The notes below the pieces were generated by a model. That model was given only the letters and a program-made list of their open reading frames with translations, was not told where the DNA came from and did not search any database. A program made the position numbers and the translations under genes. Positions 1-64,000 of a DNA stretch of 64,000 bases are shown piece by piece. Positions within the stretch are counted from its first letter, which is position 1; every line of letters starts with the position of its first letter. The stretch comes from Kondoa subrosea (Eukaryota). The stretch spans positions 186,001 through 250,000 of the forward strand of contig BCIN01000004.1 in NCBI GenBank assembly GCA_039545335.1. Direction: 5' to 3'.

Positions 1-746
1 CATACCATTTGAATTGAGCAAGAAGACACCGTGTGTTCCGGTAGATCGATGTTCGAAATAGACTGGATGACTTCCATACAAATTGCTATCTGTAAACCGA
101 GCGATCAGTCTCAAAATGCCCACAGATTGGGATTTCTCGCACGAGCTGGCACTCCATATGCATCTCTGTTCCAGAGCGTTCTTGTATAGTTGAAAGTAGG
201 CAATCTCAATCCATCAGTATGTTCTCCAAGACCATAAATGTTGGTATCGTTTGGCAGAGCAGTTCTGACTCTGAAGTATTGATTCTCAAAGACCAAAGGA
301 CCAGACAGATCGAAAAGAACTTCACCACTGTCTTTTCTCACGACCGAGAAAGCGAAAGGTGAAGCAGTCCACTTGAACAAGATATTGGGACTGCTAGAAG
401 AAGAGTCTTCCGGTCGAGGTAATACGAAGTCAGGTACTTCATATCGTTCGTTATCGGCATCATAGATCTTTAAGTGCAGCCGATCATCCGTCTGATACTT
501 GGCAGATAGCTTGAGATTCTTGATGTCCGCAGAGAATGCGTTGCAAGGTTCGCCATTGAGAGATAAATCCATGGTGATAGAAGTGTTGGATTGCTGGATG
601 TTGCTAGCGACATATCCAGGGCAGTTATCAGGTTGATAAGTCAGAGGTGAATATTGCGAGTTTGAACTTTGTCGGACCAGTATGTCAGTGACTGGGACAG
701 CCAGGGCACTGGCGCTCAGTAGCAGTGCGCTCAGAGCGACCTTCAT
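1..746 (-). CDS. Secreted GH31 alpha-glucosidase (5' part; runs off window start)
   Basis: Signal peptide [17 protein letters not shown]-terminal GH31 motifs [27 protein letters not shown]; after a GT-AG intron it continues [10 protein letters not shown]. Confidence 0.9.
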
Positions 747-1013
747 CTTCCAGAGGGTGTCGAGGTCGGCAGTCAAGAAATGAGCAAACCCCGCAAGTCG
801 CGCATGTGTGCATCATCATTTTTTTCGAACTAATGATCGGCGAGTTAAGCTAGTTCGAGTCGCAGCACATGAGAAATCCTTGGCTTTTAGTCACTACCGC
901 TGCCGATACCCACCAGAAGAAGGTTTCCGCTTCTCCTTCATGTATAGCATCAGCTTGAAGTCAATTGGGTTAGCTTGAGAAAGGTGCTTACTCGATCAAT
1001 AGATCTTCCTTAC

Positions 1014-2621
1014 TCACGCAGCTTCTACTGCCTGTTGCAACTTTTGTTCCACTCTCATTCTACTTCTTTCCTCCCTTTCCATCTTTCGCTCCCTTTCTTT
1101 CTGAGCAGTTTCGAATCTAGGTGTCCAGGGACCTTGACTTTCGTCTGACCAGAAATCCATTCTATACCTCGTATCTTTCCTGAAATCGACCGCTTTCCCT
1201 AGAGCTATATTGGCTTCGTATGGCGTTAGAAGAGGTCGAGGAAAAGCGTAGCCCCAGTCGATTGATAATCTTGGACAGGAAGTTTGTACAAAGAGAGAAA
1301 TGTGAGGTGACATGAGGGAAAGTTTGGCTGGTGAGAGTTCAGACAACAGAATGGGTATTGATCGGGAAGGTGGTAAGTTTTGCATAACGTTCTGTAGCAT
1401 TCCTTCAATAAGAAGAACCCTACTGCGAATGGAAGGACGATTACTAACCTGCAAGACCGGTAAACTTCCTTGTCGACCCAATGTACCCAAAACGACTCCC
1501 CAAGTTCCATTATCATCTTCTTTTGCTTTCAAGCTCACTTTGCCATTCTCTATAGCTTCACTTCTCATCTTTCTCATCTCTTCATGTTGATATCCCTCAC
1601 TTGTCAACTTCTTCTCGTATGGATCATAACGGAAAGCTGGCACGGTAGGGTTGGCAATCATGATGCTTTCCAAGTGGAAGCGACCATCGCCAACATAAAG
1701 GATCGCATCTGTATTCTTTGGTAAAGGAGGAGCTGTACACCCTAACACTTCACCAGGCGAAAGTGGTTTGATTTGTGGAACGATGATTTCGATCGTTCGT
1801 CGAGACGAAGAGGAAGTAGAATCTGTCGTGGAATCAGAAGAAGAAGAAGTGATGGCTAGTCTTTGTGGTGCAGCTTCCAACTGCGCGAGATTCGATCCGA
1901 GTGATTGAACGGCTGCTAAGAATTGGACCGTCCCTACACAAGCTATCCTGAATGGTTCGTTCGAGACAAGATTGGCTTCTGGTTGAGTTGCTGGTGAAGA
2001 TATACTGAGAGCAGGTAAGTCAAGGACAGCTTGATGTAGATCTTCATCTTGCAGGCATTCTGGGAAGTTGTACCGCACCGCTTGAGCAAGGTGAGAAGTA
2101 TCAATAGTGATCTCGACGAAAACATAGAGTGTGCGGATCGTCGTGCTGTCTATCGGGACTGTCCACAAACACTTCAGCTCCGCATAAAACTAGACTCGAG
2201 AAAACCTACTTAAACAAGAATGCCCGTAATGGACCAACATGTCGCAACCTAGTGCTCTCGCAGTGTAGTCGTCTACGCAGCATGCTCCATAGGTCACGTC
2301 GCCCAGCACGATTGCTTCCGCTTCAGTGAACTGTTCGACCAAATCAACCAATGCACAAGACCACATTGACAATCCTTCAGGCATTTGCAGTGCAACTCGT
2401 TGAATAGCATATTTCCTGATCTGCCAAATTGTCTTGTGCACTTCAAACGAATAATTCGAAGGCAAAAGAGCAGCAATGGCTCGATTCAAGAGGTCATCGT
2501 TCAGTACAGAAGCTGGGACCTGGTTCACTGGCACAGCGTTGCTGTTCTGGCTTCGTGTGCTACCATCAGAAGGCTTCGTTCGTCCAACAAAGCGTTTTCT
2601 CGGTTTTGCTTCTTCTGCCAT
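1014..2621 (-). CDS. DPH1: Diphthamide biosynthesis protein 1
   Basis: [73 protein letters not shown]; two introns. Confidence 0.95.
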
Positions 2622-3506
2622 GTATTCTTGGCTGTTCTCGAACAAGGAGCGCTCTACGTCTTGTGGACTCTGTCTTTTGCGGTGCTCGAGGTCTACTGAT
2701 CTATCCGTACCAATTTTGTTCAAGCTCTTCGTCGCTAGCTATGCTCGTGCTAGACCAAATCTGAGTTTGTCGGACCACGGGGCCACTCAGTCTATGCTTG
2801 CACTCTTCCTGGGTAGTCCTCTGTGTCCCATTGCATTGCGATTGCGCTACGTTCGATTATAATCAACTTTCTTTAAGATAGATCTAATTTGCTCTGAACG
2901 TCCAAATATTCTCATGTCCTGATCGTAACGGTCTGGCTTTGGCTGTCTTCATCTTCTCTTCTTTCTTGCTACGGATGTATGGTGAAGTGAGTCAGCTCAC
3001 TGAAGATCTCGGTCTGTCGAGCTGGAATATGGATTGACCAGAAATTGAGAAGCACCGATATAATAAGATCGGGGTACGTCCAGGTCTCACCTACTGTTTT
3101 ATTTGAAGGCATGCAATGCGCGTCTCAGGAGATACAGCTCACTATCAGCTGTAGCTGTAACTGAAGTGTCTGCTTCGAGCCGTGTAGGGGCAGATATACT
3201 ACGAAATATGTTATCTATACAATGTGCTTGTTCTAATCTCCTCTGTACATGACAAATGCCGAGCCACCTTGATTTTGTTGTTTGCCTTCAGGTTGCTCAA
3301 AATCCGAACTCCTTGACCTAAACCACTACTTTGCCTTGTCGATTGCTACTTGTTACAAAGCACATATTACAGAAGGGAGCTCTGCTTCGTTACCAATACA
3401 GCCTTTGAAGTCAGGGCCTCAGCTATTTGGAATTGAGCTACAACATACCAACTGGAAATCAAAGTTCAGGCTCTCGAATAAGGACAATTCAGCGCCAGCA
3501 GCAACA

Positions 3507-6019
3507 ATGACTGAGGGATACAATTACTTTGCTCGAGATACAGCAACGAAGACAGGCTCATCCGATTTTGACTTGCCTTCCGCAATTTCAACTTTTAAGG
3601 CTGCTCCGCCAACAGCTGCAGTTACTTCCACACCAGAAGAAACTAGAGGTCGTGGTAGGGGTCGCGGTAGAGGAGGTTTAGGCAGACCTGTTACAACAGC
3701 AGTTCAAGAGACCGCAACTCCTAGCAGTGGATCACTTGTGGATGAATTCGGTCGAGCTTTGAGACCAGGTCAAGAAGTCGATATGAGTCTACTCGCCGCT
3801 GCAGTCGCTTCTGCTCCCCCTTCTTCATCAGTTCAAAGTCCTCCTCCAGGGACAGAAACGCCTAGGCCGAGTCGATGGGATAATTCGCAATACAATCAGA
3901 TGCAGAAGGAGAGAGCTCGTTCGCCTCCTACTACTTCTGGTCGGAGAGGTAGAGGCAGAGGTCGTGGGAGAGGTGCTGGACCGCCTAGATTTGAAGATGA
4001 ACGTGTCTCAGGTGAATTGAGCTTCTTCCTTTCTTTTCCCTTTTCCGTCGAAGGCCGCTTTTCACCTGGACACAAGCTATTCAAATTGATAGGAAGCTAT
4101 TCTTGAGCCGAAAGTGCTGGTCAAGCATGTTGGAAGACTGATCACGAACAGTATAAGCTTCAATATCACTCTCAAATTGCTGCCCACTGTCTACTCTATA
4201 TCGGCTTTGAACACTACTACTACAGCATTCGATATCAGTCTTCTTTCTGAGTACATATTCACCTTTTGAGCAGAAGTACTAATCATACGTCTGTTTTGTG
4301 TTTTTATAAGATTTTGGTCCGCCATTGCGATCTGCTCCTCCGCGGATAGATGAGACAGCCAAGATTGAAGCTCGAGCAGTTAGGGAAAGAGAATGTCGAA
4401 CTCTGTTTGTCAGAAATGTCAAGGTTCGTTTGAGGCCGGCAGCGGGTGGACAACAAGTACTAAAAGGAGTAATAAGTACTCCACTGATCCGCAAGAATTG
4501 AACGATATGTTCAGCAAAATTGGAGAGATCAAGAGTTTTTTCGATCTTCTAGGCAAAAGAGGAATGGTCTTCATAACATACGTCAGCTTGACTCATTGTG
4601 CGAATGTGCCGAATGTCATTGCTACCCACAGTACGATGTTCGATCCGCTGCAATGGCTAAAGAGCGACTGCAAGGTGCTGAAGTAGCAGGTCGATCTGTA
4701 AGTTTCCTGTGTCCTTCTGTTGCAGTCAAATGCAATCTTAGACTCTCACAGATCGACGTACATTATAGTCTACCCAAAGAAGAAGAGACTCGGAGTCGAC
4801 CAGATGCAGGCAAGAATCAAGGCTCCTTGCTGATCAGGATAAAGAACGCTATGCAACCGATCAGTGACTTCAATCTTCGACAGAAGTTCATGGAGTTTGG
4901 TGATATCAAATCTATCGTTGAACATCCAGCCTCTAGACAGCAAGTCTTGTCTATCAACTGGAATAGTCATGTCTGATTTGCCTTGAGCAGAGATCGAATC
5001 CTTGAGTATTTCGACAGTAGAGCAGCACAGAATGCTTTGGATCAGCTAAATGGAGCACCCATGTTTGGCGGAGCTCTGCAACTAGAATGGACATGGGACG
5101 AAGCGCCTGCAATGTGAGTTCACGCTCAGCTCTCAATCGGACAGCTAGCTGACCAGTATACTCTTGGAGATTTGATGACTCAGCTGGACCATCTCGTGGT
5201 AGGCCAGGCGCCTACCCTAGAGAGCGCGAAGACGAGCGAAGAAGAGCGGGCTATCGAGCCGATTCGAGAGACAGATATAGGGGTCGTTCTAGATCTCGCT
5301 CTAGATCACCTCCGCCCAGAGGTCGCTATGGCTATGATCGAGACTACCGAGGTATGTTGCGGTTCAGCTTACTTGTGATCTTTGCTTATAGCTCATGCAT
5401 TAGACGGACCCTACGATGAGCGACGAAGGTCAGAAGATCGCTACGGAGATCGAAGTCCTCCTCGCTTCCCGGTAAGCACTCAGTAACAGATTACATGCAC
5501 CATTCTCACTTTAATGATCGTTTATAGCAAGCAGACGATCGCTTATCGGAAGCTCAACGGGTTCAGCAACTGCTTTCATCTCTTCTGCCAGGGGCGGCGC
5601 CTCCAGCTGCCGCTCCGTATCAACAAATGCCCAATCAACAGCCGACCTTTCAACAGCCGACGTATCAGCAGCCAATGCCATCTCAATACGCTCAGCCTCC
5701 TTCATCGCAACCTTATTCCACTTATATCCCTCCTCAGCCAGTTGCACCTTCGCCTTATCAGCAATACAGCCAAGCTGCACCTCAAGCACCTACTTACACT
5801 CCTAACCAGCAAAGTCAACCTAGTACAGCTTCTCTTCTCGCTTTATTAAGTCAACAACCTCAAGCGCAACCTCAAGCACCTCAATACCAGCCTATGCAAC
5901 AACAACAAAGCTCTGTAGATCCGCGAAGACCACAGCAGCAACAGCAACAGACTGGAGCAGCGGGAGGAGATTCAGTACAGATGTTGCTCAATATGCTGGC
6001 GCAAAATGGTCGAAAGTAG
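3507..6019 (+). CDS. Two-RRM RNA-binding protein with RG-rich N-terminus, RS/RD-rich segment and P/Q-rich C-terminus
   Basis: Spliced RRMs: CRTLFVRNVK|YSTD...FSKIGEIKSFFDLLGKRGMVFITY|YDVRSAAMAKERLQG and GSLLIRIKN...FMEFGDIKSI...ILEYFDSRAAQNALDQLNG; GRGRGRG repeats. Confidence 0.85.
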
Positions 6020-6233
6020 GGCAGAAGTGTGTATAGACAGCTCCATGATGTGAAGATTATGCGTAACAATGCTTCTGGAAAAGTACCTTGTTCAAGCGAT
6101 AACAAGGTTTCGACGGGAATGATAGACGTGAATGCAGGCCAGCTGCTTGTGGTATTCACATGTCGTGCTACAATGATACCAAAAACCGTGCACAGAAGAC
6201 GCAGAAGAACAGAAGCAATGCTACCCGATGACT

Positions 6234-7816
6234 TTAGGCTCCATCACAACGCTGCTTGCCTTGTCCGTGATAACGATAGCCTCCGGCACGATTCTTAAAC
6301 AGATTGGTCAACTTGCCGAACCGATTCACCCATGCATACAAAACGCACCGAACTGCCTCGAGGTTGATCTTGGGTTGCAGGTGTAGGCGCATCTGCTTGA
6401 GGTTGCGCTACTGGAGTAGGAAGTACAGCAGGACTGGCTGTTGGACTGAGTGAAGCCAGTCTGACTGGATCAGCTGCTTGGGCTTTGACAGGGCCAGATT
6501 TATAGACGGGAGGACCAGCTGAATGGCATTCAACATACGTAGTCGTAAGCAATTGAGATATTACTTACGGATAGGGTAGCCTTCGGTCAGGTCACGGAAA
6601 GAGCCATCGGCGGCGTAGAGATTGTAGTGAATGCCAGCATCTTCCGGAGCCTGAAGACTGATCAGCATTGATTACTGCTGAGGATGCTAGTCTCTTCGTA
6701 CATAAGCTGTTCCAGGAATTGATACCAGATCTTTCGGAGTAGAATTGCCTTGACCTTTTACATTCAACTGAATACATGAAGGGTAGAATTCGGCGCCGTT
6801 GACTTTGTTCGCCAGATGCAATGCGACTATTACAACAGTATCAGAGAGGTACAGGCAGGAGAGGCAGTCATACCAAGTTCATGGCGCATGCTGTAGAAGT
6901 ATTAGCCAGTTTCATGAGTTGCAGTCGGACACTCACAGATATTGACCAGGAGCTAGATCAGCTGGAACGGTTACATTGACCACATTGCCATTCTCTTCTG
7001 CCATTCGATCGGTCGCGAAGTAAGGGATGTAAGTGCCTTCCGGGTTCGTTGACATCTTGATAAATCCTTCTTCAGCAATCTATACATATGTCAGTCATTG
7101 AAAATCGATTTCTAGCTCCGAGATGATGACTTTGAACCAGACTTCTTTTCCTTGAGGATCAAATGTGGTACAATCGTTGTTTTCGCTGAAATGGAATAAG
7201 TCAGTCACAATCAGTCTAAATAGCCGAGCAAGTGCATGAATCACCATTTGGCCATATACGTCAACACGGGACCGTGATGAGAGAATTTCTCCACGAACTC
7301 CTTCCAGTCATTCCATTGACTGTCAGATCTGGTCAATTGCATCCAACACTAAAAAGGCTTGAGCTGACTAGGTAATGTCCGAGCCAGCGGTAACATCTTG
7401 AACAAGAGCAGCAGCCGGAGGAGATTTTCCATCGTAAGCATTGCAGGACATCAAAGGTGAAGTGACATCGGCTAAGAAAGACAAATCAATGATCTCAAAG
7501 ACGAATGTTGATGAACAGGATCTTGACATACTGATAGCAGCATTGCTCTGTACTTTACGCACTATCACGCTACTCATCAGATGTATAGCAGATGACAGAA
7601 GTTTCCAGACCGTACTAATACGCTCTGGACCTTGAGGAATGTTGATGTATGCATCGCGATCGTTCAACCAGGAATCGACTTGCTGCCCATCGATCAACAG
7701 GAAGCGAGGGTTACTGTATGGTGCTCAGCAGTCTGAAAGATACGATGATAAAAAGCTTACCCATGAGCGCGAACCGTCGCAGCCAGAAGAAGAAGGGAAG
7801 CCAGTAGGAATAGCAT
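6234..7816 (-). CDS. AA9 lytic polysaccharide monooxygenase with P/A/T-rich tail
   Basis: Manual splicing gives signal peptide MLFLLASLLLLAATVRA then His1 (HGNPR); HHGPVLTYMAKC, VWFKIAEEG, PADLAPGQYLMRHELVALH, GAEFYPSCIQLNV, YPIPGPPVY. Confidence 0.9.
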
Positions 7817-8223
7817 GATGCAGGGTATATGAGATGTGGTAGAGAACAAGAAGAGGAGGAGAAGAGAATTAGACAGAAGAAAAGCTCTGGAAGGTTCAAA
7901 GAGCTGTTGTCAAGATAATGTGACATCTCGGTGTCGCCTTCCACGAAAGGAAAAAAGAGTCTCGTAGTCAAGGTCAACGCTTGAAGCCCTACGACTGTAG
8001 CCAGGAAATCACGTCATCGGATGTCTGGTATGCCTGATTGACAGTAGAAACCACTGTGACCAAGACAAAGGGAATCACGGAAAGCGAAAATCAACGATAG
8101 CGCTGACAAGCGAGAAGCGATGATAAAGTCAAAAGCAATGCTATGAGTGCGAAGCGCTGCTGATTTGATTTACAACATTGTTCCCTTTGCCTATTTCTTC
8201 GCCGTCAATCACTCAGGGTCACT

Positions 8224-8586
8224 TCATTTATGTCCCGATGGACATAGACCTTGCTCTGGGCGGCGAACGTATCGCTTGCTGCTAGACGGCAACCCTATAG
8301 GATTGACTCCTTTTGATACCAATCTACAACCGCAGACATCTGTTGACGCCGATTCGTGGATCTTGGAAGCCACAGCCGTAATCAACCTGACCGGGGCGAC
8401 CGCGTAGCGCAGACCTGTCTGAGCAGCATTGCCAGCTTGAGAGGCAAACTTCGAAACTGGATGTACGTATTGATCCTGCTTGTTCGCAGGCAGATGCGTC
8501 GAGCCCTGAACCGAAGCGGCCTGATGTTTGGGCGGATTGGAAGCGTTCTGAGAGTTAGGATGTTGGTGAGAGGTAGCAGGGGACAT
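8224..8586 (-). CDS. Small orphan protein (~120 aa)
   Basis: Intronless ORF MSPATSHQHP...GLCPSGHK preceded by a pyrimidine-rich leader; no family recognised. Confidence 0.4.
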   Translation of the reverse strand: MSPATSHQHPNSQNASNPPKHQAASVQGSTHLPANKQDQYVHPVSKFASQAGNAAQTGLRYAVAPVRLITAVASKIHESASTDVCGCRLVSKGVNPIGLPSSSKRYVRRPEQGLCPSGHK

Positions 8587-9556
8587 GGTAAGAATGACGA
8601 GATAGGTGATAGCGTTGTCAGATGATCTGGAATGGAGAATTGGTATGAGGAAAAGAGGGAGAAAGAGATAAATTCTCGAAGTCATTCGCCCTAGGCTGTG
8701 AAAGCGGTGCTTAGCGATGTTGAAGTTCAGAATAGCTCAGGGTTTATGAGAACCAGGTTCTCTACGGAGCGCTTGGTCCGACTGCCAATCTGGCTAAAAG
8801 GCTTGTAGAGCGTAAAGCAGTTGAGAAAGCGAATTCGGATTCTGTTGTACCGCCTCGGTGTACCTATCTTGCTTGATCAAAGTAGAGCGCACGAATGAGG
8901 GAAAGAATGAATTTACAAGCACTAGACTTGCATACTTGATCAGGCTTCTGATAGAAAAGCTGGACGGGTAATGTTCTGCATTGCCTTAGCTGATCTTTCC
9001 CGGCAGATTGATAACCTGTCTCTTGCTGATCTAAGTTACGCCTGCCATAACATCTCTGAAGTGTATTTCAGCGGCAAGAACCCTGCTCATTGATCATTGC
9101 ATCCAAAACGAAGAATAATTCCTAGATAGCACGATCGTTCATTGCGCGACATGTTGACTGAATTGACTGCTATCATAAGAGAGATGATGCCCAATAAGAC
9201 TGGAAAGTAAGGCCTTGCGAGAATCTTGTGGGATTGCCCCAGAGCCTATCTTGCTACTTCGTGTGCTGCATTATCAGAGCCATGCTTGTCTGTGGCCTTG
9301 TCTGAACAAGATCCCCAACGTCACAAAGCTGCTGACCACGCCAACACCTTTATAGAAGGTTATTCCTCCAGAGTTGTTCTAGGCATGAGGCTACGTATAC
9401 AGCAGGCGATGATCTCTAGTCATTTGCCGTTCGTGTTGACCGCAGGAGAATCGAGTGGCCGTGCTAAGACGACGCTCTTCGTAAGCAAGGCCAGCTTGAC
9501 CCGCATCAACGAAGCGATACCATTTCCAGCTATACCACCTTGCGTGAAGCACAAGC

Positions 9557-11655
9557 ATGAAACGACTCTTTCAGAAGAATAAGCGAGAGCCAGAGCAGTC
9601 ACAGCGAGAAGGAGTCCATGAAACAGAAACGCCTAATCACGAATCCGAAGCACCTCAACAGCAACAACAACGCAAAGGCATATTGGGCTTCGGGCGCAAG
9701 GACTCTGATCTCTCTCGTTCCAATTCTCTCGCAACTAGAAAGACTGTTCGTGCTTGCATTAAACCTCTGAAATGAACGGTTTCTTATTAGTCAGCTTGTT
9801 TTAGGGTCCGCCAGCAGGCTATGCTGAACAAACAATAGGCTACTTAACAGGTAGCGGAAGAGATGACTGGGACAGAGCTTTGCAATTAGCGGATTCGGTT
9901 TCGTCTTCTGAAGAAATGGCGAAAGAAGCAGCACGAGCATTGAGGAAAGAGTTTGAATTCGCTAGTCCAGAGGCAAAGATTCGAGCTCATCGGTTATTGG
10001 TCATCCTTATGCGCAATAGTGGAGATCGCTTTAAGCTAGTCATTGCTCAGAAGAAGTTCTTGGAAGTCGTAGAGAAAGTCTATAAAAGCAAGAGTACGCC
10101 ATATGAAGTGAAGGAGAGTATGGTCAAGGCTTTCCAAGTATTGGCATATCAATTCAAGGATGATTCGTGCGTGAAGTCTATGCCAAGTCAATAGTAACAC
10201 TTACACCTGAAGCGACAGAGACCTATCTAGCATCACAAATCTCTACAATCGCATCAAACCTGCTTCGGCGCCTATCAACGGTCATCCTTTAGACGAATCC
10301 GACAACACATACGATCCAATCATCCGCGAGCGACCAGCGACGAATCGCCATCGAAGCGGTCAGGTTGATCTATGGCGAGAAGCTGAATTAGCAAAGAGTT
10401 CAAGTAACATGCTTATCGAAGCCCTTTCCTTTACACCAATAGAGGAAATCGATAACAATCAAATTATTGCTGAATTCTACGCATCGTGTCAGAAATCTCA
10501 AGTTTTGTTTTTGGACGCTTTACCTTGGGCTACTACTTCTGCTGAACAAGCTGCTTTAAAACAAGCGGAATTGAGATCGCAAACTGATCCAGAAGGATTG
10601 GAAGCGCATTCTGGAGTAGATCAGTCTACTGTCGAAGAACAGCTGCTAAGCGTTATGCTCAAGGCGCACGAAGAGCTGAATCAGGCTTTCAAGATGTAGT
10701 GAGTCGACCTTCCGTGTCTGAAAGAAATCACCTCTGATCATTATGTTCAGTGATGGTCAGCTGCCTTTCTTGATCTAGTAGAAAATTAGGCTAACACAGC
10801 TTGTGAAGATGTGCAGCGGCGGAAGAGACATCACGAAGAAGATAAGATGGTCGAAGAGCGGAGTCGGCTAGAAACGAAAGGGAATAGAGCAGATGTGAGC
10901 TTGTCATACGTTTGAACAAGTTGGGATGTTAACAGATTTGACAGTTGTACAACGATGGTCTGAATGCACCACACATGGAAGCTTCCTCCTCTTCTCGCAC
11001 AGCATCACCGCAACCTTTGATTGATCTATCTCAGCTTCATCCTCCTGGACATTCCATAACTGGAATCACCCCTCCGGAAGCAACTGAAGTACAAGGCTAT
11101 CACACTGGACCAACAATACAACAAGCGCCAGTCATTGCACCAATAGCTCGAACACATCAACATCAGTCAAGTCTAGACGCGTTCGAGCAAGAAATGAACG
11201 CTGAACTACCATCTAATGGAACATCTCGAAATCCATACTTCCACAACGTCGCTCAAGAAGATACGACTACTTCTTCAATGAATTCCCTACGATTAAGCAG
11301 TAACAATCCATTTGCTAAACAACTCAATTCCTCTTCTTCCGATCCACATTTACAATCTGATTCTCCTGAAGCACTAGAATCTCCTCAAACACCAGATCGA
11401 AACCCTTTTCATCGATCTTCGAATAGACAGCAATCGAGCATGAGCGATTCACTTTCCCATAAGACGAGTTACTCGGAAGAACCTTCTACACCTGTTGAAC
11501 CTACTAGCAAAGCCTTGGGTAAGATGAGAAGGTATTCGAGAAGAGGGGATGATGAGGATGATGAAGAGTTTGCAGAGATGGAAAGGAGAAGGGAAGAGGC
11601 TTTGAGAGAAAAGTATAGGAAAGCTGCGGAAGAGAAAGCTGCCAGAAGAGGGTAG
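9557..11655 (+). CDS. VHS/GAT-domain endocytic adaptor (Lsb5/TOM1-like) with NPF motifs
   Basis: VHS-like DDWDRALQLADSV...AKEAARALRKEFEF...LLVILMRNSG; GAT-like MLIEALSFT...EFYASCQKSQ...LKAHEELNQAFKMYDD; tail with NPY/NPF/NPF. Confidence 0.75.
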
Positions 11656-12301
11656 TAGAACAATTCTTTCTTTGCCAAGCAAAGCGCGGACTCTGTCATA
11701 ACACATAGCATAAATTACGAATTGCTGGTAACGAAACGAGAAATAATAATATCGAAGGCATGTCAAACGAAAGCCTATTCCGGCACAAAGTATATCTTCC
11801 ATACCATACCGGCCAGGGCAGACTTTCCAATCTCAGGTCAATCAACAGAAGCCCAGCTGCGGAAGAAGTCTCCTACAGTTGACTACCGCCATCACAGCCC
11901 ATCTAGTCCCTTGTTAAGTCTTCGCGACGTGAGCCTTGTGGACGTCTCCAGACTTTCTCTAGGGCGGTACGACCAGCTTACTGGATGAATTCACAAAGAT
12001 GGTGGCTGGAGAAGAGCAGGAAGTATAGAAGCAGAACGAGAGATGTTTTCCAGTGCGATGTTTGGATCTAAAGATCGACTCCAGAGTTCGACTTGCCTAA
12101 ACCAGTCTTATTGACACTACTAATGTAATGAAGGTCAATACTCCTCTATTGCTCAGGAAGAAACACAGCCTTACCCCATAATGATCACGCTCGTGCGTAT
12201 TGATGACTTTGATGACGTTGATGAGCCACCTGAAGTAACACACTTCATCAATACTACACATGACGATAGCGAGTGAAACTCACCTCACGTCGACTTCCTA
12301 A

Positions 12302-12896
12302 CTATACACCTTTCAATATGCCATTGACTATAGCAGCAGATTCTTTGGCTAGAGCGATATACCATTCAGCCTCTCAACAAATCGAATACGGTCGACCGAC
12401 CTCGTTGCCTAGCTACAAACAATTCCTGCGCTTCCTTCGCTCGAATCACAGCCAAAGCAGACAAATCTATCGGTCCATCGGATTGTAAAGGCAATGCACC
12501 CAATCCAGACACGCGCAAATGGTTCTCTATGGCTGCGAAGCGTTGCAGAAGACTCTTGAGCTTCTCTGTCAGACTAGTTCAGCGCTGTATTTGGCGAAGA
12601 AGAATACAATCTGAAAGCTGACCTGGTGCATTATAATTTGGGTCTGTGAATGATTCCTGCTTAACTTGCTGCCAATACGAGTTATACTCATTTTGTAAGG
12701 TTGACAAGCATAATGGCGAGTCTGGATCCAGTAAGCGCGAGATAGATTTCGATAGATCTCGTTCCAAGTTTGGTGCGCCAGACGAGGCAACCGAGGCAGC
12801 CGGAGAAAGAGCATTTGTGCGAGTCGCATTGAGAGCAGCAGGACTCAGAGCGCTGACGAGAGGTGTAGGAGCTTGCAAAGGAAAGGGCGAAGCCAT
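12302..12896 (-). CDS. Hypothetical protein (~160 aa, helical C-terminal half)
   Basis: MASPFPLQAP... joined by two canonical introns to EKLKSLLQRFAAIENHLRVSGLGALPL...AKESAAIVNGILKGV*. Confidence 0.6.
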
Positions 12897-13320
12897 TACG
12901 GTGCTTTTGACAAGGAAAAGAGCTTTGTTAATCGTGAATAGCGACCGAGGACTTGATGTGTTTTCTGATTCCATTACTGCGTGATGCTCTGCGCGTGTCG
13001 GGCTCATGCGTGATTTGCGAAAGATTGCTGCTATGCACTGGATCTGACAGTGCTCCTCTGAGCTCGAAACGACGCGATCTCGCTCTCTTGAACCCTCTGA
13101 ACGCCTTATTGCCCTATTGCCATGATTTCTGGAGCCCACCAATACTGTCTATGAATAACAGTTACACCACAGCGGAAATCTCGCGGCTGACCAATTTCGG
13201 CGATTGCTGCCGTATGTGATCGATCACGAAGCGGGTCCAGATTGCTGTCTTGCATCCGCCGTTTCTCATGCTTTCAGTGCGCACTGCCACTGCCATCTGA
13301 TTGATCTCGTTCAGTAGTAC

Positions 13321-15831
13321 ATGTCAAGAGCAACTCGTGGTCTATCAGGATCAGAGCCTTGTGCTGCTTGCAAGAGACGTAGAAGTAGATGTGAAACAGT
13401 TGTTGGGCAGGCTAGTTGCAAGGCTTGCCTATCCAGCAACACAGAATGTGATTTGGGTCTGGGTGAAGATATGCGCAGAGAATCAGTCACTGCCCTCAAA
13501 GTCAGTCACATAATCAAACACATGCACGATCAGAAATTTGACAATCGCATGAATGACAGCGGAAAGTGCAGCAATTGGAAGCAGAATTGGCAGCACTCAG
13601 ACGATACAGACTGGAGCGATCGAGGAATGATAGTCTTTCGAGTGCAGATTCGCCTTCGCCAGTTACACCTCATCTGGGCTCATCATCTTCGAGTGCTTCC
13701 CGCTTGCCTAATGTCGCAAAAGACGCATCACGAACTCAAGATGATCTTGTCGCTTTGACAGAAAAGTTGACAATCTCTCACACCGGCGAGGTCATCAGTC
13801 ATGGACCAAGTCAGTTGTCCGGAACATATACAACGATATTTTCTGAGTACTGATCAAACAGCGTCCAATCCTCTCCTGATTATCGACTCACCTCCCTCTA
13901 CTCCTGATCCTCGTCCGAGTACATGCCCTGCGCATTTTCTACCCAATGGAGCGACGCCTGAACTCGTGGAACATCTGCTTGGACTGTACTTCAGATGGGT
14001 ATTTCCTAATTCCAGTATCTTTCGGTAGATCGTCTCATAATTTTCTATAGCATCACACTTTTTTCCTACTCTTCTCAAAGCCAGCCTTTCTTTCTCAATT
14101 AGCGACAGGTGGGAAATACTGCACCCCTTTACTACTGAATGCAGTCTTAGCCTATGCCGTAAGTATCACTGCATCCTAATTTGACCTTTCACTGACATGT
14201 ATGTGATACATACCTTCAGTCAGCTATTTCCGATCGAATCGAACTTCGAAGCGATCCAGCAGATCCATCAACTTCAGGAGATGCTTTCATGCAAATGGCT
14301 CGCAACTTGATGGCTAGCGAAGTTTACGATAGACCTTCAGTAACTACTGTCGCTGCCATGAATTGTATGGCCAAAAGGGAAGCAGCTTTTGGTCGACCTA
14401 ATGTTGATATGTTTCCCTTCTCCTTCCCAGAAATAGGGTTTTGAAGCTGATATATACCATGCACGCTGGATATACAGTGGTATTGCTCACCGATTAGCTA
14501 TTGGTTTGGGTTTGCACATCGATCCCACGCCACTTGTTAGAGACGGACTCTTGACTGAAGAAGAAGCCAGAGTGAGGAAAATCTGCTTCTGGGGCTGTTA
14601 CGCAAAGGATAAAGTGAGTCATGGACATTTCGTTGCCTTGGTAGGCTCACAAAGTCACAGGCTTGGTCTGCTTATCTTGGACGGCCGGACGCAATTAGAT
14701 CAGAAACGGTTACTACGCCTAGAGTAGAAGATTGGACAGGTGAAGATGTGCCAGCGACCCATTCGTCAAGTCCAGAGTACACAAGCTTTCCTGGCCTGCT
14801 GCACGCTAACGTTATCTTTTATCGTTTTGTCGATCTCTGGTGCATTTTCAACACTATGCTACATCAACTCTACTTTTCGAAAGGCCATCTCGAACCGCAG
14901 AATAAACTAGTTCCTGCTCTCGCATTGGCAAAAGAAGTCGAAACCTGGCGAGCAGCTTTACCAGAATATGCTAGAATCAAAGAAGGCTTTAATGGACCAA
15001 TTATTATGCAGCTACAGTAAGCGGATGACAAGATGTTAATGCAACCACGCTCAAGGTTTTCCACACTTAGTATGCTTGCTGAAACTATTGTACTTCTGGC
15101 CTTCCGTCCACATCTAGATTGCAACAATGCTACACCATCACCGCGAAGTCGCTGTTTGACAGCAGCCAAAACAATATGTCGCTTTCTCCAGCAATATAAA
15201 ACCTATTTTGGCTTGTGAGTTACACTGTCCAGTCTAGCTATTTGAAACCTAAGACCAGAATTCCGACAGACGGATTGTTAGCCTGGTCATGATCTATGAA
15301 ATATCCAACGCGGCTACTATCTTCCTCTCCTTATCCCCTCTCCTTTCACAAGGAAAAACTCCGCAGACTCTAGCCGAATTAGTTGAAATCACCAATCTAC
15401 TTGAATTATGTATCTCTTCTCTAGAAGAAATAGGATCCAACGGTTGGAAATCAGCTACACGAGCAGCTAAAGGCTTAAGACAATTGCAAAAACAACAAGA
15501 ACAGCAACAACAGCAGCAGCAGCAGCAAGCTGTACGACAACTTCCGCCTCCTTCTCTACTTCAATCTTCTGAATCTGTTCCACCAATTCAAATACCTTCT
15601 TCTTCTTCTTCCCTTGCTGCTCAAGGAATGAGTCTAGGTGGATTTGAAGAACCTTTTGGTCGATCTCCACCTATTCTACCAGCGCAGTATCATTTCGATC
15701 CTTTTCAACAGCAACAAGATTATCATTGGCAATTATCTTTTCAAGAAGATCCCAATTCAGTCAGTGTAGAAGGAGAGGATCCAATGTTGTTCAGCGCACC
15801 GGCAAATAGTACTGGACCGTGGATGTTTTGA
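13321..15831 (+). CDS. Zn(II)2Cys6 transcription factor with fungal-specific TF domain
   Basis: CAACKRRRSRC...CKACLSSNTEC cluster; HLLGLYFRW, YCTPLLLNAVLA, GWIYSGIAHRLAIGLGLH, RKICFWGCYAKDK, LGRP; polyQ tail. Confidence 0.9.
14407..14464 (+). other. Non-canonical AT-AC intron (58 nt)
   Basis: G|atatgt...gctgat...atgcac|GC TGG restores NVGWIYSGIAHR. Confidence 0.8.
15493..15528 (+). repeat. CAA/CAG trinucleotide repeat (polyQ) in the TF
   Basis: caacaagaacagcaacaacagcagcagcagcagcaa. Confidence 0.8.
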
Positions 15832-16273
15832 GCAAATCTTGACAGCGCAAATAGAACGCGTGCATTAGACAGGGAGAGTGTTTGAGGATATGTGCATGGA
15901 TTGGAGCCAGCAGGCGAAAACTTAGGGTTGTTGAGAATGTATGATAGGGATGTATGCAGCAACAAGAGATTGCTAATACAGCCGAAAATGTAGAGATTCA
16001 GAGTGTAGCGCAATGAACAACCATTGATCGAGATTTCGATTGCGCATTGTTGCACAAAGGAGAATAAGAATGGAATCAATAAGCAGAGAAGAAGGGTGAC
16101 TCTGGCAACACAGCTTTTCTCTCTCTCTCGGAACAAAATTAGAGTGAAATCAAAAAGATGATACAAAATTTAGAGAGCCAGAAAACCCCTTTGCAGAACA
16201 CAGACACAACAAGCTCTTGCTCTTTTGACCAAAAGACAAAACCCGAGATGAAAAACAGAAGAGAAGATTTGAT

Positions 16274-17136
16274 TTATTCTTCGTCGCTCGCGGCCTGTAC
16301 AACGTCGGCATGATCGAATGAGTACAGACTCAAACAGAGCGAGAACCGAAACTGTACCTTTTCTTCTGCTGAAGCTTCATCTTCGGAAGCAGCCTTCTTC
16401 TTGGACTTCTTACTGCGAGAGATGATTCAACATTGTGAACGACAGGTATGAGAAGCAAGAACATACGGTGCTGCCTTCTTCTTTTCCTTTTTAGCTGTTC
16501 GATCAAGAAGTACATTATCAGATGAATTCTGACACGAGACTTTCGCAATGACGAACGAGCAGCTTCAACACCGTTCTCTGTAGTCATTGCAGTCAGTAAG
16601 GGTCTTGTTGATCTTACGGTAAGACGAACCTTCATCATACTTGGCTTTAGCTTCGGTATATCGTTCCTTGTCAGCTTCAGCTTGTTCTTGGTAAGGTGCT
16701 GGATAGACTCCAAGCATCAGCAAGGTGGCACAAGGTGATGCGATGCGGTGGAACTAACCCTTGTCCTAAATCGCCGCAGCAGAGATTGAGTCCTTGTATT
16801 GGGGTGTGGCAATTCAGCGTACCTCCTCAGACATAGCAGACCATTCTAGAAGAGAATCAGCATTATACCTTCCACGGTAGGGCAAAGAACAGACTGGCTC
16901 CAATCAATTTGCCAATCTCACCAAAACCAGCGTCCGGGTTCTCAGCTTTAACTTCTTCCCTTGCATCTTTAGAGAAGAACATGTAGGCAGATAAAGCTCT
17001 CTTTGGTGCATTAGGATCCTTCCTGTTGACGTGTAACACAAGCATAAGTTGTTGTTTTCGTGAGAACAGAAAATGAAAGAAGGACGCGCTTCTTGGTCTC
17101 CTTCTTCTCTCCTTTTGGTTTAGTTTCTTTAGGCAT
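16274..17136 (-). CDS. NHP6: Non-histone HMG-box protein Nhp6 with basic/acidic C-terminal extension
   Basis: MPKETK...[67 protein letters not shown]; several small exons. Confidence 0.92.
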
Positions 17137-18545
17137 GTTGATGTACTCTGTTAGTAGAAGAGATCGAGGGGATGAGTATTTGGTCGGTCACAACAACAAA
17201 GTGAGTGCCGAAAATCGAGGCTTACAAGGTAAAGAACGTTGGGAAGCTTGTTTTGATTGATCTAGATAAGGATGATACAAGGCTCTGTTGATGGCAGAGC
17301 ATGGTAGAGAGATGGCACGAGTGAGAGCAACGAAACATGGGGGACAAGCAAAACAAAGCCAGAGAATGCGTGGAAATGGCGTTGAAAGGCGTTAAGAAGT
17401 AAGGGAAGATGGATAGAGGCATAGTTAGCACTTGATAAATTTTGACATGGGTGAAGAACAACAACTCACGCGTCAACACTTGATTTGGCTCAGCACTTGG
17501 GATGCGGGTGAGCGCAAAGGGGAGCGAAAATGGCTGGGAGAATCCAAAGGGAGTGGCGAATTATGTGAAATGTCTGTCACCCTCAGTGACGCTTTCCTTC
17601 TTTCCCCTCTTTCTCCTCTTTCGACGAAGGCTTCTGCTTCTCTGCTGTCTCAAGATTGTTATCTTAGACTTTCGAAATCAGACCATGCAATCTTCTTCTC
17701 CGATTTCTTCATCATTCTGCTGAGGATGACCATATTGCTAACTCGTTTACCGCGATTCATCTCTTTTCGCTTCCACTTCGCGCTTGCATTCTGCGAGAGT
17801 CTCACGCGACGGTATCCTCCAATCGCTCCTCGCTGTGATGCCTTCCCTTGCGCTTCCTGGATGAACATAACTATATGTAACAATCTTCTCCTCACAGACT
17901 CGTTCTTTTCGCTGCTCTGTTCCTCGTCACGACCTCGATCACCTATGGTCAATGATGCTTTGCTTTAAAGATCCTTGCGATGAAGTTGCAGCGCTTTCAT
18001 GCTCTTTCTCTTGCATCTCAGTATATGTCTCCTCTATGTCCAGACTACTGATGCACACGGTAGAACAGTGCGAGTTTTGCCCAATCCGGTTCCATTGTCC
18101 TTGCAAGCTAGCTATCTGGATGTGTTTCTTTCGGTAGCAGTTATTTCCAGTCTCTACATTCACACCTCACTAAAACCACGCTGTTCTGGTACCTCAGTAT
18201 ATTTATATGAAGGCCTAAACCAGGCGCATTAAGATCATGAATAACGAGGGATGCATTTGGTTTTTGCGACGATTACAAATTTTTACTCTCTAACGGTGAG
18301 AGAACCGGATCTTGTGCTTAAATAGAAGCTTGCTTAATAGTACAACATATAAATAAATAGAAAACCTCTTCCATCTTGGAGGGCCAACAAACAAAAACGA
18401 ATGACGCCAAAACAAAAATACCTACCCAACTTTCCTTATACTTCTCCTACTGAACCAAACGACAAATACAGATGCACTTCAAAAAAAGAAGAGAATGGTG
18501 TGAAGGTCAAAAGAAACAAAGGAACCAGCCTTTATTCCGTCTTCC

Positions 18546-20292
18546 TTATATAGCAGACCAAACATCTTCATTCCGAGGAGAAGGTTGTGATGAATTGCCT
18601 TCTCCTTCAACAACAACATCATCGGGTCCAATATTCGTTTGTTTGCCGCTGTTCCCATTCAAGCGGTGTAAGAGTTCTTGAATCTCGATCCCTTCTTCAT
18701 CTAAACGAACTTTGGTTGCCCTATGAGGCCACCATTCCGGATAAGCATTCTGTTGCTCTATCGGCTCCGATTGATGTTGATGCTCTTCTTGTTGATGACA
18801 TCTCGAAGGGAACGTATAAGAAGGGGAAGGTGGAACAAAAGGTGAAATCATGTCCAATTCCGCTTCGGTTGGGAAAGCAGCTTGGGAGAAAAGTTGCGGT
18901 TGTGATTGAGAGAAAGGTAAAGAAGCTGGTGTGTACATTGGCGTTCCATGCGCTAAGTGCTGCTGTCCGGGAAGTGGAATGGAAAGATCACCGCCGAAAC
19001 AAGTTGGAACTTGCCAATTAGTCGGATCATCTGCAATATATGACTGGGCCGGTGAGTTCGTTGCTGTTTGTGCAGAGTTCATCCAATTGTCAAACAGAGG
19101 TAAAGTGGGTTGCATGAGAGTGGGAAATTGCTGGCTTTGTGAAGAATAATGTTGTTCTAGCTGAGAAGCAAATAGCGACTGATCTCTCATCCGCTGTTCT
19201 TCTTGATGCTGCTGATTCTGCTGATTCTGTTCTTCGTTCATGTTCCAAATTGCGTTCAGCTGAGCTTTCACTTCCGGAATCGATTTAGGTGTATCATCGG
19301 TTAGTGGGAACATGGGAGATTCAGATTCTTCATTGCCTTCAAGCGACATGCCAGCCAAAGCAGTTGACGGCGTAGATGGAGCACTTCTTTGAGCTGATCG
19401 AGTTGCCCTTTTGGCAGGTGCAGTAGAAGGACGAGAGCGAGCAGAAGAAGAAACAGTTCGAGTCTTCTGAGTAGATACTGAACCATCTTTACTCTTGTCA
19501 GTCTTCTTCTTTGGCCTAAACTTGTATCCTGTTTTTCAGAAAAGTAATGTCCGAATCAGGTCAGTGTCCCGATGAATTTCTGGAAGGAAAAAAAAAGCTT
19601 ACCTGGATACTGAGCATCATGTTCTTGCTTCCTGTATTGGGCCTGCAACTCATACTTCCTCTTGACTTCCGGTGCTTCAGCTCTCCATCTCTCCCCAATC
19701 ATCTTTGACAATTCAGCTTGAGGCGTTTTGATGACCGTCTTTGTTTCTTTGATTTCAAGCAACTTGTCTGATCTATATAAGATCCATGCATTAGGAGGAC
19801 GAGCAATTTTAACCTCTTTTTTGACCGGCAAAATTTCAGGTGAAGATAAATCGTAAGTTAAAGGAGTGATAGGTGAATCCAGACGATCAGAAGTAGCGCT
19901 TGCAGCTGAAGAGAAAGGGAATTCGCTGTCGACCAGAGAAGGCGTATTGAGTCCAGACGGGAGTCCAGAAGTGAGGGAAGAATAGCCTGAATCGGGCGCT
20001 TGAAGATAGAGTTGCTGTTGCCAATCGATGTAGGCATCAGTTGTCCCGTTATACGAGGTAGGGACTGGATGAGAAATGGTAGGAATATTGAAGGCAAAAT
20101 AGCCTTCGCCTGCAGAAGCAGGTGGCTGCGGGATCGCATAGTCCATAAATTGTTCCGCATCAGCAAAGGTTGTTGAAGTTGGAGGAGCTGTTGATGGTCT
20201 GCGAAGATTGCCGTAATCTGACAACAGTAAAGGATCAGTCAGCGTAAATCACATAAGCACCCGGTCGACAAACCTAAAGTGGCGAACGACAT
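18546..20292 (-). CDS. Sequence-specific MATA/SOX-type HMG-box transcription factor
   Basis: KIARPPNAWILYRSDK...PQAELSKMIGERWRAEAPEVKRKYELQAQYRKQEHDAQYP|GYKFRPK; flanked by S/P/Q-rich regions. Confidence 0.88.
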
Positions 20293-21310
20293 GTTTTGGT
20301 ATAATGCAATTTTGCTCTTGGTGGTGGTGACGAGTAGATCTGCTGCTGCAAGGATGCTGACAGGCAACAACAATGTTCCAAGCGTTCAAGCTGCAGATCT
20401 TCTTATGGGAACCGGGAAAGATAAGCCTTGCAAGTCGCGCTCTGAAGACCCAATTAGGACCAATTAAGCTTCAACAAGGTTGGATGACAGCGAGAGATCT
20501 GTTCACCTTGGAATTGGCTCGTTGGTAGAGTACAAGAGCTGACGGTCAAACACCGCAGAAGGAGTCAGCAGCAGGAATCCCATCGCGGACAGGCGAGCGT
20601 CGAGACAGAGAGCCAAGAACCGGTCACGTCGATCCCAGCCGCTTAATTCTCTGGGGATGACAAAAAAATCACCGAGCCGAACAAAAAGCGTTACCAAGCA
20701 CGTTGTAGGATCGTAGCTGATAACGCATGAGGATAACAAGGATCTGCAGGCTTATATGAGGAGAATGTTATATTTCGAGAAAACTCAGAGAAATTGTTGG
20801 CAAGACGCAAGACGCAGATCTCGCTAGCAAGACAGTCACAATGGAAAAGTGACCTGCATCGAGCAGATCCCAGATTGGTAATCAGTAAAAGCTAGACAGA
20901 GACCCGCTGCCGAAACCTGGACTAGTGAGAAAATCTGGCCGGATGCGCCGCGCATAGACATTCACAATTCTCATTGTTACATCACCATAAACAAGCAAGT
21001 TGGACGTCGATAGATCGCAAATCAGAAAATGACCAAAAGTGGACACTGTCGAATCCCGTACTACTGGGAAGAGACTTTTTCCCCTCCTCTCCGCGAAAGG
21101 CCGCCGTAAGGAATATTGGCATTCTTGAGGCCCAGAGCAAGCCAAGAAAAGCGTGACAGCGGGAGAGGAGCAATTCGGCGAGGTGCGAAAGTGAAATGTC
21201 CGCTCCACAGAGAAGTGGTGAATTTCGTCGCGGGATTGTGTGATAGGCAGTTCCTGCTGATGGCTGCTCTAGCTCTTGCGCCCTAAAGGGTTGGGCTATC
21301 ATCAGGTTGT

Positions 21311-21337
21311 TTGGGTTAACTTAGGGTTAACTTAAGG
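21311..21337. repeat. Short telomere-like tandem (TTAGGGTTAAC-type) in a divergent promoter
   Basis: ttgggttaacttagggttaacttaagg; nearby ccctaaagggttggg. Confidence 0.5.
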
Positions 21338-21423
21338 AGCTCGCTTGTGATGTTGAGTGAGAATGGACCATCTGTCAACGTCCATCTAGACTTGAGTAGA
21401 TACCCGCGTGCAACAAGAACAGC

Positions 21424-22977
21424 ATGAGCAAACAAGAGGAAGAAGGCGGAGCTATTCCGCAAGCTCAGAAAGCATCATGGAGCACATTCCTCAAGCAGTG
21501 CGTTCGAGGCTGGCTAGATCTGAGTGTGTAGAGGTCTCATAGATGATTCAAACAGAATCGCAAGCTCAAAGGGAGATCTGTCTTCGATGACTGCCCCTAG
21601 TTTCATTCTATCGTGAGCTTCTATCCGCAGCTCAGAACTCGGTCTTAACGTCTCGTGTCCTGTCTAGGCCAACATCATTGACTGAGTTCTCCGCTTATTG
21701 GTGCGAGCCAACAGAGGAATTCCTTGCAATCAGCGCTGGGACCGATGCTGAAGATCGCATGCTAAGGTCTGCAGTAGTTTGGCTATCATCTAGCGGTTTG
21801 GATTGATTGTGATCTACTTGCAGAGTACTCAAGTGGTTCATTTGCACTCTACGAGGTCAATACACTGCCAGAGAAACTCAGACCGGTAGTGAGAAGAAGG
21901 TAAGGCTGATGTATACAGGCTTCATCGATATTATCTGAAACCTCACTCCTCTAGCCTTTGAATCCTATTCTTGGTGAATTGCATCTTGGCGAATGGGAAA
22001 CTTCCAAAGGTCCTACGAAGTTGGTTAGCGAGCAAGTCTCTCATCACCCTCCTATCACGTAAGCGAGGGTTCCCAAAGATTCATAGTCGTATGCTCACGT
22101 CAGCGAGTGATTTAGTGCCTATCATATTTCTAATGAGCAAGCTGGAGTAGCGTTGCAAGGTCATTGTGGTCAGAAGACTTCTTTCGGAGGCAAGACCATC
22201 AGCGTCAGACAAGTTGGACATGCTCTACTGACTGTCAAATTGCCAAGCGGAGAAACGGAGAAATACCTCATCACTCTACCTAAACTGCGAATCGAAGGAT
22301 TATGGTACGGAGCGCCGTACATCGAATTGAGCGAATCTTCCTACATTCAATCTACTTCTGGATATCACGCTGCTATTGCTTATTCAGGCAAAGGTTACTT
22401 CTCTGGCAAATCCCATACTTTCTCCGCTTCCGTTTCCTCTCAACCATCAACTTCAAGTAAAGATGCTCTATACGTCGTTGAAGGTCAATGGACTGAATCT
22501 TCCAAATACTCCAAAGGCACCAAAGGTTCCAAAGCTAAAGAAGGTCAACCGTTCCTTGATGTTAGCCGAAGCGCACCAGGTTGGAAATCATTGAACGTCA
22601 AACCTGTGAGCGAACAAGGTCCAATGGAAAGTCGAAGAGTTTGGTACGATGTAGCAGAAGGAATCAAGAAGGGCATGTTTGATGATGCTACTGCTGCAAA
22701 GATGAAGTTGGAGAACGATCAGAGGCAGAAGAGGAAAGATGAACAGGCGTCTGGTCAAACTTGGCAATTGCAGAGGTTTACTTTAGTCAACGATGATGCT
22801 GATTGTAAGTCAATTGGTTCGATAGGTATCAGCCTTGAGCTGACATTCTTTTACAGATCGAACATTGGCCAAGGCTTTCGGAGGAGACGTTCGTCTTTCT
22901 CCCGAGTGATGACGAATTTCCGCTGACTTTCGTCTCCATAGCCATCCACTCAAGACTCATATCATTTCAAGGCATAG
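21424..22977 (+). CDS. KES1: Oxysterol-binding protein (Osh4/Kes1 type)
   Basis: [65 protein letters not shown]. Confidence 0.92.
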
Positions 22978-23383
22978 AAGCATTTCCTTTTCTCCTCGTA
23001 ATACGTCGTCTCTCTCTTTTGCTGTGTTCTTTTATACAAATATACAATGTAATTTCCTTCTCATATGTTCTTGACGACATCGCTTTCGCTTCTTCTTCGG
23101 ACTCTTCTTCCTTGAATCGAATGTCACCTTAGTCAAAGGATCATGCTTGCTCCATTATATACATCATCGCGCGCAAGAACAAAGTGAGTACTGGGGCTGT
23201 TTGCAGGTGCCAGGCAATTGATCTGGAATATTTTCGTTCGAACGCTTTTGCGCTACAACTTTCCTCTCGTCTCTCATCCTCGCGTTCTTGAACGTATTCA
23301 AAGTCTTCGGTAGGTACGGAATGGATCATCAACCTTGTCCAAACTATCGGTTGCGCATGATGTACACATATGAGGCTGAGCTG

Positions 23384-23649
23384 TTATTTCACTGCCTCAG
23401 TTGTATTATCATGTACTAAACAAGCTAAGGTAAATTGACTGTTCTGCCTAATCAAGAGTTTCCGTCTGCAGAGACAAGCAAAGCATGAGCTACACATATA
23501 GCAAAAGCGTTCATACGCACGACTGATCCCAAGCTATAGCTATCGTCTTGTCTTCGAGCCTTTGCGACGCAGCGAGATCAGGCGTGGATGATTCTTCAGC
23601 TTCAACAGCTGCTGCTTTGTTGGCTGCTGCAAGTACTTGAGCTGACATG
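23384..23649 (-). CDS. Possible short hypothetical protein or gene fragment
   Basis: MSAQVLAAANKAAAVEAEESSTPDLAASQRLEDKTIAIAWDQS followed by a GT-AG intron; downstream structure ambiguous. Confidence 0.3.
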
Positions 23650-23879
23650 GATCCATTCAGTCCCTATCTCCTCATAAGACTTTTAAATGAAGGTAGAAGC
23701 TTGAAGCTTACACCGCTTGTGGACAGTAGATTGCTGTTCTGATCCATCAGCAAATAGCCTAGGCAGTTTGGTGCCAATTCTTCGAGGACGGCATTGAACG
23801 AGATCATCCTCCTCCCCTGCAAACGCGGAGAAACAACCAAGAAATAAACATGCGTTGACCAAAACGAGCAAGACGCAGA

Positions 23880-26800
23880 ATGAAAGGCATTGCGGATGGC
23901 TGGACTCACGTGCAAGCGTTGCTGGAAGATACCACGGAAGCCTCGCTACCGTTTGAACTCTGGGATATACTTTCGCAGTCGCTGAATGAGAAAGAGCAAG
24001 AGCGGTTTGTCATTGCAATTGAAGCTCAAGGGACAGCTAGAAGTGTGCTATGCTGGGCGAAGAAGAGTAACAGCAAGTCACAAGTCAGCCTTTTAGGATG
24101 TTACAAACGTATAACAGAGCTCATGCATGTGTTCAGTCATTACCGGTTATTCCTCTTGAATTGGGCAAAAGGCTAGGCGCCTTTACAGAGCAAAAGCAGC
24201 TTTCTTGTCGTCTTCGCTGCACAAATCTTCTTCCGCTTCATCATCTTGTTCTTCTTCCTCAGACCGACGCTGCATACCAATTTGCCCAAACCTCCTCAGC
24301 CGAGCTGGCTAGTAGTCTTTCCGCCAATTCGCGAATCTTGCGGCAAGACAATGTGGTGACAATTGTAGAGGAGGCATCACAGAAGAAGTCTGCTCACAGC
24401 TACCAGATCGCACTGACAGAGCCAGTACTACAAGGCTTCTATGACATACAACGTACCAGCTTCACAGCTATTGCTCCTCCTACTATCATCTCAAATGGCG
24501 CAGCAGATGTGTCAAACGGAACAGAAGAGGAGCAAGACATGGAAGACTTTGTGGGAGACATCTCGGTTGACGAATCGTTTCTCGCTCAAGACTTCAATAA
24601 TAATCTCTGGCTATCGACTGAACAGCCAAAGTCGCATTCAAATGCACTACAATATCAGCCCAGCAGTCCTTCTGTGAAATTGCCTGTCAAAGACAGGTCA
24701 TGGCAAGATTGCGTATGTCTTCCTCTTAGATCACCAATAGATCCATTATTATACATGAGTACCCCTTCCGAAGCTACCTGGGACAGCAAATGTGATGTAT
24801 TTATTCGAAGCCAAGATTTGCTCAGGCTACATCTTTTCGCTGGCGACTTCGTTCTGCTCAAGTCAAAGAATGCGACAGAGTCAGAAGGACATCTCGCACG
24901 AATTTGGGCATGTGATCTGATCTTCTCACGCTACACCTTGTCCTCAAATGAAGCTAGCCTCCCATTCTTGCTCTTACCACCTCTTCTGCTACACAACCTG
25001 AATCCATCTGATTGCGCACCAAGCGAAGCATGTCAAATTATCCCGCTACGATCTTTCGACTCCAAAAGAATTCCAACGGCGAAAAGTATTACTGTGGCTC
25101 GAATCGCTTCACCTGTTTCTACCTTCAAAATATACGAACCTCTCTTCTTTCGAGCTCTCCAAAATTTCTTCGAACAGGATGGAGGCAAGAGATTGGTTCA
25201 AGAAGGTGATATGATAGCTGTTGGTATCAACGAAGGAGAAGCAAGATGGGCTGAAGAAGCTTCTTGGCAGTCAGTTTCTTCCTCTTATTCATTGCACCTA
25301 TACTGAAGCTATATATGTACATAGACTCCCAAGCACTTCTCTTCTATCGCCTACTAAGCTTGTCTATTTCCTCATCACTTCCGTTTCGCTTTCTTCTCGT
25401 CGGTCAGAATCAGCCTATGCGATCGAGAATGGAGAATTTGGTTCTTTCGCCATTGTAGGAGAAACCAAACTCGTTCAATCCGGTTTAGAGAAAAGCATCA
25501 AACCTTCCGAACCATCAAGTGGTTTATCTTCTTTCCTTGGTCTCAAATCTTTCAAGGGAGAACTGCTCTTACCTCAATTAGTCGAATATCTTGCAGCTGC
25601 TTTGTCCGAACAAGCCTCGTTACTTGATCTCACGTTATCGATTCTGGTCAAGGGAGGGAAAGGATCAGGAAAGAAGACGGCCTTGAAACTTGCTGCTGCT
25701 AGGGTTGGGATGGAGAGTATGGTGATTGACTGTTTTGATTTGTTGGGAGAATCGGAAACAAAGACCGAAGGCTTGATCAGAGCTAGAGTGGATCGTGCGA
25801 TAGAGAGTGCTCCTTGTTTGTTGGTCTTAACGAATGTGGAAGCGCTGGCTAGAAAAGCTCAAACAGTAGAGAATGGTCAAGGTGAGCTGCTCTTTTGATA
25901 GAAGGGAAGAAGGCAATTTTGATGAGATTAGCAGATCCACCAACTGTTTTGGTGCTTCAAGATTGCTTGAACCTGCTCAAAAGCAGCTGGCGAGAAACAA
26001 GATGGCCTGTCATACTTGCTGCAACTACTTCAGATGTTGATAAGCTGCCCGCAAGTGTTCTGAGCTGTTTCAAGTCTGAGTTCTCGATAGAGGTAAGCTT
26101 TCCTTTTGTGACCTTGTACTCGCGCTAAACGAATTGAATGACAGGCACCAGATGAAGCTACACGTCTGAAAATGCTCAAAAGCATAGTGGAAGAGGATGT
26201 CTTATCGCCTGATGTGTCTTTACGAAATATTGCGGTTCAGAGTGCTGCTTTATTGGCAGGCGACCTTGTTGATTTGGTCAGTCGAGCTCGTCTAGCTGCG
26301 TTCAAGAGGGCACAAGAGTACGAGTAAGCTATCACCGGCCATGTTCCTTAGTAGTGCTGACAATTTGTGAAGTGCATACAGCGATTTGCCATCATTCGAT
26401 CTACAAGCAGCGGGTCTTGCTCTGACTGGCGCTGACTTCTCGTCTGCGATGGACAAAGCTCGAGCTTCCTATTCTGAATCCATTGGAGCTCCCAAGATTC
26501 CTAATGTCACTTGGGACGATGTTGGCGGTTTGGCATCAGTCAAAGCCGATATTCTGGATACCATTCAACTTCCTCTAGAACATCCTGAACTCTTTGCTGA
26601 AGGTCTCAAGAAACGATCTGGTATTCTGCTCTACGGTCCACCAGGAACAGGCAAGACTTTGCTCGCCAAAGCAGTTGCTACTTCTTGCAGTCTCAACTTC
26701 TTTTCCGTCAAGGGTCCAGAACTGCTCAACATGTATATTGGTGAATCCGAAGCCAATGTTCGAAGAGTGTTCCAGCGAGCAAGAGATGCGAAACCTTGCT

Positions 26801-27570
26801 GTATCTTCTTTGATGAGTTGGATTCAGTTGCGCCGAAGAGAGGCAATCAAGGCGATTCAGGCGGAGTGATGGATCGTATTGTCAGTCAATTGCTTGCTGA
26901 ATTGGACGGAATGGCAGACGGAACAGCTGGAGCGGATGTCTTTGTGATCGGCGCTACCAACAGACCGGATTTGCTCGATCCTGCTTTGTTGCGACCTGGA
27001 AGGTAAGCAGCACGCGCTTTGGTTGCATTACTCGCGCTAATAATTTGTCTAGATTCGATCGAATGCTCTTTCTCGGCGTCAGCGACAATCACGATGCTCA
27101 ACTTCGTATTATTCAAGCTCTTACACGCAAATTCAAGCTCAATCCAGCAACTGATCTGGCAGCAATAGCAGAACAATGCCCTTTCAACTACACTGGAGCG
27201 GATTTCTATGCTCTATGTTCAGACGCTATGCTCAAAGCTATGACGCGACAAGCCTCTGAAGTGGATGAGAGAATAGGTGAGTATTCAATCAGGATTATTG
27301 ATCTCGGCTTAGCATGTTGTAGCTGCCATGAATGCTGAACCGCCTTACTCGAATGGCATGCAAACGAAGATGACACCTCAGTACTATTTATCAGAAATTG
27401 CCCAATCGTGGGAAACAGACGTCTTGGTCTCACAAGGGGATTTCGAAAGCGCTTTGGCTGAATTAGTACCAAGTGTCTCGCAACATGAGATGCGACATTA
27501 CGCCGAGGTGCAGCAGAAGTTCTCGTCAAAGGCAGTGCAGAAGGTTGATAAGGGAAAGGGAAAGGCTTAA
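23880..27570 (+). CDS. PEX6: Peroxisomal AAA+ ATPase Pex6
   Basis: ITVARIASP; degenerate D1 (GGKGSGKK); [91 protein letters not shown]. Confidence 0.96.
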
Positions 27571-27647
27571 TACACAAGATGCATTTGAGCTATCTGCTAC
27601 AAACTTTCGACTACTTCCAGTGCTAGCCTGTTTCTTGAATGATCTAT

Positions 27648-28723
27648 CTAAGGCATAGTTTGGTTGACCTGTACAACGCTGAGCCAAAGAGAATGGCCTC
27701 GGTGAATGAACAAACCTTCTCGAGGGTCTCGGTCATCTTCAGCGCAGATTATTTCAGTTTTGCATTGCTAAATGGGAACCACAAACGTACGAATGGAAGC
27801 TTGTCCTCTGAGCTTCGATGAGCTCGAATCAGCAAATGCTGCTAAACCAGACTTACTGGCATAGATTTCCATGGCTAGATGATCTTAGGTCAGCTCGGCT
27901 CGTCATACCGGTGAACGACATACTGGGCTTCAAATTCTTCTCTGCAGGCAACATGAGGTGAGTGTTGAAACAATGAAGAGGATGGAAACATACTTTGAGA
28001 TGCTTCGAGAGTTCCTCCCTTGACCTATTGGACATTGCATAAATACAATAGAAACTACAATCATGGGTACACGCACAGCGATGATTTCTGGCGCCTGCAG
28101 AAAGGTACAGTTAGAGAGACGAGGCAACCGCAATTAGCTACACTTACAGCATCAGGGTCGTGAGCGATTGGGCAACCGCATTCGGTGCAGAAGATGCGGT
28201 GAACATCCTTGCCTGAGTCACCTGCAATGTACGTGAGCTTACATGTCTGATTATACGAAAAGAAGCATACCCTTGGAAGTGAAAGTCTTGACTGGACCCT
28301 TGATGGACAGCTTGTCTTTGGGAACGACTACAACTAGAGAGTAGGTAGATCCGGATTGTCTGTACGAGCAAGATAAGCCAAGTCGAGCTCTCTAGTCGAA
28401 CTACGCGCCTTTGGCCTGTAGTTTGAACAGTGAAATGTGAGTGGAAGAGATGATGAAGAAGACAGAGCGAGACGTGCAATCATCGCAGTGATCGTACTGT
28501 TGGCAGAAAGTCAGCAACTGATCACGTTGACGCTGAGCAGGACTTACTCCGACGAAGAGAGGTTCAGCGTCAATCTCGTAAGTGACCTGTTTGAACCATT
28601 GGCAATGACCTGTCTCATGATTTGCTCCACGTACCTGTTTGCAAAGGCAGTGTCCTCTAAGATAGACCAAGAAATTAGTATAGAACACAGCTCTGATAAT
28701 GGATTGAGTCCATACGAAAGCAT
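27648..28723 (-). CDS. GFA/Mss4-like zinc-binding protein (~14 exons)
   Basis: Spliced MLSGHCLCKQVTYEIDAEPLFVGYDHCDDCQRQSGSTYSL...GDSGKDVHRIFCTECGCPIAH...VKGGTL...EIYAKDKLPF; largely missed by the ORF track. Confidence 0.85.
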
Positions 28724-29028
28724 TTTGAAAGTCTGTAAGTTGGATCGAAGAGCTGAAAGGACTACAAGTGGTAGAGCAGGACAAGCCACGAGCAGGTGCA
28801 GGCAAAAAATATGATGAGGAATTCAATGCGGAGTGAATGTGGAGCAAGTTCGCGAATAACATGAAAATATAGCCGCAACAAGGAAACACAAGAAGAGAAC
28901 AAGCGGTGTTACAAGCGTTACTGAATGATCTATTGTACAAGAAAATGTCAATGGGTCTTCATGTGGAATCAGATTGGCAAGCTGCACTTTGATCAGCTTG
29001 CAATACTTTTTAAAAAAGAAAACATGAC

Positions 29029-30365
29029 TTACTGCATAGCTTCTTCGTGATGGTATGCGTGGTAGATATATCTATCATGAACGAAGAAAAGTATGGGGAA
29101 GAAGCTTTCTTTGCAGTTGCACAGTGCCTTGTGATCGCATCGAGTTAAATGCTCATGGCTTGAGTAGATGATACGCTTTGTAGACATAAAGGCATAACAG
29201 TGCCTGGTGAGCGCCGCATGGTAGCGCCTGCGCTGAGCCCAGAAGTAGTCCACCTCGCGATGCTCGGAAAAGTTGCTGCCCAGGACAGTCACTGGTGCTA
29301 GTGTGCTTGTCTTCCCTTCATGATCCACGAATTTGACTGCATAATCGAGTCCTTCATGGCCGGAAGTCTTCATGTAGATTAAGTGTCCCTTTCCTAAAGG
29401 TCGGTAAGATGTTGCTGGCATGACATCAGCTTCTGTGGATCCTGTTGACTCTTTGCAGACCAACCATGGGACGTCAGGACGGAAGAATTCCTTCAGACCA
29501 CCTTGAAGAGCTTCCGAGGTTCTTACGAAAGGTTCCAGGACAGCCATTGCTCCATTCTCCAAATCCGTTAAAGTCTTGGATTTATACTTGGCTGCCGCAC
29601 ATTCATATCCATCGAGAAGCCGATAAATAACTTGGCCCTTTGTTAAGACCAGACGATGCGGAGCATCTGGCTTGTTGCGGTGCATGGTACCACTGACCTC
29701 TCCTGCTTGCACCACGGCATTAAAAGTAGTGGTGATCCTGTACCGATGAGTATTCAAGCAGCCTGCCAAGTCTCCAGATATCTCCTATCGCGCAATACTT
29801 AGTTGATTGCATACAAACGGAAAGCAACCACGAACTAGAGGCTTGAAAAGAGCATATTTCTCATTGTGCTCCTCTCTGTTCCGTTCAGCCAACAGCTGTC
29901 GAGATGTCAATCTTTTGGTTCAGTGATACAGGAGATTTAAAAGCTCACCGATTCATTTCCTGGATCTGCGTGCAAAGAGGCAAGAACCTGGTTGCGCTTC
30001 TCAACAAGTGGTAGGAAAGAAGAAGTATGCTCGCCATGGTCATTCTTATTACCACGCTGCTCCTCCAGCGACAAGCGTGCCGGAGCTAGAGCCGAACCCC
30101 GGGCTGGTACTGCTGTATCTGCAGGGTGAGGTGCAGGATTTGGGGGCCGATGAGCGGCGCTGGAAGTCTGTACAGCCCCAACAGATTGAGATGGAGGGTT
30201 CGCATGTTGAATAAGGCCAGCGGTAGAATGCATCGAAGAAGCGCTACCGTCAGAAGGTTGTCCAGGATAGATTGCTCGATTCGGGCTTGACATCTTCGAA
30301 CCGCCGGAAGGAGAGTTCCCAAAGCGGTTGAGAATTCTGGCTTTAAGTGGTTCGAAGGTTGGCAT
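29029..30365 (-). CDS. Orphan protein (~400 aa): S/P/A-rich N-terminus, globular middle, His/Cys-rich end
   Basis: ORFs 29937-30365 and 29029-29769 join in frame through two canonical introns and a small exon (LLAERNREEHNEKYALFKPL); 3' end uncertain. Confidence 0.6.
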
Positions 30366-30873
30366 TGCTGAAACTTAAGGAGAAAGTAGTGGTTGCTAGA
30401 GAAGAGATGAAGAGCGAGTTCGTTCGTTCGACGAAGTCATCTGCAAGAATACTCCCTCTTATTGCGACAAAGGGAGAAAGATCGTTCGTCGGAATACCTC
30501 GCGAGCTTCTCACCCACTGCTGCCATACGAGCGTCTAACAGCATACAGACAGCAGTCTAAAGATTGTGCAAATACGATAGGTTCACCTAGCACAGCCTAG
30601 AGATGAACAACAGAGTAACGAGTGGAAGAGTAATGGCAGTAGAAGAAAGAGATAGCTCAAGTAGACGACTCGATAATCAAACATTTAACCGTGATTCAAT
30701 GTCGAAAGCCAAAATAAGCAGACAAGGATAGTACGATAGTAGTGCAATGGCACAGAAATCGCCGCTGCGTATGACAAGGATAGACGAGGATAGACGGCCA
30801 GCCAGCGACCGCTTCGAGACAAGTGACGCCAGTATTTCTTGTCTCAAAGCAATCACCTTGTCAAGCCTTGGTT

Positions 30874-32326
30874 ATGTCGTACGCCGCCTTTCTAAGCGTA
30901 CTGTTACATGACTAATTGATGCGCGCAGATACGCAGCAGTCGCAGGTTTGGCTGTCCCCTTCTGAATTTCATGACACTCGCTAATCCGGTATTGGGCTAG
31001 CACACAACGCACCAAGCGAGGCCGAGCAGCCTCACCCTGATCCTTCTCTTTTAGAAGGAGGCAACCATACAGACGACAGTGTCTCGTCAGTTGACGAAGG
31101 CCATGGTTCAGTGCGCTATCCACTCCCTTCACCGGCGGTCTCTGACTCATTCGTAATGATATCAGGTCGTCATTGTATCCGACCCGGACTTCAAAGAACA
31201 CCCTGTACGTTCCCTTGCACAGCGCTGTAACATAAGACTAATGTTTAACAAACAGCATTCCCAATATAGCGAAAACGTCGCCAAAGCTGCAGAAGAGCGT
31301 AAACAAAGAGCTAAAGAAGCTTCCTCCTCCACAGCAGCTCGCAATAGTTCCAATGAACAATACAAACAGCACACTGTAGAAGAAGTTGATCAAGCTAGAG
31401 ATCAGATCAAGAAAGATTTGGATGCTAAAGTTGGTCAAGCGGAGAAGAAAGGTCAACAAGCTGTTAATGAAGCTGAGAAGAAAGGTAGAGAAGTGAAACA
31501 AGAAGCTGGAGAAGTTTTGGAAACCGCTGAACAGAAAGGCCAGCAAGCTTTGAGCACTGCCGAGAAGAAAGGCAAGCAGGCTTTGGACGCTGCTGAGAAG
31601 AAAGGTGAAGAAGTGGTAGAGGAAGGTAAAGAAGTGTTGGGACAAGCTCAAGAGAAAGGCAGACAAGCGCTCAACACAGCAGAGAAGAACATCAATGTCG
31701 CTGAAAAGAAGACCAAACAAGCTTTGAATGCTGCTGGTGAAGAAATCGATGAGTTCGCTCAAGATCCAGAAGGCAAAGCTAAAGCCTACGCCAACAAAGC
31801 CTCAGCTAAAGGCAAAGAGATCTACAGCAAAGCTGAAACAGAAGCTAGCAAATTGTCTGAAAGCGCAAAGAGGAAAGCTTCCGAGCTTGAAGCTACTGCT
31901 GAAAAGGAGTTCAAGCGGGGAAAGAAAGAAGCAAAGGAACTTGATGCTCGCGCTCATAATGCTTTCGCTCGCAACCCTCAATTCTACACTGGTGTGATGG
32001 GAGTTGGTGAGCTGTTTGATCCTACAAATTCACCCGCGGCTTATCATTTGTGCGCAGCCAATGTGGTTGTACTGGGAGCTGTTGGTTTATACGCATACAA
32101 CAATTGGCACATGCCTCGATGGGACAAGAGAATCGTGACTGGAATTACAGCTGGTCTGACAGCTTGGTTTGGTGCTCAGTCGTACGTCGCTCCGCAGCTG
32201 TTCCGTTGTATCTAGCTGACTGAAGTTTGCTATCAGATTCTTCGCGGCTGAAGAACATGAAGTAAGTCTTGTTGCCCATCCTTCAGACTGGACTGACAGC
32301 GCGCACAGTTGCGCAAGAGGGAATGA
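30874..32326 (+). CDS. OM14-like membrane-anchored protein with LEA-like repeat region
   Basis: Spliced MSYAAVAAHNAPSEAEQPHPDPSLL...; AEKKG repeats; two C-terminal hydrophobic helices (ANVVVLGAVGLYAY...WDKRIVTGITAGLTAWFGAQS). Confidence 0.7.
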
Positions 32327-32591
32327 TCCAGTTCGACCTGAAGTCTTCTTATTTATGTGTACGAGTGACTAGTAACGCCCCTTCAAATATACACGTGTTC
32401 ATTGAGCTTCTTTACTTGACTCGATTTCGTTTTCTGATGCTCTTTCTGCTCGTTAATGCATGTCTACGGTGTGAGGACAAACAGCCATCTATAACGTATG
32501 AGACCACGATATGCTGTGTTCTGTCAAGGTTTCACGGATAATGATGCTGTAATGCTGCAATGTTTCATTTCTTTTCTTTGCTCATGTGTCC

Positions 32592-35500
32592 TTATGTATA
32601 CCACTGTCTCTTCAACTTCCTAGATTGTACCTATTAGCAGTATTAGCATAACTGAAATGATCCTGCTACCATAACATACCAAAGGCTGTGTTACAGCTAT
32701 TGCTCCGAACAGCCCAGCAAGAACTAAGACCAGTTGGAGCTTGTTGAAGTCCTCTCCGAGTACATCGAATGTTTTCGATGGCGCTACCCTAGCAGCAAGA
32801 AGATCCATTCCGTGAGCTAGGATAAGCGAAGTACTTTCGAGAATCGTTGGAGTTGCAGAAACCGCTGAGTTTGCTGAAGACAGGAGATTCCCTTGTTGCG
32901 ATAAGATCCATTTAGGCTCTGCCGGGAGTAAAGGCTCGTAGGCCATGAGATGTTCTTCCATTTCCATCGTTGTGAGCTTCTTGCCCTTCTCCTTGACTGG
33001 TCGACGAGGATCAAGGAATGTTCGAGAGATGCTCAAAAGCGCTCCAGTATCAGTAGTGACTGTCATCGCTGGTGAGCTCAATTTGTAACAAATCAGGCTA
33101 AACACACCTAGTAGATTCTTGGTCGGTATGCCTCGCTCTGTTCTTGTTGTATCGAGGCTTCTGATCACGTATGGTGCTAGATATGAGTTTGCGAAGCGAA
33201 TAGGTGGGCCTCTTAGTCTGAAACTAGTATCTTCCCTGTAAAGCTGTCTGAGCACTGTTTGAACATGTATTTTTGAAAGCTTACTTCAATACAGGCGGGG
33301 TTGGGATCTTCTTACTCTTCTTCTTCTTCGGAACAAGTGGCTTGTCATAGAACTCTGCTGAGACGACTTGAGATAGCTTTCCAAGTCCCTTCTTTTGCAA
33401 GAATGAGTAGACCAGCCAGTTTTCAGTCAATGTGGCCTGGACAGGCGAAGAAGTGATTGCTTCGCCTTCATGTAAAGATGTCCAAATTGCCTCGCCCGAA
33501 ACACTGTCTAGTAGATAGACAGCAACAGTATTGGTGGACGGAGTAGTTGTGGTGACGGCGATTAGATGAGGGTTGATGTACTTGTACAAGGTCTTGCGAT
33601 CGCCCATAACTTTCCCAAGTAGAGCAACTTTGCCTGCAACACACACAGTCAGCTCCGCGTATCAAGGTTTCGGAAAATATACCTCCAGCCTGAGTTGCTA
33701 TACTGCTAACAGTTTCATCGAGCGTCGGAGGTAGCAAGAAGTTCCAAGCTAAGTGAGTGGGGATATCCTTTAGCTGTAGAACGATCTTCAACAAGTTTTC
33801 TGTCCTGAGGTGGGAGTGCCTACTACAGAGTGATCTTCAGGCCAAAGGATCAAATAACCGAATATCCTCTTCTTGTCTTCCACATCATAATAGAAGACAG
33901 GTGCTTCAGGTATGACTGGAGATGCATCGGATAGACCAGAAACGACATGTACCTGTCTGTATTTAACTTCAATTGTCGAGCTGGCCGATGATCATGCTTA
34001 CCTTGTGAGAGGTATCGACAACCACCAGAGATGTAGCAGGTAGGCCTTGAGCCGCAGGTAAAGCAAAAGACGTCCGAATGCGGCCTTGGAACAGCTTTTC
34101 TGCTGGACTTCTGAGTTGTCCATTAGTTGCATCTAGTCGGAAAGCGACAGCTTCATAGTTGCCCTGCGACTCAAACTCAGCATCTGTTGCGGTCATGGGA
34201 TTGAGCAAGCTTACTTGACCATCTGAAACTTCACCAATTGCCAACAACGTCTTATGCGGGACAATAGCTTTCTCTTCATCGAGCAGAAGCAACTTCTTCC
34301 AATCTACCCGTTGTCCATCGGCTATCAACAACCGTTCCCAAACGACAGGCATATTTCCTTGACCTAACACATCCAAACCAAAGATTTTTCCACCTTGACT
34401 CGCCAGTACGGCAATTTTCTTGAATCCGAAACTTCTAGTCAACCAATCTTCTCCAGAGGAAGTAGAAGCGACTTGGCCTTTGAAGGAATTCAACCAATAC
34501 CCAGGTTGGGCCATATCTTTCCACTGAACGCTCTTGCCATAATCCAATAGTCCAAGAGCATGTCTCCCCCATCGATCGAGGTATGACTCAGTGATAGGTC
34601 TGACATTTTTTCCTCCTCTTGGAGTAGAAACATCAACCCAAACAGGACCGGTTCCAGCAGTCAAATCAGCTAAACCTAATTCCAATTTCCAGTTCTCTTT
34701 CTTTTCATTAGAAGTAGATGAGATCCACATTTGTAAACTTCCGCTAGAGGTCAAAATCACACTTCTGGACAACCGACTTGAATGAGGGTTCTTATGTTCT
34801 ACTTCATCAGCTGGAGGAGGGATGATAGCTAATTCTGTAGTCATCAGAGGTGTAAAGGATCCATGTAGGGCTGCGTTGTATGGGAAAGAAGAACCAGTGA
34901 CGAAACCTTTGGCTGAGATGCTCGATGGCGTTGAGGTGTAGGTTGATCCTAATGCCATGGACAGAGTGGAAGAGTAGTGAATTCGAGTCACGTGGACTGA
35001 TTGCTCTCGATCGAGCACACCGGAGAAAGTTGCATGAGGTATCTATAAAGTGGAAGTCAGAGCAGTCTAGTTGACAGCTTTGGTATAGCTCACCGCATCG
35101 TTGAATTCCCAAGCTGACTCTAATTCGCAAGTGGCACCAGGAGCGAAGCGCAATACTGAGGCAGCGCCATTTTTCTTCTTTGCCAGAAGATAACCAGCTG
35201 ATTCCAGGCCGAGCGATTGGACAGATACATATGGGTTTGTAGAGCTAGTATCTGACGCAGGCTTGTATGTACATGTTATGCTTCCAGCTGAACAGAATGC
35301 TTGAATGGAGAATGATTTCGTCAGATAGACGAAGTTGGAAAGATCAGGGAAAGGTAGGATATTGGCAGATGCATCTTCCACATAGCTTTTGATTGTATTC
35401 ATGTGTGTACTTTGGATGTCGCCAGACGAAGGATTGAAGCTGATTGTTTGAGGATGACTATCTGAGCCAACGAAAAGAATAGCATCCGAGACCACTTTGA

Positions 35501-35993
35501 TCGGAGTGTAAGCTTGGGAGAAAGACGGCAGCGGTTCCGACCACAAAGGTTCTGCATTCACTGCTTCTAGCTTGACCAAAGTCTTTGCTGTCAGACAAAG
35601 CAGCTTCGACCCGTTCTCGACGACAGCAACATCCAGTAGAGGTTCTTCAGACGTGTAGTCGCCTAGAAATTGACCAGAAGGCCCATGTAGTACTGTTATG
35701 CCTCTAGAAGACACTAAAACCAGCTTCTCGTTGACAGCAATATATCGCTCGACTCCAGGCCATTGCAGCCTCCAAGTGAAAGAACCATCTCTGGGACTGA
35801 TTGAAGCTATTACAGGATCTGCTCCAGTCGGATGCGACAAAGCATAGACCGTCACAGGCGCCGAAGCGAGATCTGAAGATTGATAATGGAAAGCAAGCTG
35901 GCTGATGTTGGGCGACAGCAATTGAAGCTGTCTGAGGCCATCCACGGCGAAGCAGGGTATAATCAGCTGTGCCAGAAGCAGCAGCAGCTTCAT
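32592..35993 (-). CDS. EMC1: ER membrane protein complex subunit 1
   Basis: Signal peptide; FGFKKIAVLAS; GKVMGDRKTLYKYINPH; ENWLVYSF; LDPRRP; TPTILESTSL; RVAPSKTFDVLGEDFNKLQL plus TM plus RKLKRQW. Confidence 0.93.
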
Positions 35994-36455
35994 CTTGAGC
36001 ATTCAGGTGGCCGTGACGAGCTGAAGATGCTCGAGCAGGTGTTGGCTCTTTTCCTGAAGCAAGCTATCACTTTGCGCATGGCACTTGCTGGCTCGCCATG
36101 CTTAATAACAATTATAGAGAGCGATCTAGGGAAGTCTCACTCTGCATCTGCGCCTGTACACAAGATTCGAATTTTATATCCAATCTGAAATTGCGTTTGC
36201 ATGCGAGGAGAAGACGCGACATGCTATCATTCCCGCTCTTCGTCTTGGAGACCATTCTTGTGCTTAGCTTGCAAATTCTCTAAGATGAATGTTCATCTTT
36301 CCAGTTGTTACCTCCATCTGTATCCGTCCTGGATGCTTGAAGATTGTTGCGATTGCTGTCACATTATCGGGCTTTTGCTCTGCTGTATGCATCCTTCCCC
36401 TCAAATTCACGGACTTTAGCGACTTAGTAATCTGGGAAGTGTTGTTCATGTTCGC

Positions 36456-36456
<1 letters not shown>

Positions 36457-36488
<32 letters not shown>
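36457..36488 (+). repeat. (TC)16 microsatellite just upstream of a start codon
   Basis: Uninterrupted tctctc... run. Confidence 0.9.
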
Positions 36489-36493
<5 letters not shown>

Positions 36494-36510
36494 ACCACCA
36501 ACCATACAAT

Positions 36511-37182
36511 ATGTCGGAACAAGAAGAACCGCTCGCTCATCCTACCTGGATGCCCAAGGGTGCTATTCGGTATGCAGCTCTTCCTTCCTTGCTTATCTCC
36601 TATTGAACTCGAACGTAGCGATCCCTGTGCTCAGTGCTATATTTCAGCGCCTGGCATGCGTAAGGATATTCTGTATGGCCCTTTTCTCTGCTTAGACGAT
36701 ATCTAAAGCGAGCTGTAATAGATCTCAACCCAAACTTCGCCCATCAACTATCGAACGAGATGGCAGTGCTCCGATTACCATAGCTCAACATGAATCTCAT
36801 CTTCCTGATCCTCATTTCTCTTCCGCCAAAGAACAGGTCAAACGAAACTATTCTCATTTCAATCAACCTAGACCAAAGACAATTTTACCTTTATCTTTCG
36901 AACTTCACTATGTCAATCCTACTACTATGGACCGAGATGTCAAGATCGTGTTCAGGGATGAGAAAGGCGAAGAGACGGTTTTGGTTGAGATACAGCTGGA
37001 TGGCAATTTGATCAAGGAAGTTGTGACAAGACCAGATCTACCTGCTGGACAGTATGGTGAGTTTATACATCTACTTAGTACAGTGTTAGTGCTAATGGAA
37101 TGGAATAGACTTGATCGCTTGCCTACAAAACAAGCTGGGCGAATGGGAAGAAGATGTGCGAGTTCCCGTTATCATCAGCTGA
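36511..37182 (+). CDS. Hypothetical protein
   Basis: MSEQEEPLAHPTWMPKG...; four GT-AG introns give a continuous frame ending ...EEDVRVPVIIS*. Confidence 0.55.
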
Positions 37183-37676
37183 GATGGCGAGAGCAAGGAG
37201 TAATGGTAGGACGAGCATCATACGACAGCGAGATTGGGACTGCTTTGGACAATCGAAAATTAATAGCTTTAGCCTCAGGTTTATGTAATCAGGTTGCCGT
37301 CGAACAAGCATACAGCTACAGACCTTGCTCAAATAACTTCAAAGCGCGGGTCTGACCAATGTTATGCGCTGCATCTACTTCGAATTCGAAAGCTGACGCT
37401 ACTGTACTCCTATACCTATCACCAATGGAAATCCATTCACTTTGCTCGTGCTCCCTGCTTATACAAATGTCGTCCTTTCATCTCGCGCTATGCATTGTAT
37501 AGCATCTTCAATATGGTGTCTACGGCTTCCCAAAGCTTCTGCTCTTCCATTCTTCTGGCTATTCGACGGCCGAAGGCACATGCTTCATGCTGACCGTGTC
37601 TGACTGAAACACGGAGTTACGAACGGCCAACGCAACCTCCTGCTCCTCTTCTACACCCCAACCACATCACACGAAT

Positions 37677-38743
37677 ATGGCCTTTCCTACCGGGTATTGG
37701 AAGGAGATGCCTAAATCTGAATATGCAGACTTATCCTGTACTGAAGCTGGCTCACTGTATGTACTCTTCAATGATCAGCATATTTACTTATTCAGAGCCT
37801 TCTATAGCTGGCTTGGCCCTCCTTCAGAAGCTGTCATTCGAATATCTGGAATCACTGAATTGCCTGCGGATGCTGAGATTAAGGTATTCGACTGCGCGTA
37901 CGTACCAAGTGCCCTTACTGATGTATAACATCGTTAATGTATACATTCAGAGCTGGAGCTGGCATAGTCGGAAATCTCCTTATGCATCTTCCTGGCATGA
38001 AAGAACGCAAGAACATGACTTTATTGTTTGGTGATGTTCAACCTGCTGGAATCGACATCTGCAACAAGAGAATTGCAGACAATGGGTGGACCAATGCAAC
38101 AGCTCAAATCATTGATGCTCATGTGGGTCCTTCAGTCCTTTAAATTTCATCTCGCTCAGACTGGGAGCAACAGGACACCAAACTACCAGACAAATACTAC
38201 ACTCATATCTTGATGAACTATGGTGTTCAACTCTTCGCTCAACCGGAAGTCGCTCTTCGAGAAATGTCTCGAATTCTCAAACCTGGTGGTACAATCGCTT
38301 TCTCTTGTCAGAATGTGATGGGATGGACTGTAACGCTCAAAGAAGCTTGTGATAATCTAAAGTTACCAGCTCCTTTGTAAGTCATCTCTTTTCGCAGATG
38401 AACGGCATCTGAATTCCTTCATAACAGCGATATGAAGAAAGCTCTTCTTCGTCATTGGACTGATGATTCCTGGTTACCTAAGCTCAATGAATGTGGTTTC
38501 GTCGGTGCTCGTTGCGAATGGATGGAGAATCCTGTTCATGTTGAAGCGCGTCACGACGAAGATGTCTTAGCTTTGGATCGGATGCTTTGGCCCGTGCTCA
38601 CTAGGGAATGGGATGAGGAGTCAAAGACTAAGAAAGAGGAATGTTTGGCCGAAGTTCATCGACTTATGAAGAAGGAACGTGAGGAGACTGGGAAATGCGT
38701 TGTCAGAATGGCAGGACCAATCTTCGTTGCGAAGAAGGCATAG
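37677..38743 (+). CDS. Class I SAM-dependent methyltransferase
   Basis: Motif I KVFDCA|AGAGIV; GDVQPAGI; IIDAH|DTKLPDKYYTHIL; ALREMSRILKPGG. Confidence 0.88.
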
Positions 38744-39778
38744 TCTAGTGATTTAGGGTCAGTCAGTACTGCTTCTTCCGTTTGATTGTATACTGATGCT
38801 TCCTATGCAGCATCATCTTATCCATCTTTATCGATGCAGAGATCGGAGCTCGTTATTTCTAATTAAACAAGACAGCGTAAACCTCATCTATGAATATGTC
38901 TAGTGCTCGGCATGACAGTCAGACAAAGCGTTCCTCCCAGTAACGAGTATCAGACCTTCGCTTGTGTTGACGTGAACCGACCACGCATATATATACACGA
39001 ATCGCAGACCTGCCATAGCTGCTTCCACTGCGACGAAGAATGAGATCGATTCTTTGACGGCTACTGATGTTCAGATCGCTTGAACATGTGGATTTCAAGA
39101 CGACTCACTGATATCTGCCTCAATACTATCACTGCTTGTCTATAGGCAATTGGTACTCGGCTCTGGCATGAAGCTGCGAAGACTAAAGCCTGGCAAGAGC
39201 AGACTTCAGGTCCTTGATTCGGTAAAGCCTACTCCGCTTGTCAATCAGCCTTGTCCTAGTTCTTTTGGCAGACATCTGCGATACGATAACCTGGTGATTC
39301 GCATCATGCTATAGTACAGATGTACAGCCCAGTCCTGGAAATGTCAACTCCTTCGCAGAACAAGTGATTTGTCTGTCTCCACGCCTGGTCGGTCTGACCA
39401 TCGTCCTCAATTCTATCTCGATCTTTGATCAGTATTTATATCTACGCATCGCCTCATGCGGGCTTATGAGGCAGTTCAGTCTGTACAAACGGCTCTAGCT
39501 GTCTGGTTTGTCAAGCTCCCTTCAAAGTAAATCCAGATTGCAATTCAGTGCGTTCATATCTTCTCTATGACATGCGACTAGCTATTACTAGACCGACTAT
39601 TCGCGTTTTGGCGTTGCTCATTGTAGTTGGAAGGTTTCTTCTTGCCAAAAAGCATATAAAATCGATTATAGTCCTTCTCTCTTCTCTTCCCAAACCAATA
39701 TTCATCTCTTTTCCCCTTTCTATTGAATTCCTTAGCCATCTTAGCCAATCCAGCTCAGCCTTCTACTACCTGATCATA

Positions 39779-40897
39779 ATGACAACCCCTTCTGAGAAAG
39801 CCTTCCTCTCAAATTTTCGCCGTTCCATGCAGCGCGCCAATACGATCTGGTCCACGCCTGGAGATTATGACGCTGCCAGAGACTCTGCTGGCATGTGGGA
39901 CAAAGTATCGGAGAACAAAGGTTTATTGTCTCAGGTCGTTGTCAACCAGGAACAAGCCCTCGCTGCCTTTTTTCATACTCTGCACGCCGCCATGCAGTAT
40001 TCGAAAGTAAGTCCAGAATTGCTAAATGCTGTCTATTCATCTTTATACCTTGTTTGATAGAAACAACCCAATGACAATAACCCGATCAAAGCTGGCCTTC
40101 GAGAGCGCATCATTGAGTTTGGGCCCACACCCGTCAAAAGACTTCTTCGTACCAGTGGTCTCGATCACACATCAATCCATTTGTGGATGATTCAATGTCT
40201 TTACTCGATTCAGGACAATATCAAGGACCGTAGATCGCAAGAGAATTACATCGCCTCTACTCATTACCCATCGCACGAAAGGAATCAGACAGGTGGCAAC
40301 AGGTGGCATACGCGTCGTATTGTCATGGCGAATGTATGTTTCACAATTTCGGAATCGTACGGATCTGATGAGCAAAGCCCGCAGTGCCACATGTTCAATC
40401 TATGGATGGGAATCTTTGTTGTTACCTTGTACTTCTGCGAAGGCGATCAACATGCGCAACGTGCGATCATGGAGGTTAGTTATGTCGTGATTGTGTCCTC
40501 AACACAGTGTTGACCTCGACTCTAGAAATCATTCAAGCTTATACACAACGAATTGCAACCAGTTCTTGTCTCGACTTACGAGTGTTGCAATACGACCGAC
40601 AGTGTCGCCTTTTGCAATGACGCCTCGCGTTACCTTCATGAGATTAATGATGCTGTAGAGTGGCTGCGCAGAGCCGAGTTCAACGCAAGCCGCCAACTTA
40701 AAGACGAAGGCCCCGCACCTGTCAGTCTCAACATACTCTACAATAATTATCGAAATGGTGATTCACAATTCAAGGTTTCGGCGGCCGTCGATCAATTCTT
40801 ATGGTGGGAAGAGAACGATACCTTGACACGGCGGCAGCAACAGGAAGAGTGGATGCGTCAATGGTATGGACCTGTTATTCAAAGGCCCCATGCTTAG
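39779..40897 (+). CDS. Orphan, probably helical, protein (~340 aa)
   Basis: Three exons join in frame via GT-AG introns (MTTPSEKAFL...YSK|KQPND...AIME|KSFKL...QRPHA*). Confidence 0.65.
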
Positions 40898-41540
40898 TGG
40901 AAAGCCTCCAATGGACGATGTCAAACATGCTTGTATTTGAACATTCATCTCTGCTTCTTTTTGTATTACACTTCTAGATCGCTATATGCATGCGTGAAAG
41001 TCTCACGTTTCTCTACGATGAGCGCTTTTCTTCTGCTCCGTTACTAAACTGCGTTATCACACCAACTGACACAAAATGTATTGTAGCAAGATCACAATGT
41101 CTCCAAGCCACTGCAGCGCTACCTTGAGATCTTCAAGCAAGGGTAGCAGACCGAAGTATCAGCCGGGGATTAGCCCGAGGCCGCTCTGAGTTCATGTCAT
41201 GATAGCGCCTTGATCTGATACCGCTATCTTCAAGAATCCCATATCTACTTGTAGACGTCTCTCACTGATATCAAATACCGTCCTCATCCGACTCAGCAAT
41301 CCTAGCCAGAACGAGCTTATCTCTTTTACCTAAATTTGAAATCCAGGAGCTTCTATCAAGATTACTCAAGCGGCGCGTCTGGGTAACAGACTTTGTACAT
41401 TCTCTATCAGACGCTCTACTTTTACTTTGCAGCCGAACACAGTGAGTAGAGCTAGCTCCAGTTGTAATTTCACACTAATGTATTGCTTGGCTTCCCCCTT
41501 TTCCTTACACAAGACTCGCTCTTCTCCCTATCGTACCATT

Positions 41541-42502
41541 ATGAACGGAAACGCCAAGAATATCATGAAATCGCCTTTGGCTGATTATCAAGGACAGAAG
41601 GAAATCAATGTTGGTCACATCTTCACCCCAAAATATTTCTTATTCATTAATGTTTGGATGAACGGTGACAGCCTTTGGATAAAATGTTGGATTACAATTC
41701 CGCTTGGGCATCTAGAGCGGATGCGAAACTTTTAGCTCAAAACGCAAAAGGTCAATCACCCAAAGTCCTTTGGCTCGGTTGTGCGGATTCTAGAATCCCA
41801 GAAAGTTTGTTATGCGGTACAGCTCCTGGTGAAGTTTTTGTTCATGTAAGTTTTCCCAATAGGTTGTATAGTAGAAGACTGATCGAGGTTAAATATAGCG
41901 CAATATCGCAAATTGCTTTCATCCTGGAGATCCATCAGCTACTGCTGTACTAGCCTATGCAATCGAACATCTCGGTGTGGAGCATGTAGTAGTAGTAGGA
42001 CACTAGTAAATTTTCCCCTTCTCTCTTCTTGTCCATAAATCCCTAATCTCAATTGCTTTGTGAAACAGCGGTTGTGGTGGTATTAAAGCAGCTATGGCTC
42101 AAGCTAGAGAAAGAACAGCAGCTAAAACTTCTTCCAACTCCTCGGATTCTCCTCCAGCAACTTATATTTCACCACCAGACAAAGACGATCAAGGTTCAAC
42201 TTCCATTTCTCATTGGTTGGCACCTATTAGAAGTTTGGCTTTAGCTCAATTAAAAACTTCTACGAATGATATGAGCGAAGAAGAAGCTGAAAGATTATTG
42301 GTTAGAACACATTGCTGTGCTCAGGTTGCGAATATTGAAAGTAGCGGAATTGTGGAGAAAGCTGCTAGAGAAGGGAAAAAGATTGCTGTTGATGGTTGGG
42401 TTTATGATATTGGTACTGGAAGACTCAAGGATTTGGTTAGTGTCTTAAATTTCCGCGAGACACTACAAGTTGAACTGACACGGTGTGTATTAGAACGTCT
42501 GA
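41541..42502 (+). CDS. NCE103: Beta-class carbonic anhydrase
   Basis: KGQSPKVLWLGCADSRIPE, PGEVFVH|RNIAN, YAIEHLGVEHVVVVGHY|GCGG, GWVYDIGTG. Confidence 0.93.
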
Positions 42503-42985
42503 GTGCATTCGGATATTTGTCATTTATGGCATGAAATAAAGCGGAAGACAGAGTAGAAAGCTACGACAATAATTGAGCGAAAGAGAGAAACAAATTGCGT
42601 TGTAGAAAGGTCTTGGAATTTTAGTAAAAAGTAATTGAAGATTTCTTTGTCAGTCGGCACGATGTTCCTATCTATAGACGAGCAGAGACCAACGAGCGCA
42701 GAGAGCAGAACAACAAATGTTCAAAGACATATGAAAGACTACAAAAAGGCAAGCAGGTAAAATGGAGTACGATAGCGAATAGCAGGGTATGCAAGGACGA
42801 TTCGCGATGCAAAAAAAAGAAAAACAAAGTTGAGAAAGAGTTGTTTCGAAAGCCCAAGTTACAGCAACGCGCCCATATGACCTGACTTTGTTCGACTGTT
42901 CCACATTCCAATATAGTTATGCAATTAGCTGTGAGCGTGACGAAGAGGTGGTAAGCAACGCATTGCTTTGACACCCTTCGAAGAC

Positions 42986-43845
42986 TCACTCCTCTTCCTC
43001 TTCTTCGGCGTCATCACCACCCTTCTCGGCTGAAGCAGCGGCCTTCGCACGCTTGCGCTTAACTCTTCCTGCACGAGCACCACCGAATGGTGAAGTGAGA
43101 GCGAAGTCAATGTGCTGTTGATCGAGCACAAGCGCAAGATAAGCATTCATCTACTGGAACCTGCGACGTCGGACCAACCTTTTGGGAGTCTAGACGAACA
43201 ACGAAAGAAGGAACATTGACAATCTGTTTGCCAACTCTAATGTGCCTTTGACGGATAAGGACTCTAGCGTGGTGAATGGATTTAGCCAAACCGGATTTGA
43301 AAACTTGAGTTTGTAGACGACGTTCCAAGAAATCTTCAACTTTCAAAGCCAAGCAGTAATCCAGTCTCATTCTGGTTTCATCGAGCACACCAATTCGGAC
43401 TAGACGTCTGTTCATGGAGGAAGCATGGCATGAGCATAGAAAGAACGCAAATACCACTTGTCCCAAGACGAACCTGATCAAAGCGTTACCCTCAAACAAT
43501 CTCTTTGGGTCTTTATCTTCCAACTTGAGCAATTCACGAGCAGCTCTTCGAATTTTAGAAAGAGTTAAAGAAATTCGCCAAATTTCTCTCTTGTTGCGTA
43601 AACCGTATTCACCGGCCAACTTGAGTTCAGCATCCAATCGTGGACTGCACACGAAGAAAGAAAGAGACTTTTGAGTCTAACGTATATAAAATACGGCTTG
43701 AAGGATCAAGATAGCTCACGCTTCAAAAGGTCGCCTATGCATAAAGAGATCAGCATTGTATACAGGGACAGAGAGGTCAGAGGAGGAGGTTAGCTTGCCT
43801 GGGCACTTTTGCTACCTTGCTGTGTGCTCTTGGTGCTGAAACCAT
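42986..43845 (-). CDS. RPS9: 40S ribosomal protein S9 (uS4)
   Basis: VPRRPFE...[22 protein letters not shown]...[31 protein letters not shown]. Confidence 0.98.
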
Positions 43846-44525
43846 CTTGAATTAGTCTGTGAACAAGAGAAATAGCGAGATTGAGTACAAGTCCAAGGTT
43901 TGCTGGGAATCTCTGAAAGCGTACGAGCTGCTTGCAAGGGAACGAGAGGGTATGATCAGCTAAGGCGTGTAGCAGGTATAGCTTGAGGCTCACGAAGATG
44001 AGATGAGGACAAGGGAAGACCACAAATTCGGCTACAAAGCGAAACTTTTGGTGGCGAATTCGGTCAACTTCAGTTAGAGAGTTTGCCTTTGTATTCTGCT
44101 GTTGCTTGCCTCCCACTCGTCCTAACCCGTGAGTTGACATTGCGTGTGCTGGAACAGAGGAAATCCATATACCCTGCCTGAACATCAAGCAAAATTGGCA
44201 TCCATTGCAAATTTATGCAAGACCAATCAAAGCCATACAAGCGCTGGTGCTAGCTTCCAGCACAGTCTGCTCTATGCATACACTGTCAAGCAAGAGAAAC
44301 TACCCTTCCAGCTAGCTTTTGGGGCTACGAATTCAGCTCGACAATTGCCTTGAAGGGAATAGCATGCCAACCTTCTATCTCCAATGACTGTACCGATACC
44401 AACAATCTTCAATGTTCCTTCTTTCTTTCTTTCTTAATACATTGCGGCAGACATTTCAACAGAACAATCGCTCATGTTGCCTTATATTTGCTTTTTGACA
44501 GATTTCATCTTAGAAACCTTGCGAG

Positions 44526-45364
44526 ATGCCTCACTCTTTCGGTTACAGAGCGCGTACGCGGTTAGTCTCTCCTTCTCTTTACCCTTGTGTGTGGCAAGGT
44601 CTCATTGTGCAAATGCAGCGACATGTTCAAGCGTGGTTTCAAGCAAACTGGACCAATCAAGCTTTCTACCTATTTGAGAGCTTACCATGTTGGTGATATC
44701 GTTGATATCAAAGCCAACGCAGCAGAACAAAAGGGCATGGTCAGTACTCCCCTCTAACATTAACAACATACAGTTGCTAATGTTAGGTGATTTGACAGCC
44801 GCATAAATACTACCATGGCAGAACTGGAATCGTTTACAACGTCACGCCAAGAGCTGTAGGAGTTATCATTCACAAAGTTGTCGGAAACCGCTACATGGAA
44901 AAACGTGTAAACTTGAGGGTCGAGCATGGTTTGTCTTTTGTCCTTCGTCAATCAGTGTAGGACTGATGTGGGACCCTTTGATGAACAGTCAAGCACTCCA
45001 AGTGCCGAGATGGTCCGTGTGAAAGCTAGAGAAGCATATCATTGTGCTTACGTCGCTTTCGTTTTGGACAGATTTCCTTAACCGAGTAAAGGAGAACGCA
45101 TTGAAGAAGAAGGAAGCCAAGGCAAAGGGCGGTTCGTTGCTCTCTCTTTGTGTTACCCTGTTCTATAATCTGATTTGCATTGTACGAAAACAGAATTCGT
45201 TCAACTCAAGCGTCTGCCTGCTGCACCAAGGGAAGCGAGAACTGTCTCAGTTACCGCTGCAACAAAACCAGAGACTATCGTCGCTCTACCTTACGAGACG
45301 TGAGCATTCCTTTGCGTTTATACACTGACCGATTGCTAATTTCATCATGCACAGCTTCATTTGA
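44526..45364 (+). CDS. RPL21: 60S ribosomal protein L21 (eL21)
   Basis: [19 protein letters not shown]...[34 protein letters not shown]...[16 protein letters not shown]. Confidence 0.97.
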
Positions 45365-45692
45365 TTTGGTTTCTTTGGAGAACGGGAATGTATTGCTGTA
45401 TCGGTTAACGCGGGACATAGAAGTCATCGAGTATCGTTCTACAATGCATTTTCGATCGAGTTGCATGTCTTCCATCGAGTGACAAAGTACAAGTCCAGTA
45501 TATTCGAGTGGGCAAGACTACATTATGCGATGCTTTTCCAATTCTGATTCCTCTCATCTCTCCTATACACCTATCCGATCCCACTCTCTCTCTTCTTCCA
45601 GCTCATGTGAACCATTTACTCCTTCAACCCGCTAGTGAAACATTGTCAGGATAAAAGCCCAAAGACAAATATTTGCTTCCTGAACGAACGCA

Positions 45693-46183
45693 CTAGAGTT
45701 CCTCCTTTGTCTGTAAACCGAGTTCTTTCCTGATACTCTCAGTCTCCTTCAAATAATCACCATACTGAGTCTTGTTTTCAACCTTCTCTTTCAAACCTTC
45801 AAAGATTCTAACCGCTGTTGAAAAATCGTTTACTCTTCTAGCAGCTTTCAAAGCAGATTCAACTACATTGGTAGCAGGTACTAAATCGTAAGCGAAACAA
45901 TTGTTTAGTCCTCTTTGTAATTCAAACAAGTCGTCAACTGAATCGAAAAATTTGGTATAGCGAGCGTTGAAAGCTTCATAGGATTCTGCTTCATGACCTG
46001 CGTCGTGTGCTAATCTGATTCCTATAAGTCATCCGCGAGGATCAATCAGTATGGACGGGGAGTGGTGTCCATAAAGTGAGAAGACGAACCGCCTAATCGC
46101 AATGGCTGGAGAGCTAACGTTGACGGTCTTGCTAGGTTTATAGGTGCCAGACGAGTACGGGCGATAGAGCGTAGGACCACCAT
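45693..46183 (-). CDS. COX6: Cytochrome c oxidase subunit VI (COX5A family)
   Basis: Arg-rich presequence; DLFELQRGLNNCFAYDLVP...ALKAARRVNDFSTAVRIFEGLKEKVEN. Confidence 0.95.
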
Positions 46184-46873
46184 GTTTTGAAAGGGAGATT
46201 GTAGAAAGAGGTCACGGTGTTCGGGAAAGCTTGGAAATCGCTGAATCAATGCAATGGCTGCCTTGTCCCTGTACAACGGCCCTTAGCTATCTGTATACGG
46301 TTGTCTGCTTGTGTCTGTTACTGTAGTACAGTCTATAAGCCGGATTGTCCCTTTCCGTTTCTGGAAGCCTTTCATTACAAAGTCATGGCACTTCATTAGG
46401 CCCCTGCAGCAGATCAATTGCCGTCTGTTGCTATATGTAGCTGTGCGTGTACCACGAGTTGGCCTGCATACTCTGCCATGTATTCCACTTTGCTTTTCTC
46501 ACCCCTTGCATGACTTCAGATCGTCAATGCCTTCCCTTGCCCTTTTCTCGTTCCTTCATAACACAAAGACTGTGCTCATAAGTCAAACATGTCCTAAATG
46601 GTCGTACCATGCCCTACACGTGTACAATCCGTTCTGTCCTGGTACCTTCATAATCAGGACTCCTGCCAGCCGTCTACCTTGATAAAGGGCCACGACTTTC
46701 CAGCTAATCATGCCATGGCCTGGAACAAGAACAAGGCTTTCACTTACTCCATTCCTTACTAATGCAGGAACTGTTTCAATTCTCAACATTCCTGTTCAGC
46801 ATCTCTCTTTAAATTTCTTGACTAAGCTAAATCCTCTTTCTCTTATTTTTGCTTAAAGCAACAGTTTTATACC

Positions 46874-47689
46874 ATGCCTTGCTCTAAGAAGGCTCGATCT
46901 ATACCTTCTTCCCCTAGCCTTGGTAAATCACCTAGAATTGGAATCCTTTCTATACTCAAACATAAGAAAGGCAGCAAGAGTGAAGATGAGGATGGGTTTG
47001 AATGGAAGTGTGTAGGTGAAGACTTGGAGGATAACTTTAATTGGCCCTCTTCTACTTGGAGTGAGACTGTAAGTCATTCTAGTTGGAAGAAGGAGAAAGC
47101 TGATTTTACAATGAAATAGGCTATGGATATCCAAGCTCAACTGAATTATCAAATCAACAGCTGTCCTTCAACTCCTTCTCTATCTCACAATCGCAATTCA
47201 TCAAACAGTTCTTCAGACTCATCTTATTTCTCACCAATCGATTCATATCAATCAACTTATACTGCTCCTATATCTACTACCTCTACATCGACCTCCTCAA
47301 CTTCCGTTCTTAAACCTGAACAATCATTAGCTTCTCCTCAACTTATACCAACCGCTTTACATCCTTCAAATTTAAGCAAATCTCTTCTTCCTTCTCTTGA
47401 TCCTTCGTATACAACAACTATCTCTTCTACGACCGGGAAAGAAGGAGAAGAAGAAGGGTATGAAGCAGTTGCGGAAACTATCAATACCTATTTCTCAACT
47501 TTCCAATTTCCGAAACACAACAATAAAGAGATTCTTGTTGCAAGGAAGATTATCGGAGTAGAGGAATTCTCAAGGAAACCTTTACCGCCTTTACCTAGTT
47601 TTGTTAGGATTGAAATGGGAAAAAATCAAGTGTTGTCAAAGAAGATCAGGAATCGATCTATTGAGATTTGTAAGAGTGAATTGCTCTGA
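46874..47689 (+). CDS. Hypothetical Ser/Thr-rich protein
   Basis: Two track ORFs joined in frame by intron 47069-47119 (gtaagt...aaatag). Confidence 0.55.
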
Positions 47690-47832
47690 CTCTCTGCAAA
47701 GACATGAGAGGGAAAGAGTGTCTTGTCTTGGGCGAAGATTGTAATACGGACTTTTGAAGTGAGGTAGAAACCCTGTCTGTATATAAGCATTGATAATTTA
47801 TTGAATTTCACTCTAGCCTCCAAACTACTGCT

Positions 47833-49083
47833 TTATAGAGCGACTACCAATTTCTGACCCGATACTCCTTTGCGCATCATATCCACAGCAACTTGGACAA
47901 ATTCCAAACCCTTGCCAACTACAACGACCTGAGGGAAATCAGATTTGATAGTCCCAGCTTCCATTGCGGCAGGTAACCATTCAGACATAATCTTCTGACC
48001 CACATCAGGTTCGCTTTGGAAACCAGGGAAAGGTATATCGGGATAGATTTGGGTTGAAAGAGCTGTCAGGAGTACAAAAGGGATTTAGCTTATTATGAAT
48101 CATCAAGGTAGAGCAAACAAAGATCGCTCACCACCGCAGACTCTCACATTGCTAGGTAAACCCTCGCGCTCAACTCTCGGGTTAGCTGAAGCGACAGGTG
48201 AATTCTCTACTTTCAGTTGACCTGCAACCAAAGCAGCTTGAAGCGGTTGAGTATAATCTTGGAAAGCCACAAAAGCGCCAGCATAGTCTTGCTCCCGTCC
48301 TTTGATAATAGCAACAATATCTTCGATGACAGAAGGACTACTGTAGTCAACAGTATGCTTTGCTCCTAGTGATTTGAGAGAAGCAAAGTGTTTGCTGCTA
48401 GAAGTTGTGATGCATTCGTAACCAGCTTGAGTAGCCATTTGCAAAGCGGCAGTACCGACGGATGATGCAGCTGACCAAATAAGCAGAAGTTTACCATTTG
48501 ATTTGGCCGTTGAGACAGAAGGGTAAGATAGAGCCAGATTTGCTTTCTGGAAAAGAGCAGCGGCGGCAGTAGCTGTTGCCAAAGGTCTATATTGTACGTT
48601 CAACAGGAATACTTGTTCGATCCGAGAGGACTCACAAAGCTGCTGCATCGGTAAAAGACCATTTCTCCGGGATCTTGTACACTAGAGCTGTAGGTAGAAC
48701 AGTATAGTCTTGAAACCCGGTCTTATCGATTCCGTGCTTGGCGAAAAAGCCAGGAGCCATAGCCGCAACTCTGTCGCCGACCTTGAAATCTTGTACGCCA
48801 GTTCCGACTTCTGATATGATGCCTGCGATATCTGCTCCAGCAACCCAGGGCATCTCGGGAACAGGCAGCTTCCCGTCCTGCACGCAGCGTCAGTCATGTA
48901 TGAGCCGAAAGCAGTCAGATGTAGACGTACTAATTGATATAAGTCTGCTGGATTGACAGCACATGCATGATTGCGAATCTTGACTTGACCTTCTGCAACA
49001 GTATGATTTGCAGCTTCGCCAACTCGAAGCGGTTGCCCAGCTGCATCTAAGAAAGCGGCGAGACGAGTTGTAGTAGAAGTCAT
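47833..49083 (-). CDS. MDR-family (GroES-like/NAD(P)-binding) oxidoreductase, enoyl-reductase-like
   Basis: VKIRNHACAVNPAD, PWVAGADIAGIISEVGTGV, FKVGDRV, GFQDY, LLIWSAASSVG, LGAKHTVDY, GVSGQKLVV. Confidence 0.9.
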
Positions 49084-49473
49084 AGTAAGTGATATCGAGA
49101 TTATAAGAAGAAGAAGGAGCAAAGCATTGGTGAAGCTTCGTGGTCAAGGATATAAGGCTCGAACGGCCTTAAGCTTTCAGTAAGCAGGCATTCGTAACAC
49201 AACCGGCAATTCAGTCAATTACTAAGCAGCAGCACGTGGCAGAAGAGAAGCAGAGAAGGACAAAGCGTGAAGAGGAGTCCCCGTACGGACAGGCAGGTTT
49301 TCGTTTGACAACGTTGACAGAATATGCTTCTATGGTTGGTGGTGAAAGACTGCTCATGGGGAAAGTTACAAAGTGCGACGCGAATCACTAGCCTATATGA
49401 TACAATTCACACGAAACACAGCGATATGCAAGCGTACACGGTATAGCCCTCTCTCATAGTTCCGAATCGGACT

Positions 49474-51281
49474 TCAAGTATTCTTCTTCTTCAAGAAGTT
49501 CGATAGCTGTAGAGACGGACGATCAGTTCCAGCTGGACGAAGATTTGTCGCAGGACTTACATCTCCAACAGGTAGAGGGCTATCAGATCAATTGATAAGC
49601 AAGTACTTGCTTTCAACATGTAATTACTTACCAAGGGAATCCGGTTGAGCCGAGCAAAAGAACCACCAGAAGATACTAGGGCAGAAGAAAGATAAGATCG
49701 CTTCAACTAAAGTCAACGATTTGCTCACCCAGCCGCAGAGTGTACTAGAGACAATACTTAGCGAGAGCATTGTTTCGATGATTAGAAGACTTACGTCAAA
49801 AATCCGAAAGCACCTGAGAATGGCTTCAGAACACGTATTTCTGTTGACCTCCGAAGCTTACCTCCAGCAATCAACAGAGTATTAGCGTATGAAGCATTGC
49901 CATCTGTACATTCTTGAATCGATGCTGCAATGCAGACACAGACGAGAATGAAGACGCACAGGAGAGGTTGAAGTATGCTGCCGCAAGCAGATAGAAGGTG
50001 ATCTCCAGAACAAAGAAGAGAAGCTGTGTGCACTAGATATCAGGAACACCATTTGACAATGTTGTCAATAGCACCTACGGCGAAGACCACCTGTTAGTCG
50101 AGATAGCAAGGGCTGAGCACACAGGGTTACACTATCGAAGAGGCTATCTACATTCGTACGAAGCGAGGCGACCAGCTAGGAGATGAGATCGAGACTTCAA
50201 CATTGGCGCTTCTTCGGTGTTGTTGCAACTAACCAGAATAAAAACATAAACTCCCCAGCAAACGAGATAGATCGCTATGCCTGCATTGAATTGAGGGTCT
50301 TCGGCGCCTCGTGTGTACGCTCCAGTGAGGTTTTGTATAGCTGGTGAATTTGTCAGCCCGTCTAAACGGAAGCTTGGTTAATTGCATACGCGAGTTGATG
50401 AAGCCCTGTAACACGCTGATAAGTTTGTACGCTTGACGTTCTCAAATGACTCACAAAGGTAGTCCAGAAACCGCCTGCGCGTAGGTGTCAGTGTTTCCTT
50501 TGATTTGGTCAACGAAATCTCACCAAACGAAAAGAAGACAACTACAGTCTAGTCAACGCCCGTACTATTGCGTTCGCGAGTTGCTTACCAAATGGGAAAG
50601 TATTCTGTCAGCACTGAAGGTAAGAATGTGATCAGAATCCAAGAGAACCTTCTCACTCCGAGGATGAATTCAAGCAAACCAGCTACATATAAACCAACAC
50701 CTCCGATCAGAATGAAGGATCTGTAGCAACATGATCAGTATTATACTTATTGAGAAAGCAAGTTTGACTTGCCCAGCATTGGACGTATTGCTGTTCGCGG
50801 TAGCGTTTCCAAAGCTTTTGTAAATATCAGCAGTGGGCCCTTCGCAGATCACGAACACTTACCCCATCAGGAAACACGACACAGGCGTCAAGCATAGCCT
50901 CGTAATGAGGCATTAGTTCAGTGCAAACGTAAGCTTATAAGGGAAAGCTCACAAGAAAGAAATCAATCCCAGTGCGGCTATTCGAGCATTAGCCAAGTGA
51001 GGAGCACTTTCACAGACGTACTAGGGTTTCCTAGTCGCTTGGATAGGTCTCCTTTCGATGCTGTACCACCCTGACCGAAGGAATGAGCTCATTACAGACG
51101 ACGCGTTACAAGCTCGCATACTGGTTGGAGATAGAGCCGCCTGTGGAAAGGATGTCAGTAGTGACATGACAATGGTCATGCTAGTGGCTTACTCGAATTG
51201 CTCATTGGTCAATTGTACCGAGAGTTGTCGACCAATTGGACCTCCCGCTTCTAAACCTGCTTGTTTGTCTTGAGCTGCCAT
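49474..51281 (-). CDS. ADY2: GPR1/FUN34/YaaH acetate transporter (~21 exons)
   Basis: Spliced QFERLYLQP...LGNPTALGLISF...LEFILGNTFPFVVFFSFGGFW...SLRTNVVF...GGAFGF...PLPVGDLS. Confidence 0.85.
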
Positions 51282-51961
51282 TGTATGCCAGTGGTAATTA
51301 GTTGTTGATGCGAGAGAGAAAGGTTGGATAGGGAAAGGAGAGTGCGGGGCTCTACTCGGGGCTCTTTCGACATGAACAGGAAAGACGTGCCTGACCAGCA
51401 TAACGCGACTCGCGTTGAAGCTCAATGAAATCAGACTAGGAAGATAGTACCAGTGCAGCATGCATCCTCATGTCTGACGCAAGCAGCTGGCGGCTGTAGC
51501 TTTACGACGCGCCCTCTACACAAGGGTATATTGAACTTTGGGAAAGGGGGACAAGCCCTATTCTGCAGAGCATGACGTTCATAGAGCAGTAGATGCTCAC
51601 ACGTGTAGAACGCAGAAAAGGAGAGCAAGCATGATTTTGACATTGCCAGCAGAATCTATCAAATGCAAGGTGCCAGCACGACTTGTCTCAAGTATTCCGA
51701 GTGGTACGAAGTAAGTCCAGATAAGATATAACAGGCAGGAGTCATCGTTTCGGTGCTTCGAGCGAAATCTGGCAAATTCATGTCTGCGATACAATGACGC
51801 TAGTATTTCGCCTCGTAGAATCCTGGGCTACTTCTGCGATGAGACTCATTGCTGTCGCAGTACTTTTATATCGCTTTGTCAGCGCTTACGTAAAATGTAA
51901 ATGACGTCCTCAGTCGAGACCCTGCTTATCCCAAACCATCATCACCTAAACAGAAAACACC

Positions 51962-52516
51962 ATGGACGCACTGAAAGGATTCGGTAAGTGTGCTAGTATC
52001 AGACATGTGCAAAGCTAACGTGACAGTGTCCTAAGCTTCTAAAATGGGCTCAAGTGGAAACAGCAACACTTCTGACCCTACCAGCACTGGTACTGCAGGT
52101 GGAGAGTGAGTTCCATTGCTACTCAATCCTGCTTGCTCAAGCTCATGGCATTGATAGCCCAACAACTACCGCTTCTGGACCAGAAGTCCAAGGACAAGCT
52201 GCTGACAAAGGCGACTTCCTTGATCAAGGGTGAGCGTGCTCTGATGAGCGTGTGCATCATTTGGCTGATGTACATGAATAGTGTTGGTATGGCTGGAAAG
52301 CACTTTGGAAAGAACTTTGACAGACAAACTGAGTGAGTTCCACAATTTGCTTTGATGCACGCATTCCTGACACATGCCTCCAGAGAAAAATATTCAGATG
52401 GCATCAGAGTGCGTCCTTCTTCTTTGCTAATCTTCACCTTTGTTGAAAAGTTGTTTCAACAGACTGCTTATGGCAAAGCTTCTGGAGGTGGAACTCTAGG
52501 TCAAGACAAGAACTAA
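51962..52516 (+). CDS. Small hydrophilic stress-type protein, paralog A
   Basis: MDALKGF|...DKGDFLDQ|GVGMAGKHFGKNFDRQTE|EKYSDGIR|TAYGKASGGGTLGQDKN*. Confidence 0.75.
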
Positions 52517-52945
52517 GCGCTGCAAATCGTTGCTGTACTTCTTTTAGGACTCGTTATGCTATGCAATCAAAGGCGAAGCTGCCATGTAAACTTATGCTTA
52601 CTGGACATTGTTAGGACGCTTGACACTTTCCGTTTTGGTTCGATCAAGCTTGAGAAGACCTTCGTTGTGCATCCAATACTACTACAACGCCTGAGAGTCG
52701 TGGGAGAATTGTCCCACAATCATCAACCTGACATAACGCGTGACAACGTGTGACGCGTGCGAGTTGCCTTAAGCGACGACTTCCCTTTGTACTCGAACGT
52801 GGATGGAGTAGTATGGCAGCCTTGCCAACTAGACATTACTACTGTCACCTTCACGAATTAGGCTGTATCGATTGAAGCTTGAATCCCAGAGTCTCGAACA
52901 TTTCATTTTCTTTTCCTCTTGTTTTGAACGTATCTACTGCTCAAC

Positions 52946-53431
52946 ATGAATATGCTCAAAGGTTTCGGTATGCAGGCGTGATTCAACATGTTCTGTAAAG
53001 TTCATTAGATGGAACAGCGTCGCAATTGCAAGGTGGAAGTAGCCAGAATCATCAAACCGCTCAGAACGGGTATGTTTCAGACTGGGTCTGGCTATACGAG
53101 CCGGCTGAGATACCTGCGTTTCAGTCAGATGCAGCAGAACAACGGCCAGCCAATGAACAATGCCAACAACAAGGGAGATCTCCTAGATCAGGGTGAGTCC
53201 AATTGGCTGATATCAGGATTGCTGATCTGATCTGTCCTTTAATTAGGCGTTGCGGCTGCTGGCAAATACTTTGGCAAGACTTTTGATAGGCAGACCACTG
53301 AGAAATATAGCGATCAGATTAGGGTATGTCTCTACCTTCATCTTCAGTCAATATGGAGGCTCAAAGCGCGCAAATAGGGTCAATACACCAAAATGACTGG
53401 GAAACAGATGCCAATCAAGGACAAGAACTAA
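52946..53431 (+). CDS. Small hydrophilic stress-type protein, paralog B
   Basis: MNMLKGF|...NKGDLLDQ|GVAAAGKYFGKTFDRQTTEKYSDQIR|GQYTKMTGKQMPIKDKN*. Confidence 0.75.
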
Positions 53432-54610
53432 ACAGGCTGGCTTTCGACTGGGTTTTCTTTGCTTTTGGAATCGTTTGCATCTCACACTATTTATTGATTC
53501 TGTTTGTCTTTGCTACCTTCTTCTTGCGCTCATCGGTGTGGACCTCTTATCTCCTTATCATGTCTGTCGAAGCACCAGCTGTCTGTTCGTAGCTTGCTTT
53601 GCTCAAATTGTGTCAACTCCTTTGCTCAAATCGTGTCAACTTCCCTTCTGTTCTCTTGATCCCTTCTGTTCTCTTAATTGAGTCTCTTTCGCTGATGACA
53701 TAGTCATAGATTCTAATCTGTAGCACTGGCCAAATTACTTGTATGTCAAAAGTCGTTGCTTTGTGAGAACCGTATTCTGATGCTTGTATGTCGTAGTCTG
53801 GCGATAAGTGCATAGCTCTTGCGCTGCAGCCACAGCCACCTCTAGAATTGAAGGAACCGAAGACTGCGTGAGTTCCGCATCATGTTGTCCCTCTTTACTT
53901 GTTTGGTTCTCGGGCTGAGCTCACTTCATGCTGCCAATTTTCGGTGTGCTCAGATCTTTCGCAAGTAGTATATACTGAGAACGACGTTTCAGCTCTCTCA
54001 GTCTGTTCAAATCCGTCTTAGAGGTGGTCCAAGAGATAGTACGGGTTCTTGTGAAGATCCGCCCTTTGGCTTTCACTGTGCTCAAAGATGAATGTGTTTG
54101 TATGAAACTTAGTAGTGCCGTGCAATGAATCCTTCTGGCCACTTGCAACCCTGTGACATCTTGTTTCTACAATACTAGTGTTCGGAGATATCGCCTGGAC
54201 TTTAAACTCGCAACTTGTCTCAGTCTCTGTTCTTGCCAAAGGACAGTCAGTCACTATTTCCCTGCGTGTTGCTTCGCAATGCAGCCAAAGAATTAAGATT
54301 CCGGTCTGGTTATCCCTGTCAAGCAGAATCGCTGCTGCCCGGAAATCTACTTCTATTCCAAACTGGAATCAACTCATCAGTCTCCATGACGACCGTCTGA
54401 CGTGATCGTCATGCAAATCTCGCAGTGCGACAGAGTGCAGAGTGTGACGTCTGAAACGCCTTTTGCTTCGACCTGTTGTTGTACTTCGATTGACTCGGTC
54501 CATTGTTGTCTTGTACCATTCTCTCCAAAATTAATTGAGCTGGTCTCTCTTTCTCATCTCTCGCTCATATTTATACCTCTCACTTCCCTTATATCTCTCA
54601 TTACATCACT

Positions 54611-56136
54611 ATGCTCGCGCTGGTCGCTCTATTCTCATGCGTTGTGCTGGTTCACGGTCATGTAAGTTCCTAATGCCGTATAGCTTTTCATTCCGGCATA
54701 CTGAAGAGAAGCGTAGATGGAACTCACCTCTCCAGCACCTTTCAGATCAAAGTACATGGTGCCTGCTTCCAACAATATCGATTGTGAGCAAAAATAGATG
54801 TCTGTGCACAACCTGATCAGTGCTTACATTCTTGTATCCTTGTACAGACTCTATGACTTCTCCGCTTCCTAATGATGGTCTCGCAGGGCTTTGCAAGGGC
54901 TATCTCACCGATTTCGATTCTACTCCTGTTCAAGGAAAATTGGTTGCAGGGTCTCAGGTGCGAGCAGTGCATCAGTACTCGAGAAACTTCATCTGATATC
55001 GAGAGCTACAGTCATCTATCACTCTTGGTGGCTCTGCTTCGCACAATGGTGGAAGCTGTGAATTGAGTGGTCAGTGCACATTTAAGCAGATTCCGTTAGC
55101 GAATTCTGATCAGAGATCAAGTCTCATACAATCAAAAGGACTTTGTGGTCATACATCGAATGGTTGGAGGTTGCCCTTTACAGTCGGAATATAGTTTTCA
55201 AGTGCCAAAGGATTTGCCAGGAGCTGAGAAGGCTGTCTTTGCTTGGTCTTGGATCAACAGTAAGTGCATGAAAATTGCCTATGTTCGCGTGCTGATCGAC
55301 AAATAGATACTGGCAATCGAGAGTCAGTCTCGAGACATCAGTTTTGTTCGCCGTATCTGATTTTTTGAAAAAGATTTTACATGAACTGCTCTCCAGTCTC
55401 TATTCAAGGCTCCTCAAAATCTTACACTGGCCCAAAAATGTTCGTCGCCAACATTTTTGCAGATGGTTCATGCACGACAACAGAAGGTGATGATCCACAA
55501 TATCCCAACGTCGGCTCAGTCGAAACTGCATATGGCGGCAAGCTATCATCCAGCTCTCCTGTGACTGAATTGCAAGGATGTCCAGCGGATCAGTCCAAGC
55601 TCATCACTGTGACTGGCAGCGGATCCTCTCCTGCTCCTGTCCCAGAATCGCCAAATCCAGAACCTACTACACCTTCTGAATCATCAGATGGATCTCCTGC
55701 TCCTACTTCATCTTCCCGTCCATCCAAGCCTACTCAGAGCCCAACCCAACCATCCTCTATCCCTTTGCCAGAAGATTCTTCGCCAGAAGCCGATGCACCT
55801 CCCGCACAAAGTGAAAGTCCAGCTACAGGCGATGATGCTTCCATCCCTCAGGATGGTGCTCCTGCTCCAGACAACAGCAGTGGGAATGCCTCAAGTGATG
55901 GATGCACCGGAGGAGCTATTCTCTGCACCTCGGACACAACTTGGTCAATGTGCTCAAATGGGTACGTCTTCCTTCCTGTACTACGAGACAGATATTGATT
56001 CATGAAAATTAGATCTTGGATGGAGATGGGCCCTACAGCTGCGGGAATGATTTGCAAAGACGGTCAAATGGAAGCACAGCAGACGAGAATGAAAAAGGTC
56101 AAGAGAAGCCATGCAGCTATCAGAAGAAAGCATTAA
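54611..56136 (+). CDS. AA11 lytic polysaccharide monooxygenase with S/P linker and Cys-rich C-terminal (X278-like) module
   Basis: Signal peptide then H|MELTSPAPFRSK; MTSPL; CKGY; GSASHNGGSCELS; GGCP; FAWSWIN|NTGNRE|FYMNC; PKMFVANI; C-terminal CTGGAILC...C...C. Confidence 0.9.
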
Positions 56137-56372
56137 GGACAATTTCTTCTTCTTTCGTTTCTGTACATAGCACGAGCAAACACAGCTGGTTTGTGCATTG
56201 CTCCTGTTTCACTAGTGGTATTTGGGCTCAATGCAGCTATTTCCCATACTCGAATTGTGCGCACAAACAGCAAAGCCCCGTTTAATAAATACATATTATA
56301 AAGTAGTGTTTGATTGCATTGGTCTGCTATTGATACATCACTTTAAAAAAATGTACAGTTCTTGAGGTCAAT

Positions 56373-57868
56373 TCAGCTACTCGTAGCAGCTTGAGCTCGT
56401 GTTTGTTTCACAGCTTCCGCGAAGTCAACACCGTAAGCGTTACCCATCGCAGAATCCTTGCCAAAGAAATACGTCTAGAAACACAATCAGCTCTGATCGA
56501 ACCATGTAAAAGCACAACTGACTGAATTGCTGTTCGAGCTTGCTATGGCCTTGAGCTGCTCCAATCTACGTATCTCCAGTACTAGTTCAGCAGCTTGGCT
56601 TCGATGTGCTTCAGTTGGTTCAGCGTTAGTCATTGATCTAGCAATAGCGTCGATTTGTTCTGCCAAAGCTTTAGCTTCCATAACTGTTTGAGCTTGTCTG
56701 TTTAAATATGGTAAGCGAATAGCAGAAACCGGAAGAATTCAGCGAACGAACCTGGCTTCTGCTTCTCTGTAGACGGTCTTGAAAGCTGCATCTGCATCAT
56801 TGCTCCTTGCTTCAAGCTGCGAGAGATATCATGCATTAGCACCCGGGAACGTGGTGAGGAAGATACACTGACAGCTCCTTGCGATTCGAGAATAACCCTT
56901 TGCTTTTCCCCCTCTGCTACATTGATTGCGGCCTGCGTGTCCAGAAGTTGCTTTCTCCTATTCCTTTCCTGTCATCAGGAATTAGTATAGCTGTCGGATT
57001 ACAGTTTTGAGAAAGAACTTACAGCCTCCATTTGCAGCTCCAATTGCCTCTCGATTTGCCTGTTTGCAGGTTGGAAATTCTGTATTTCAAAACGAGTGGT
57101 CTCAACGCCTGAAAGATAGTTCAGGGAAAAAGTTGGAAGAAAGCAAAAGTAACTCACCCCAACTGGAAATACTGCTGCCGATGACTTGCTGAAGACGTTC
57201 ATTGAGGCTGTTCCGGTCGGAGATAACTTGATCATCTGCAGAATATAAGTCAGTCCGGCTGAATGAGAACGGAAGCGAGATTCACAATTGAAATGCCCTA
57301 AGACACTTCTCATCGCGCTAGTCCCTGTCTTCTCCACGTTCTGTAATAGCTGTAAGCTTGAACGGACTTGTCAGAGACTGACATACTTGCACCACATCCT
57401 GAATGTTCTGTTCAGCAAGAGATAAGCACAAGAACCTGGCTGGCATAGACAACACCTGACGAAACATGCTTTGTATCCATCCGTGATCTTACTGAGCCGG
57501 ACATTAGCAATGCTACAGGCGAAGAAAAGCCTTGCATACTAAAAAAGACTGCCTGTTGTTGAAAATTAGACACAAGACTCTCGTCATCAGAAGCACTGAC
57601 CAGAACAGGTTACAGGAACGTTATCGCTTGTGAAACCTCCTAAGTTGCCTATTGATATAGAAGCTTCCCGCAAGTCGACCCGTTGGATAGTATGATATAA
57701 CGGAATATAGACATGAAGACCAGGTTTGAGCTCGAGCGGCTTCCTGCCCAGAGTCAATCTCCATGCTGAGTGACCTTGTTGAATAACAGTGAAGAAGGTC
57801 CTTTGTGCTATTCGGACTGAAGGTAAAATGGTTCGAGAGAAAGGTCGAAGATGCGTGAACGAAGCCAT
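56373..57868 (-). CDS. Mitochondrial-type stomatin-like SPFH (band 7) protein
   Basis: Presequence-like start; LKPGLH, RVDLRE, TSDNVPV, SAMRSVLG, ISDRNSLN, WGVETTRFEI, LQMEAERNRR, INVAEGEKQ. Confidence 0.88.
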
Positions 57869-58147
57869 CGGAAGGAGTGCTACAAGAGATCTTTGAGATA
57901 TGAATCGTGAAGAGAGGAAGGGCAGAAGATGGGATTCAGTTATCGGTACAAGCGCACATAGCTTTTTGAAATACGACGCAATACGGCATCAACAAAAGAT
58001 CAACACACGAAAGGGAATCGCAAAGCGGAAGATTCAGGCATTCACAGCGGCAAGCCCTGTGCATGGCTACATCAGTCACTTTACGCACAAAATGTCGAGT
58101 GGTAGTACTGTCCAAAGATTATCGAGCACTATTTCTTCCCAACTTTC

Positions 58148-58841
58148 ATGTCTGGTTTCCAAATCTCGCCTGTCGCAGCGGCAGACCTGTCAGATATTAG
58201 AGCTGGCTTTCACACTTCCTTCACGCAAGCGCTGTACCAGAGGTGCTTTCCTGCGAATGAAGTTGAAGATTTGGAATGGATAAATAATATGTCGAAGCGG
58301 CTTAACACAGACAAGGGCATGCAGAGCTATAAGATGATCACGCAAGACGGAAATCTGGCTGCCTACATCAGGTGGAGCTATCAGCTCAATGGAGCGCAAG
58401 ACGAGGAAGAGCAACAACCCAGCGGGACAGCAAGTGAACGAGATCGGCTCCTAGCTATCATTAATCAAAAGCATCTCGAGTATATGCGTGATACGCCTCA
58501 TCTGCGTATGTTCCTTTGCACAATTTGTCAAGTTTCTTGTTTACTTGTCCTCGGTCACAAGATCTCGAGTTCCTCTATACTCTTCCCTGTGCGCCTACTT
58601 CCATGATCAGTATCGTCTCTATCTGAGTTTTTAGTCAGCCTATCAAGGTCAAGGCTGTGCAGCAACATTACTTGCACTTGCTTGTAAAGAAGCAGATCAG
58701 CGAAATTTACCAGCGTACATTGAAGCTACGCCTCAAAGTGTCAGAGCTTATGAGAAGCACGGCTTCCGAACAGTGGAAGTAGTCAGGATAGCGGACGATT
58801 ATGAGGGGACTCTAATGATCAGGAAAGCGGCTTCGCAATAG
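58148..58841 (+). CDS. GNAT-family acetyltransferase
   Basis: AAYIRW; HLEFLYTLP|AYQGQGCAATLL; LPAYIEATP; YEKHGF. Confidence 0.85.
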
Positions 58842-59138
58842 ACGGTGAGTCTTCAGCTTCGAAGCAATACGCTTGTGTACTAAAATCAATGAAGATAGTT
58901 CGTGTCCCCTTGTTGTTTCTGGTGTACTCTGTTGCCTTCTGTGTCTAGGAATCTCTTAGTCGCCCGTGAGTAGGCCTGACTCCTATTGACTAGGCAGCTG
59001 TAGATCTTCTGCGCAGCGTATTGCACACTGCACATCAAAGGACTTGTGGTCAAGTATTGGTCATTATGGGATATCGCTGGATGTGATAATGCCATATAAC
59101 CGATTCTATGCTTTCTAGCATTCTGCCCGGCTTCCTTT

Positions 59139-61094
59139 CTACGTTTTCTGTAACAATCTAAAGTTGCCTTGAATAGCAAACTTTGCTGGTAAGAGCAAGA
59201 AAGCAGCGATAATGTAGCCTGTCACTCGATATAAGATCGTCAGACGAATCTGCACAAAGGATTTGACAGACATGATCCAGCAAAAAGAATTGACGGAATA
59301 TAGATATTGATTCTGTACAGCCCGCTCAATAGGATGGCTCAGTGCTGATCGAGCACAAACCCTTCCCGCCCGATTGCTTGACCGCTTTATACTGACTAAG
59401 CAACAATCAAGTACTGATACGAAAAGCATAACGTACTATTCGGAAAGCGCAGATGCTATGGGTGCTCCAAATAGACAAGGCAAGACTATAGAGAGCCATA
59501 GGAGAGACATTCTGCGATACCGAAACGAAATTAGTCACGAGATGCATGCTGCGTTCGAAAAGCTTTTACGCAGATCTCAGGTTTGCAACGCCGACACATT
59601 CTGATGTACATGGAGTATTCTGCTGACTTTTTTAGCAGCCTTAAGATGTTGAAAAGCACATCTCACGCTGGACCAGAAAATTCCACCAATCGCACCTGAA
59701 GAGAATGACCAAAAAAGCTTAAATTGTGTCTCCACTAGCTTACCGTTGATCAGAGCAAAAACAATCATAGCAGGGAACGATCTAGCAGTGGTCCTGTGTT
59801 TCATTGTCATCAAACGTCAAGCTACTATATTAGTTCACGGCTCAAAGCTTACCAAAGTGTTAGTATCTGCAAACCGCTTGCCAGCGTCAAGAGCATAGCG
59901 CAATTGATCCTTCCAAATCTATCCAGTATCACTCCCGTGACAGGTCGACCAATCATTTGACCTGCGCTGAATACTGCTTGCAAGATTGCTCCTTGTGATT
60001 GACTGAGACTTAGAGCTTGTACAGCGAATGTTGGAATAGTGACTGTGCATAAAGTTCAAGCGATACAGTCGTAAAAGGGGTCATTGCTTACAAAGACAGA
60101 TCGTATATCCACACATTGAGAAGGTCGACCATAGAATGACGAAAGCAAAAGATCGATGCACAAGCAAAGACAGCTGTAATGGCTGACACTTCGCATCTAG
60201 GATTTCGTTACGTGCTGTATCTTCATCAGATCAGAGTCGGTCGATAGGAAGACTGAGTGAGCTTACCTTTGAGGAAAATTGCAGCGGGCATAAGGATGAC
60301 CAGTGAGATAAGGCTATTGGCTATGAACGCCCATCTCTATCTATTCGTCAGCTCAGGCCTTCTTATAAAGCAGAAAGAAATCAACCAATCCATGTCGCCC
60401 ACTAATCAATCTCGTCGTAATCGAGAAAACCAATCCACCAAAGCCCGCTCCACTAGCAGCAATACCAGCTGCCAAAGCTCTTCTTTTATCAAACCATTGT
60501 TGTGTTAAAGGTGCAGTAGAAACCATTATCAATCCTAATCCCATACCGAGACAAACGCCTTGAGTTAAAAGCAATTGCCAAATCTTGTTTGTGAACGCAG
60601 CAAGAAGTTGTCCACCGCTGAAAAGAAGAATACCTAGAATCATAGGTGCTTTGAAAGTATATTTATGGGATAGGTAGTTTGAAAGTGGTGCGAAGAGGAA
60701 AGCAGAGGCTAGACTTAAGCCGCCGACCTGAAGAGATGCTCAGCTTCACATATGAATGAATGAGATGAAGAGAGTACTGACGAAACTGTATTGCAGACTG
60801 GTTGCACCTGGATAGTGACCCCGAGCAACAAAGTACGACAGAAAGACGCCAAAAGTGCTATTGATACCCGAAGTAGCTGATATTACCTTGATCAGCTATA
60901 GTTGATGCGATAATGTATGGTAATTGCTCACCCGCACTGGTCCAAAATAACCAGAAAACGACTTTCCAGGCTTGAAGATTGGGTTTATGATCGCTGGTTG
61001 CTGACTTAGAAGTTTCTAAATTGTTCTCGACATCAACGCCGGTCGCAGCTTCAGGCTTGATATTTTCGGAGTCGAGACTGCTGTTTCGAGACAT
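59139..61094 (-). CDS. MFS monocarboxylate-type transporter
   Basis: TFGVFLSYF, IWQLLLTQGVCLGMGLGL, QWFDKRRALAAGIAASGAGFGG, GQMIGRP, DRFGRIN; multiple TM segments. Confidence 0.9.
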
Positions 61095-61860
61095 ATGTTC
61101 AGAATTAGAATGCTTTGAAAGGAGCCTGAAAAAGATATGTAGACAATATTCTTGAGAGATAAGCACTGAAGGACAGCGAGAAATGCAAGCCATTATGGAT
61201 GATGTAACAACTGAAGCACGGAAAAGCGGCCAAGGTTGAAGTGAATGGTCCTGCTCGCATTGAGCGGCTTTAGCGGATCATACATAACAAATGAATGCGC
61301 GAGAGCTAGACGGTCCGAAGAACGAAATTGTGATTGCTTAAGTGAATTGGCATTGCTGCTAAGTCTTAGTCGAACGCACACCCAAGATAGCTCCGCTGCA
61401 AGCCTCACGAAGGAGACCAACCATCTTGCAGGCATATCAAGGCTGAAGTCCGGCACCGGGAGAGAGGAAGAGAGCTCTTCCCCAGAGTACATAAAGAGTC
61501 AGACACGAAACGTAGCTGCAGCATTCTCGTGACTTCGGAAGTCTCGGTAGCGCAGGCGATATTCATGACGAGTCGCGCATACACACGCAAAGGAAAGACC
61601 CAAAGAAAGATTCGCTCAAGATTTGCGTTAGACGTCAAATGTACACAAGACCACAGTACAGCAGAGATCCCCATGGTTGCTCTGAGCGTTGAGATGAAGG
61701 AGCATTCGCAATGATGCAGGCCACGATAAGGGAAGGACGACATTTCCGACGGATCTCATTGGCAGTTTCGGACAAACGTCGACTTGAATCTCATCAGTTA
61801 GATTGTAAGTGGCTTACTCATAGCCTCGCAAACATCCTAACGTCCTATGCTCAGCACAAC

Positions 61861-62670
61861 ATGTTGCCTATCGCTTCAACGTCAAGACTTCCCTTGATGC
61901 AAAATCCCATTTCTCGCAAGGCAACAACTCTAGCTACTTTACCACCTCAGGCCAAGAAGCTACCCTATCGTGGTCGATTATCCAAGCCAGGTCGAGTCTA
62001 CACTAAATCCAAGCGAGATCTCTTCGCTAAGTATACTACTCTGCTGAATGGATCACCTCTGGTTCTATTCTTTCGACCTAAACACCTTACAGCAGGTCAA
62101 TTCAATTTATTCCGAGCAGAAGTGAAGAACCTTAGCCCGGATGAAGAGAATCCTTTATTGTCAATAACTCATTTACGAACAAATCTCTTACCTCCCCTCT
62201 TACGCACTTTAACTTTACCAGCTTCTTTACTAAAACCAGAACTCAAAGGCGATTTAGCTGTACTCACTTTAAACGCACCTGAATTAGATCCACCTTTGCT
62301 TAAAGCTTTCCTTAAAGTATTCGACAAACATACTAAACTTTTACGCAACGCTCAATTGGAGAAACGCAAGTATTTACCAAAATCAGATCAATCATCATCT
62401 GGTGTTGCTCAACCTGAAAATCAATTGGAAATCTTGACTGCTATTTTAGAAAAAAGAAAAGAATTGTCTGCCAAGCAAGTTAGGGAGTTTGCTGATTTAC
62501 CTGGATTGCAAGAGTTGAGAGGACAGATTGTTGGTTTGATTGAAACGCAAGCGAGGGAATTGGTTGGTGTGCTTGATAGAGCTAAAGGGAGTGAATTGGC
62601 AATGGTTTTGGGTGAGAGAGTGAAGCAGTTGGAGTCGAAGAAGGGAGAGGAAGATGTGGTGAAGGCTTAG
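61861..62670 (+). CDS. MRPL11: Mitochondrial ribosomal protein uL10m
   Basis: Presequence; LVLFF...LTAGQFNLFRAEV; LKGDLAVL; FADLPGLQELRGQIVGLI. Confidence 0.75.
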   Translation: MLPIASTSRLPLMQNPISRKATTLATLPPQAKKLPYRGRLSKPGRVYTKSKRDLFAKYTTLLNGSPLVLFFRPKHLTAGQFNLFRAEVKNLSPDEENPLLSITHLRTNLLPPLLRTLTLPASLLKPELKGDLAVLTLNAPELDPPLLKAFLKVFDKHTKLLRNAQLEKRKYLPKSDQSSSGVAQPENQLEILTAILEKRKELSAKQVREFADLPGLQELRGQIVGLIETQARELVGVLDRAKGSELAMVLGERVKQLESKKGEEDVVKA

Positions 62671-63096
62671 AGCGGGGAGCGAATCATCGGTCGTAGGAAA
62701 TTGGTCTTGCATGACCTCCTAGAGGTATGTTCTTCGATCGAGGAATCGACTCATAGTGCTGATATGCCTTTATCTCCTTTCGATCAGTCATGGGCCTTGT
62801 TTTCTCGTCATCATCTTGCGTCCAACACAGGCAAAAGAAGATTGCTCACCTCCATTTGAATGTAAGGGAATGCTCATTTAGAGAAAATGGTTTGGAGCAG
62901 AAGGGTCTCAAGGCACGCATGACGCACTGATCGCACAATGTATATACCAGCGGACGAGATGATTTTGACGAAACTCACTTTCGCCTTCACTTCAAGCTTG
63001 CCTTGTTTTGAACGATCACTGTGTATGAGCATTGTCTTTCGCTCTACTTCTCTCAGAATCATCAAATCGCGTATACTACCAGCCAAATCATTTCAT

Positions 63097-64000
63097 ATGT
63101 CGAGCACTACTTGGGTGCGTTTCATCATCGCATCATCGCGTTATACAGAATTCCAATCTCATCCTTTATGCGAACAGGAATTAGGGACAGCTAAGGTTAA
63201 TTCACCCACTATTGTGTCGAAAGGAGCTCTGTTGACGTATTGCAAGAGTAGATTCTGTCGCGAAAAGCATTGGACAGCTCGGAAGCGAAATGGTGAGCTC
63301 ATTCCATGTCATCTGATTCTTGCTTGTCTGAGTAATTCAATAGGTGAGATTCACGCGATGCAGTACCAGTGTGACATTGATGCTGAAGACAATGAAATCA
63401 CAGGGTTTCAATGGAAGCGCTCAATGTAAGTCTTCGCTCATGCAAACCTTTTCGCTCGATTAACAGTATATTCAGTGGGTAGATGAAGAAGGTCGACACG
63501 TAGGTACCTTCACTGTAACTCATTCTTCCTTCATTGGTTTCATGAAATAGCGAGTTTGGGAATCGACTTCCCGTAAGACGAGGAAAGGTTCAGGCATAGA
63601 TGGTTTGTTCCTTGTCTGCTTGTTGCTAGATTAGCTCAAGCAGATAGAATATAAACAGCCGTAGCGGTTCGTCGAGCTATTGCAGACTCAGATTCGGTTC
63701 TGATCTGTTGGTTCCATGTGAACAGATCTTCGCCTTGATCAAAGCGCCTAAAAAACCTTTGTCCACTGTATTGGTTATGCAATACAGGTACATCTCTAAA
63801 CCTGTCACGACTGCCGTGCTAAGCAAGGGAATATAGACCACCTGTGGACCGAATTTGCGTGGAAATGCCTGCTGGTTTAATTGACGAGGGTAAGCAGACT
63901 CATTTGTCGTGAGGACATCACTTAACAGGCCAAAAAAGGCGAATCGCCCGAAGAAGCAGCAGGTCAGCAGGTGTCGATCCGTCAGCCTACGATTTATGTT
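63097..64000 (+). CDS. YSA1: ADP-ribose pyrophosphatase (Nudix, NUDT5-like); runs off window end
   Basis: Spliced AKWVSMEALNWVDEEGRH|RVWESTSRKT...GIDAVAIFA...[32 protein letters not shown] (start of Nudix box). Confidence 0.9.
63293..63403 (+). other. Two abutting introns (51 + 60 nt) with zero-length exon
   Basis: TG|gtgagc...caatag|gtgaga...cacag|G. Confidence 0.65.

Follow-up and report, generated by a model that had tools for sequence, protein, structure and literature searches.

A probable U2-type AT-AC intron in a Zn2Cys6 transcription factor gene of the basidiomycete Kondoa subrosea

Judged from its sequence and from homology, a 58-nt segment at positions 14407–14464 is probably a genuine U2-type AT-AC (type II) spliceosomal intron within a Zn2Cys6 transcription factor gene of a basidiomycete. 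Coordinates throughout are those of the window, the whole 64,000-nt stretch of DNA that we analysed (Kondoa subrosea contig BCIN01000004.1, assembly GCA_039545335.1, positions 186,001–250,000, plus strand). This reading draws on the observation that, with the 58 nt removed, the gene is intact, consisting of nine exons and 690 codons with one terminal stop. In the RNA, the exons would be joined at 14406/14465; this joint, the machinery that makes it and the efficiency of the reaction are predictions.

The gene lies on the plus strand at positions 13321–15831 and contains eight introns, its translated model running from an ATG at 13321 to a stop codon at 15829–15831. In Pfam comparisons, exon 1 matched the Zn(2)-Cys(6) cluster domain (PF00172) with 24.2 bits against a cut-off of 21, and exon 6 alone matched the Fungal_trans domain (PF04082) with 28.7 bits against a cut-off of 23. 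The latter match starts one residue before the conserved tryptophan. Exon 4 scored 15.2 bits with PF04082, which is under the cut-off. The model aligns along the homologues P0005, P0004, P0028 and others. Apart from intron 5, all introns of the gene are GT-AG introns of 47–61 nt: intron 1 (13501–13559, 59 nt), intron 2 (13810–13861, 52 nt), intron 3 (13999–14050, 52 nt), intron 4 (14159–14219, 61 nt), intron 6 (14614–14660, 47 nt), intron 7 (15017–15070, 54 nt) and intron 8 (15215–15269, 55 nt), all on the plus strand. Their donors are GTCAGT and GTGAGT (two each), GTATTT, GTAAGT and GTAAGC. Their branch motifs, CTGAT, CTGAC, CTCAC or CTCAT-like, stand 8–24 nt from the 3' ends, the CTGAT of intron 2 being 8 nt away.

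Intron 5 resembles these seven neighbours in its length of 58 nt, its G+C content of 0.40 and its CTGAT branch motif, while its ends are AT (14407–14408) and AC (14463–14464). The preceding exon 5 (14220–14406, plus strand) ends ...CCT AAT GTT G in phase 1, and exon 6 (14465–14613, plus strand) starts GC TGG ATA TAC AGT GGT and encodes the G-W-I-Y-S-G...LGLH block. Removal of the 58 nt joins both frames, giving N-V-G-W as the junction residues, whereas read-through hits a TGA 13 codons in. The 5' splice site, ATATGT (14407–14412), is identical to GTATGT at five of six positions. We adopted from PMC1557818 the criterion that a donor of this class fits the U2-type consensus except for A at +1; compared with the gene's own GTNNGT/GTATGT-type donors, without a score matrix, ATATGT fits apart from that A. 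The putative branch site, CTGAT (14447–14451), is the sole CTRAY-like motif in the intron. Its branch A, at 14450, lies 14 nt from the 3' end, within the 8–24 nt range of the other introns. The 3' splice site is CAC (14462–14464; 14461–14464 reads GCAC), the analogue of CAG. No AG occurs from 14447 to 14475. The first-pass annotation had reported the AT...AC ends, the length, the CTGAT and the exon flanks, and the letters are exactly as it gave them; its description of the donor as GTATGT-like with A at +1, and not of the U12 /ATATCCTT form, also stands.

To locate the boundaries by homology, we took every in-frame, stop-free removal of 40–160 nt around the site, with any terminal bases (n = 2100), and scored it with a profile built from 18 homologues that reach LGLH, the window itself being left out. 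The AT-AC removal 14407–14464 ranked top of the 2100 with 131.4 bits. The best GC-AG removal (14385–14436) scored 119.7 bits and the best GT-AG removal (14392–14446) 116.4 bits. Ends of a known type are present in just 27 of the 2100 candidates (8 GT-AG, 5 GC-AG and 14 AT-AC), and the fact that the removal preferred by homology falls among these 27 suggests that intron 5 is more than a product of chance. With a wider profile, the AT-AC removal was top of 1691 in-frame removals, without ties. In control rankings with the same profile, carried out blind, GT-AG ends were top or tied for introns 3, 4 and 6 (three of three), and the ties were only shifts that yield an identical protein. A multiple alignment across the intron 5 junction was gapless. 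Ranking and alignment together bear out the earlier proposal that a junction with exactly AT...AC ends restores the conserved G-W-x-Y-x-G...LGLH block. The runners-up for intron 5 were neighbouring non-canonical shifts, just 2.7–3.2 bits below, so that homology alone confines the ends to a few bases and not to the exact base; within that range, AT-AC is the sole pair known to be spliceable. Both boundaries are held this closely because homology in exon 5 reaches G-R-P-N-V and because the G-W-I-Y-S-G codons follow directly after 14464. By itself, the AT-AC pattern is weak evidence, since it arises by chance: a loose AT..CTRAY..YAC scan gave five other matches, on the minus strand, of which three fall within uninterrupted open frames, one runs antisense to the transcription factor gene and one is at 20849–20955.

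When the exon-5 reading frame was compared by phmmer with 1.84 billion representatives, 41 matches had E ≤ 0.001. These extend to query residues 67–70, corresponding to ...G-R-P-N-V, so coding continues to about 14405. We examined 39 of the 41, leaving aside two very long repeat proteins. G-W is present at the junction position in 23 of these 39 homologues, and two others end before the site. The closest fragment, P0027, comes from a Logan contig of 5.1 kb, where it forms an ORF of 44 aa; across 44 aligned residues it is 61% identical. It reads ...A-N-V-G-W-L-Y-S-G, in agreement with N-V-G-W, and is uninterrupted at the position of intron 5, which is therefore not common to that relative. In 11 homologue ORF fragments the frame breaks 5–22 residues past the tryptophan, and from these sequences the data suggest that the family's usual intron lies about seven codons downstream of the intron 5 site, in the same phase. 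Exon 7 gave no match at E ≤ 0.001 among longer proteins, and the exon-5 ORF gave no candidate among proteins of similar length. The one locus returned by a metagenome scan, L001, was discarded as a false positive: it encodes a repeat protein of bacteria whose only likeness is the peptide SDPADPST, shared by chance.

The affinity of the host was read from the neighbouring Dph1 ORF (1014–2189, minus strand), whose family was named via a protein atlas. Its best named relatives are Pucciniomycotina, with Meredithblackwellia at 50% identity followed by unnamed Microbotryomycetes, Sporobolomyces and Rhodotorula. Among the 120 matches listed, every named one is a basidiomycete as far as the genera were recognised, and the lineages of four of these relatives were confirmed in the taxonomy. 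The host had been taken for a Dikarya-type fungus from its sequence, and the Dph1 relatives and their lineages place it there, specifically with Basidiomycota. Identity of Dph1 to its nearest named relatives is only 45–50%, which indicates that the host lineage is poorly sampled. Both Dph1 introns are GT-AG, so splicing in this host looks conventional. In a survey that covered more than 3000 eukaryotic genomes, Ascomycota and Basidiomycota are reported to have no convincing minor introns (PMC10639083). From this survey and the basidiomycete affinity, both indirect, we infer that intron 5 would be removed by the major spliceosome.

The alternative that intron 5 is a U12-type AT-AC intron, and that the host has retained a minor spliceosome, is in our estimate extremely improbable. 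Intron 5 shares its terminal dinucleotides with introns of that class, its first four bases, ATAT, fit /ATATCCTT, and a distance of 14 nt between branch site and 3' end would suit a U12 intron. The branch box of U12-type introns, however, is TCCTTAAC-like and stands 10–15 nt from the 3' end, and no such box is present in GAAGCTGATATATACCATGCAC, the sequence before the 3' end of intron 5. The donor differs as well: ATATGTTT mismatches the U12 5' splice site consensus /ATATCCTT (PMC5029451) at +5 and +6, where it has GT and not the near-invariant CC. It is on account of this donor and of the missing branch box that we regard the features of intron 5 as U2-like. The poor sampling of the host lineage speaks for this alternative, and a small probability is kept because minor-spliceosome RNA genes have been reported in one basidiomycete, Cutaneotrichosporon oleaginosum (PMC7072748); against this, the machinery is reported missing from the host phylum (PMC10639083). 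An Rfam scan of the 64-kb window gave 0 matches, a scope too small to say much about minor snRNAs. An assembly or sequencing error that conceals true GT and AG ends we consider very unlikely. It would take two independent substitutions at exactly the first and the last base of the intron, one of them a transversion, in a window without any N in which the nine other introns examined (seven in the transcription factor gene and two in Dph1) have clean ends.

Use of a canonical GT-AG pair in place of the AT-AC ends we judge quite improbable. The first-pass annotation had named 14411–14477 (GTTTCC...ACAG, plus strand) as the competing choice; this pair is indeed in frame, with a length of 67 nt, and its AG at 14476–14477 is the first AG past the branch A of CTGAT. 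To it we add four in-frame GT-AG pairs absent from that annotation, 14392–14446, 14365–14446, 14340–14436 and 14349–14436; the first two of these and 14411–14477, all three stop-free, are the pairs that might be used. The protein would then depart from the family pattern. Against the 131.4 bits of the AT-AC removal, 14411–14477 scored 110.5 bits and 14365–14446 scored 101.4 bits, and 14392–14446, as given above, was also lower. Removal of 14411–14477 would turn the conserved G-W-I-Y-S codons into intron, and removal of 14392–14446 would lose the homologue-matched G-R-P-N-V, with G-R-P-N-V-G swapped for seven other residues. The donors GTTTCC and GTCGAC are poor, and 14392–14446 would require two upstream YAGs (14429–14430 and 14435–14436) to be skipped and has no CTRAY near its 3' end. 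Joining the ATATGT donor to AC 14456–14457, AC 14474–14475 or AG 14476–14477 shifts the frame and leads to a stop within about 30 codons. The strongest rival to a functional AT-AC intron is a dead or rarely spliced insertion. Here the 58 nt would be a lesion that disables the gene, whether a small insertion or an intron whose ends were ruined, and the gene would be a young pseudogene or null allele, or one that is rarely spliced. The uninterrupted site in P0027 is in keeping with such a lesion, as are the 11 fragments in which the frame breaks downstream, which suggest that the usual intron lies elsewhere. Yet the rest of the gene is intact, with eight other exons open and seven introns with good GT-AG ends. 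The chance that a random 58-nt insert would have ATATGT at its start, CAC at its end, CTGAT 14 nt before that end and a fitting length is, by a rough estimate and not a computed value, about 2e-5. Moreover, the two terminal changes are exactly the pair that compensate each other (PMC1557818; 10.1101/212811). On balance, we consider a lesion unlikely.

If the segment is the U2-type AT-AC intron that we favour, its removal could proceed as follows. The major spliceosome would recognise the GTATGT-like donor despite the A at +1, and the branch A of CTGAT (14450) would attack at 14407. The exons would then be ligated at the AC (14463–14464, with C at 14464), because A(+1) paired with C(-1) can take the place of the non-Watson-Crick G(+1)/G(-1) contact through which the 3' splice site is docked. 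As seen in the P-complex structure from yeast, the first and the last G of an intron pair with each other, and the A before the last G pairs with the branch A; the authors of that structure consider that a 5' AU together with a 3' AC could be tolerated too (10.1101/212811). In yeast and human pre-mRNAs, changing the last base from G to C rescues a G-to-A change at +1, although splicing is less efficient (PMC1557818), and yeast can splice an engineered AT-AC intron (PMC5029451). In the gene described here, splicing would form a Gly codon, G|GC, and thereby restore the conserved G-W-x-Y-x-G...LGLH of the Fungal_trans domain; retention of the intron, or use of the AG at 14477 with the ATATGT donor, would lead to an early stop. 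That AG, being the first past the branch A, could compete with the AC. The further suggestion of the first-pass annotation, that the intron acts as a rate-limiting switch on TF output, is pure speculation.

U2-type AT-AC introns and the A1/C(-1) compensation are already established (PMC1557818; PMC5029451; 10.1101/212811). SpliceRack lists 24 AT-AC type II (U2-dependent) introns, 15 of them human, six from mouse and three from Drosophila, with human SCN4A/SCN5A as examples (PMC1557818). Like these animal introns, intron 5 combines AT and AC ends with an otherwise U2-type 5' splice site and has neither a U12 donor nor a U12 branch box. The animal introns have a strong /ATAAGT consensus (PMC5029451), whereas intron 5 has /ATATGT, of the fungal GTATGT type. 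Among the animal introns, several recur in orthologues and two have been proven U2-dependent; for intron 5, splicing is a prediction. Comparable, too, are the yeast A(+1)/C(-1) double mutants (Parker and Siliciano 1993, as cited in PMC5029451, PMC1557818 and 10.1101/212811), which carry the same compensating changes in a U2-type intron of a fungus that lacks the minor spliceosome. Those mutants are laboratory constructs that are less efficiently spliced (PMC1557818), in contrast to intron 5, which belongs to a natural basidiomycete gene. Endogenous AT-AC use in a Dikarya fungus is also found in S. cerevisiae RPL30, where it is minor: the AT-AC junctions account for 1–2% of transcripts, are nested in a GT-AG intron and have an atypical donor (PMC5029451). 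In the gene described here, AT-AC would be the sole way to the conserved protein.

AT-AC junctions are on record, as rare events, for other Dikarya as well. In fungal annotations AT-AC is rare (PMC7072748). In gene models of A. niger, T. lanuginosus and P. chrysosporium built on RNA-seq, about 0.03% of introns are AT-AC (PMC4084796); AT-AC is also counted among the splice-site subtypes of Coprinopsis cinerea (PMC12230235) and has been hypothesised for fungal xylanase genes (PMC1557818). These junctions belong to the same class of event as intron 5, but in the three sources they are bulk counts without descriptions of single introns. The main text of PMC3990503 makes no statement on non-canonical ends, and the string 'AT-AC' in PMC3091305 denotes polyketide-synthase domain strings, not intron ends. 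If confirmed by RNA, intron 5 would cleanly illustrate, in a natural basidiomycete gene, the pairing rule for A(+1) and C(-1) that comes from yeast genetics and is seen in spliceosome structures. Gene predictors restricted to GT-AG or GC-AG introns would then mis-model this regulator, leaving it truncated or without its conserved tryptophan block. Even so, the understanding of splicing would be unchanged, because introns of this kind, and rare AT-AC junctions elsewhere in Dikarya, are already known.

As to the origin of the 58 nt, no other copy is present within the window, where blastn gave nothing better than 13 nt elsewhere. Intron 5 has no direct repeats around it, its inverted repeats are short, and its local RNA fold is ordinary (z = -0.89). 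A tandem duplication was considered from a comparison by eye of GCTGATATATAC (14446–14457) with GCTGGATATAC (14465–14475) and was rejected, the likeness being short and of low complexity. Many relatives seem to break frame about seven codons downstream and P0027 has nothing at the site, which raises the idea of a lineage-specific newcomer or a relocated intron. Its gain or shift would have given AT-AC ends in a fungus without the minor spliceosome, and it might splice inefficiently, the output of the regulator then depending on second-step splicing factors. We hold this scenario to be distinctly unlikely as a whole.

The reading frame stops 5–22 residues past the conserved tryptophan (the W of the G-W-x-Y-x-G...LGLH block) in 11 ORF fragments of transcription-factor homologues (P0006, P0008, P0009, P0014, P0017, P0021, P0023, P0027, P0033, P0034 and P0037), as compared with window positions 14465–14490. 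In the long model of another homologue, P0039, an additional insert is present at the same place downstream of the tryptophan. These frame ends, together with the P0039 insert, are consistent with a putative homologue intron located, relative to the AT-AC intron of the window, approximately 7 codons downstream. At this presumed intron place the transcription-factor gene of the window is continuous, and P0027, the closest fragment, shows no interruption where the window has the AT-AC intron. The intron position may have shifted between the window's gene and the homologues, or one intron may have been lost and another gained. Towards its C-terminal end, the transcription factor carries a poly-glutamine tract, encoded by consecutive CAG/CAA codons (window 15502–15528).

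A metagenome scan for exon 5 returned a single locus, L001 (3001–3114), which was rejected as a relative: it encodes a bacterial repeat protein sharing the peptide SDPADPST by chance. Within the window, a loose AT...CTGAT...CAC match of 107 nt was found at 20849–20955 on the minus strand, between two open stretches and upstream of the HMG-box ORF at 19556–20248. Its donor, ATGCGC, is poor, and this match probably arose by chance.

Neighbouring genes were identified by Pfam on the long ORFs of the window. On the minus strand, these encode a GH31 N-terminal domain (111–812), the HMG-box protein (19556–20248) and EMC1 (32620–36002); an oxysterol-binding protein (22111–22926) and a PEX6-type AAA ATPase (24071–27006) lie on the plus strand. 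A small minus-strand ORF (16863–17150), judged by eye only, looks like an NHP6-type HMG-box protein. A Dph1-type diphthamide synthesis gene (PF01866; 1014–2738, minus) contains two ordinary GT-AG introns, one of 51 nt at 2209–2159 (GTAGGT...ACAG) and a second of 57 nt at 1448–1392 (GTTAGT...ACAG). The latter is stop-free and in frame, and tblastn alignments therefore show it as an insertion of 19 residues.

Follow-up and report, generated by a model that had tools for sequence, protein, structure and literature searches.

A 111-nt interruption of a tryptophan codon in a NUDT5/YSA1-like Nudix gene divides into two abutting intron-like units and is a candidate for recursive splicing

We find that a 111-nt gap in the coding sequence of a NUDT5/YSA1-like Nudix gene (63293-63403, + strand) divides at an internal AG|GT into two intron-like units of 51 and 60 nt that directly abut each other. 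The gap splits a Trp codon TG|G in phase 2. All positions refer to the window, the whole 64,000-nt stretch of DNA that was analysed. We lean slightly towards the explanation that the gap consists of two introns of modal size that are spliced stepwise, the upstream unit first, and we hold this to be a little better than an even bet. Reading the sequence directly, we see the upstream exon end in ..GCG AAA TG at 63292 and run into the donor GTGAGC from 63293. The CAATAG that ends at 63343 directly adjoins the GTGAGA that starts at 63344. Finally, CACAG ends at 63403 and the exon restarts with G GTT TCA at 63404. A 3′ splice site is thus placed immediately beside a 5′ splice site (CAATAG|GTGAGA) within a single mRNA-level intron, the arrangement called a zero-nucleotide exon. 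The features of this region are as follows.

63252..63292, + strand: exon whose last two letters are the TG of the Trp codon (motif ..SEAKW); an in-frame TAG closes the frame upstream of 63252, and the 5′ boundary is uncertain
63293..63343, + strand: unit 1 (51 nt), donor GTGAGC, acceptor CAATAG
63312..63318, + strand: branch-site candidate TCTGATT of unit 1, with its A at 63316, 27 nt upstream of the 3′ end of unit 1
63327..63333, + strand: second branch-site candidate TCTGAGT of unit 1 (3.2 bits), with its A at 63331, 12 nt upstream of the TAG at the 3′ end of unit 1
63343..63344, + strand: AG|GT junction read from the sequence, the zero-nucleotide exon and candidate ratchet point
63344..63403, + strand: unit 2 (60 nt), donor GTGAGA, acceptor CACAG
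63376..63388, + strand: overlapping branch-site candidates ATTGATG (A at 63380) and GCTGAAG (A at 63386), serving unit 2 and the whole intron alike, 23 and 17 nt before 63403

The original prediction had described a split Trp codon, two complete intron-like units joined at AG|GTGAGA, ctgat and ctgag motifs in unit 1, and a TGG TGA whenever either unit is retained. Re-reading the letters, we recovered all of these, with the two motifs placing their branch adenines at 63316 and 63331. In the spliced model, keeping unit 1, unit 2 or both puts a TGA right behind the Trp codon.

To judge the size of the gap, a norm for the local introns is needed. Scanning both strands of the window, we collected GT..AG stretches of 38-199 nt without which the frame would close and whose two flanks are stop-free and coding-like. 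This gave 4,512 candidates. The 48-67 nt bins contain 444 of these. When the candidates were ranked by a generic signal score, 16 of the top 42 fell in the 48-67 nt bins and 0-5 in each of the longer bins. We then curated 30 introns, of which 24 came from the candidate screen (strand agreement with coding ORFs and a plausible branch motif) and 6 were modelled manually from the Nudix gene; units 1 and 2 were excluded from the 30 introns used for the splice-signal matrices. In this small set, which like its matrices was put together in silico and may contain some wrong members, the introns measure 46-69 nt with a median of 54.5 nt. The 111-nt gap is therefore about twice the local intron size, as had been claimed. 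The curated consensus is GTGAGT or GTAAGT for the donor and GCTGAY for the branch. The distance from branch to 3′ end has a median of 17 nt (range 11-40) and is at least 24 nt in 9/30 introns.

Scoring the two units with these matrices, we obtained 9.4 bits for the donor, 5.7 for the branch and 5.8 for the acceptor of unit 1, a total of 21.0 bits, as high as or higher than in 63% of our 30 introns. None of these three signals falls below the median of the curated set. Unit 1 combines a strong donor with a branch and a TAG acceptor of median quality at a modal length. Unit 2 scored lower (donor 6.0, branch 5.6, acceptor 2.1, total 13.7 bits) and lies at the 3rd percentile of the curated introns. 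Its weak part is the outer acceptor of 2.1 bits, which is needed in every scenario. The branch candidates of unit 2 score 5.6 bits (A 63380) and 5.4 bits (A 63386), and the internal donor of 6.0 bits is within the curated range, where 5/30 donors score 5.7 or less. By these in silico scores, the branch and acceptor of unit 1 and the donor of unit 2 appear to reach the quality of the organism's real introns. When unit 1 is excised first, the donor regenerated as ATG|GTGAGA scores 6.6 bits, compared with 6.0 in place, and the first ligation is predicted to restore a functional 5′ splice site. When unit 2 is excised first, the acceptor of unit 1 scores 5.1 bits.

Unit 1 has a choice of branch sites. 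The second candidate, TCTGAGT, has a counterpart in the curated intron 60728-60781 (- strand), where GCTGAGC stands 12 nt from the 3′ end, the same type of motif at the same distance. If the first candidate at 63316 is used, the GAG at 63330-63332 sits between this branch and the TAG and could compete with it. An AG at least 8 nt past the predicted branch and before the acceptor is also present in 7/30 curated introns.

From these signals a stepwise route can be drawn. The introns of the host appear to be recognised across the intron, with a narrow length optimum of about 50-60 nt. Given such a narrow optimum, the strong donor at 63293 would find its partners in the TAG at 63343 and in the closest usable branch, at 63316 or 63331. 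In the first step, unit 1 would be excised and the ligation would create the new donor ATG|GTGAGA. In the second step, unit 2 would be excised by way of this donor, a branch at 63380 or 63386, and the CAG that ends at 63403, and the end product would be an in-frame ..AKW|VSMEALN.. mRNA. The reverse order, with unit 2 removed first, would be workable too, and a one-step reaction from 63293 to 63403 may run alongside. Transcripts that lose one unit only would meet the TGA directly behind Trp and be unproductive. We infer both the actual use of the internal sites and their order. In view of splice-site choice in short-intron fungi, we prefer stepwise, upstream-first removal over removal in one step.

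The gap may instead be a single plain intron of 111 nt that is removed in one step from 63293 to 63403, with the internal AG|GT being a chance occurrence or an unused relic. We regard this as the strongest competing explanation, yet a less likely one than stepwise removal. One-step removal is fully possible because the outer donor, at 9.4 bits the strongest signal of all, exceeds the internal donor (6.0 bits) and because the outer sites alone suffice for the mRNA. The branch candidates 63380 and 63386 suit the outer acceptor equally well, and above 78 nt, too, the window has some well-scoring candidate introns that may be real. However, the outer donor would then have to skip a median-quality branch and a TAG at modal distance in favour of a 2.1-bit acceptor at twice the distance. 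We also considered an RNA structure that masks the internal site or draws the outer ends close to each other, which would have helped the single intron. This was rejected, since the fold over the region is not significant (z = -0.59; 54 of 200 shuffled sequences gave an equally good or better fold).

How often chance alone produces such an internal site was checked by simulation. We generated 100,000 random introns of 111 nt in which the real outer donor and the 30 nt at the 3′ end were left unchanged, while a first-order model of intron interiors supplied the 73 nt in between. An AG|GT that yields two units of 44-70 nt was present in 4,062 of the 100,000, and this frequency agrees with a plain intron that carries the motif by chance. 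In comparison, a combined internal acceptor, branch and donor score as high as the observed one, or higher, was reached in only 57/100,000 random introns, which argues against the plain intron. All three internal scores were separately matched or beaten in 6/100,000.

The original prediction had proposed to look for an enrichment of internal AG|GT sites, and within the 64-kb window we saw none. Scanning both strands with a permissive threshold set by unit 2, we found 2 double units, against a mean of 1.1 in 20 resampled control windows, and this count too is what the single-intron explanation expects. The second double unit (40653-40766, - strand, 48 + 66 nt) was discarded as likely chance; it runs antisense to a 123-aa ORF (40526-40897, + strand) and falls within the background expectation. 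The unusual feature of the Nudix gap is that the double unit is placed exactly where an intron is required, and not the frequency of the motif.

A regulatory use of the stepwise route is also conceivable, in which partial splicing yields TGA-bearing transcripts that are degraded, tuning the expression of the Nudix gene in the manner of regulated intron retention. Both single-unit products do stop directly behind Trp, and stress-regulated intron retention is mentioned for C. neoformans in one preprint (10.1101/224170). But sequence cannot tell regulation from simple stepwise removal, and such regulation would be a refinement of the stepwise reading and not an exclusive alternative to it. We consider it improbable.

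The need to remove the entire gap follows from the gene model. The Nudix gene is heavily interrupted, with at least 8 introns in about 850 nt of the + strand, from about 63097 to the end of the window. Downstream of the gap, we modelled the following exons.

63404..63425, + strand: 22-nt exon (the G of the Trp codon, then VSMEALN)
63476-63499, + strand: 24-nt exon
63551-63602, + strand: 52-nt exon
63659-63666, + strand: 8-nt micro-exon CCGTAGCG, between 56- and 59-nt introns
63726-63787, + strand: 62-nt exon
63837-63889, + strand: 53-nt exon, matching human NUDT5 chains
63939-63962, + strand: 24-nt exon with a provisional 3′ boundary; the gene continues past the end of the window

The introns between these exons, from 63404 to 63962, measure 50, 51, 56, 59, 49 and 49 nt in order, and the seven successive exons keep the frame in the spliced model. 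The 8-nt micro-exon CCGTAGCG, which has exons of 22, 24 and 52 nt nearby, is required both for the frame and for a NUDT5-like spacing.

Performing a PDB search, we found that a 29-aa ORF piece with the exon 63837-63889 matches nine distinct chain sequences of human ADP-sugar pyrophosphatase (NUDT5), with E values from 9.5e-5 to 1.3e-4, over the strand that runs into the Nudix box. The human chain 5qj4_A carries ..GKWV at 27-30 and ..FRPP at 84-87, so that W29 and R85 are 56 residues apart. In our spliced model (exons 63252-63292, 63404-63425, 63476-63499, 63551-63602, 63659-63666, 63726-63787 and 63837-63889), the distance from the Trp of ..AKW to the Arg of RPP is also 56 residues. The K-W-V motif therefore stands at the spacing from RPP that is found in ADP-ribose (ADP-sugar) pyrophosphatases of the NUDT5/YSA1 type. 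Since this spacing is the same in the model and in NUDT5, no residues fit between W and V. Together with the TGG TGA that results from retaining either unit, this means that the whole 111 nt must be absent from the mRNA and that 63292 must be joined to 63404. On the basis of the NUDT5 chain matches and the Trp-to-RPP spacing, we take the gene to be NUDT5/YSA1-like, probably encoding an ADP-ribose pyrophosphatase.

Other searches with parts of this gene gave no matches. Pfam returned 0 families for four short exon-containing ORF pieces, the window stopping just past the start of the Nudix box; the PDB search gave 0 matches for two other exon-containing pieces; and a 62-aa stop-free ORF around the longest exon (21 aa) found no homologue among longer proteins. 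These empty Pfam and PDB results, and the three competing models of the 5′ end described below, would suit a wrong gene model or a decaying gene, in which 63293-63403 would hold a short true exon, a different frame or a pseudogene, but the distance from Trp to RPP is identical to that in human NUDT5, seven successive downstream exons stay in frame and any internal sequence used as an exon gives a TGA at once, making this explanation very improbable.

The neighbouring single-exon gene, a DPH1-like ORF, gave some information about the host. Its best match is 58% identical, its best named relatives are Microbotryomycetes (48-50%), and the best protein from the JGI source has 48% identity, so that close relatives are unlikely in that source. 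The host is thus a basidiomycete, probably of the Pucciniomycotina, without a close relative in the protein collection searched.

We next consider how two abutting introns might have come about. The original prediction had offered two possible origins, the shrinkage of a micro-exon and the duplication of an intron. A recent tandem duplication or an origin from an introner-like repeat was rejected, because the resemblance between the two units does not go beyond that of shuffled sequences (local similarity score 7.0, against a shuffle mean of 6.5; 42.5% of 1,000 shuffles scored as high or higher) and because the window holds no copies of unit 1 or unit 2 elsewhere. The loss of a micro-exon between two old introns, on the other hand, fits the 8-, 22- and 24-nt exons of the same gene. 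These short exons are tolerated between introns of 49-59 nt, so exon length does not limit the splicing of the Nudix gene.

Going further, we tentatively suggest that the spliceosome of this intron-defining fungus might measure intron length so tightly that a 111-nt span containing a modal-size unit would obligatorily be treated as two introns, that the zero-length exon might be the fossil of a shrunken micro-exon, and that a genome-wide class of 'double-modal' introns might exist in such fungi; we would call this doubtful at present. If it is true, recursive splicing here would be no aid to the removal of long introns but the residue of an exon lost between two minimal introns.

We now turn to the cases known from other organisms. 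The original prediction had set the gap beside the AG|GT ratchet sites of very long animal introns and the nested stwintrons of filamentous ascomycetes. That account was incomplete, since zero-nucleotide exons have already been reported in fungi (10.1101/224170, 10.1101/226894).

In C. neoformans, spliceosome profiling revealed a 375-nt intron of BOT1/CNAG_07884 that is split into 210 + 165 nt at a zero-nucleotide exon, with junctions, branches for both steps and 3′-end peaks (bioRxiv 10.1101/224170). As in our case, the host is a basidiomycete with short introns and the gene codes for a protein. The two parts of the BOT1 intron, however, are far above the modal size and are backed by RNA, while the Nudix units of 51 and 60 nt are of modal size and are predicted from the sequence. 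The study reports this one recursive case in C. neoformans (10.1101/224170), and on that count recursive splicing at zero-nucleotide exons may be rare.

In S. pombe, a zero-length exon lies in a 336-nt intron of SPNCRNA.445, a snoRNA host, as one of two such instances found (bioRxiv 10.1101/226894). Spliceosome profiling and RT-PCR confirmed it, and other Schizosaccharomyces species conserve it as well (10.1101/226894). Here too, a 3′ splice site stands immediately beside a 5′ splice site within an intron of a short-intron yeast. In contrast to the Nudix gap, which has 111 nt and lies in a coding gene, the S. pombe case concerns a long intron in a host transcript that does not code for protein.

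Ratchet points, or zero-nucleotide exons, are also described in long introns of Drosophila and vertebrates (Burnette 2005, Duff 2015, Sibley 2015; bioRxiv 10.1101/006163). They share with the Nudix gap an AG|GT at which the first ligation restores a 5′ splice site, in our case by prediction. Unlike the Nudix gap, they divide up introns that span tens of kilobases, and their presumed role is to help in removing very long introns. A total of only 111 nt cannot be accounted for by a need to break up a long intron.

Among the complex intervening sequences of fungi, abutting U2 introns that are excised by recursive splicing are treated as a class of their own, and the loss of an exon in evolution is described as fusing neighbouring introns into a 'dual intervening sequence' (PMC6616335). 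A complex intervening sequence of Lipomyces starkeyi is removed in one reaction or in two (PMC7138796). The Nudix gap resembles these in that it appears to hold more than one U2 intron and in that the one-step and the two-step route give the same mRNA. In a stwintron, the external intron has its donor, branch or acceptor element broken up by an internal intron (PMC6616335), and for that reason the order of excision is obligatory, with the internal intron leaving first. We considered this arrangement and rejected it, as the outer donor at 63293, the outer branches at 63380/63386 and the outer acceptor at 63403 are all uninterrupted. With no splice element interrupted, and with both units and the outer pair of sites intact, the Nudix gap is not a stwintron. 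Its sequence layout makes it a candidate for the abutting-intron class.

The principle of the zero-nucleotide exon is already known in fungi from the C. neoformans and S. pombe cases; only the minimal size of both units and the position inside a codon are new here. In the open-access literature searched, we found no description of such a minimal case (111 nt, modal-size units, inside a codon). If the two-step route were confirmed, the Nudix gap would be the smallest recursive-splicing substrate described in that literature, with both halves at minimal intron size and within a codon. Recursive splicing would then be detached from the purpose usually given for it, the breaking-up of very long introns, and would be tied to exon loss and to the measurement of intron length in species that define their introns. 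Gene finders trained on a narrow distribution of intron lengths may mis-model double-unit sites.

Several minor observations concern the rest of the Nudix gene and its surroundings. At the 5′ end (63097-63292, + strand), three routes lead from the ATG at 63097 into the frame of the Trp codon. The first uses a single 137-nt intron (63115-63251), the second uses introns of 63 and 56 nt that flank an 18-nt exon (63178-63195), and the third uses a 41-nt intron (63237-63277) with a poor score. The first two models differ by skipping or inclusion of the 18-nt exon. In the same region, two adjacent segments, one starting at 63211 and the other at 63252, resemble each other in the peptides they encode and may go back to an old duplication. 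In the intron 63426-63475 (+ strand), an in-frame alternative acceptor AACAG at 63466, 9 nt upstream, would add three residues. This acceptor is probably unused because it lies only 2 nt past the best branch motif. Lastly, intron density is very uneven among adjacent genes. The Nudix gene stands near many long uninterrupted ORFs, and those of the window include 61693-62670 (+ strand, 325 aa), 24071-25306 (+ strand, 411 aa) and 1014-2189 (- strand, 391 aa).
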